Source: a virus (Duplodnaviria > Heunggongvirae > Uroviricota > Caudoviricetes). From it: DNA of 6,924 bases. Positions within the stretch are counted from its first letter, which is position 1; every line of letters starts with the position of its first letter. Under the pieces are notes generated by a model. The model was not told the DNA's origin. It made no database searches and was given only the letters and a program-made list of their open reading frames with translations. The position numbers were made by a program, and so were the translations under genes. Positions 1-6,924 of the stretch are shown one piece after another. The stretch lies in IMG/VR virus record IMGVR_UViG_2541047432_000023, one strand, 5' to 3'.

Positions 1-204
1 ACAATGCCGCAGACCAGAGCGCCATCAGTCAGTACCAACATTATCCTGCTGGTGAAATCCATCATCACCATCACTAAAAGCAGGATCACAACAGCAAGCA
101 GACACAGTTTATAAAACAATGTTCAGGAAACGCATTCAGCATGCCTAAGGTTCTATTCCTACGAATAGCCAACTTGCAACTTAAAATATTATTTATGCAG
201 CCAA

Positions 205-963
205 TTAAATTCTGGTCCTTACAATATCAACCTGAAGATTCTTATCTTGTGCTGATTGATAAATGACAAACCTTTTACTACCTGCATTGAAAGAAGTAGA
301 CAAAACCAGACAATTATCATAACGAGCAAGAACATAATACCAACCATCATTATAATTAATCATTTCATATTCTTTCTTAAACTGTGGTTTGTAATATCCT
401 GTCAGAAATGAAAAAAGCCAGAAATATGCCACAAAAGCAATCATCACAATCTCAAAAAAATGTTTTTTTATAAATGGCTTATCATAGAAGCATGATACCG
501 ATAAAAATCGCCCATAAGATCTTATCGAAATTGTGACCGCCAGCGCAATCGCTGCTGACAGTAGCAAAAGAGGTACCTGAATCTTCTGTCTCAATATAGA
601 AAACTCAATAATTGCCGGCACAAACAATAATTCCACAGCAAAATAAAGGCGAAATACATTTAGCTCTTGCATAGAATGTTTTCTTTTCACTGCGAAAAAG
701 AATACAACACCAATACCCCAACCGATAAGAAATATAGCAATGACGATAACTGCAAAAAATAAACTTCTGGCAACATCATCAACACCTGCACCTACAATCC
801 ACCATGGGAAGCCGTAGTAAAAAGAAGTACCCCATCCATAGAAATAAGCACTCCCCCATCCAAGGCATCCCATGTAGGCAATAAAAAGTGAAGAACTCCT
901 GAGCAGCGCACCATCCTTCATAACCACCCCAATACAAGATGATAACATTGGCTTACAACTCAT
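205..963 (-). CDS. uncharacterised polytopic inner-membrane protein (about 5 predicted TM helices plus ~60 aa hydrophilic C-terminal tail); cargo gene downstream of Q
   Basis: ORF track, 252 aa. By eye there are about five hydrophobic helices (e.g. LFFAVIVIAIFLIGWGIGVVFFFAV, VPLLLLSAAIALAVTISI, FFEIVMIAFVAYFWLFSFLTGYY) followed by a polar tail (KPQFKKEYEMINYNDGWYYVLARYDNCLVLSTSFNAGSKRFVIYQSAQ...). The gene is visibly AT-rich compared with the flanking phage genes. I recognise no family. The start is uncertain: in-frame ATGs at 963, 921 and 873, none with a clean Shine-Dalgarno. Stop TAA at 205-207. Confidence 0.55.
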   Translation of the reverse strand: MSCKPMLSSCIGVVMKDGALLRSSSLFIAYMGCLGWGSAYFYGWGTSFYYGFPWWIVGAGVDDVARSLFFAVIVIAIFLIGWGIGVVFFFAVKRKHSMQELNVFRLYFAVELLFVPAIIEFSILRQKIQVPLLLLSAAIALAVTISIRSYGRFLSVSCFYDKPFIKKHFFEIVMIAFVAYFWLFSFLTGYYKPQFKKEYEMINYNDGWYYVLARYDNCLVLSTSFNAGSKRFVIYQSAQDKNLQVDIVRTRI

Positions 964-1057
964 AACAAAAGCAATTCAATGCCGTCAAGAGGTTACAGGC
1001 TAAAAAAACTCTATTACATAGCAGCCAGCATGTTTACCGTACAAGTACAACTCAGGG

Positions 1058-1089
1058 CATAAAAAAACCCACTCGGCAGCGGGTTTATA
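1058..1089 (-). terminator. candidate intrinsic terminator about 45 bp downstream of the Q-like gene (tR'-like)
   Basis: The minus-strand RNA reads AAACCCGC-UGCCGA-GUGGGUUU followed by a U-run (plus-strand A7 at 1061-1067). The stem is GC-rich with one G-U wobble. On the plus strand the same position is an A-C mismatch, so the structure favours minus-strand transcription. Confidence 0.5.
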
Positions 1090-1119
1090 CATTTTTTACA
1101 ACATACCAAATTTGCATGA

Positions 1120-1148
1120 AGTATATGGCTTTTAATCCAGTTTTGCAA
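1120..1148 (-). promoter_or_regulatory. candidate sigma70 promoter overlapping the 3' end of the Q-like gene (PR'-like late promoter)
   Basis: Minus strand: -35 TTGCAA (1143-1148), 17-nt spacer, -10 TATACT (1120-1125). With the terminator at 1058-1089 this predicts a short (about 50 nt) terminated leader, analogous in layout to lambda PR'/6S RNA/tR'. Hexamers identified by eye only. Confidence 0.3.
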
Positions 1149-1821
1149 TATTTTGCTGTAAAAATGCTGCCTTTTGTTTTGAACGTGTTCTCGTCACAAG
1201 CAATAAAGCATCACTATCAAGCTGTAGAAAAATGTGCTTCATTGCAACCCAGCGTTCAGTAAATGTCTCGGACCAGTTTTTTGTTGTCACTCCCACCAAT
1301 GATGCCAGTGTCTGGTATTCATAGGCCTCACGCCCTGCAAGTTCGCTCTTCACATCCTGTGCAGCCAGCCAGATTAACGTCTTCAGGCGATCCAGTGTCT
1401 TACCTGCAATTTTTCTGTTACTTAACAAATCTTTAAACTCGCTCCATGCCCATTGCGTTATGGTGACCTGATGCCCCCATCGAACGCTTTCGCTGTAACA
1501 CCAAAGCAACCATGCTTTCTGATGTTCATCGAGAGACAAAACCGCGCGGCGCCATGAAGAGGTTGAGAATTCAACCGGGCTGACCAAAGCAATGGATGAA
1601 CCTTTTGCGTACGACTGCTTACCGGAAGTCGGCGTATTATCCAGCGTAATCATCTTGCCAGTTACCACATCCAGAATGCGCGGCTTCTTTCGTTTGTATG
1701 TACCAGTATCAAATTGTGCATGCTCCAGCCAGGCTTCAAGCTGTCCTTTCGTTGCTCCGCTCAAATCAGCGGTAGCCACAATGAGTTGCTCGCGGACATA
1801 CTGTAAATATTGGGTATTCAT
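1132..1821 (-). CDS. putative late-gene antitermination protein (Q-like, non-lambda-Q type)
   Basis: ORF track, 229 aa. The ATG at 1821 overlaps the ylcG stop (ATGA). It sits directly after rusA-ylcG, where lambdoid phages carry Q, and a promoter-plus-terminator pair lies just downstream. The protein has a single Cys, so it cannot carry the Cys-rich zinc motif of lambda Q. Family assignment is by position and recall, not a search. Confidence 0.55.
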   Translation of the reverse strand: MNTQYLQYVREQLIVATADLSGATKGQLEAWLEHAQFDTGTYKRKKPRILDVVTGKMITLDNTPTSGKQSYAKGSSIALVSPVEFSTSSWRRAVLSLDEHQKAWLLWCYSESVRWGHQVTITQWAWSEFKDLLSNRKIAGKTLDRLKTLIWLAAQDVKSELAGREAYEYQTLASLVGVTTKNWSETFTERWVAMKHIFLQLDSDALLLVTRTRSKQKAAFLQQNIAKLD

Positions 1822-1958
1822 GCGGCAGCTCCTTTCAGTGTTTTGGCGTAATTCTTCAGTATCCGGTAATCGGTCAAAACAGAACCAGGAAAACGATATA
1901 AGCGCAGGCGCATCCAGCGGTGGCGAAGACGTTCTGCCATATAAGACTCAAACATCAT
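1818..1958 (-). CDS. ylcG: small YlcG-like phage protein (46 aa)
   Basis: Hand translation of the minus strand gives [46 protein letters not shown]. It is below the ORF-track size cutoff. Its start overlaps the rusA stop (ATGA) and its stop overlaps the Q-like start (ATGA). It resembles the DLP12 YlcG I recall from E. coli K-12. The N-terminal start could instead be the ATG at 1940. Confidence 0.6.
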
Positions 1959-2317
1959 TCATTCCCCAGTTCGGTGATGGTCAGCTCCAGCTTCCCACCT
2001 TTGGTAACGGGCATCTTCACAACACGGTAATCAACGACCTGAGCATCATCCAGCCAGAAACCTGCTTTGGTGAGTGCGTCAAAAGCGGCTTTTTGCAGAT
2101 TATCCAGGTCACGGCGACGGCGATCCGGCATGTGGCACTCAATACGGATTTTCACTGGCATAGCCAGGCCGATATCCAGCATGGAGCCTTTGATGATTCG
2201 GGCGACGTTATCACGGTATGCCTGCCCTTCTGCGCTGATGTGCGTGCGCCCGCGATTATGCCGGTAGTAGCGATTATTGCTCGGAGGCCAGGGTAATGTG
2301 ATGCTGTAGGTATTCAC
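1955..2317 (-). CDS. rusA: crossover junction endodeoxyribonuclease RusA (Holliday junction resolvase)
   Basis: ORF track, 120 aa ([24 protein letters not shown]...[41 protein letters not shown]...). This is near-identical to my recollection of E. coli RusA. GTG start at 2317 overlapping the ybcO stop (GTGA). Confidence 0.93.
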
Positions 2318-2604
2318 GCCTTAATAACCCCCTCTTTCAGCCAGATAACCTGTGTTCTCGCCATACCTTCCAGCGCGCATTCTTTTGCATATGCAGCATC
2401 GACAAAATGTGTGCGGCGGTCGATTTCGTCGTGGCAGGCAGAACATGCAATGGTGGCAATCAAGTCTGGCGGTTTGGTACCGGTGCCGCACAATCCAGTC
2501 AGCCGGATATGTGCCAGTACAGACGTTTCAGGGTTGCCATTACATACGCCAGGGATTCTTACTTGGCATTCCCGACTACGCGCTGCTTTTCTCAAATCAG
2601 CCAT
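2314..2604 (-). CDS. ybcO: YbcO-like Cys/His-rich protein (DUF1364-type putative nuclease)
   Basis: The ORF-track frame 2314..2643 is trimmed to the internal ATG at 2604 ([26 protein letters not shown]...CSACHDEID...), giving 96 aa. That ATG is preceded by GGAGGA and overlaps the ninE stop (ATGGCTGA). Multiple Cys/His residues suggest a metal site. Confidence 0.8.
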
Positions 2605-2767
2605 GATTCCTCCTTGCTGCCAGTCGCAACCATTTTTTATCAACCAGGCTGGCGGTATATCCGAGCAGTGTTGGTATTTCGGATGGCTTCAGCTCAGGTT
2701 TACGCTTACGACGATTTGGTACTTTGTAGATGTGTCCGTTCATGACACGAATAAGCGGTGTAGCCAT
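2597..2767 (-). CDS. ninE: NinE family protein (56 aa)
   Basis: Hand translation of the minus strand gives [56 protein letters not shown]. It is below the ORF-track cutoff. Its ATG overlaps the ybcN stop (TAATG) and its stop overlaps the ybcO start. Matches the NinE of DLP12/lambda nin region as I recall it. Confidence 0.75.
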   Translation of the reverse strand: MATPLIRVMNGHIYKVPNRRKRKPELKPSEIPTLLGYTASLVDKKWLRLAARRNHG

Positions 2768-3222
2768 TACGCCTCCTGCTTGTCACGCAGCAGCTGGAAC
2801 TCGCAGCTCTGTGGAATAGTCAGGTGGCAGCCAATATTCATCGCCCAGGCTTCAACCTTACACAGGAAGACATACATCTCTCCGGTACCAAGATCGGAGG
2901 TATGGCGTAACGACTGGATAGTAGTGATTTCGCCGGTTACGACATCAACCAGGTCCTTGGTTTCATAACCGAGGTATGTGTGTTTGAGAGCATCTTTTAC
3001 CCATGCTGAAGTAGCGAACGATTTCCCCCTGCTGATGAGGTATTCACTGATTTCGCTGTACCACATGTGGCTGAGTGCATTCTGGGAAAGACTGCGTCTC
3101 TCGCGCCACGGTTTAAGCACCATGCGAAAGCATTTGCCGTCTTCCAGATAAGTCTGGATCTGCTGACCGACAGCGGTGAAGTTACCGCGATGTAATTTGA
3201 TGCCATCTTGTGGGAGGTTCAC
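2767..3222 (-). CDS. ybcN: YbcN / NinB-like protein (DNA base-flipping protein family)
   Basis: ORF track, 151 aa ([15 protein letters not shown]...[16 protein letters not shown]...). Matches my recollection of E. coli DLP12 YbcN. GTG start at 3222 preceded by GGAGGTG. Confidence 0.85.
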
Positions 3223-3312
3223 GCTTCACCTCCGCAGAGATCAAACGCTGGATGCAAGACATCGCAGGTGCATTTCTGCATCTGTGACAAGGTAAGGAGT
3301 TCAGATTGTGGT

Positions 3313-3336
3313 CGCATTTAAGTCCCCTTAAATGCG
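3313..3336. repeat. perfect 10-bp inverted repeat (CGCATTTAAG-tccc-CTTAAATGCG), stem-loop B
   Basis: Read directly from the sequence. Arms at 3313-3322 and 3327-3336 are exact reverse complements with a 4-nt loop. No flanking U-tract. Confidence 0.6.
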
Positions 3337-3341
3337 CAGAA

Positions 3342-3370
3342 GTCACCGGAGTTGTTCAAGCTCCGGTGAC
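3342..3370 (-). terminator. perfect 10-bp GC-rich inverted repeat (GTCACCGGAG-9 nt-CTCCGGTGAC), stem-loop A; candidate tR2-like terminator or operator
   Basis: Arms at 3342-3351 and 3361-3370 are exact reverse complements. On the minus-strand RNA the hairpin is followed by UUCUGCGCAUUU, only a partial U-tract. It lies between the island and ybcN, where lambda carries tR2 (position from memory). Confidence 0.3.
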
Positions 3371-3412
3371 ATTATTATGGAAGGTTGATACTAAAAAATC
3401 AAAAATTGAATA

Positions 3413-3604
3413 TCATTGGCGATAGTCTAGCTTGTGATATCCACAAGCTACTTCAATGAAGCGACGAGTAACATTTTGTGTCATCCATGTTTTTTCAGTT
3501 AAGTGCCACACCCAGTTCAAAATTTGCTGATGTGTTGAACATGTACTAAGCGGGATGTTGTATTCATAAGCAACATTGATTCCGCAAAATCGGTGTCGTG
3601 TCAT
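3413..3604 (-). CDS. hypothetical small protein (63 aa), doubtful
   Basis: ORF track only (MTRHRFCGINVAYEYNIPLSTCSTHQQILNWVWHLTEK...). No convincing Shine-Dalgarno upstream of the ATG at 3604 and no recognised family. It occupies the gap between ybcK and the tandem hairpins. Confidence 0.2.
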   Translation of the reverse strand: MTRHRFCGINVAYEYNIPLSTCSTHQQILNWVWHLTEKTWMTQNVTRRFIEVACGYHKLDYRQ

Positions 3605-3723
3605 GACCGATTCACGTTGACCTGCGCCCTGTTGAGTGCCTGGGGATATTCTTGCTCGATAGTTAATATCATAGTAGTTACTTTACTTTCATACCATAGC
3701 ACGGTTGAAAAAGTGATTATTAC

Positions 3724-5250
3724 TCAAAAATAAACCTCACCATCAACCATATATTTGAGAGCACTTATCGCCTGCTGGGCGGATATTACTTTCATTAAAG
3801 GATAGTGTTTAAAAACAATGCCATTCATAAAATAGATATCACAGGTTTTATTATCCGTATTAATTATGATTTTTTCGAATATTTTATAGGCAAGTGTACG
3901 GCATAACTCTCGTCCATTTTTACTGGTTAAGTCAATAGCATAAAAATCACTGAATGAATTTACACCTTTACTCTTCAAAGTTTTCAATGATACCAAAGCT
4001 CTTCGTAATTCCTTATCTAATAGTCTTATTTTCTCTGCTATAGCGGTAACTTCAGGCGCGACAGACAATGCAACGATTAAATTATTAATTTTCATCTGAA
4101 GCTCAATAATTTTTAACTCTAAAGTTTCATTAGCATCTTTCTTGTTTTCAACTGGTTGAATTTTGCTACAATTAAAAAGCAATTCATTAATGATATTATA
4201 ATCAACCAAATCTCTCTTTATTGATGGCCTGTCACATCGATGTAATCTTCTCATCGGACAAACATAATAGCCATGCAAACTTCCAGATACCGCATGAACA
4301 ATCATGGTATTACCACAAGCCTCACACTTCATAACTGTTCGAAGTAGATTTATTAGCATAGGATTCTTGCTACTATTGCTAATACCAAAAGGTGCCAACC
4401 GAATTTCCTGTACAGCGTAAAACAAATCATCTGATATGACTCTGGGATAATAGCCAGCGATTTCACTTATCCCTTTCCCTCTTGCACGATATGAAGGTAC
4501 GCATATACCTATCAGAGCTTTATTCGCTAATAATTTTTCAATTACAGAAGGCCCCCATGCACTTTCTTTTCCTGAGAAATTCTTTACAGCATGATCATTT
4601 AAATACTTGGCTATTGCATTCAATGAGCGCCTTTCCATCCTGAGTTTAAAAATTAGCTCAATAGTTTTCACCCTGTCGGGGTCTGGAACAAAAGCCGTTC
4701 TTTTGTCATCTAAGGAGAGCCATCTCGGACAAGACGCCGTCATAATCGTACCTGATTCCAGTGCATCCTGCCGTTTTTTCTTCCATGATAATTTAACCCG
4801 ACTTGACTTTATCTCGCTTTCTTCATTTGCCCTTTGTGCTATAAGTATGGCTTTTATTAATGAATATGGCTCATTCAAAGAGTCAATATTATAGACTGTA
4901 TTGTCGCAAAGAGTTATAACATCAATACCGTGATTCAAAATCAATTTCAGACGTTCAATCGCTTCACCGACTTTTTCTCTTGAAAGTCTGTCCAGACTTT
5001 CAACTAACAATGTAGTTCCTGGCAATATATAACCATGCTCTATAGCATCTAAAAATTCCGAAAAAGCTCCTGATTGTGCATGCTTTCCTTTGAATGCACT
5101 TAATCCTAAATCTTCATATGTTATGGTATCAAGATAATAATCACTATTTACCTTTAACCATTCAGCAATAAGTCTTCTCTGTCGGTTTAATGAGTCGCCA
5201 GACATCTGACCTGGTGATGAAAATCGCATATATGCTATGGCTTTTTTCAT
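3724..5250 (-). CDS. ybcK: large serine recombinase (resolvase/invertase catalytic domain + recombinase domain + zinc ribbon), YbcK-like
   Basis: ORF track, 508 aa. N-terminal serine-recombinase motifs: AIAYMRFSSPGQ (catalytic Ser region), SLNRQ and ESLDRLSRE. Cys-rich zinc ribbon further on (CEACGNTMIVHAVSGSLHGYYVCPMRRLHRCD). Coiled-coil-like C-terminal region. SD AGGTG 6 nt before the ATG at 5250. Strongly AT-rich. Resembles DLP12 YbcK as I recall it. Confidence 0.85.
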   Translation of the reverse strand: MKKAIAYMRFSSPGQMSGDSLNRQRRLIAEWLKVNSDYYLDTITYEDLGLSAFKGKHAQSGAFSEFLDAIEHGYILPGTTLLVESLDRLSREKVGEAIERLKLILNHGIDVITLCDNTVYNIDSLNEPYSLIKAILIAQRANEESEIKSSRVKLSWKKKRQDALESGTIMTASCPRWLSLDDKRTAFVPDPDRVKTIELIFKLRMERRSLNAIAKYLNDHAVKNFSGKESAWGPSVIEKLLANKALIGICVPSYRARGKGISEIAGYYPRVISDDLFYAVQEIRLAPFGISNSSKNPMLINLLRTVMKCEACGNTMIVHAVSGSLHGYYVCPMRRLHRCDRPSIKRDLVDYNIINELLFNCSKIQPVENKKDANETLELKIIELQMKINNLIVALSVAPEVTAIAEKIRLLDKELRRALVSLKTLKSKGVNSFSDFYAIDLTSKNGRELCRTLAYKIFEKIIINTDNKTCDIYFMNGIVFKHYPLMKVISAQQAISALKYMVDGEVYF

Positions 5251-5494
5251 GGTGACACCTGCTAACTTATGCTTTTATAAACCTTAGTGGTGAGATATAA
5301 TTTTTGTTTAATTTTTATTTAAAAAGACAATTACGATCACACTATCTTGAATATACAACAATAATCGTATTGCAATTTGCTTACGCAATAATCTTGAAGG
5401 CACAAAAGAATACACAAAAACTAAAAACATTAACAAAAGCGGCCCATGTAAAGATATGAACCGCCATATTGCAGTCTTTTAAAAGAAATTATTT

Positions 5495-5827
5495 TTAATG
5501 TGGTGTGCTTCGTGACAATAAATTAATAACCAACACACCGGCACAAATCAACATCATGCCTATAACGGCTGGCAGGTCCAGCCGTTGGCCGAAAAACCCC
5601 CATGATAGTAAGCTAATCAGGACAATACCGACTCCTGACCAGATAGCATAAGCAATCCCTGTAGGAATATAAGCCAGCGTCTGAGCTAATAACCAGAATG
5701 ATGCACAATAACAAATAATTGTACCAACAGATGGCCATAACCGTGTAAAACCTTCTGAAAACTTCATTAAGGTTGTACCAATGACCTCTGCAAGTATTGC
5801 ACCACCAAGATAAATATAAGGGTTCAT
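5495..5827 (-). CDS. emrE: small multidrug resistance (SMR) family efflux transporter EmrE
   Basis: The ORF-track frame 5495..5881 contains MNPYIYLGGAILAEVIGTTLMKFSEGFTRLWPSVGTIICYCASFWLLAQTLAYIPTGIAYAIWSGVGIVLISLLSWGFFGQRLDLPAVIGMMLICAGVLVINLLSRSTPH, 110 aa from the internal ATG at 5827. That ATG is preceded by AGGAAAG. Near-identical to my recollection of E. coli EmrE, which is known to lie in the DLP12 prophage. Confidence 0.93.
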   Translation of the reverse strand: MNPYIYLGGAILAEVIGTTLMKFSEGFTRLWPSVGTIICYCASFWLLAQTLAYIPTGIAYAIWSGVGIVLISLLSWGFFGQRLDLPAVIGMMLICAGVLVINLLSRSTPH

Positions 5828-5842
5828 AACATATTCTTTCCT

Positions 5843-5877
5843 GTTCAAACTGGAGAGAATTGTACTACAGTTTGAAC
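5843..5877. promoter_or_regulatory. perfect 10-bp inverted repeat (GTTCAAACTG-15 nt-CAGTTTGAAC) just upstream of emrE; candidate operator or 5'-UTR structure
   Basis: Read directly from the sequence. Arms at 5843-5852 and 5868-5877 are exact reverse complements. It lies in the 67-bp gap between the ren stop and the emrE start. Confidence 0.4.
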
Positions 5878-5894
5878 TCAACTCACCTGTTTCA

Positions 5895-6197
5895 TCATTG
5901 TGTACCCATTGATGTTCTTTTATATACCCTCAATACCCGTTTCATCGCGGCACTCTGGCGACACTCCTTAAAAATCAGATTCGTGCTCACCTTTCCTTCC
6001 CGTTCTTCTCTGGTAGCGAACCGGTAATACACCGTTCGCCAGACCTTACCATCAACGACCAGGATTCCTGCCCGCGCCATTTTAGCCGCAGCCTGATTTA
6101 TGCTGGTTACGGTTGCACCTGTTACCGCGGCAACGTCCTGTGCACAGAAGCTCTTATGCGTCCCCAGGTAATGAATAATTGCCTCTTTGCCCGTCAT
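5895..6197 (-). CDS. ren: Ren protein (lambda Ren homologue, relief from Rex exclusion)
   Basis: ORF track, 100 aa (MTGKEAIIHYLGTHKSFCAQDVAAVTGATVTSINQAAAKMARAGILVVDGKVWRTVYYRFATREEREGK...). Closely matches lambda Ren as I recall it, except the last ~10 residues. The ATG at 6197 overlaps the P stop (ATGA). Confidence 0.85.
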   Translation of the reverse strand: MTGKEAIIHYLGTHKSFCAQDVAAVTGATVTSINQAAAKMARAGILVVDGKVWRTVYYRFATREEREGKVSTNLIFKECRQSAAMKRVLRVYKRTSMGTQ

Positions 6198-6895
6198 ACA
6201 CTTGCTCCTTTCAGTCCGAACTTAGCTTTAATTTCTGCGATCTTCGCCAGAGCCTGTGCACGATTTAGAGGTCTACCGCCCATAACAGGAAGTTGTTTTA
6301 CTGGTTCAGGTATCGTCTCACCACGGTTAATTCGCGCTGTCATACAGGTCAGTTCATCGGCAGCCTTGCGCCGTAATTCCGCGTCAGTCAGCGCATTGGC
6401 CCGCATGTTCTGGTACAAGTTGGTAACCAACCAGTAATGCGCGTTCGATTTCCACGGATAAGACTCTGCATCCGGATACAGGCCACGCTTCCTGCAATAC
6501 TCGTAAACCATATCAACCAGCTCGCTGACGTTTGGCAGTCCGGCGATAACGGATGCTTCTTCCCGGCACCATGCAACAAACTGCCCGGGTGATGGAAGAA
6601 ATGGTCGATTCTGCCGACGGGCTACGCGCATTCCTGCGTTAACCTGTTCCATCGAGGTGATCCCGTTTTCCCGGAAAGCCAGAACCCACTGGCGGCGGAT
6701 TTCGTTCAGTTCGTTCTGGTCACGGTTAGCCAGACTCGCCGGGAAAGTTGCCAGTAACTGGCTGAACACACCGTTGATGATCTGCGCTACCTGCTGTACC
6801 TGCGGCTTTTCGTCGTACTGTTCCGGCATGTTGTTGGCGATCCGACGCATCTGCTCACGGTCAAAGTTAACCATCTGTGCGGCGATGTTTTTCAT
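6194..6895 (-). CDS. P: replication protein P (lambda P, DnaB helicase loader)
   Basis: ORF track, 233 aa (MKNIAAQMVNFDREQMRRIANNMPEQYDEKPQVQQVAQIINGVFSQLLATFPASLANRDQNELNEIRRQWVLAFRENGIT...). Near-identical to lambda P as I recall it, and the same length. Confidence 0.95.
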   Translation of the reverse strand: MKNIAAQMVNFDREQMRRIANNMPEQYDEKPQVQQVAQIINGVFSQLLATFPASLANRDQNELNEIRRQWVLAFRENGITSMEQVNAGMRVARRQNRPFLPSPGQFVAWCREEASVIAGLPNVSELVDMVYEYCRKRGLYPDAESYPWKSNAHYWLVTNLYQNMRANALTDAELRRKAADELTCMTARINRGETIPEPVKQLPVMGGRPLNRAQALAKIAEIKAKFGLKGASV

Positions 6896-6924
6896 AAATC
6901 CACCCCGTAAATCCAGTCAGTGTT
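6892..6924 (-). CDS. O: replication initiator protein O, C-terminal fragment (continues beyond window)
   Basis: The minus-strand frame is open to the window edge and translates ...NTDWIYGVDL-stop. Its TGA overlaps the P start (ATGA). The position upstream of P matches lambdoid O-P organisation. Only about 10 codons are visible. Confidence 0.5.
   Translation of the reverse strand, partial: NTDWIYGVDL

Follow-up and report, generated by a model that had tools for sequence, protein, structure and literature searches.

In lambdoid phages, the slot next to the antiterminator gene Q can carry cargo and holds stx in Stx phages. Elsewhere, the pilin-inversion region of Moraxella carries tfpB, an open reading frame (ORF) that to our knowledge has been an orphan since about 1990. 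In M. bovis (L024), this ORF encodes 261 aa and is flanked by inverted pilin 3′ segments, and in M. lacunata (L027) it lies between a gene for an IS110/Piv-type recombinase and pilin genes. The TfpB of Acinetobacter is presumably an unrelated PilB-like ATPase. Literature searches on Pfam family PF27470, on tfpB of the Moraxella pilin switch and on WP_001302581 returned nothing relevant. More has been described for Salmonella, whose homologue has its own −10 box, where two SNPs separate strain D23580 from strain 4/74, and is described as inactivated in D23580 (PMC6785131). During macrophage infection, STM1630 was lower in D23580 than in 4/74 (bioRxiv 10.1101/450098).

Here, we analyzed a gene of this kind in a 6,924-nucleotide stretch of tailed-phage DNA, hereafter the window. 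A preliminary description, made from the letters of the DNA, had presented its product as an undescribed protein of no recognisable family. This is refuted by existing records. The window protein is 100% identical to annotated gp68 of phage 434, and EDL933 carries the same 717-bp coding sequence (CDS) with 100% identity, annotated by RefSeq as WP_001302581 in both prophage copies. It matched PHROG 1521 over the whole profile (E 2.1e-154, positions 1-222 of 222), a group with the category label "unknown function"; the gene is also represented in pieces by phrog_14371, phrog_17164 and phrog_3985. In Pfam, the precomputed tag PF27470.1 ("TfpB") is carried by an identical protein (P0001) and by all 103 first-round homologues. 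The window protein shares with this family both homology to the Moraxella pilin-inversion ORF, its namesake, and the architecture of about 235-260 aa with a first transmembrane (TM) helix and aromatic loop, a last TM helix and a C-terminal beta-domain. It also belongs with the NCBI "STM1630 family protein": P0075, at 46% identity, lies beside SseJ-type and frmR/frmA-type genes, the former recognised by its Sif and Lipase_GDSL domains. Synteny, together with the NCBI name on a fragment, suggests that P0075 is STM1630. RefSeq applies this family name to a truncated homologue, and since the NCBIfam HMM scan of the cargo ORF gave no match, the name is probably assigned by a rule of a different type. 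Therefore, the gene is already catalogued, being annotated in phage 434, EDL933, Pfam and PHROG.

Other searches with the cargo ORF were negative. No match was found in a Pfam scan with a release that lacks PF27470, and PADLOC assigned 0 families. A permissive Pfam scan of 27 members (E up to 5) gave scattered single-member noise, apart from DUF2070 in 4 of the 27 at E 1.7 or worse; a profile search against PDB sequences had its best match at E 4.5 (complex I ND3). The Pfam and PADLOC scans agree with the earlier statement that the protein matches no holin, RexB/Sie/Imm, Gtr or CPBP family. CPBP/Abi intramembrane proteases are marked by EExxxR and FxxxH/HxxxB motifs, and the earlier remark that such motifs are missing held: neither EExxxR nor H...[DN] was found in the window protein, and its single FIKKH lies in a predicted cytoplasmic loop and is not conserved. 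Holins are small (about 60-150 aa), span the membrane with 1-4 TM helices and have their genes beside the endolysin; the window protein has 238 aa with five predicted TM helices plus a beta-domain and no Pfam holin match, and 434 and EDL933 have separate class II holin genes downstream, beside the endolysin. For 20 distant clusters, the source names were all "hypothetical protein".

Table 1. Features located in and around the cargo gene (window coordinates)
Feature	Position	Strand	Evidence or remark
DUF3927 ("TciB"-like) small membrane protein gene, 5′ part, leaves window	1..119	-	tblastn 100% over 39 residues
TfpB/STM1630-family inner-membrane protein CDS (most likely extent)	205..921	-	238 aa from Met15; stop codon 207..205
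A7 and T7 homopolymer tracts, codons 151-156	454..469	-	sequence
First 14 codons of mechanical ORF	922..963	-	most likely 5′ leader/promoter DNA rather than coding
Shine-Dalgarno-like GGGGTGG before Met15 ATG	924..930	-	read from sequence
Alternative promoter-like site TTGTTA-18-TATCAT with TG extension	939..968	-	consensus scan
Candidate cassette promoter TTGACG (988..983), 18 nt, TG-T-TATGAG (967..959)	959..988	-	conserved block; inferred
Intrinsic terminator (tR′-type), 9-bp stem then T-run	1065..1086	-	sequence scan
Backbone/cargo junction	1099		homology to empty-slot O157:H7 prophage ends there
Late promoter (pR′-type) TTGCAA-17-TATACT, overlaps Q end	1120..1148	-	sigma-70-like, consensus scan
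Q antiterminator, phage 82/DLP12 QuuD type	1132..1821	-	PF06323 E 2.4e-92; phrog_304 E 7e-109

Next, we considered the gene model. The ORF list contains the frame 205..963 on the minus strand (252 codons), and the true start of the gene is almost certainly its Met15, the ATG at 921, giving 238 aa. All full-length homologues are 236-238 aa long, and their alignment begins at Met15. Because of this alignment and of the Shine-Dalgarno-like element before the ATG at 921, a region that is G-rich in other alleles too, the CDS most likely spans 205..921. The first 14 codons are most likely 5′ leader and promoter DNA that overlaps a conserved promoter-like block. Only the closest E. coli copies cover this interval, and all other homologues stop short of it. 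Furthermore, the conserved −10-like element contains the ATG at 963, and other alleles do not keep the ATG at 948. RefSeq and phage 434 annotations use the latter, resulting in 247 aa compared to the 238 aa from the ATG at 921. As for the PHROG fragment families, they break at the homopolymer tracts within the gene, with phrog_14371 ending at residue 157 and phrog_3985 starting at residue 160.

The ORF had been placed directly downstream of a Q-like gene and a promoter/terminator pair, and we located all three on the same strand (Table 1). Lambdoid late promoters occupy the position of the pR′-type element, and the phage 434 record has a terminator annotated at the place equivalent to the tR′-type one. 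Upstream of the CDS, a block CTTGAC(G/T)...TTTGT(T/A)ATG is kept in five alleles whose proteins share only 56-59% identity with that of the window. Two of the five, on an ETEC plasmid and in an iro island, have no Q gene upstream, and the homology among the block-bearing alleles stops just upstream of the block. We infer that this block is the cassette's own promoter. The alternative promoter-like site is kept among the closest alleles only and loosely in Salmonella. On the other side of the gene, the DUF3927 gene, which is annotated in 434 and EDL933, was considered as an obligate partner and rejected, as it follows the cargo gene in the closest lambdoid copies only. The literature on the name "TciB" leads only to phage P1 gene names.

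A comparison of the Q-to-holin interval across prophages, which had been proposed as a check, revealed presence/absence polymorphism. A prophage of O157:H7 strain F7349 has the same backbone, 98.9% identical over 1099-6924 (megablast), yet its Q-holin slot is empty, with the holin about 320 bp after Q. The proposed location in a Q-proximal cargo slot was thereby supported, since the backbone lacks the gene and its homology ends at the junction given in Table 1. A second allele, 56% identical, was also seen to follow a Q gene directly, this time in another prophage. In the viable phage 434B, the cargo segment is replaced by DLP12 DNA (PMC9119081), and the stretch that the phage 434 record marks as not in common with 434B includes the cargo gene. 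The empty-slot relative and viable 434B show that the gene is optional for the phage. Dispensability and presence/absence on collinear backbones are features of a moron. A moron also has its own promoter, and a promoter-like block is kept across contexts, although for the phage copy the promoter is predicted from sequence.

Base composition also deviates, as in moron or lysogenic-conversion cassettes. The cargo ORF has 36.4% GC (GC3 31%) compared to 46-54% for Q, ylcG, rusA, ybcO, ybcN, ren and P, in line with the earlier remark that it is AT-richer than the phage backbone. Independent homologue pairs showed dN/dS of 0.05-0.08 at dS 0.24-0.77, and the window protein has >100 homologue clusters, indicating that the cargo ORF is a real gene rather than a chance ORF and is under strong purifying selection. 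In a full-length alignment of 27 members, the length and architecture of the family are kept down to about 12-20% identity.

We then surveyed the distribution of the family. With the 717-bp CDS as the query, matches over at least 80% of its length occurred in 767 of the 5426 complete E. coli genomes, with the ORF intact or not. Diverged alleles occur within E. coli (100, 68, 59, 57 and 39% identity), with up to four places per genome. Members of the family were observed in the LT/STb islet of ETEC plasmid pEnt between eltAB and EAST1/STb, on 106 Shigella plasmids, including pCP301 (pINV) at about 5.5 kb from spa40, and in an iroBC/Bor island; homologues lie beside sseJ in Salmonella, 178 bp from lpxR in C. 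rodentium and adjoining cdt genes in Glaesserella. The cargo neighbours in 434 and EDL933 encode LpxR, a SASA esterase and an Iss/Bor-like lipoprotein. Pasteurellaceae and Neisseriaceae have lone chromosomal copies of the family, and stable chromosomal sites are seen with lldD-type neighbours in three Pasteurellaceae genera and frmRA neighbours in Salmonella, Citrobacter and Enterobacter. The unit of movement is the single gene, which has travelled between prophages, virulence plasmids and chromosomal islets of animal-associated Gammaproteobacteria and Neisseriaceae.

AlphaFold2 with a diverse alignment gave a model (pLDDT 81.5, pTM 0.73) with helices at residues 6-36, 47-79, 89-111, 116-136 and 155-181 and a five-stranded beta-domain at 184-235; with close homologues only, the model was unusable (pLDDT 62.8). 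By hydropathy, four TM segments are strong, and the first helix is rich in Gly and aromatic residues. The architecture first proposed, about five TM helices and a small C-terminal domain, is thus reproduced in the model. Family-wide K/R counts were 2.1 for the N-terminus, 3.4 for loop 2 and 4.1 for loop 4, and 0.8 for loop 1, 0.6 for loop 3 and 2.1 for the C-terminal flank. By the positive-inside rule, the N-terminus is predicted to be cytoplasmic and the C-terminus periplasmic, although three lysines right behind TM5 count against this topology. Two elements are the most conserved, namely YYGFPWW, an aromatic loop that follows TM1, and the C-terminal beta-domain of ~55 residues and five strands, and because of the predicted N-in/C-out topology, both would be periplasmic. 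No charged column was conserved across the broad family; the conserved residues are small or aromatic only (A15, A25, Y26, Y28, Y35, G37, P39, G175 and Y195). Since no charged residue is conserved family-wide, the window protein is probably not an enzyme. Neither fold nor profile matches pointed to a role for it.

Our best guess for the product is a lysogenic-conversion envelope factor, and we tentatively propose that the gene is a self-contained moron encoding an envelope factor that benefits the bacterial host. The cassette would consist of the promoter-like block and the 238-codon gene, and in this DLP12/434-like prophage its insertion site would be the interval from the late terminator to the lysis genes. 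In the lysogen, its own promoter would drive the gene; after induction, Q-modified polymerase would pass the tR′-type terminator, and this antiterminated read-through would add transcription of the cargo gene. The non-enzymatic protein would act by binding a partner on the periplasmic side of the inner membrane, and the gain would go to the bacterial host rather than to phage replication, as an envelope property for life in animals, as with the late-region neighbours LpxR, NanS-p and Bor. The virulence-linked neighbourhoods described above, the positive co-regulation of STM1630 with SPI-2 (PMC2639726) and its lower level in D23580 during macrophage infection count for this host-adaptation reading. 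However, deletion of STM1630 did not reduce intramacrophage replication (PMC6785131), and the hypermotility recorded in a high-throughput screen (PMC4219756) is absent from the clean-deletion phenotypes that an abstract gives as confirmed (PMC4534456). Some far-branch members come from Enterobacter, Leclercia, Klebsiella and Mangrovibacter, genera with no obligate tie to a host, and these also count against it. Furthermore, the SPI-2 co-regulation and the clustering with virulence genes may be generic H-NS silencing and counter-silencing of AT-rich acquired DNA. An exclusion or envelope-modifying function, as first suggested, is unproven, and no computed result favours either over other roles.

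A possible but rather unlikely alternative is superinfection exclusion or immunity, in which the periplasmic loop and beta-domain would block foreign macromolecules at the inner membrane, such as injected phage DNA, pore-forming bacteriocins or contact-dependent toxins. The hallmarks are there, namely a small polytopic inner-membrane protein from a single gene with no catalytic residues, borne by a prophage behind its own promoter-like block and dispensable for lytic growth. The coexistence of several E. coli alleles (100-39% identity) resembles specificity-variant families, and "orphan" chromosomal copies are common and truncated copies frequent. Nevertheless, there was no match to PADLOC or to Pfam exclusion/Abi families, and the parts predicted to face the periplasm are the most conserved rather than the most variable ones. 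The copies with lldD-type or frmRA neighbours, at stable sites in several genera, also argue against exclusion, as does the late-operon location, since known lambdoid exclusion genes usually belong to the immunity region or lie close to tail genes.

The protein might instead be a type IV pilus or pseudopilus accessory factor that binds membrane-embedded (pseudo)pilins and modulates filament assembly, with HCP pili, type IVb pili or T2SS pseudopilins as possible enterobacterial targets; we consider this improbable. It draws on Moraxella, where tfpB of M. bovis is part of the invertible pilin segment and follows one of the pilin 3′ segments in the same orientation, and the M. lacunata homologue sits between the Piv-type recombinase and pilin genes. 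Moraxella, Neisseriaceae, Pasteurellaceae and Enterobacterales all possess type IV pilus or T2SS machinery, which also speaks for this role, and a conserved small-xxx-small ladder on TM1 is a possible helix-packing surface. However, outside Moraxella no pilin gene was beside a homologue in the inspected loci, and neither the window nor the inspected enterobacterial and Pasteurellaceae loci have the adjacent pilin gene expected for accessory proteins such as P. aeruginosa TfpX/Y/Z and D. nodosus FimB, which are encoded immediately downstream of a pilin gene and required for pili to assemble efficiently. No source names any family member as a pilus protein, and no Pseudomonas or Dichelobacter accessory proteins were among the named clusters, most clusters of the exhaustive profile search being nameless. 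Moreover, the M. lacunata tfpB is truncated, and M. bovis pilin assembles in Pseudomonas without tfpB.

A phage late function, either a lysis-timing membrane protein (antiholin-like, compare P2 LysA) or an aid to virion release, is very doubtful. The gene is the first ORF after pR′/tR′, upstream of the holin, and encodes a predicted polytopic membrane protein, but the empty-slot relative and viable 434B mark it as dispensable, most members lie outside phages or far from lysis genes (on plasmids, in islets and in Pasteurellaceae housekeeping regions), and the promoter-like block is kept outside phage contexts. Least credible is a selfish or decaying hitchhiker without current function, a reading to which the many truncated or frameshifted copies, the homopolymer tracts at the common break point and the −10 box SNPs and described inactivation in the Salmonella ST313 lineage (PMC6785131) lend something, but which the selection analysis already disfavours through the low dN/dS across independent pairs, along with the length and architecture kept at low identity and the presence in 767 E. 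coli genomes.

What stands out is the pattern: a cassette made of one strongly constrained membrane-protein gene, with a promoter-like block that is also conserved, recurs in the prophage slot used by stx, in the ETEC toxin islet, on Shigella invasion plasmids, beside sseJ, lpxR, iroBC and cdt, and in the Moraxella pilin switch. A phenotype, if found, would at one stroke account for hundreds of proteins now listed as "hypothetical protein" in major enteric pathogens, and the corrected start codon and predicted topology make experiments on the cargo gene straightforward. A bolder and unlikely generalization is that the TfpB/STM1630 family is an as yet unrecognised class of non-enzymatic, single-protein envelope "gatekeepers" in the inner membrane, whose periplasmic aromatic loop and SH3-like domain bind a conserved envelope machine or an incoming macromolecule. 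If true, such proteins would keep out phage DNA, make the cell immune to toxins that target membranes or help it to resist membrane-active agents of the host. That role would be why mobile elements associated with virulence took up the gene again and again in four bacterial families, and the Moraxella tfpB ORF would gain a function. The elements cited for such recruitment are EHEC prophages, ETEC LT plasmids, Shigella pINV, the Salmonella sseJ islet and the Moraxella pilin switch.

Among the known systems, phage 434 is the closest, since gp68 is the identical protein and the order is Q, the gene, DUF3927, then SASA/NanS-p esterase and holin; compared to gp68 and WP_001302581, the window gene differs in the annotated start alone. 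EDL933 shows the same order of Q, the gene and DUF3927, although one of its copies lies behind a different type of Q gene. STM1630 is likewise 238 aa long (46% identity) and an AT-rich single-gene islet with its own promoter, but it is chromosomal, between sseJ and frmRA, and not phage-borne. Moraxella TfpB is more distant, with 27% identity over window residues 9-236 (tblastn E 2e-19, M. bovis L024) and near-relatives that gave profile matches at E 1e-19. At 261 aa, it resembles the window protein in the conserved AY.YGWG...GYPWW N-terminal part, the last TM helix and the C-terminal beta-domain; however, tfpB lies in the invertible pilin-gene segment near piv, whereas the window gene is behind a phage Q gene with no pilin nearby. 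P22 SieA, T4 Imm, HK97 gp15 and lambda RexB are likewise small polytopic inner-membrane proteins of single, lytically dispensable prophage genes. The window protein has no sequence or profile similarity to them and is larger, with five predicted TM helices and a beta-domain, and unlike them its family is widespread as a chromosomal gene beyond prophages. Finally, the lambdoid late-region morons stxAB, nmpC, bor, lom, lpxR and nanS-p encode products to which the window protein is unrelated, but they are, like the window gene, optional, compositionally foreign and located in or near the Q-dependent late operon.

The preliminary description had placed an AT-rich ORF just downstream of the Q antiterminator gene, the late promoter, and the terminator. 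The Q match, the late-promoter-like motif, and the terminator hairpin listed in the table, all just upstream of the ORF and on the same strand, bore this out, as did composition: the GC content of the ORF was 36.4% (GC3 31%) versus 46–54% for Q, ylcG, rusA, ybcO, ybcN, ren, and P. The full-length homologs, all of 236–238 aa, started their alignment at Met15 of the ORF. Because of this, and because a G-rich element precedes the ATG at 921 and the codons upstream of it overlap a conserved promoter-like block, the coding sequence (CDS) is probably 205..921, encoding 238 aa. The CTTGAC...TTTGT(T/A)ATG block was kept 5′ of five alleles with proteins just 56–59% identical to that of the window; of these, the two on an ETEC plasmid and in an iro island have no Q gene in front. 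Beyond the block, upstream sequence was unrelated in each context. This conservation suggests that positions 922–988 are the leader and promoter of the cassette itself.

Features of the cargo gene and its upstream region in the window
Feature	Position	Strand	Basis or remark
ORF	205..963	-	252 codons; ORF list
A7 and T7 tracts	469-454	-	codons 151-156 of the 238-aa gene; adjoin PHROG break point
G-rich element GGGGTGG	930..924	-	precedes ATG at 921
Second, weaker promoter candidate	TATCAT ending at 939	-	consensus scan
Promoter-like block	TTGACG 988..983, 18 nt, TG-T-TATGAG to 959	-	sequence; overlaps the 14 codons upstream of Met15
Terminator hairpin with T-run	1086..1065	-	sequence scan
Late-promoter-like TTGCAA-17-TATACT	1148..1120	-	consensus scan
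Q antiterminator	1132..1821	-	PF06323, E 2.4e-92; phrog_304

The remaining window was a DLP12-like early-right region (P, ren, emrE, a ybcK-type serine recombinase gene, ybcN, ninE, ybcO, rusA, ylcG, and Q). A second AT-rich cargo block, at 3724–5881, separated ren from ybcN, an arrangement shared with DLP12-like prophages; it contained emrE (42% GC) and, at 36% GC, the gene for a ybcK-type large serine recombinase of 508 aa. Since the ybcK-to-ybcN gap was only about 500 bp, ybcL and ybcM appear to be absent here by comparison with K-12 DLP12. The DUF3927 (“TciB”) gene, next after the cargo gene, accompanied only the closest lambdoid copies and was thus ruled out as an obligate partner.

The expectation that the protein would be undescribed did not hold: both the sequence and its family are already on record. 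A tblastn search showed that gp68 of phage 434, a “putative membrane protein,” is 100% identical to the window protein. EDL933 carries the 717-bp CDS at 100% identity in two prophage copies, both WP_001302581 in RefSeq, which follow two different Q types. At least 80% of this CDS was covered at a place in 767 of 5426 complete E. coli genomes, with 679 records at least 99% identical in the E. coli search, and 181 IMG/VR viral contigs encoded a relative. An identical protein was also encoded on a 3-kb contig of “MAG: Veillonella sp.” (JAIITD010000172.1; locus L008) together with DUF3927 and gp70-like E. coli phage genes; this contig is almost certainly a binning contaminant. The protein matched PHROG 1521 (unknown function; E 2e-154), of which three more PHROGs are fragments, and every homolog in a 5.8-billion-protein collection bore the precomputed Pfam tag PF27470 “TfpB.” A Pfam scan of the ORF gave no match because the release scanned predates this model. 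On every feature tested, the protein belonged to PF27470 and PHROG 1521, and not to holins, CPBP/Abi proteases, or catalogued defence proteins. Exhaustive searching of 1.84 billion representatives with a profile yielded no more than 72 clusters; the named members, from Enterobacterales, Pasteurellaceae, Neisseriaceae, and Moraxella, were all labelled “hypothetical.”

The link to the TfpB namesake was tested directly: a scan of species-representative genomes showed members in Moraxella bovis, M. lacunata, M. equi, and M. oblonga. The 261-aa M. bovis homolog (locus L024) was intact between inverted pilin 3′ segments. Two such loci (L026 and L027) were present in M. lacunata NCTC10359, and the homolog at L027, between an IS110/Piv-type recombinase gene and pilin genes, was truncated to 195 aa, consistent with a small duplication that reportedly truncates tfpB in this species. 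This is the classical tfpB arrangement, reportedly that of the 1990 papers of Fulks, Marrs and colleagues. A far-branch member in Mangrovibacter phragmitis (LYRP01000002.1; L005) was a second one beside a site-specific DNA invertase: it was flanked by an EcsC-family gene and a gene for a Hin-type (Resolvase+HTH_7) invertase, and an integrase fragment was close by. In Salmonella, a homolog of 46% identity lay between sseJ and frmRA, the position of STM1630, and RefSeq gives the name “STM1630 family protein” to a truncated E. coli remnant.

From close homologs alone, AlphaFold2 modelled the protein poorly (pLDDT 62.8), and a 27-sequence alignment reaching down to 12–20% identity gave pLDDT 81.5 and pTM 0.73. 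The latter model contained TM helices at 6–36, 47–79, 89–111, 116–136, and 155–181 and, after the last of them, a five-stranded β-domain at 184–235, in agreement with the preliminary description of a polytopic protein with about five TM helices and a small C-terminal domain. Family-wide Lys+Arg counts were 2.1, 3.4, and 4.1 for the N-terminus, loop 2, and loop 4, compared with 0.8, 0.6, and 2.1 for loop 1, loop 3, and the C-terminal flank on the opposite side, so the positive-inside rule predicts an N-in, C-out topology, on which the conserved loop YYGFPWW would be periplasmic, as would the C-terminal domain. No acidic or basic column was conserved across the broad alignment, and EExxxR and other CPBP/Abi motifs were absent from the protein, as already noted. 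Conserved instead were a small-residue ladder on TM1 (S11, A15, G21, A25, G29/G31, S33, and G37), the aromatics Y26, Y28, Y35, and Y195, and P39, P102, F167, and G175, a pattern characteristic of scaffolds for packing or binding, not of enzymes.

The closest whole-window matches were O157:H7 prophages, 98.9% identical over 1099–6924 and divergent beyond; the break at 1099 separates the late promoter from its terminator. In strain F7349 (L129, 5407–6723), the holin gene follows about 320 bp after Q and the slot is empty, a case of presence/absence polymorphism. The terminator region and downstream cargo are, therefore, a different module from Q. Phage 434B is a viable clear-plaque phage whose Q-to-lysis region was swapped for DLP12 DNA (PMC9119081), and gp68 sits within the 434 segment annotated as replaced and not shared with 434B, so the gene is dispensable for lytic growth.

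Diverged alleles sat in a variety of further mobile contexts. In a different prophage, one of 56% identity was directly 3′ of another PF06323 Q gene. Another, of 59% identity, was in the ETEC enterotoxin islet (L036–L039 and L122; for example, pUMNK88_Ent, NC_017640.1, 17903–18616), where it is oriented divergently from eltAB, 867 bp from eltA among IS elements. EAST1 and STb lie about 2.5–3 kb downstream, and the allele keeps the same promoter-like block. The LT islet may thus carry a prophage late-region fragment. An allele of 56% identity was in an IS-rich patch of 106 Shigella plasmids, including pCP301 (AF386526.1, 140876–141592; L121; locus tag SF_p0168), at about 5.5 kb past spa40; the record CP006737.1 already annotates the Shigella plasmid copy as “TfpB protein.” Further alleles adjoined iroB/iroC and Bor, frmRA in Enterobacter (L132), and umuDC-like genes at a prophage end in Enterobacter and Klebsiella, and a Glaesserella homolog adjoined cdt genes. 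In Citrobacter rodentium (L126), the allele lay 178 bp away from a frameshifted lpxR and, like the Salmonella homolog, on the frmA side. The same frmR/frmA-adjacent spot is used in three genera (Salmonella L040 and L011, C. rodentium, and Enterobacter), and its other flank varies (sseJ in Salmonella, the frameshifted lpxR in C. rodentium). An lpxR gene is also found just upstream of ylcG-Q and the cargo gene in phage 434 and EDL933. In Pasteurellaceae and Conchiformibius, the gene stood alone amid housekeeping genes; an LldD-type (FMN-dependent) dehydrogenase gene was adjacent or two genes off in H. ducreyi (L014), Pasteurella sp. (L019), and Mannheimia glucosida (L031), which may reflect conserved synteny or a recurrent insertion site.

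Nei-Gojobori analysis of six pairs from Escherichia and Salmonella lineages (dS 0.24–0.77) gave dN/dS of 0.05–0.08. Truncated entries were many in databases, and the PHROG fragments break at codons 157–160 (phrog_14371 ends at residue 157 and phrog_3985 starts at 160), where the adjoining A7 and T7 tracts could be a frameshift hotspot, a site of slipped-strand switching, or a source of sequencing error. Experimental information in the family concerned the Salmonella homolog only. STM1630 is positively co-regulated with SPI-2 (PMC2639726). Its expression during macrophage infection was lower in D23580 than in 4/74 (bioRxiv 10.1101/450098), and by a figure legend's account the gene is inactivated in D23580, its promoter −10 box disrupted by two SNPs (PMC6785131). 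In the same article, deletion did not reduce intramacrophage replication. The deletion was scored hypermotile in a high-throughput screen (PMC4219756), and hypermotility is not among the phenotypes confirmed by clean deletions in the abstract of a further article (PMC4534456).

The gene is, therefore, an optional, mobile, and strongly constrained single-gene cassette for a polytopic membrane protein. Its own promoter would probably drive expression in the lysogen, which Q-dependent read-through would boost upon induction, and the protein is probably non-catalytic and probably acts on the periplasmic side of the inner membrane. We tentatively favor, at less than even confidence, a lysogenic-conversion envelope factor benefiting the bacterium in animal hosts, because of its late-region company (LpxR, a NanS-p-type esterase, and Bor/Iss), its repeated presence in islets for toxins, effectors, and invasion, the co-regulation of the Salmonella homolog with SPI-2, and the predominance of animal-associated taxa. 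The main alternative, an exclusion or immunity role in line with the phage-exclusion function proposed in the preliminary description, fits the generic features and the multiple alleles per species but is somewhat less likely, being weakened by conserved exposed parts, stable chromosomal positions in several genera, and no match in any defence database. A pilus or pseudopilus accessory role, to which the Moraxella context is the sole pointer, is improbable, and a role in lysis timing is very improbable for a dispensable gene in such contexts. That the gene has no function is hardly credible with its dN/dS.

Given its association with virulence elements, the gene is a reasonable experimental target, albeit one unsurprising to a specialist. 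The closest relatives of the protein are the identical 434 gp68, Salmonella STM1630, and Moraxella TfpB, and in its genetic behavior, the cargo gene resembles such established late-region morons as stx, nmpC, bor, and lpxR.

Follow-up and report, generated by a model that had tools for sequence, protein, structure and literature searches.

A putative Q82-family late-gene antitermination unit with a short leader, downstream of an intact Q gene in a lambdoid prophage segment

The region that follows the Q gene in the DNA analysed here probably supplies the cis-acting sites of a late-gene antitermination cassette of the Q82 family, a reading to which we assign a probability of about 0.85 on the basis of sequence comparison. 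Such cassettes are defined by a Q gene, the PR' promoter, a sigma-dependent pause element, a terminator, and the late genes (PMC9388147). The window (the whole stretch of 6,924 nt that was analysed) has the first four of these parts in the same order, from the Q gene to the terminator. The unit is an already known kind of element, and the window carries the compact allele common to phage 434 and O157 prophages. A first-pass annotation of this DNA had suggested the architecture of a Q-utilisation unit, with promoter, pause, and tR'. This proposal appears to hold, since the elements lie where the features of the phage 82 pR' predict them and recur after genes selected by Q homology.

Every substantial ORF of the window is on the minus strand, as judged from the ORF list and profile searches. 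In transcription order, the genes encode the lambda P replication protein (6194-6895), EmrE (emrE, 5495-5881), and a large serine recombinase (3724-5250), followed by NinB-like, ninE-like, and YbcO genes, RusA (1955-2317), and a YlcG-sized ORF. The Q antiterminator gene comes next (1132..1821), and the first ORF past tR' (205..963) encodes a predicted membrane protein of 252 aa. A small unassigned ORF lies between the lambda P gene and emrE. From its gene content, and from the match of its Q protein to phage 82 Q, the window was identified as the nin-to-Q segment of a lambdoid prophage with a Q82-type antiterminator. The host prophage carries cargo genes (emrE and the large serine recombinase) and may be in a cryptic state; the unit is therefore perhaps no longer in control of a working late operon here. 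The window stops about 1 kb past the terminator; what it covers of the downstream region is the membrane-protein gene and the first part of a DUF3927-type gene. The AT-rich membrane-protein gene, which had been proposed as the first to be read under Q antitermination, is the first ORF downstream of the terminator. Its GC content is 0.30-0.38, compared to 0.46-0.57 in Q and the upstream genes. The encoded protein belongs to phrog_1521 (function unknown; E = 2e-154), and no match to it was found in Pfam.

The product of the Q gene is an intact protein of 229 aa. It matches PF06323 (Phage_antiter_Q) over profile positions 1-216 of 220 (E = 2.4e-92) and phrog_304, annotated as 'anti-termination protein Q-like' (E = 7e-109). 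Moreover, 208 of its 229 residues (90.8%) are identical to those of phage 82 Q from record X92588, in an alignment free of gaps. The Q-like gene noted upstream of the promoter is thus a full-length antiterminator of the Q82 family, which corresponds to PF06323 and is one of three unrelated Q families (PMC9388147). A PDB sequence search with the Q protein of the window gave no meaningful match. Structures exist for Q21 and Q-lambda and none for the Q82 family, and whether Q82 also uses the nozzle mechanism has been named a research priority (PMC9388147).

On the minus strand, the sequence across the 3' end of Q is ...ATT GCA AAA CTG GAT TAA AAGCCATATACTTCATGCAAATTTGGTATGTTGTAAAAAATGTATAAACCCGCTGCCGAGTGGGTTTTTTTATGCC..., and a consensus scan places a sigma-70 promoter across this junction. 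The -35 hexamer TTGCAA (1143..1148), which is its own reverse complement, is followed by a 17-nt spacer (1126..1142) and the -10 hexamer TATACT (1120..1125). Because the Q stop codon occupies 1134-1132, within the spacer, the -35 hexamer lies in the last Q codons (I-A-K) and the -10 hexamer just past the stop. All elements of the suggested promoter, TTGCAA-17-TATACT overlapping the end of the Q gene, are therefore present between 1148 and 1120 of the minus strand. At the level of sequence, this is the direct overlap of a sigma-70 promoter with the end of Q that is expected of a Q82-family cassette. The Q-binding element (QBE) sits between the -35 and -10 elements (PMC4914094), and the spacer is the expected site for it by position only. 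Taken by themselves, the hexamers do not exceed chance expectation: the promoter has a match quality of 9/12, and 15 such sites were found in the window, with 14.9 ± 4.1 expected in shuffled sequences. The significance of the promoter comes instead from comparative data. A composite pattern was built from the invariant columns of an alignment of related loci (TTGCAAAA-N16-ATAYTT-N-A-N4-A-N-T-N-TG-N-TAT), and this pattern has one match in the window and none in 200 shuffled sequences.

The most informative comparison is with phage 82 itself. The pause element of the 82 pR' is closer to TATAAT than that of lambda and includes an extended -10 motif (Bird et al., PMC5001585). It is followed by a discriminator-like GCC at +15 to +17 and an AT-rich stretch before the pause, which occurs at +25 (a U) and +26 (PMC5001585). 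No separate record of the phage 82 late region was found, and X92588 stops at the Q stop codon. L233, a locus from the Q-homology collection that encodes a protein 100% identical to phage 82 Q, was used as a proxy. The DNA downstream of its Q reads TTGCAA-AACTGGATTAAAAAGCA-TATATT-TCATAT-AAATCTGATATTTTGCCAATGTTGTAC... When the A seven bases past its -10 hexamer is taken as +1, L233 has TG at +6/+7, TATTTT at +9 to +14, GCC at +15 to +17, and T at +25. The +1 numbering is considered sound because L233 agrees with two independent published landmarks of phage 82 at once. The window aligns with L233 base for base up to +14, with identical -35/-10 spacing; the two spacers differ at 2 of 17 positions, the QBE in them being placed by position only.

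In this register, the predicted transcription start of the window is A1113, 7 nt past the -10 hexamer. The start near 1113 that had been suggested is thus a plausible one, as it puts the -10-like hexamer at +9 to +14 and a U at +25. The putative sigma-dependent pause element is the extended -10-like sequence TGGTATGTT (1100..1108, minus strand), which spans +6 to +14 with TG at 1108-1107 and TATGTT at 1105-1100. By the 82 register, the predicted pause positions are U+25 (1089) and A+26 (1088). The window therefore shares with phage 82 the same -35 hexamer, the 17-nt spacer, a near-identical -10 hexamer, the start region, the extended -10-like element at +6 to +14, and U+25. It differs at +15 to +17 (1097..1099), where GTA is found instead of the GCC of phage 82.

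Further searches examined how widely this arrangement recurs. When window positions 940-1300 were compared by BLAST to annotated phages, relatives that align through the 3' end of Q were found among E. coli, Klebsiella, Enterobacter, and Salmonella phages. In most E. coli phages, homology ends at query position 202, which corresponds to about 1099 in the window, 33 nt past the Q stop and just after the -10-like element. Because homology stops at this point, Q, the promoter, and the pause element look as if they were inherited as one specificity module. In nine aligned regions, TTGCAAAA is invariant, NATAYT follows 17 nt on, the start region is conserved, and TG-N-TAT is invariant; a GC-rich hairpin with a T-run lies further downstream in 9/9. 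The composite pattern was found at 55 loci in species-representative genomes, nearly all of them from Enterobacterales, and in at least 120 viral contigs. Of 184 motif-selected sites, 171 have a Q homolog that ends at the promoter, 133 share the stop codon offset of the window, and 168 have T at +25.

Since these sites were selected by motif, loci were also gathered by Q protein homology alone, and their promoter regions were then examined. All close relatives of the window Q (89-98% identity) carry the promoter and pause element; the strict pattern missed 14 of 80, which have a -10 of TATGCT and are variants rather than absences. In RothC-type loci, whose Q is 66% identical to that of the window, 45 out of 48 distinct sequences carry TTGCAA-17-NATAYT, and the terminators lie near +46, +72, and +92. 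The same promoter arrangement is present in 43 of 44 distinct Flotzy-type loci, where Q is 34% identical; most of these have an extended -10-like element, and their terminator stems end at +45 to +48. Overall, the extended -10-like element is present in most of the Q-selected loci. Moreover, in the Flotzy type about 33 nt separate the end of the Q gene from the -35 hexamer. The conservation of TTGCAA is thus not a coding constraint, because in these loci the hexamer lies outside Q.

These data bear on the simplest alternative, in which the hairpin would be the mere end of the delayed-early transcript that includes Q, and TTGCAA and TATACT would be a chance resemblance with no promoter activity. 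Such a reading would agree with the frequency of similar promoter matches in shuffled sequence, with terminators after the last gene of an operon being commonplace, and with the phage 434 record, which has the terminator and no promoter. However, chance does not account for a -35 hexamer, a 17-nt spacing, a -10 hexamer, a start region, and an extended -10-like element that are kept down to 34% Q identity, for a register that matches the published numbering of the 82 pR', or for the absence of the composite pattern from the shuffles. The two roles of the terminator are also compatible, as the hairpin would stop unmodified polymerases arriving from upstream as well. This alternative is therefore regarded as extremely improbable.

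A second alternative concerns the other strand. Lambda has a CII-dependent antisense promoter inside Q. In the window, the TTGCAA could be part of a plus-strand antisense promoter (paQ) activated by CII, which would replace pR' or exist alongside it; the two readings share bases because TTGCAA is its own reverse complement. In the phage 434 record, the sequence TTGCAATATTTTGC, which lies at 1143-1156 (plus strand) in the window, is annotated as a CII site together with a paQ -35. It has the form TTGC-N6-TTGC, in agreement with the CII consensus of the 434 annotators (TTGY-N6-TTGY), and the second half-site is present in 20/20 distinct sequences of the 82/434 type. This second half-site, however, lies in Q codons. 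It was found in 0/32 Flotzy-type and 0/26 RothC-type sequences and is missing from 48 of 54 genome sites, although TTGCAA is kept in all of the Flotzy-type, RothC-type, and genome sequences compared. Because the second half-site is missing outside the 82/434 type, a CII site cannot explain the family-wide conservation of TTGCAA. Moreover, inspection of the sequence by eye revealed no acceptable plus-strand -10 at a distance like that of lambda pRE, and the CII gene lies outside the window. A CII-dependent role for the hexamer is thus considered unlikely, although the E. coli lineage may have an antisense promoter in addition.

The terminator of the proposed unit, tR', was identified by scanning and folding at 1061..1086 (minus strand). 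Its stem spans +31 to +46 and its T7 tract +47 to +53. The core stem is formed by CCCGCU (1083-1078) and AGUGGG (1073-1068) around the loop GCCG; with three further A-U pairs it can reach 1086/1065 and then comprises 9 pairs, 4 of them G-C, with a loop of 4. The GC-rich hairpin and the U7 tract of the first-pass annotation were both found, whereas its lower limit of 1058 needs correction, as the T7 tract occupies 1067-1061 and is followed by A-T-G, ending 3 nt short of that limit. The spacing of about 50 nt from promoter to hairpin agrees with a U-tract that ends at +53 from A1113. An intrinsic terminator thus separates the predicted pause site from the genes downstream. Terminator-like sites as such number 9 in the window, with 5.0 ± 2.3 expected. 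The leader RNA from +1 to +58 folds with -15.3 kcal/mol (z = -3.09 compared to shuffles), and the tR' hairpin is present in both the minimum free energy and the centroid structures. In this fold, the 5' part of the leader is AU-rich and mostly unpaired, and is followed by the terminator hairpin and the U7 tail. A 44-aa ORF that crosses both promoter and terminator (1014-1148, minus strand) was rejected as a gene; it has a TTG start, runs through the terminator, and is unannotated in phage 434 and EDL933.

Leaders of this length are found elsewhere in the family. Among 154 distinct motif-selected sequences, the terminators lie at three discrete distances (about +47, +72, and +92), and the leaders were divided into a short class with stem ends at +47 to +51 by the class script's own count (n=38), a middle class at +64 to +80 (n=89), and a long class at about +93 and beyond (n=21). 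The window falls in the short class, whose other members come from Escherichia, Enterobacter, Kluyvera, Klebsiella, Rahnella, Providencia, Morganella, Mixta, and Erwinia. By this comparison, a short leader is normal within the Q82 family. When 66 distinct leaders of the short class were folded, 64 gave a stable hairpin (about -10 to -15 kcal/mol) at this position. The stems vary by lineage and include CCCGCU/AGUGGG, CCCGCC/GGCGGG, CCUCGC/GCGGGG, GCCCACC/GGUGGGC, and CUUCAC/GUGAGG; between lineages the sequence changes while position and stability are kept. Stem conservation was judged from per-sequence folds, as the MAFFT columns had combined two families of stems with unlike pairing registers. 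For relatives with longer leaders, RNAalifold gave no consensus helix, and the z-scores of per-sequence folds are only suggestive.

The 82-type leaders belong to these longer forms. In L233, the leader is about 80 nt long and the stem ends at about +75, compared to +46 in the window, whose leader is about 24 nt shorter. The window lacks the loop and 3' arm of a stem-loop that 82-type leaders can form. Homology ends near 1099, and beyond this point the terminator and the genes that follow have no sequence relationship to those of the 82 type. The other difference from phage 82 is the GTA at +15 to +17. Among the 184 motif-selected sites, GCC is found at this position in 95, CGC in 61, GTC in 14, and GTA in 9, and within this set GTA is limited to sequences of the window/434 type. 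In the 82 pR', single changes in GCC shorten the pause half-life about 2-fold and the change of GCC to AAA about 5-fold (PMC5001585). Because GTA replaces the pause-supporting GCC, the pause of the window may be weaker or displaced. A further consequence follows from the short leader. As the terminator stem starts 6 nt past the predicted pause, a paused polymerase would sit over the terminator DNA, and Q would have about 28 nt of RNA synthesis in which to act. Neither the GTA nor the closeness of the stem contradicts the cassette model.

The closest relatives of the window place the unit in its wider gene order. Phage 434 (OL657226.1) is 99.7% identical over window 940-1300 and has the same Q, promoter, pause element, terminator, and membrane-protein gene, with a T8 tail in place of T7. 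In its record the terminator is annotated, pR' is not, and the membrane gene is listed as a putative membrane protein; TciB/DUF3927 follows this gene, and then more cargo genes up to the end of the stretch compared. The late genes of phage 434 presumably depend on this near-identical segment. A prophage of O157:H7 EDL933 is 98.5% identical over window 1-1900, and its pR' is likewise unannotated. Its gene order is Q, the membrane-protein gene, DUF3927, a class II holin, the RrrD lysozyme, Rz, terminase, and portal. Judged by the gene order of EDL933 and 434, the unit would head a late operon in which inserted cargo genes separate tR' from the lysis genes. Upstream of ylcG/Q the relatives diverge: the window has rusA, ybcO, ninE, the NinB-like gene, the serine recombinase, and emrE, whereas 434 and EDL933 have ninG, a phosphatase, a lambda-Q fragment, and lpxR. 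The module is widespread, as 618 of 5,426 complete E. coli genomes contain at least 80% of window 1-1900.

The same regulatory logic is known from phages with other Q families. Lambda also has a constitutive promoter after Q, a QBE, a sigma-70 pause, a terminator, and late genes (PMC9388147, PMC4914094). However, lambda Q belongs to the unrelated family PF03589, and lambda pauses at +16/+17 from a -10-like element at +1 to +6 (PMC5001585). As the first-pass annotation had stated, the leader of the window is much shorter than that of lambda; it would be about 53 nt, compared to termination at +193 in lambda, a leader about 3.6 times as long (PMC4914094). Assignment to the lambda-type 6S leader class (pR' to tR' about 194 nt) was considered and rejected, as the window has a PF06323 Q, a pause element at +6 to +14, and a U-tract that ends at +53. 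Phage 21, whose Q belongs to PF06530, has the same cassette organisation and regulatory function, with no sequence similarity between the Q proteins (PMC9388147).

By analogy with phage 82 biochemistry, from which the start site, the pause, the binding of Q, and Q-dependent read-through are all taken, the unit would work as follows. The sigma-70 RNA polymerase would start at pR' (+1 near 1113) with or without Q. Sigma region 2 would then re-bind the extended -10-like element at +6 to +14, and the scrunched complex would pause at about +25/+26 (1089/1088). Without Q, the polymerase would escape and be released about 28 nt later at tR' (+51 to +55), leaving the leader RNA of about 53 nt. Once Q has accumulated, it would bind its DNA site in the promoter spacer, engage the paused complex, and travel along with the polymerase. 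The Q-modified polymerase would ignore tR' and later terminators and so transcribe the membrane-protein gene; in complete relatives, it would go on to the genes for lysis and morphogenesis.

A leader made constitutively in lysogens raises the question of a second function, namely that the RNA of about 53 nt also acts in trans as a small regulatory RNA, like StxS of Shiga-toxin phages. StxS is likewise the constitutive, terminated leader of a late promoter in E. coli prophages (PMC7547250). In lysogens, pR' promoters fire constitutively, and a 74-nt Hfq-dependent sRNA is processed from the Stx leader. Late leaders have been proposed as a general source of sRNAs, with short late-promoter RNAs cited for phages 21, phi80, 82, and P22 (PMC7547250). 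An AU-rich, mostly unpaired 5' part in front of a hairpin and U7 tail would suit such a role, although this is an architectural likeness only, and the module is widespread among E. coli genomes. On the other hand, PR' and tR' of Stx phages are 258 nt apart, the 74-nt RNA results from RNase E processing, and it is there that the function in trans was shown (PMC7547250). A scan of the whole window gave no match in Rfam at E ≤ 1, which places the leader outside the curated RNA families, and the leader sequence string was not found in the searchable full-text literature. Moreover, the bases before the hairpin are nearly all accounted for by the pause element, the AT-rich segment before the pause, and the pause site, which leaves little free sequence for an sRNA seed. 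A trans-acting role for this leader is thus judged very unlikely.

A stronger form of the cassette reading can also be put forward, in which the window holds a minimal natural Q82 cassette that still pauses and loads Q efficiently without the GC-rich +15 to +17 element and whose leader is possibly a trans-acting sRNA as well. This combination is distinctly unlikely. If it were true, the loading of Q82 would proceed without the GCC element and resistance to termination would be established within about 28 nt of RNA synthesis, which would bear on the question whether Q82 works as a closed RNA-exit nozzle (PMC9388147).

For the Q82 family, the cassette reading gives exact coordinates for pR', the pause element, the predicted pause site, and tR' in a widespread module for which annotation had covered only Q and, in 434, the terminator. 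Across the family, an invariant core of promoter and pause element emerges, combined with three terminator distances, and this natural variation could guide experiments on the mechanism of Q82. For the prophage, it predicts that the membrane-protein gene would be silent from pR' in the lysogen and would be switched on together with the late genes.

The transcript from the predicted late promoter pR' (inferred +1 at A1113, minus strand) has relatives with longer leaders, which fall into classes by the distance of the terminator from +1. In the middle and the long class, the RNA from +9 to +18 (the -10-like/discriminator segment) is able to pair with that from +28 to +38. The helix is predicted in 88 of 145 distinct leaders, among them those of L233 (the proxy for phage 82, having an identical Q protein) and of three further Q82-type loci, L003, L005, and L006. 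Its arms vary by subfamily, being UUGCCA/UGGCAG in the 82 type and GUCG/CGAC, UAUGCUGCC/GGCGGCAUG or UGCCAUCAG/UUGGUGGCA elsewhere, and the symmetry centre of the predicted stem-loop is close to the +25 pause site. This stem-loop is absent from the window, which compared with the 82 type is missing about 24 nt, namely the loop and the 3' arm. Among the longer-leader relatives RNAalifold returned no helix in a common register, and folding of the individual sequences gave z-scores with a median of -1.7 (below -2 in 7 of 20). Formal support for the putative stem-loop in the middle and long classes is weak.

The terminator tR' (1061-1086, minus strand) is itself variable. Its T-run (1061-1067 in the window; also seen in the relatives L184 and L194) differs in length among near-identical copies: 14 loci have T7 as in the window, 34 have T8, phage 434 being one of them, and a single locus has T9. 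In one copy, L228, the stem is weakened by GUGG in place of GUGGG. Among the matches to the conserved pattern, enterobacterial Q82-type cassettes were found in L010, a 795-bp contig assigned to the actinobacterium Kocuria sabuli, and in L040, a Geobacteraceae MAG; both probably reflect contamination or mis-binning. Two matches in Firmicutes MAGs (L028 and L047) have neither a Q gene nor a terminator in register and look like chance pattern matches.

Downstream of tR' lies an AT-rich ORF (205-963, minus strand; GC 0.30-0.38) which belongs to phrog_1521 and has no Pfam match. Its homologues in related prophages are located between tR' and the lysis genes, and it looks like cargo. ATG codons at 963, 948 and 921 are all candidate starts, of which the phage 434 annotation uses 948. 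A TG-extended, promoter-like site occupies 968-939 (minus strand), from which Q-independent expression of the ORF may be possible. Two further motifs match the consensus that the annotators of phage 434 applied to CII sites; the record of that phage includes paQ -35 and CII sites. TTGT-N6-TTGT (955-968, minus strand) is found directly before this predicted membrane-protein gene, and TTGC-N6-TTGC (1143-1156, plus strand, opposite Q) shares bases with the pR' -35 element. Conservation of the second half-site of the latter is confined to the 82/434 lineage of E. coli.

Upstream, emrE, encoding a small multidrug resistance pump, and a gene for a 508-aa large serine recombinase (together 3724-5881, minus strand) have the replication genes on one side and the nin region on the other, as in DLP12-like prophages. 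The strongest hairpin in the window (3342-3370, plus strand; 12 pairs, 7 of them G-C) separates the NinB-like gene from the small upstream ORFs and has no T-run after it. The phage 434 and O157:H7 EDL933 prophages have the Q module in common with the window, whereas their nin region is different, containing a lambda-Q fragment and lpxR.

BLAST against annotated phages revealed a mosaic joint, a break in homology at about position 1099 (minus strand, +15), directly 3' of the -10-like hexamer. Homology with 82-type, PPompW and Stx2a-converting phages spans the 3' end of Q, the promoter, and the pause element up to this point. That it ends right after the hexamer suggests that recombination splits a module carrying Q, QBE (Q-binding element) and pause specificity from a module made up of the terminator and cargo.

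Follow-up and report, generated by a model that had tools for sequence, protein, structure and literature searches.

A conserved leader at the entry to the nin region of lambdoid prophages combines a putative attenuator-like hairpin with a hairpin around the ylcH start codon

A lambdoid prophage is committed to lysis once Q is expressed; in Stx phages, expression of Q also brings the release of toxin. In the textbook view, early transcription is held back from Q by the nin terminators, which are overridden by N. Among described elements, one of the closest to the one analyzed here is lambda tR2, the intrinsic terminator between ren and ninB. Our analysis concerns two adjacent palindromes, IR1 and IR2, in a 6,924-nt stretch of prophage DNA (the window) whose genes here lie on the minus strand; the palindromes are in the leader of the recombination and late-regulator (nin) genes. 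IR2 shares the map position of tR2 at the nin entry, between ren or cargo genes and the first nin gene. Like tR2, it forms a stable GC-rich hairpin in the rightward (pR) transcript; in the K-12 homologue an RNA 3' end lies just past the hairpin. Unlike tR2, which has the U run UUUUUAUUU, IR2 is followed by UUCUGCGC; the two have no sequence similarity, and IR2 differs further in its conserved loop, in the promoter-like element immediately upstream and in the start-codon hairpin immediately downstream.

Other known systems resemble parts of this locus. The lambdoid pR'-tR' unit is a constitutive promoter that produces a short terminated RNA unless transcription is antiterminated. The IR2 leader has a similar order of a putative promoter and a nearby transcript end, upstream of genes that have to be silent in the lysogen, but the distance between the two is ∼30 nt rather than ∼200 nt, neither a Q-binding element nor a sigma-dependent pause element was recognized, and no antiterminator is known for this leader. 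Like the stem-loop of the ompA 5' UTR, IR2 sits essentially at the (here predicted) 5' end of the mRNA; a specific loop is not needed in ompA-type hairpins, whereas the loop of IR2 is its most conserved feature. IR1 can be compared with hairpins of the MS2 replicase operator type, in which the AUG is likewise in the stem; in IR1 the AUG is in the 3' arm and the Shine-Dalgarno sequence is in the loop. Sequestration by IR1 is partial, since the Shine-Dalgarno sequence is exposed, its effect is a prediction, and IR1 has no known binding protein. As in uORF-coupled translation, the small ORF ylcH terminates within the start codon of the gene that follows. The elements themselves have been recorded before as DNA. 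The phage 82 record X92588 (Mahdi et al. 1996) annotates a "possible regulator-binding site" together with putative -35 and putative -10 hexamers homologous to those of the window, and its IR2 is nearly identical; "IR4" of the phi80 record is IR1, with identical sequence. These records list the repeats without function or with a guessed DNA-binding function. What we add is that they covary as RNA, that the loop is invariant, that the elements are widely distributed and that they can be linked to a mapped 3' end.

An earlier note on this DNA had reported two perfect 10-bp inverted repeats, at 3313-3336 and 3342-3370, and a repeat search recovered both at these coordinates. The arms of IR1 (3313-3322 and 3327-3336, CGCATTTAAG/CTTAAATGCG) are 4 nt apart, those of IR2 (3342-3351 and 3361-3370, GTCACCGGAG/CTCCGGTGAC) are 9 nt apart, both pairs are 100% complementary, and 5 bp separate the two repeats. 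The note had guessed that such a pair is unlikely by chance, and the guess was right. Not one of 2,000 dinucleotide-preserving shuffles of the window contained two non-overlapping perfect inverted repeats (≥10 bp, 3- to 12-nt loop) within 30 bp; the window holds three such repeats, compared with a shuffle mean of 0.10. The third lies at 4980-5003. Folding the minus-strand RNA, a check that the note had proposed, gave precisely the two hairpins: the 66-nt RNA folds into IR1 plus IR2 at -31.6 kcal/mol (z = -8.2), and none of 200 shuffles was as stable. Taken alone, the stable GC-rich IR2 has a folding energy of -18.3 kcal/mol (z = -6.7), and IR1, also a perfect 10-bp stem, one of -13.3 kcal/mol (z = -4.7). 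A scan of the window revealed no further IR2-like hairpin, making IR2 the single one; the scan demands four contiguous pairs beside the loop and missed the bulged IR2 of phi80 itself, so it is uninformative for that phage. An Rfam scan of 2900-3800 (E ≤ 10) returned only engA RNA, whose 14.9 bits (E = 3.6) fall short of the gathering score of 46. The note had overlooked that the genes are on the minus strand, that ylcH starts inside 3313-3336 and that a promoter-like element lies between the cargo island and the palindromes.

Table 1. Features of the leader and its surroundings, in the direction of transcription (window coordinates)
Feature	Position	Strand	Basis or remark
-35-like hexamer TTGATT	3397..3402	-	Promoter scan; left edge of the conserved module
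Palindrome TTGAT-N8-ATCAA (consensus TTGATT-N6-AATCAA)	3385..3402	.	Overlaps the -35 hexamer and spacer
-10-like hexamer CATAAT	3374..3379	-	Promoter scan; 17 bp after the -35 hexamer
IR2 hairpin GUCACCGGAG-CUUGAACAA-CUCCGGUGAC	3342..3370	-	Perfect 10-bp stem; fold; covariation
IR2 loop, core UGAACA (family consensus YUGARCA)	3352..3360	-	Near-invariant
Linker UUCUGC	3336..3341	-	Matches the K-12 RNA 3' ends (window equivalents 3337 and 3336)
IR1 hairpin CGCAUUUAAG-GGGA-CUUAAAUGCG	3313..3336	-	Shine-Dalgarno sequence is the loop; ylcH AUG (3317-3315) in the 3' arm
ylcH/orf33, 32 codons	3219..3317	-	Annotated in O157, K-12 and phage 82
Third hairpin (predicted), inside ylcH, CACAGAUGCA-GAAA-UGCACCUGCG	3263..3286	-	RNAalifold consensus; GAAA tetraloop
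ybcN Shine-Dalgarno sequence GGAGG (3233-3229), predicted paired	3213..3233	-	Minimum-free-energy fold; RNAalifold helix with some covariation
ybcN, Orf/NinB-family recombination mediator	2767..3222	-	Homologue annotation; weak Pfam NinB match; first long gene after the leader

The palindromes are part of a module of ∼185 bp that is present in 2,935 of 5,426 complete E. coli genomes (54%), with O157:H7 prophages and K-12 DLP12 among the carriers, as well as in Enterobacter, Citrobacter, Trabulsiella and Klebsiella phages and in HK639. It occurs in phages of different immunity types and always precedes ybcN, ninB or another first nin gene. On the other side it adjoins at least 62 different upstream sequences, which are unrelated cargo and mostly lack ybcK. 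When these 62 distinct upstream contexts were compared, the information content rose from ∼0 to >1 bit exactly at the -35 hexamer. The alignment to relatives that the earlier note had called for thus places the palindromes with the ybcN/nin backbone, not with the island. Other candidate elements were rejected: the HusR (YnfL) site is located within ybcO, upstream of rusA, and has no relation to the palindromes, and the EHEC anti-sRNAs AgvB and AsxR and the Pas sRNAs are downstream of pR' or elsewhere.

Comparison of 54 distinct homologues revealed that both hairpins are maintained by compensatory change. Standard pairs fill 97.6% of the pair cells, compared with 79.8% in shuffles, and none of 500 shuffles reached the observed value. 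In an alignment made with a covariance model, which is fitted to the structure and hence biased, double changes were found in 16 of the 19 pairs of IR1 and IR2: 8 of the 9 modelled pairs of IR1, with 99.6% of cells paired, and 8 of the 10 pairs of IR2, with 95.8% of cells paired. Slid controls gave 25 to 56%. The covariance model was used for this count because a MAFFT-only alignment of all variants (A1) sets the 10-bp and 11-bp stems out of register. As a control we used an unfitted alignment of close relatives (A2), in which double changes occur in IR1 only. Across both hairpins, G·U cells outnumber A·C cells by 64 to 10 (55 to 10 in IR2). The arms therefore vary freely yet stay complementary, and with this excess of G·U over A·C the data indicate that the conserved structure is an RNA on the gene strand. 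Folded individually, phi80 and variants L108, L128, L142, L147 and L034 all gave the same IR2 fold despite very different stems, and diverged variants treated in this way formed both IR1 and IR2.

While the stems of IR2 are variable, its loop positions carry 1.7 to 2.0 bits, the highest conservation in the hairpin. A plain attenuator would leave this invariant YUGARCA loop unexplained, which suggests that IR2 may have an additional, specific partner. We searched for a partner in cis, such as a pseudoknot, and in 65 of 71 variants the region from -150 to +400 nt contained no stretch of ≥6 nt complementary to the loop. The loop region GCCUGAACAA matches the 5' half and loop of lambda boxB, CCCUGAA[A/G]AA. 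A lambda-type nut site, in which a boxA precedes a 5-bp boxB stem that closes a GNRA-like pentaloop, was nevertheless rejected: the 3' side of IR2 is non-complementary, its 9-nt loop varies at the last base, and there is no boxA. Also against it, the nut core of phi80 itself (nutL) is unrelated, and the module is found in diverse phages; HK639, one of its carriers, presumably uses RNA-based (put-type) antitermination instead of N. A mini-ORF of nine codons running through IR2 (ATG TCA .. CGG TGA) is present in the window, in K-12 and in the commonest variant; its ATG is absent in 4A7, L075, phi80 and others, and we discarded it.

The conserved module begins with a putative sigma-70-type promoter, TTGATT-17-CATAAT (3402-3374), whose spacing falls within 16 to 18 bp. 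Both hexamers are conserved at >1 bit and keep their position even where the sequence is replaced: the Trabulsiella and Enterobacter variants L108 and L129 have the extended -10 sequence TGTTATAAT instead of CATAAT, and Klebsiella phages have TTGCTT-17-GATAAT. The predicted transcription start, ∼3367, lies within the 5' arm of IR2, which starts 3 nt after the -10 hexamer in most variants, 4 nt after it in L034 and L043 and 6 nt after it in Klebsiella phages. The three outer pairs of IR2 would be absent from an RNA starting at ∼3367, and they also covary; read-through transcripts must therefore matter too. In K-12, the 5'-UTR table of Adams et al. (2021, PMC7815308) admits an entry only if a dRNA-seq transcription start site lies >20 and ≤200 bp upstream. 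By this selection rule such a start site is implied upstream of the K-12 3' end; Cappable-seq and SMRT-Cappable-seq supplements list none here. The spacer contains AATCAA, conserved at >1.1 bits, which is beyond what a sigma-70 spacer requires, and phi80 and HK225 have a symmetric variant, TTGATA...TATCAA. We rejected an FNR-like reading of TTGAT..ATCAA, which has N8 spacing and not the N4 of the FNR consensus.

Do transcripts end at the palindromes? Term-seq of K-12 lists RNA 3' ends on the + strand at 572,349 (LB, optical density of 2.0) and 572,350 (M63), in the context ...CUCCGGUGACUUCUG^C (Adams et al. 2021, PMC7815308). They lie 5 to 6 nt past the stem homologous to IR2, in a homologue and not in the strain of the window. 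Supported by ∼1,600 to 1,900 reads, a low number, they were detected in two of three conditions, were absent in exponential LB and are the sole 3' ends listed over ∼10 kb of DLP12 (PMC7815308). Ends with such low counts could equally represent exonucleases that stopped at a stable hairpin. The earlier note had made its proposal depend on transcript ends and conservation at this position; with a transcript end present in the K-12 homologue and the palindromes conserved, the core idea holds up, namely that the island/nin boundary carries a functional signal acting at the level of the transcript. An apparent terminator on the + strand, antisense to the genes, was called by the terminator scan. 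We rejected it, as many variants would have A·C mismatches there and the Term-seq listing records no antisense 3' end at the K-12 site (PMC7815308). The -10 box, read on the opposite strand, supplies its T-rich tail.

IR1 surrounds the site of ylcH translation initiation. All 54 distinct homologues place an AUG or GUG in the 3' arm and carry GGGA or GGGGA within the loop, an arrangement kept with at least six different stem sequences, and the GGGA of the loop is the annotated RBS of orf33. A start codon and a Shine-Dalgarno sequence within a conserved hairpin are what a translation-initiation hairpin should have. The ylcH stop codon TGA (3221-3219) overlaps the ybcN start codon GTG (3222-3220), and a frame of 29 to 34 codons with its stop overlapping the next start (GTGA/ATGA) was found in 60 of 63 distinct variants, whichever gene is downstream. 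The product has no match to Pfam or NCBIfam families. Three pairs of the predicted third hairpin are compensated in Klebsiella phages, which are one diverged lineage only (UGCA/UGCA to UGGC/GCCA; A-U to C-G); pairing is kept there even though the encoded residues change from QMQKCTC to PMAKATG. The GGAGG of ybcN is predicted to pair with ACCUCC just past the GTG start or with CCUC upstream. Since ylcH stops within the start codon of the following gene, and the Shine-Dalgarno sequence of that gene is predicted to be paired, IR1 may gate translation of ybcN/ninB by coupling. Assignment of ybcN to its family is supported by Curtis et al. (2014, PMC4118853), who also found that adequate expression of DLP12 ybcN-rusA needs an inserted promoter. 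This need fits native-promoter transcripts that do not reach ybcN-rusA.

Two explanations at the level of DNA are difficult to reconcile with these data. If IR2 were an operator for a dimeric regulator, as X92588 and the earlier note proposed, its perfect palindrome straddling the predicted +1 would be well placed, overlapping the transcription start. Yet the half-sites are not conserved (GTCACCGGAG, TCTGCCAGCGG, GTCGCAGTCGG, GTTGCGTCCGG, TGCTGTCGG and GTCAG), complementarity is kept largely by G·U pairs, which in a palindrome of DNA would count as A·C mismatches, conservation falls on the asymmetric center, and the phages with the module belong to different immunity types; we consider this reading very improbable. 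More improbable still is that the palindromes are a scar or target of cargo-island recombination, for example, att-like sites of the neighboring serine recombinase YbcK. They do lie near the boundary between variable cargo and conserved backbone, the island encodes a large serine recombinase, and the junction in the IMG/VR variant L069 is inside the 5' arm of IR2. The conservation boundary, however, is the -35 hexamer ∼33 bp upstream of IR2, outside both palindromes; the bordering sequences are many and mostly without ybcK; covariation reflects selection for pairing; and IR1 carries a start codon. The earlier suggestion of a recombination remnant of the island is therefore not upheld.

The RNA-level alternatives deserve more weight. 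Both hairpins, or IR2 alone, might be a true tR2-type intrinsic terminator whose sole job is to stop pR or cargo read-through before the nin genes, with N overriding it and the promoter-like element being incidental. Its map position is that of lambda tR2, its stem is stable and GC rich, the K-12 3' ends lie at the foot of the hairpin, and only 8 of 69 upstream contexts contain their own canonical terminator within 157 nt, which leaves the nin genes in need of some insulation. We nonetheless regard this as unlikely. The earlier note was correct that there is no strong U-tract on the gene strand: the tail of IR2 holds 3 U in 8, and the terminator scan did not call IR2 on that strand. In the L034 group the tail is GGUUGCGC and in Klebsiella phages ACGAUUAUCC, neither of them U-rich, and the IR2 stem of Klebsiella phages is only 5 bp, with the loop retained, in genomes where two canonical terminators already lie immediately upstream. 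Whatever function of IR2 is conserved throughout, it can therefore not be termination. This reading also leaves the invariant loop unexplained, as well as a conserved block that starts at the -35 hexamer and keeps its promoter elements, and IR1 holds the ylcH RBS and AUG followed by coding sequence. From the tR2-like terminator pair proposed earlier, a hairpin at the tR2 position with 3' ends in K-12 remains; the missing U-tract of IR2 and its short Klebsiella version do not fit, and IR1 is not a terminator but the translation-initiation hairpin of ylcH. Another potential explanation, which we likewise judge unlikely, is that IR2 is a 5'-terminal stabilizing hairpin of the ompA type that shields the nin mRNA from 5'-end-dependent RNase E, and that the 3' end is a decay remnant of stalled 3' exonucleases. 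It corresponds to the RNA processing option of the earlier note as a possible origin of the mapped 3' end. Since IR2 begins 3 to 6 nt after the -10 hexamer, the RNA would have essentially no unpaired 5' nucleotides; the short Klebsiella stem starts exactly at the predicted +1; and the 3' ends are scarce and lie beyond a stable stem without a U-tract. A stabilizer can do without a particular loop, yet no part of IR2 is more conserved than its loop; the outer pairs of the stem, which precede the predicted start, covary too; and expression of the DLP12 operon in its native context is poor (PMC4118853).

The IR1/IR2 pair is thus best read as neither a pair of terminators nor an operator on DNA nor a scar of the island. 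Its anatomy, covariation, conservation as a module and K-12 3' end point to a leader made of an attenuator-like hairpin and a translation-initiation hairpin. We give an even chance to a model in which the leader has its own promoter, an attenuator-like IR2 and an IR1 that gates ylcH and, by coupling, ybcN/ninB. The hairpins would form the first third of a conserved leader of ∼185 nt that heads the nin-region operon ylcH-ybcN-ninE-ybcO-rusA-ylcG-Q in many enterobacterial lambdoid prophages. The leader would begin with its own sigma-70-type promoter (3402-3374), placing IR2 at, or a few nucleotides from, the 5' end of the transcript as a promoter-proximal hairpin. Transcripts from this promoter, and probably also unmodified read-through from the cargo island, would mostly stop or be trimmed just past IR2, and in the lysogen the nin genes and Q would thereby stay quiet, while antiterminated pR transcription would pass through. 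IR2 would then stand in the place, and plausibly in the role, of lambda tR2, although it is not a canonical intrinsic terminator. IR1, whose loop exposes the Shine-Dalgarno sequence and whose stem pairs the AUG, would limit or gate translation of ylcH.

Tentatively, we also raise the possibility that the ∼185-nt leader is an undescribed cis-regulatory RNA family of lambdoid phages, a riboregulator read by a trans-acting factor. Its parts would be the hairpin with the YUGARCA loop, the hairpin with the Shine-Dalgarno sequence and AUG, the GAAA-tetraloop hairpin in ylcH and the paired Shine-Dalgarno sequence of the next gene. The IR2 loop, whose invariance suggests a specific partner, may be read by a protein or RNA of the host or of the phage, which would so decide whether polymerase or ribosomes enter the nin genes and Q.

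At the position of lambda tR2, many enterobacterial prophages carry instead a conserved promoter-like element and a structured leader with a uORF, in which the loop sequence has stayed the same from genus to genus. If IR2 is only a stabilizing or decay-stop hairpin, this finding is an ordinary one. If the leader attenuates or gates expression, it would explain the silent rusA and ybcN of DLP12 and would offer a handle on spontaneous induction, as a new and easily testable RNA element. As a riboregulator, if it is one, the leader would subject the lysis decision to a second checkpoint that does not depend on N and that about half of E. coli genomes would carry.

Rather than forming a matched pair, the two palindromes are the first and second hairpins of a structured, conserved leader, which has a putative promoter of its own at its start and contains a probably coupled upstream open reading frame (uORF). 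The earlier note had placed two perfect 10-bp palindromes 5 bp apart, and both arms and spacing of these inverted repeats, IR1 and IR2, proved exact. The minus strand is the direction of every gene in this part of the window, and in gene-strand order IR2 (3370-3342) precedes IR1 (3336-3313). The note's estimate that such a close pair is improbable by chance was borne out by 2,000 dinucleotide-preserving shuffles of the window, in which perfect inverted repeats (arms of at least 10 bp, loops of 3 to 12 nt) occurred 0.10 times per shuffle versus three observed, and in none of which (0/2,000) two repeats fell within 30 bp. Folding of the minus-strand RNA (3374-3309), a check that the note had proposed, gave precisely the two hairpins, IR2 and IR1 (-31.6 kcal/mol; z = -8.2). 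The third perfect repeat, inside the ybcK recombinase gene (TTGAAAGTCTG / CAGACTTTCAA, 11-bp arms 2 nt apart), is as improbable by chance as IR1 and IR2. A perfect 9-bp repeat with a 5-nt loop (TAGCTTGTG / CACAAGCTA) lies at the cargo end, ∼25 bp before the leader's -35 hexamer and in the tail of a 63-codon open reading frame (ORF) that is unannotated and has no match in Pfam or NCBIfam.

Positions of the leader elements and neighboring features in the window
Feature	Position	Strand	Remark
-35, TTGATT	3402-3397	minus	conserved hexamer
-10, CATAAT	3379-3374	minus	conserved hexamer
-35/spacer palindrome	3385-3402
IR2 arms	3342-3351/3361-3370		10/10 complementary
IR2 loop region	3352-3362	minus
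IR1 arms	3313-3322/3327-3336		10/10 complementary
ylcH	3317-3219	minus	32 codons
ylcH start ATG	3317-3315	minus	inside IR1 3' arm
GAAA-tetraloop hairpin	3263-3286	minus	inside ylcH
ylcH stop/ybcN start overlap and predicted pairing of ybcN Shine-Dalgarno	3213-3240	minus
ybcN	3222-2767	minus
9-bp repeat	3428-3450
63-codon ORF	3413-3604
Repeat in ybcK	4980-5003
252-codon ORF	205-963

The minus-strand gene order is P, ren, emrE, ybcK (a large serine recombinase), the 63-codon ORF, the palindromes, ylcH, ybcN, ninE, ybcO, rusA, ylcG, and a phage-82-type Q. From position 1099 onward the window matches an O157:H7 Escherichia coli prophage at ∼99% identity; positions 1-1098, downstream of Q, have no match to O157:H7 prophages and match phage 434 and 2B8, so that the parts of a mosaic meet near 1099. 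Neither Pfam nor NCBIfam has a family for the 252-codon ORF. In another locus, the IMG/VR variant L069, a recombination junction lies inside the IR2 5' arm (about 1047-1075).

Is the leader conserved with the phage backbone or with the cargo island? The ∼185-bp module that holds both hairpins precedes ybcN in DLP12, phage 82, 4A7, HK225, and phi80, precedes ninB in HK639 and KO-TP1, precedes other first genes in prophages of Enterobacter, Citrobacter, Lelliottia, Trabulsiella, Scandinavium, and Huaxiibacter, and occurs in diverged form in Klebsiella phages. Among 5,426 complete E. coli genomes, 2,935 carry it, at one to three copies each. Across 62 distinct upstream contexts, information content stays at ∼0 up to a point 43 nt ahead of the IR2 loop, where it rises above 1 bit at TTTGATT, so that the left edge of the module is the -35 hexamer (3402) and not the palindromes. 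Judging from these comparisons, the module moves with the backbone, not the island, and the proposal that the palindromes are a recombination scar marking the island boundary is poorly supported.

The TTGATT-17 bp-CATAAT element matches the sigma-70 consensus at 9 of 12 positions, and both hexamers are conserved across upstream contexts. A promoter-like element persists where the sequence diverges, with an extended -10 (TGTTATAAT) in L108 and L129 and TTGCTT-17-GATAAT in the Klebsiella phages. Since the hairpin begins 3 nt after the -10 in most variants (4 nt in L034 and L043; 6 nt in the Klebsiella phages), transcription is predicted to start at or just inside the IR2 base. Experimental backing for this promoter is indirect: the K-12 RNA 3' end found after IR2 sits in the 5'-UTR table of Adams et al. 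2021 (PMC7815308), for which a dRNA-seq transcription start site >20 and ≤200 bp upstream is the criterion. The spacer AATCAA forms with the -35 a palindrome (family consensus, TTGATT-N6-AATCAA) that is conserved more than a promoter requires and could be an operator for some widely shared regulator. In the window the -35 is half of TTGAT-N8-ATCAA, and phi80 and HK225 carry a symmetric variant (TTGATA..TATCAA). An FNR site was rejected here, as its half-site spacing does not match.

Arms of the IR2 and IR1 stems in sequence variants
Hairpin	Variant	5' arm	3' arm	Remark
IR2	Window	GUCACCGGAG	CUCCGGUGAC
IR2	Commonest variant	GUCAUCGGAG	CUCCGGUGAC	includes U·G pair
IR2	CobraSix	GUCAUCGGAG	CUUCGAUGAC
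IR2	phi80	UCUGCCAGcGG	CCCUGGCAGA
IR2	L128	UCCGUCAGcGG	CCCUGACGGA
IR2	L108	GUCGCAGUCGG	CCGGUUGCGAC
IR2	L142	GUCGUAGUCGG	CCGAUUGCGAC
IR2	L147	GUUGCGUCCGG	CCGGGCGUGAC
IR2	L034	UGCUGUCGG	CCGGCGGUG	four G·U pairs
IR2	Klebsiella phages	GUCAG	CUGAC
IR1		CGCAUUUAAG	CUUAAAUGCG
IR1		GCGCUAAACG	CGUUUaUGCGC
IR1		GCGCUUUGAG	CUCAAAGUGC
IR1		GCAUAUGAUU	AAUUAUAUGC
IR1		GCACUUCGAUG	CAUUGAAGUGC
IR1		GCGCCAaGUG	CACaUGGCGC

The IR2 hairpin was recovered when each variant was folded singly. A covariance model was used to align 54 distinct sequences; in that alignment, which is itself fitted to the structure, 95.8% of IR2 cells were paired with double changes in 8 of 10 pairs, and 99.6% of IR1 cells were paired with 8 of 9 pairs compensated. 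For both hairpins together in this fitted alignment, 97.6% of cells were paired compared to 79.8% in shuffles, none of 500 reaching the observed value, and 25 to 56% in slid controls. When 17 close relatives were aligned without fitting to the structure, IR1 had three compensated pairs and IR2 only one-sided changes, chiefly from C-G to U·G; for IR2, compensation is thus evidenced by the diverged stems. G·U cells outnumbered A·C cells by 64 to 10, many being inherited copies of one change, and this excess speaks for gene-strand RNA and against both duplex DNA and the antisense strand. The protein-binding DNA operator that the earlier note had listed is therefore poorly supported.

IR2 is single-copy within the window, and Rfam gave no match. 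The core of its 9-nt loop, YUGARCA, is almost invariant, and no conserved complement lies nearby. This loop is the sole feature without an explanation in any simple model; a trans-acting partner is conceivable, though we think it unlikely. Most relatives have GCCUGAACAA in the loop region in place of (A)GCUUGAACAA, and this region is similar to lambda boxB (CCCUGAA[A/G]AA) over the boxB 5' half and loop. The boxB stem cannot form here, so we treat the likeness as coincidence or distant ancestry.

Does a transcript end at the palindromes? K-12 MG1655 Term-seq lists sense-strand (+) 3' ends at 572,349 (LB, OD 2.0; 1,585 reads) and 572,350 (M63 glucose; 1,859 reads), and none here in LB at OD 0.4 or on the antisense strand (Adams et al. 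2021, PMC7815308). They lie 5 to 6 nt past the IR2 stem, and ylcH begins 19 nt further on (...CUCCGGUGACUUCUG^C). This check, also suggested by the note, was positive. Between argU and quuD/ybcQ the same tables list no other RNA 3' end and no Rho-termination region; across ∼10 kb of DLP12 (NC_000913.3 564,799-574,366) the only listed ends, those after IR2, are from stationary LB and minimal medium, not exponential LB.

Taken alone, the mapped end is equally compatible with termination and with exonuclease stalling at a stable hairpin. That IR2 is purely a tR2-type terminator would fit lambda, where canonical tR2 (CAGGCCUGC...GCAGGCCUG plus UUUUUAUUU) occupies the equivalent map position, but the IR2 tail, UUCUGCGC, is a poor U-tract, in keeping with the note's remark, and tails in the L034 group and the Klebsiella phages are not U-rich at all; we consider this reading improbable. 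What stands of the note's tR2-like terminator pair is IR2 at the tR2 position with a transcript end; the poor U-tract tells against the rest, as does IR1, a translation-initiation hairpin. The other main rival, a 5' stabiliser whose mapped 3' end is a decay remnant, would account for the same Term-seq signal, and we regard it as quite improbable. Only 8 of 69 upstream contexts have a canonical terminator of their own. A Huaxiibacter prophage (L094, about 2650-2700) has one 10 bp upstream of the module -35, and Klebsiella phage Chronis (1000-1085) has two, the nearer ending ∼20 bp before the -35-like TTGCTT.

The annotated ribosome-binding site of ylcH is the IR1 loop GGGA plus a flanking G, and in all variants the loop is GGGA or GGGGA with AUG (or GUG) in the 3' arm. 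The ORF, named ylcH in K-12, orf33 in phage 82, and hypothetical protein in O157, has no family in Pfam or NCBIfam, and its length is conserved (29 to 34 codons). In 60 of 63 distinct variants, whatever the downstream gene, its stop overlaps the start codon that follows (GTGA or ATGA), which implies translational coupling; in the window TGA overlaps the ybcN start GTG (GTGA). The ybcN Shine-Dalgarno sequence, GGAGG, is predicted to pair with neighboring CCUC or ACCUCC. Within ylcH, a GAAA-tetraloop hairpin (UGCA-GAAA-UGCA, extended by CAG/CUG) has three compensated pairs in the Klebsiella phages, where the peptide QMQKCTC becomes PMAKATG, which suggests that the ylcH region is under constraint at the RNA level no less than at the protein level. 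From this anatomy we infer that IR1 may gate translation, with coupling to the next gene.

The repeats have been in GenBank annotation since 1996 and 2013. In the phage 82 record (X92588; source, Mahdi et al. 1996), TTGATT and CATAAT are labeled putative -35 and -10, and IR2, 29 bp long, is labeled a "possible regulator-binding site," and the phi80 genome annotates IR1 as repeat "IR4"; neither record gives the repeats a function. In the literature searched, their RNA-level covariation, the conserved IR2 loop, the breadth of the module, and the tie to the published 3' end appear to be undescribed. Elements of this type, in which a leader hairpin or attenuator is combined with a uORF and a hairpin at its start codon, are familiar.

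The best reading, which we hold to be about as probable as all else together, joins both hairpins. IR2 would act like an attenuator close to the promoter and would also insulate against unmodified read-through, in function replacing lambda tR2 though not a canonical terminator, and IR1 would determine how strongly ylcH and, through coupling, ybcN or ninB are translated. This leader model agrees with the DLP12 ybcN-rusA genes, which needed an inserted promoter for adequate expression (PMC4118853).

Follow-up and report, generated by a model that had tools for sequence, protein, structure and literature searches.

How a multidrug efflux gene and a gene for a large serine recombinase came to lie together in the middle of a lambdoid phage genome, and whether the recombinase brought them there, is the question raised by the viral sequence analyzed here (IMGVR_UViG_2541047432_000023; 6,924 nucleotides, hereafter the window). 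Within it, a segment of ∼2.5 kb carrying emrE and ybcK separates ren from ylcH-ybcN. A preliminary description had read this segment as AT-rich cargo and had suggested that perfect inverted repeats at its edges might be remnants of the recombination sites of a cassette mobilized by the serine recombinase. The island itself is already known, with annotations in K-12, O157:H7, and a dozen sequenced phages. We put the probability at roughly 0.7 that it is a moron cluster at a recombination-prone ren/nin junction of phage 82/DLP12-type lambdoid (pro)phages, and not a recombinase-mobilized cassette.

An AT-rich segment interrupts the phage backbone

Gene names were assigned from ORF calls together with the annotation of an O157:H7 prophage that is 98.9% identical to the window. 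All genes lie on the minus strand, in the order P, ren, emrE, ybcK, and ybcN, followed by ninE, ybcO, rusA, ylcG, and Q. The right flank of the segment consists of backbone: the replication gene P (6194 to 6895; GC content 52.8%), an ORF annotated as replication protein P in locus L001, and most of ren (5895 to 6197; 100 aa). On the left, the backbone resumes with ybcN (2767 to 3222; GC content 50.7%), the first gene of the nin region and the counterpart of phage 82 orf151, whose NinB/Orf-like product matches phrog_72 (NinB/Orf) at 6e-51; a small ylcH/orf33-like ORF lies upstream of it at about 3219 to 3317. Between these flanks the GC content drops to 36.1% (3381 to 5921), compared to 49.5% over 1132 to 3380 and 52.4% over 5922 to 6924, and GC3 is likewise lower in ybcK (0.29) and emrE (0.35) than in P, ren, ybcN, and rusA (0.52 to 0.60). 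This composition profile agrees with the earlier picture of AT-rich cargo (36% against 50 to 52% GC in the flanks) breaking the P-ren and nin backbone at the position of tR2 in lambda, and Pfam matches confirmed both an SMR efflux pump and a 508-aa large serine recombinase as its genes.

The borders of the segment were located by alignment to phages with other cargo or none, which placed the variable region between ∼3381 to 3404 and ∼5921 to 5930. At the ren side, homology to phages with other cargoes ends at ren codon ∼90 (window ∼5922 to 5931): the Ren proteins have a common stretch ending in AAMKRVL, beyond which their tails differ by cargo, such that codons 1 to ∼89 belong to the backbone and the last ∼9 to 11 codons (5895 to ∼5930) are cargo specific. 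At the ybcN side, the border is a conserved promoter-like block (3374 to 3402, minus strand), found by promoter scan, that consists of TTGATT, a 17-nt spacer, and CATAAT, together with a TTGAT/ATCAA repeat at 3385 to 3402. The hexamers of this block are invariant and its spacer variable in eight loci with five different cargoes, and in the phage 82 record (X92588) it is annotated as a putative −35/−10 pair. The island is thus real, but the span of 3372 to 5894 first given for it needs correction at both ends, and the final ∼9 codons of ren fall within the variable segment.

The same junction holds different contents in related phages

As anticipated, the alignments revealed relatives with an empty site or with alternative cargo. 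At least six contents occur between the same breakpoints: the emrE-ybcK island; Rha with small ORFs (PhiR5_1); an acyltransferase and a lipoprotein (PhiR30_1); many small ORFs (IdasGreatGrand); a SIR2 gene (Atlantibacter phage L018); and only a terminator hairpin (lambda, ev243, and 2B8). In lambda, the gap between ren and ninB contains a GC-rich hairpin followed by a T-run, which we take to be tR2. The window resembles lambda and phage 82 in its backbone genes and in the site itself, whereas its 2.5 kb of cargo contrasts with 73 bp at the junction in lambda, ev243, and 2B8; the window lacks the tR2 hairpin of lambda, which was replaced along with the ren tail.

The pairing of emrE with ybcK had been likened to that in the K-12 prophage DLP12, and it is the same pairing: window positions 3715 to 6108 are 97.8% identical to K-12, and DLP12 has the same two genes in the order ren, island, ylcH-ybcN-ninE-ybcO-rusA. 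Its segment reads emrE-ylcJ-ybcK-ybcL-ybcM and differs from the window in three places. Downstream of ybcK, DLP12 carries ybcL-ybcM and a 300-bp tail, and the window a stump of a 105-aa ORF; the ren and P genes of DLP12, both intact in the window, are disrupted by IS3 and a deletion; and its emrE terminator differs in sequence, a different hairpin and T-run occupying the same position. An O157:H7 prophage integrated at icd carries an island 100% identical to that of the window, and viable phages with the island are Perceval, 4A7, 1W, 3W, Turner, and PhiR47_2.

Linkage between the two genes is tight. Among 5426 E. coli genomes, the emrE-ybcK joint was detected in 1404 and ybcK in 1398, the latter in a single context, 236 bp downstream of emrE. 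Flanks were inspected for ∼100 E. coli loci and phage records, and none of these had the island outside the ren-nin position. The island is made up of three modules that assort independently: emrE, ybcK together with its leader, and, 3' of ybcK, a slot that is hypervariable. In 80 E. coli viral contigs the order P, ren, emrE, leader, ybcK is constant and the slot alone varies, taking at least five forms. In the window the slot (3381 to 3714, minus strand) is a deletion-scarred remnant in which orf63 (3413 to 3604) retains the last 55 residues of a phage ORF of 105 aa; the complete ORF is present in locus L034 and matches phrog_2559 and phrog_12459, neither of which has an assigned function. 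We also considered whether the slot could be an invertible segment and rejected this, as its hydrolase gene points the same way in all 18 to 20 loci. PADLOC returned no match for YbcK, EmrE, Ren, the slot ORFs, or orf252, and the island is therefore not a catalogued defense system.

emrE travels with its own leader

SMR transporters are ∼110 aa long, with four transmembrane helices and an essential Glu14. The emrE gene of the window (5495 to 5827, minus strand) encodes a multidrug/cation efflux pump of 110 aa that matches the Pfam family Multi_Drug_Res (PF00893) at 2e-35, belongs to phrog_1395 (category "moron"), and is identical at 108 of 110 positions to the crystallized EmrE (PDB 3b5d), with E14 retained in the motif AILAEVIG. 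By Pfam domain, length, and Glu14, the product belongs to the SMR family.

An intrinsic-terminator-like hairpin followed by UUUUGUU (5438 to 5465, minus strand), detected by a terminator scan and with an RNA fold z score of −3.3, lies directly 3' of emrE. On the other side, the leader contains an inverted repeat, GTTCAAACTG-N15-CAGTTTGAAC (5843 to 5877, minus strand), which adjoins the ribosome-binding site and has TACAAT in its loop. A scan for consensus promoters upstream of emrE called none. emrE is functional in the defective K-12 prophage, and a promoter for it is thereby implied.

That this module is a unit is illustrated by ∼2300 E. coli genomes in which it (5487 to ∼5904/5915) occurs beside fliE without the rest of the island, at ∼91.6% identity. 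The fliE-locus copy, in which the leader repeat is retained together with ∼20 nt from the 3' end of ren, reads emrE-ybcL-ybcM without ybcK and is part of a decayed prophage. It breaks at position 5487, placing the joint between the emrE and ybcK modules at 5486/5487.

ybcK encodes a conserved serine integrase of full length

Downstream of emrE lies the AT-rich leader of ybcK (5251 to 5486, minus strand), which includes a ylcJ-like ORF (5308 to 5436; Pfam YlcJ match). In K-12 this leader contains a Rho-dependent terminator (PMC4150792). The intact ybcK gene (3724 to 5250, minus strand) encodes 508 aa with Pfam matches to Resolvase (PF00239; residues 4 to 161; 5e-19), Recombinase (PF07508; 191 to 284), and Zn_ribbon_recom (PF13408; 302 to 357), and with a match to the integrase family phrog_95 at 7e-120. 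Residues R9, S11, D87, R88, and R91 and four cysteines are invariant across 17 YbcK homologues of 42 to 61% identity. Although a phmmer search of YbcK against PDB sequences gave no match, a fold search succeeded: the AF2 model (pLDDT 78), which has long helices at residues 367 to 426, where the coiled coils of large serine recombinases (LSRs) lie, matched the full-length serine integrases 9dxd, 9tep (PhiC31), 9iu2 (Bxb1), and 4kis in Foldseek with E values of 1e-17 to 1e-10. With catalytic, recombinase, and zinc-ribbon/coiled-coil parts all recognizable in sequence and model, YbcK can be assigned to the large serine recombinase family.

The gene is under strong purifying selection, with a dN/dS of 0.07 and with all 52 full-length copies intact. 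This value, together with retention of the gene in all viable phages that carry emrE, shows that ybcK is not inert baggage. Full-text literature searches (ybcK; emrE/lambdoid/serine recombinase; DLP12/emrE) found no functional work on YbcK.

The att sites of serine integrases are imperfect dyads of ∼40 to 50 bp around a shared central dinucleotide, and they are recognizable only from paired integrated and empty sites. A search for att-like ends of the island or of the ybcK module found none, the ends sharing no repeat or dyad, and no direct repeats above chance surround ybcK or the island in E. coli. When the "empty" emrE-ybcL site was compared with the K-12 junctions, it had extra bases, 9% divergence, and a dyad of only 5 bp. 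Two other candidates were set aside. A perfect 11-bp palindrome within ybcK (4980 to 5003) encodes the invariant ESLDRLSR motif, the codons of which are intrinsically self-complementary, and homologues retain just 3 to 7 bp of the palindrome. The idea that ylcJ encodes a conserved partner or directionality factor of YbcK was dropped as well: no ylcJ-like ORF lies upstream of the homologues in other genera, and the window copy is without an ATG.

The inverted repeats belong to the nin backbone and the emrE leader

Perfect 10-bp inverted repeats had been reported near both edges. All three exist and are more frequent than chance would give, the window having four distinct perfect hairpin repeats of at least 10 bp (five overlapping matches) against 0.29 ± 0.68 in 300 dinucleotide shuffles, only 0.3% of which reach the observed count. 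Two of the repeats form tandem stem-loops upstream of ylcH-ybcN (3313 to 3370, minus strand; arms at 3313 to 3322/3327 to 3336 and 3342 to 3351/3361 to 3370), with a predicted RNA fold of −31.6 kcal/mol (z = −6.4). They are backbone and were found with every cargo compared, and the phage 82 record annotates the first stem-loop as a "possible regulator-binding site"; the repeats and promoter-like signals of the window are those that lie upstream of orf33/orf151 in that phage. C-to-U changes within the left stems preserve G-U pairs on the phage-sense strand only, and the second stem has been rebuilt with different bases in the window. Changes that preserve G-U pairing suggest that these repeats act as RNA structure and not as a DNA site.

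The right repeat, in the emrE leader, has arms at 5843 to 5852 and 5868 to 5877, lies 45 to 54 bp inside the island border, and has an unexceptional predicted fold (−15.4 kcal/mol; z = −0.95). It is kept with emrE in the fliE-locus copy that lacks ybcK, with one uncompensated mismatch. Rfam (evalue mode) gave no match over the whole window, and neither the left pair nor the right repeat thus belongs to a described RNA family. Mapping of the junctions upheld the idea of defined boundaries, but not the placement of the repeats at them: the left ones are on the backbone side, the right one is internal, and the three are unrelated in sequence, the two edges having no common repeat or core. Their interpretation as remnants of recombination sites did not survive these comparisons.

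Origin of the segment

Several observations, namely left repeats that belong to the backbone, a right repeat bound to emrE, the mosaic of modules, the place of ybcK behind emrE in essentially all of the ∼1400 genomes with ybcK, and the lack of att-like ends, lead us to favor a moron cluster over a recombinase-mobilized element. The morons of lambdoid phages (bor, lom, and similar promoter-gene-terminator additions) have been reviewed (PMC3594210), and the island resembles them in its foreign composition (36% against 50 to 52% GC), its presence or absence among collinear phages, a gene with a predicted terminator of its own, and a product of the host-benefit type. As for autonomous expression signals, a terminator is predicted after emrE, the promoter scan gave none, and ybcK lies behind a Rho-dependent terminator. 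In this last respect ybcK is unlike typical morons, being a full-length serine integrase without known host benefit or free-standing promoter.

Under the moron reading, emrE, together with a leader, a ribosome-binding site, and an intrinsic terminator that belong to it, would be a self-contained unit that could be expressed from a silent prophage, and EmrE would benefit the host by exporting toxic cationic compounds; a role as a host fitness factor is plausible from the established biology of EmrE. Given its AT-rich leader of ∼236 nt with a Rho-dependent terminator in K-12, ybcK is probably silent in lysogens and would be transcribed mainly by N-antiterminated read-through from pR. The slot appears to turn over fast, leaving here just a stump. 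Recombination between lambdoid genomes would add, remove, and rearrange the cluster as a whole, and the coincidence of breakpoints suggests homologous recombination at two anchors: the body of ren to codon ∼89 and the promoter-like block with the tandem hairpins before ylcH-ybcN. YbcK would not be the agent of this movement, and the inverted repeats would be regulatory or RNA-structure elements, the left pair of the nin backbone and the right one of the emrE leader.

The alternative in which emrE and ybcK are a single cassette inserted or excised by YbcK, with the edge repeats as att remains, would explain why an intact integrase, catalytically complete by sequence, lies within a sharp-bordered island of foreign composition with nonchance inverted repeats no more than ∼50 bp from both borders. 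We consider it very improbable, because the repeats do not fit it: the left ones lie outside the island and accompany every other cargo as well as phage 82, the right one stays with emrE where ybcK is missing, they share no common core, and the G-U-preserving changes point to RNA. Other cargoes also share the borders without any recombinase, and among the 5426 genomes ybcK does not occur without the emrE-ybcK joint. A mobilized cassette should have related att ends and a precise empty site, and copies at unrelated loci; instead, in the "empty" relatives the site is taken up by other DNA or by a terminator and the ren tail differs, and every locus with flanks examined (∼100) had the island at the ren-nin position. 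It is somewhat easier to imagine that ybcK, its leader, and the 3' slot are, or derive from, a compact integrase-led hitchhiker that inserts into the lambdoid early region with exchangeable cargo on board, with emrE as a chance neighbor. The ybcK module is tightly delimited (at 5486/5487 on the upstream side and 9 to 66 bp past the stop codon), the emrE-ybcL-ybcM arrangement of ∼2300 genomes could be its empty state, the slot is the most variable point of the region (four forms among ybcK alleles no more than 0.5% apart), and the low dN/dS would fit as well. In other genera, diverged direct repeats of the interrupted gene flank the module (the DUF1367 5' end in L018, 200 bp at 85%; the 3' part of P in L116, 384 bp at 76%; a 248-bp repeat at 84% in L117), the joint is always 120 to 300 bp from the integrase start, and an LSR with a 67-aa ORF is common to otherwise unrelated Ewingella prophages. 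This scenario is nevertheless unlikely: ybcK in E. coli has one context and no flanking repeats, the extra bases and 5-bp dyad of the "empty" site do not permit an att call, and ybcK may simply have been deleted from the decayed prophage at fliE. The duplications elsewhere, 76 to 86% identical and by inspection without P/P' half-site symmetry, are equally explained by homologous or illegitimate recombination between phages.

YbcK might also be a working accessory recombinase of the phage, either a second integrase that uses an alternative bacterial site or a resolvase of replicating or concatemeric DNA, expressed delayed early from pR. Relatives of 50 to 59% identity do occupy the classic int position at prophage ends beside host genes (by ssrA/smpB in Atlantibacter and lepA in Erwinia, and also in Ewingella and Yersinia), a lambdoid prophage of Pantoea has a 42%-identical member at the corresponding nin position, likewise oriented, and a predicted full-length integrase fold with long helices, purifying selection, and retention in viable phages would all be expected of a working enzyme. 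We doubt this explanation, since the island-bearing prophages of O157:H7, K-12 (DLP12), and L179/L180 each encode a tyrosine integrase and occupy different chromosomal sites (icd and argU), ybcK is internal to the phage map in 80 of 80 E. coli viral contigs and never at a prophage-host joint, the att search identified none, and several O157:H7 lineages have ybcK broken by IS1203 with no obvious prophage loss. A broader proposal holds that YbcK-family integrases define compact, cargo-exchanging hitchhiker modules in lambdoid early genes, which bring a replacement gene end with them; E. coli ybcK and its slot would then be a fixed resident example beside emrE, and the slot would reflect recombinase-associated cargo capture and not ordinary mosaicism. 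We hold this to be improbable too.

Relation to known recombinases and significance of the junction

YbcK shares its three-domain architecture and catalytic residues with the LSRs of Tn4451 (TnpX), Tn5397 (TndX), SCCmec (Ccr), PhiC31, Bxb1, and Listeria A118/LI, and its model matches the PhiC31, Bxb1, and LI integrase structures over their full length, at a sequence identity of only 14 to 20%. Unlike in those elements, no att sites, recombination directionality factor, or mobility signature were found in E. coli, and unlike in LSR phages, ybcK lies mid-genome in a phage that uses a tyrosine integrase. A gene for what is by sequence a full-length serine integrase thus sits, strongly selected, inside tyrosine-integrase phages. 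If YbcK is active on sites in phage DNA, it would represent a novel class of mobile module carried by phages and might also serve as a new integrase for genome engineering.

Viable, plaque-forming lambdoid phages carry emrE, a gene discussed in the clinical context, as cargo, which makes it horizontally mobile. With its fixed anchors, the ren/nin junction is a sharply bounded point of exchange that can help in annotating prophages and in looking for cargo, defense genes included, such as that for the SIR2 protein at this position in the Atlantibacter phage.

YbcK relatives elsewhere lie at prophage ends or in nin regions. In other genera, the YbcK-family genes form compact modules, some of them flanked by diverged partial duplications of the interrupted gene, which hints at recombinase-linked insertion.

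Borders of the emrE-ybcK island

The window covers, on the reverse strand, the early-right part of a lambdoid prophage. Using its ORF calls and the annotation of a 98.9%-identical O157:H7 prophage at icd, we placed P (6194-6895), ren (5895-6197), emrE (5495-5827), a ylcJ-like leader ORF, ybcK (3724-5250), a 63-aa ORF (orf63; 3413-3604), a ylcH-like ORF, ybcN (2767-3222), ninE, ybcO, rusA, ylcG, a phage-82-type Q and an AT-rich 252-aa membrane ORF (205-963), in that order and all on the minus strand. EmrE shares 108 of 110 residues with the crystallised E. coli protein. YbcK contains all three large-serine-recombinase domains, and in a fold search its AlphaFold model (pLDDT 78) resembled full-length serine integrases, including PhiC31, Bxb1 and LI integrase (E 1e-17 to 1e-10). 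The preliminary description saw an AT-rich island interrupting the P-ren and nin backbone, and composition agreed: the island has 36.1% GC, compared to 49.5% and 52.4% in its flanks.

To locate the borders, we compared the window with sequenced lambdoid phages that have the same P-ren and ybcN-rusA backbone but other content at the junction. PhiR5_1 carries Rha and small ORFs there, PhiR30_1 an acyltransferase and a lipoprotein, and IdasGreatGrand a row of small ORFs, while lambda, ev243 and 2B8 have only 73 bp containing a GC-rich hairpin and T-run, which we take to be tR2. Homology to all of these phages ended at 5922-5931 on the ren side and 3380-3404 on the nin side, and the breakpoints coincided across six cargo states. 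The former break lies within ren: all Ren proteins are alike as far as ...AAMKRVL and have cargo-specific tails beyond it; the latter lies immediately cargo-side of a block kept with every cargo. A 646-aa, defence-like SIR2_2-domain protein is encoded between P and the nin genes of an Atlantibacter lambdoid phage (L018, 3755-5695), suggesting that the junction gathers anti-phage genes as well.

On the phage-sense strand, the conserved block reads TTGATT-17 nt-CATAAT (3374-3402) followed by two stem-loops, and all of it is conserved upstream of ylcH-ybcN whatever the preceding cargo. The hexamers are invariant and the spacer variable, and a TTGAT/ATCAA repeat overlaps the promoter-like sequence. 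The stem-loops correspond to the left inverted repeats (3313-3336 and 3342-3370), which fold strongly as RNA (z = -6.4); their variants preserve G-U pairs on the phage-sense strand only, and in the window the second stem is rebuilt with different bases. The phage 82 record (X92588, 1996) already marks the -35, the -10 and this left repeat, labelled "possible regulator-binding site", upstream of orf33/orf151. The block may serve as a promoter of the nin region coupled to an attenuator or terminator, or as the functional tR2 of phage-82-type phages.

The preliminary description had also suggested that perfect 10-bp inverted repeats at the island's edges could be operator or terminator structures, or remnants of recombination sites of a serine-recombinase-mobilised cassette. 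All three repeats are real, and the window holds four perfect hairpin repeats compared to 0.29 expected. The alignments to island-free relatives that it proposed did yield definite junctions, but the left pair fell on the backbone side: because the nin-side break lies cargo-side of the conserved block, these repeats are backbone and not an island edge. The right repeat (5843-5877) sits within the island, 45 to 54 bp from the border, in the stretch that separates the ren stop from the ribosome-binding site of emrE; an emrE copy that lacks ybcK keeps it with one uncompensated mismatch, and it belongs to the emrE leader. It may act as an operator or as an RNA hairpin; its RNA fold is unremarkable (z = -0.95). 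As the three repeats also share no common sequence, a cassette bounded by att-site remnants is not supported.

A mosaic of independently distributed cargo

Across 80 viral contigs of E. coli, P, ren, emrE, the leader and ybcK always followed one another in this order, while the slot separating ybcK from the conserved block came in five or more forms: the K-12 tail with ybcL-ybcM (about 30 loci), 107- and 118-aa ORFs (19 loci), an alpha/beta hydrolase (about 18 loci), 90- and 105-aa ORFs, and a deletion stump as in the window, where orf63 corresponds to the last 55 residues of that 105-aa ORF. The ybcK module itself extends from 5486 to 9-66 bp beyond the stop codon. The emrE-only module, matching 5487 to ~5904/5915 at ~91.6% identity, occurs in ~2300 of the 5426 complete E. 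coli genomes; it adjoins fliE, with ybcL-ybcM and an nmpC-like porin immediately after it. Because this copy retains ~20 nt from the 3' end of ren and otherwise only cargo genes, it is a decayed DLP12-like prophage. In these genomes, as at the fliE-yedK locus of the SYNB1934/Nissle lineage (L007, 2899-6419), the remnant comprises emrE, ybcL, ybcM, an nmpC/ompC-like porin and the short piece of ren; every gene for a phage function has been lost, ybcK and the ybcN-to-Q stretch among them. We therefore read the island as a mosaic.

emrE has the look of a classical moron, having a leader to itself and, at 5438-5465, a predicted intrinsic terminator (z = -3.3). The first ~48 nt 3' of emrE, terminator hairpin included, show no sequence relationship when the O157-type window (5438-5486) is set against K-12-type loci (L009, 6700-6785), and in both a hairpin is followed by a T-run. 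These unrelated terminators mark a further small recombination joint.

Conservation and possible roles of YbcK

YbcK is not decaying. All 52 full-length copies were intact, dN/dS was 0.07 against the Perceval allele, and the catalytic residues and zinc ligands were invariant in homologues with as little as 42% identity. In several O157:H7 lineages (e.g., NZ_CP038360.1, 3087644-3094783), an IS1203 (IS3-family) insertion splits ybcK, which is therefore dispensable for upkeep of that prophage. Within ybcK, a perfect palindrome with 11-bp arms (4980-5003; TTGAAAGTCTG-GA-CAGACTTTCAA) coincides with the codons for the catalytic ESLDRLSR motif. We rejected it as a site, as homologues keep just 3 to 7 bp, and it arises from the self-complementarity of those codons.

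Homologues were confined to Enterobacterales. Several occupy the "int" position of prophage ends adjoining host genes (ssrA/smpB in Atlantibacter, lepA in Erwinia, and loci in Ewingella and Yersinia); others lie in the nin region of Pantoea and Atlantibacter lambdoid prophages. That ybcK is an accessory phage integrase seems to us improbable. At three Atlantibacter and Pantoea loci, the integrase module sits between diverged direct repeats (76-86% identical) of the interrupted phage gene: the DUF1367 5' end (L018, 7652-7851 and 10633-10831), the 3' part of P (L116, 9281-9657 and 12216-12592), and a small terminase-like ORF (L117, 248-bp repeat, 9273-9519 and 16149-16394). In L018 and L116 the joint is 120 to 300 bp from the integrase start. 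Such gene-end repeats fit a hitchhiker element that repairs its target on integration, but phage-phage recombination could equally leave them, and in E. coli ybcK gave no sign of independent movement: it was found in 1398 and the emrE-leader joint in 1404 of the 5426 genomes, so its position there is single and fixed, and among the phages of the phage database emrE and ybcK were found in one and the same set of 12. We thus consider a hitchhiker unlikely; no att sites were definable. The role of this conserved serine integrase is the sole point meriting experiment.

In the Pantoea coffeiphila module (L117), the stretch past the integrase holds an exact ~1.25-kb tandem duplication (11740-13876). 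The two 142-aa ORFs in it are identical, and a 298-aa ORF and a C5-methyltransferase/HNH pair come next. In Ewingella, the integrase and a downstream 67-aa ORF, which could encode a directionality factor or another partner, form a 1.9-kb module (L017, 7993-9932; L103/L104, 9991-11927) that is 88% identical between prophages whose flanks are otherwise unrelated.

A probable moron cluster at an exchange point

The island, already known as the DLP12/O157 emrE-ybcK island, is most likely a cluster of morons, sited at a well-defined point of exchange between lambdoid genomes; Rfam, PADLOC and literature searches on it returned nothing further. The gap after ren would tolerate insertions, since the nin region is dispensable (nin5 deletion) and inserted terminators would be overridden by N antitermination. 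Two conserved anchors would allow lambdoid phages to swap the content between them, and we infer recombination at these anchors as the mechanism; tolerance and exchange together would account for the location of the cluster. The ybcK leader is 236 nt long and AT-rich, and in K-12 it contains a Rho- and NusG-dependent terminator (PMC4150792), so ybcK may be silent in lysogens and transcribed only when N-modified polymerase passes the terminator in the course of phage development.

A second AT-rich patch (1-1131, 37.7% GC) lies downstream of Q. Its 252-aa ORF encodes a multi-pass membrane protein of phrog_1521, of unknown function, without a Pfam or PADLOC match. The patch is 97.7% identical to the stretch downstream of Q in phage 434 (OL657226.1) and is a further cargo slot, where other lambdoids hold nmpC or stx.

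Follow-up and report, generated by a model that had tools for sequence, protein, structure and literature searches.

YbcK, a predicted large serine recombinase of lambdoid prophages, and a candidate integration site at the 3' end of emrE

The ybcK locus and its prophage setting

The DNA analysed here (the window) is a stretch of 6,924 nucleotides, in which the drug pump gene emrE is followed on the same strand by a leader region, the recombinase gene ybcK and a short variable region; the features are listed in Table 1. The open reading frame of ybcK, singled out in a preliminary description as an orphan large serine recombinase, is real and intact. Its product is 97-99.6% identical to the YbcK proteins of Escherichia coli K-12, O157 and phages, and it is the orthologue of K-12 YbcK (b0544, P77698), annotated as a 'putative recombinase' of the DLP12 prophage, with three non-synonymous differences between the two alleles. 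The gene is thus a known one (PMC5426353), annotated in K-12 but uncharacterised, and the new part is a testable prediction of its substrate. The position of ybcK after emrE is the same in K-12, where ybcL and ybcM lie downstream, whereas the window has a deletion-derived remnant of 501 bp there.

Table 1. Coordinates of the features of the ybcK locus in the window
Feature	Position	Strand	Basis or remark
12-bp-stem palindrome, start of conserved nin backbone (ylcH/ybcN side)	3342..3370	.	
Deletion-derived remnant of antirepressor (P22AR)-type region, 63-aa ORF at 3413-3604	3380..3657	-	
66-bp 3' flank of ybcK, common to Perceval- and Turner-type phages	3658..3723	-	BLAST breakpoints, alignment
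ybcK, intact ORF, 508 aa, predicted large serine recombinase	3724..5250	-	
Predicted antiparallel coiled-coil motif (residues 373-427)	3970..4134	-	AlphaFold helices 373-397 and 402-427; profile alignment
Zinc-ribbon domain (residues 302-357; C309, C312, C331, C339)	4180..4347	-	Pfam PF13408
Recombinase domain (residues 191-284)	4399..4680	-	Pfam PF07508; aligns to SprA and A118 recombinase domains
N-terminal resolvase-type catalytic domain and long helix E (residues 1-165)	4756..5250	-	Pfam PF00239, residues 4-161
ybcK 5' leader with small ylcJ-like ORF (5308-5436)	5251..5470	-	ylcJ annotated here in K-12; Pfam YlcJ
Terminator-like hairpin, ends emrE transcript, inside inserted segment	5438..5465	-	
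Candidate left junction (attL-like) CACCACATTAAAAATAATTTCTTTTAAAAGACTGC	5471..5505	-	15-bp core CATTAAAAATAATTT at 5486-5500
emrE, 110-aa SMR efflux pump; proposed target gene	5495..5827	-	Pfam PF00893

Within a DLP12-like lambdoid prophage, the locus fills the accessory slot between ren and ninB. In all 78 related IMG/VR loci emrE lies directly upstream of ybcK, at a spacing of 244-257 bp, and the order and orientation ren-emrE-ybcK-...-ybcN are constant, contiguous and internal to the prophage. In the complete genomes inspected the prophage ends carry genes for a tyrosine integrase and Xis, and ybcK is not at an end. The collinear prophage of O157:H7 has its tyrosine integrase and excisionase genes adjoining icd, and the viable phage Perceval encodes Int and Xis alongside YbcK, in agreement with the earlier proposal that ybcK is internal to a prophage whose integrase lies elsewhere. 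The observation that no directionality factor adjoins the gene also stands, none being recognisable; the only small ORF in the ybcK segment is ylcJ, which codes for a hydrophobic product and is frameshifted in some loci, and the 2-kb segment contains no other recombinase gene.

Literature searches on the function of ybcK yielded one study of Rho terminators, one of sabinene tolerance and some lists, and no published function was found. YbcK is among 16 site-specific recombinases listed for K-12, and excision of the H47 island was unaffected by deletion of its gene (PMC5426353). A Rho/NusG-dependent terminator has been reported in the K-12 leader, where Rho normally silences ybcK (PMC4150792), and in the window, too, Rho probably allows hardly any expression of the gene.

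Domain organisation and constraint on YbcK

Pfam searches of YbcK matched the Resolvase (E 5e-19), Recombinase (2e-14) and Zn_ribbon_recom (8e-8) families, the last of which corresponds to the zinc ribbon noted previously. The two catalytic motifs quoted earlier are present as well, YMRFSSPGQ at residues 7-15 and DRLSR at residues 87-91; they provide R9 (codon 5224-5226), the nucleophile S11 (codon 5218-5220) and the D87-R88-x-x-R91 signature. The segment VESLDRLSRE aligns to VKKLDRLGRD of the gamma-delta resolvase. In alignments of 37 and of 21 homologues, R9, S11, Q15, D87, R88, S90 and R91 are invariant, as are the four zinc cysteines. Single-sequence phmmer searches of PDB sequences with YbcK or its N-terminal domain gave nothing useful, and matches were obtained with a family profile instead. 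This profile matched the solved large serine recombinases SPbeta YokA/SprA, A118, TP901-1, phiC31 and Bxb1, and its alignment extends across the coiled coils of both SprA and A118. The AlphaFold model of YbcK likewise gave full-length fold matches to SPbeta-type, A118, TP901-1, phiC31 and Bxb1 integrases. On these sequence and model comparisons, YbcK is a complete large serine recombinase with catalytic, recombinase, zinc-ribbon and coiled-coil parts.

One function previously suggested is the inversion of a DNA segment. YbcK belongs to the serine recombinase superfamily, with a weak secondary match to PHROG 125 (DNA invertase), and its homologues often lie beside tail-fibre genes, as would suit an invertase. 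However, a protein of 508 aa with large-type recombinase and zinc-ribbon domains differs from the small helix-turn-helix architecture of Pin, Gin and Hin (about 190 aa), both orientations of a segment were never seen among the 78 loci of constant gene order, and no duplicated or inverted tail-fibre cassettes were found near the homologues. A search of the window for direct and inverted repeats returned only short repeats at chance level, with no convincing inverted pair. The idea that YbcK is an invertase is thus hardly credible.

The ybcK ORF is intact in 83 of 84 alleles, and the two main alleles differ with a dN/dS of about 0.07, indicating purifying selection. On this measure YbcK, which keeps all catalytic and zinc residues, is probably still a working protein, in line with the earlier suggestion that it may be active; present-day activity is presumed. 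Purifying selection is also seen in loci that lack the right-hand junction described below (attR), in which 77 synonymous and 43 non-synonymous variants of ybcK were counted, and this hints at another or additional role.

A co-opted function had also been raised. YbcK would then benefit the host or the phage without local recombination, for example by binding DNA as a regulator or by contributing to stress tolerance, and it might influence emrE expression via a site overlapping the emrE stop codon and terminator. Beside the selection that continues where attR is lost, such a role would suit the retention of ybcK in viable phages and the phenotype of BL21(DE3), in which sabinene tolerance rises on over-expression of ybcK and falls on its deletion (PMC7181518). 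A pure DNA binder, however, would not need the catalytic residues, all of which are invariant in the family; the K-12 gene is normally silent; several O157:H7 lineages carry a copy of ybcK interrupted by IS1203 and show no obvious effect of it; and YbcK matched no family of the PADLOC defence models at E <= 0.01. Co-option in place of recombination is therefore considered improbable.

A repeat-bounded segment and candidate attachment sites

Perceval-type phages, and likewise 172 E. coli genomes, carry ybcK on a segment of 2,073 bp with the 15-bp direct repeat CATTAAAAATAATTT on both sides, in two identical copies. The repeat begins at the last emrE codon (CAT) and runs on into the stop codon (TAA). 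When extended, the two repeat copies of the Perceval type are identical at 27 of 32 positions, and no exact 15-bp repeat arose in 2000 shuffles. A synthetic query representing the excised junction found an end-to-end, single-piece match at 98.9% in two E. coli genomes. The phage L185 has the same phage backbone, with emrE facing a hydrolase gene and a single copy of the core; ybcK is absent and emrE retained. Two genomes with this arrangement look like carriers of a natural empty site, the 172 genomes having the occupied form. Both flanks differ by about 3% between empty and occupied phages, so the insertion or loss was not recent. Comparison of K-12 with the chromosomal emrE-ybcL-ybcM islet shows a clean indel of 2083 bp beginning 8 bp after the emrE stop codon; the right junction of the K-12 type is without a clean core copy.

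Candidate attachment sites were obtained from the sister phages. The candidate attB, CACCACATTAAAAATAATTTCTTTTGAATCGAGTG, spans the emrE stop codon; a stretch of attB is also given as ...GTCACGAAGCACACCACATTAAAAATAATTTCTTTTGAATCGAGTGAAATAGG.... The candidate attP, reconstructed from phages such as Perceval and 4A7, reads ...GGTCACGCCCCCATTAAAAATAATTTATTTTTAAACGACT..., a stretch also given as ...GAGAGGCTGGTCACGCCCCCATTAAAAATAATTTATTTTTAAACGACTAAAATATGGAGG..., and holds a perfect 10-bp inverted repeat, TTAAAAATAA-T-TTATTTTTAA. Exact-pattern scans of IMG/VR and of JGI metagenomes for the circular attP junction returned no match. The four half-sites are mutually similar, the 25 bp after the core being more alike than shuffles (p ~0.001). 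Likeness in this part could also reflect shared ancestry of the emrE 3' flanks. An identical core of 15-20 bp is long for a serine integrase; similarly long common cores occur in SPbeta and SCCmec.

The window itself keeps the left end only. It contains one exact copy of the core and no convincing second copy, and attR, expected within the antirepressor-type remnant, is absent there. The 501-bp spacer of the window corresponds to the 1395-bp spacer of the L045 type minus two deletions, and at least 10 length variants of the region 3' of ybcK were found among the loci. A possible origin of this variable DNA as captured cassettes was rejected, the variants being related by deletions, IS insertion and exchange within the shared antirepressor remnant. 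With its right junction lost, the element would be immobilised in the window. The earlier statement that no att-like repeat pair flanks the gene is thus correct for the window and does not hold for related phages, in which such a pair flanks ybcK. Similarly, the label of an orphan without recognisable substrate was half right, since candidate attL, attR and attB sites exist in the sister phages and the right-hand one is missing here.

The repeat could also have arisen when two phages crossed over, unequally or illegitimately, because the emrE stop codon is a mosaic boundary in arrangements that lack ybcK too (the hydrolase and ybcL islet types). On this serious rival account, which we regard as somewhat unlikely, ybcK is a passenger 'moron' with its own leader and terminator, brought in by illegitimate or homologous recombination of lambdoid phages; the 15-bp repeat of Perceval-type phages is the scar left after an emrE-ybcK phage had crossed over unequally with one of the emrE-hydrolase type, and YbcK is inactive on the adjacent DNA, its real sites, if any, lying elsewhere. 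Ordinary deletions, IS insertions and remnant exchange suffice to explain the downstream length variants, homologues of ybcK occupy classic moron slots (the nin region and the tail-fibre end), and the partial gene duplicates flanking some of them (P/P', DUF1367'/DUF1367) are typical recombination scars. Yet the crossover would have to coincide, to a few bases, with the very position at which the emrE flanks diverge, an exact 15-bp repeat is not expected by chance, and blocks consisting of the recombinase gene only, found in several lineages, are most simply explained if the recombinase moves itself. Flanking gene duplications like those of loci L101, L122 and L013 were not found in the E. coli loci, except for the short Perceval repeat.

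A possible mini-element at emrE and its relatives

The reading favoured here, with moderate confidence, makes YbcK the integrase of a minimal integrative element whose target is the 3' end of emrE. The element would be a low-GC unit of about 2.1 kb, comprising the leader with ylcJ, ybcK and a short remnant of an antirepressor gene, and inserted site-specifically inside the ren-ninB slot of DLP12-like lambdoid phages. The standard serine-integrase mechanism is assumed: YbcK dimers would bind two imperfectly palindromic sites, Ser11 would cut all four strands around the central base pair step, and the half-sites would rotate and rejoin, converting attP and attB into attL and attR, with a directionality factor needed for the reverse reaction. 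YbcK would have made the junctions seen in the sister phages, in an event presumed to be an insertion. In the window, the attR side would have disappeared as the antirepressor remnant downstream recombined and suffered deletions, leaving a grounded element that rides passively on the prophage. The emrE gene looks like the target and not the cargo, since the repeat-bounded segment begins only at the emrE stop codon, leaving the gene outside, and the phage with the empty site keeps it. This speaks against the earlier proposal that YbcK mobilises an emrE cassette.

Among known systems, the SPbeta recombinase SprA/YokA (PDB 9dxd, 9dxh) and the Listeria A118/LI integrase (4kis) share the four-part architecture and gave the best profile and fold matches, although their identity to YbcK is only about 18%. 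They integrate whole phages, whereas YbcK resides in a phage with its own tyrosine integrase and its apparent unit is about 2 kb. The SPbeta system has a long common core and requires a small directionality factor. The large serine recombinases CcrAB and CcrC of SCCmec insert their elements at the extreme 3' end of rlmH/orfX, leaving the ORF intact and producing direct repeats of about 15 bp. This is the geometry proposed for the YbcK element at emrE; SCC elements are 20-60 kb long, carry cargo and have a different host range. TnpX (Tn4451) and TndX (Tn5397) are encoded, as proposed for YbcK, by the element that they move, which is excised as a circular form. Elements of this type insert at many targets that share a GA dinucleotide, whereas the ybcK segment of E. 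coli occupies a single site (78 loci).

Relatives of YbcK with 40-66% identity form blocks of nearly a single gene in accessory slots of other prophages. Homologues occur in the nin region (E. coli, Atlantibacter, Pantoea dispersa, Ca. Pantoea alvi) and at the tail-fibre end (Atlantibacter, Yersinia, Erwinia, Ewingella). Contexts thus differ across genera, and in E. coli there is the single site directly after emrE. Loci L112 and L122 have 1.8 kb in common at 94% identity in unrelated contexts, a pattern repeated in L006/L101 and L104/L117, and some blocks lie between diverged copies of a duplicated neighbouring gene. Outside the 94% block of L112 and L122 the similarity of target sites is weak, at most 40% identity, and no convincing short direct repeats flank the homologues in six loci from other genera. 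Adjacency to tRNA or tmRNA genes among the homologues was limited to L006, near ssrA.

Homologues of Atlantibacter, Erwinia and Ewingella that lie at a prophage end beside host genes (ssrA, lepA) raise the question of whether YbcK is a second integrase of the whole phage, giving the lambdoid genome an alternative bacterial site. A related recombinase, cluster10915 of Durrant et al. 2022, has been published with an attB/attP pair sharing a 26-bp terminator core (PMC10083194, suppl. file 3). Its representative is 66% identical to YbcK over 399 aa and 99% identical to homologue P0005, which is situated in a lambdoid nin region, as ybcK is. However, the 26-bp core is absent from the window and from every locus compared, including the near-identical L186-188, and therefore the published pair may describe the surrounding prophage. 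Given also the internal position of ybcK in every E. coli-type locus and complete genome inspected, with the tyrosine integrase at the ends, a role as second integrase is very improbable.

The distribution of the relatives also allows a wider and more speculative version of the mini-element reading, offered here as unlikely but conceivable. The YbcK family would consist of autonomous, essentially single-gene elements of about 1.8-2.1 kb, with the economy of insertion sequences, which move from one accessory slot to another in temperate phages and mobilisable islands of Enterobacterales, integrate within genes or at their 3' ends while bringing a replacement fragment, and then hitch-hike with the host element. 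If this were true, E. coli lambdoid phages would provide, in their emrE-3' site, the first example whose attB and attP can be defined.

The ybcK gene is among the remaining genes of E. coli K-12 with no known function, and its product is the sole large serine recombinase among the 16 site-specific recombinases of this strain. The present analysis gives it a concrete predicted substrate, with attB across the emrE stop codon and attP reconstructable from Perceval or 4A7. Should this prediction fail, YbcK would be a conserved recombinase without a known site, needing a separate explanation. If it is correct, E. coli would have a native, new orthogonal integrase and att pair for genome engineering, a mobile element nested within temperate phages would be documented, and emrE, a widely studied drug pump gene, would be the landing site of that nested element.

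Gene order and variation around emrE-ybcK

Every long open reading frame (ORF) of the window lies on the minus strand, and jointly they form a lambdoid prophage's early-right/nin region, with a GC content of about 50% in the backbone and 29-40% over emrE-ybcK. The best E. coli matches, prophages of O157:H7, are 98.9% identical across window 1099-6924, and in them the ybcK ORF is annotated as 'ybcK: recombinase family protein'; K-12 carries it as b0544, in its cryptic prophage DLP12. Since these matches end at position 1099, the region 1-1098 represents a different late-region moron. The 252-aa multi-pass membrane protein encoded there, downstream of Q (GC 34-40%), has a match in PHROG 1521 (function unknown) and none in Pfam, NCBIfam or PADLOC.

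Features of the window and of the compared loci (L-numbers)
Sequence	Feature	Position	Strand
Window	Unknown membrane protein	205-963	minus
Window	Antiterminator Q	1132-1821	minus
Window	NinE, YbcO, RusA, YlcG (nin-region members)		minus
Window	YbcN, NinB-like	2767-3222	minus
Window	Palindrome, 12-bp stem	3342-3370	
Window	63-aa ORF	3413-3604	minus
Window	YbcK, 508-aa ORF	3724-5250	minus
Window	Left junction (core 5486-5500)	5471-5505	
Window	EmrE	5495-5827	minus
Window	Ren	5895-6197	minus
Window	Replication protein P	6194-6895	minus
L015, E. coli chromosome	emrE islet between fliE and yedK	8001-10450	
L016, E. coli chromosome	emrE islet between fliE and yedK	8001-10131	
L006, Atlantibacter	Conserved gene pair	9092-9684	
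L102, Ewingella	Conserved gene pair	9212-9845	
L011, Erwinia	Conserved gene pair	12207-12772	
L108-L110	Conserved gene pair		
L009, Yersinia	tRNA-Leu-like 3' fragment	about 11720-11790	
L013, Citrobacter	7-bp tandem repeat	about 9700-9805	
L013, Citrobacter	Diverged copies, 5' part of pilV/shufflon-like gene	8986-9689 and 12943-13561	
L101, Atlantibacter-type phage	SIR2_2-domain gene	5755-7695	

The backbone around emrE-ybcK is always ren...ybcN in the 78 IMG/VR loci, and emrE precedes ybcK by 244-257 bp in all 78 of those with upstream sequence. The distance from ybcK to ybcN falls into at least 10 length classes, the shortest 501 bp and the longest 3373 bp, linked by deletions, an IS insertion and exchange within a shared remnant of a gene for a P22-antirepressor C-terminal domain. 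The content downstream of ybcK is ybcL-ybcM in the K-12 type and an alpha/beta hydrolase gene in the Perceval type, while the 501-bp spacer of the window is the L045-type spacer minus two deletions. Capture of cassettes downstream of ybcK was therefore rejected, the variation being ordinary phage mosaicism. The 63-aa ORF in the deletion-derived spacer of the window belongs to PHROG 2559 (unknown function) and is weakly similar to P22 antirepressor C-terminal domain proteins at that position in sister phages. In all variants, and also in a chromosomal islet, the palindrome (GTCACCGGAG...CTCCGGTGAC) sits at the invariable beginning of the nin backbone; it resembles a plus-strand terminator, although the genes are on the minus strand.

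This islet, fliE/emrE-ybcL-ybcM/IS200, occurs in most complete E. coli genomes, so that emrE is not prophage-borne in most strains. It adjoins IS200/TnpB remnants and shares about 91% identity with the copy in DLP12. Its content is exactly that of the DLP12 slot from the ren stop to the ybcN start, minus ybcK; relative to the islet, K-12 has a clean 2083-bp insertion starting 8 bp past the emrE stop codon.

The recombinase and its maintenance

The preliminary description had identified a large serine recombinase with catalytic motifs and a zinc ribbon, which proved correct on the evidence of domains, invariant residues, and profile and model matches. Pfam assigns Resolvase, Recombinase and Zn_ribbon_recom domains. 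The proposed check of the catalytic serine and arginines found S11, R9, R88 and R91 kept throughout alignments of 37 and 21 homologues, where Q15, D87, S90 and the cysteines C309, C312, C331 and C339 are likewise invariant. YMRFSS corresponds by eye to YARVST of gamma-delta resolvase, and hhalign pairs VESLDRLSRE with VKKLDRLGRD of that enzyme. The family profile matches the solved serine integrases of SPbeta, A118, TP901-1, phiC31 and Bxb1, as does the AlphaFold model (mean pLDDT 77) over its full length; two long antiparallel helices in this model are predicted to form the coiled-coil motif.

Judged from its alleles, ybcK is a maintained gene: 83 of 84 are intact, the two main allele groups differ by 39-40 synonymous and 11-12 non-synonymous changes (dN/dS about 0.07), and loci without the right-hand repeat described below hold 77 synonymous against 43 non-synonymous variants. 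In O157:H7 genomes H2-H11, IS1203 lies inside ybcK in several lineages, leaving two 'recombinase family protein' fragments, and the gene is thus dispensable for the host. Twelve isolated lambdoid phage records contain ybcK; Perceval, a complete lambdoid genome, has it together with a tyrosine integrase and excisionase, and a role for YbcK as a second phage integrase is one of the less likely explanations.

Published lists give ybcK as a predicted recombinase, and its deletion left excision of the H47 island unaffected (PMC5426353). A Rho/NusG-dependent terminator lies in its leader (PMC4150792), and BL21 over-expressing the gene tolerated sabinene better (PMC7181518). The literature search found no paper assigning a substrate to YbcK. 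A co-opted function of this protein, with its catalytic residues retained, is also less likely.

Homologues in other Enterobacterales

Homologues 40-66% identical to YbcK occur in three kinds of context. They are found within the nin region of a lambdoid prophage in Atlantibacter and metagenomic loci (L101, L107, L186), Pantoea dispersa (L104, with a tyrosine integrase visible at its prophage end) and Ca. Pantoea alvi (L122); at prophage ends, after tail-fibre/assembly genes and adjoining host DNA, in Atlantibacter (L006, 540 bp from ssrA), Yersinia (L009), Erwinia (L011, near lepA) and Ewingella (L102, L109, L110); and, for one homologue, in a mobilisable island of Citrobacter (L013). Related pairs in unrelated contexts have little in common beyond the recombinase gene: a 94%-identical block of 1.8 kb common to L112 and L122 runs from -222 to about +60, that of L006 and L101 begins at -68 and ends 75 bp short of the stop, and that of L104 and L117 extends from -32 to the stop. 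Such nearly gene-only blocks fit a small self-moving unit, and moron-like shuffling would fit them also. On both sides of the recombinase module, L122, L101 and L013 have diverged copies, in direct orientation, of part of an adjacent gene (P, DUF1367 and a pilV-like gene, respectively); precise ends or target similarity could not be defined in the lineages outside E. coli.

The representative of cluster10915, for which an attB/attP pair with a common 26-bp terminator core has been published (Durrant et al. 2022), shares 99% identity with homologue P0005 and 66% with YbcK. This core is absent from the window and all compared loci, including near-identical nin-region ones, and may be the site of the surrounding prophage.

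Beside the tail-end homologues lies a conserved gene pair, one member encoding 80 aa and the other 115-130 aa that include a Peptidase_S24-like domain; this pair could be a partner or regulator, perhaps a candidate directionality factor, and is absent from the E. coli locus. In L013 the tandem repeat, (CTTGTTT)n, is just upstream of the recombinase gene. The tRNA-Leu-like fragment of L009 (...GGGTTCAAGTCCCGCCCCGGGCACCA), which lies downstream of the homologue by about 190 bp, on the boundary to a P2-like prophage remnant, is probably the attachment-site duplicate of a neighbouring tyrosine-integrase prophage. The SIR2_2-domain gene of L101, in the same nin-region slot as the recombinase, is likely an anti-phage defence gene.

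Repeat pair, empty site and origin of the ybcK segment

Self-comparison of the flanks revealed a direct repeat, CATTAAAAATAATTT, on either side of ybcK in Perceval-type phages. Copy 1 starts at the last emrE codon (CAT TAA) and copy 2 lies 2073 bp on, 283 bp past the ybcK stop; extended, the copies are identical at 27 of 32 positions. None of 2000 trials with shuffled flank pairs gave a 15-bp repeat, and over the 25 bp past the core the copies are more similar than shuffles (p about 0.001). An invertase role for YbcK is among the less likely readings.

When the junction expected after precise loss of the ybcK segment was searched for in 5,426 complete genomes, two gave an unbroken match over its whole length (98.9% identity); the occupied right junction was found in 172. 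One of the two, L185, has the same phage backbone of O, P, ren, emrE, a converging hydrolase gene, ylcH and ybcN, with a single core copy and no ybcK. The idea that YbcK mobilises the emrE cassette is not supported here, since both this empty site and the ybcK-less islet still have emrE, which looks like a neighbour and not cargo.

The empty site, CACCACATTAAAAATAATTTCTTTTGAATCGAGTG, is an imperfect palindrome (12 of 17 positions complementary, counted manually), the reconstructed element-borne site contains a perfect inverted repeat, TTAAAAATAA-T-TTATTTTTAA, and the four candidate half-sites are mutually alike. The candidate left junction of the window is identical to the empty site over 20 bp; a second core copy was not found in the window.

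In both flanks the identity between empty and occupied phages is about 97%, so that the indel separating them is simple but old. The main rival account, which we regard as rather unlikely, is that unequal recombination where two modules meet produced both repeat and indel, and that YbcK is a conserved passenger whose sites, if any, lie elsewhere. In the most likely account, to which we give an even chance, YbcK is instead the integrase of a minimal element, which would have landed at the emrE 3' end in the ancestor of these lambdoid phages. The Perceval lineage would then have kept both junctions, and the lineage of the window would have lost the right one, leaving a recombinase that is intact but locally substrate-less.
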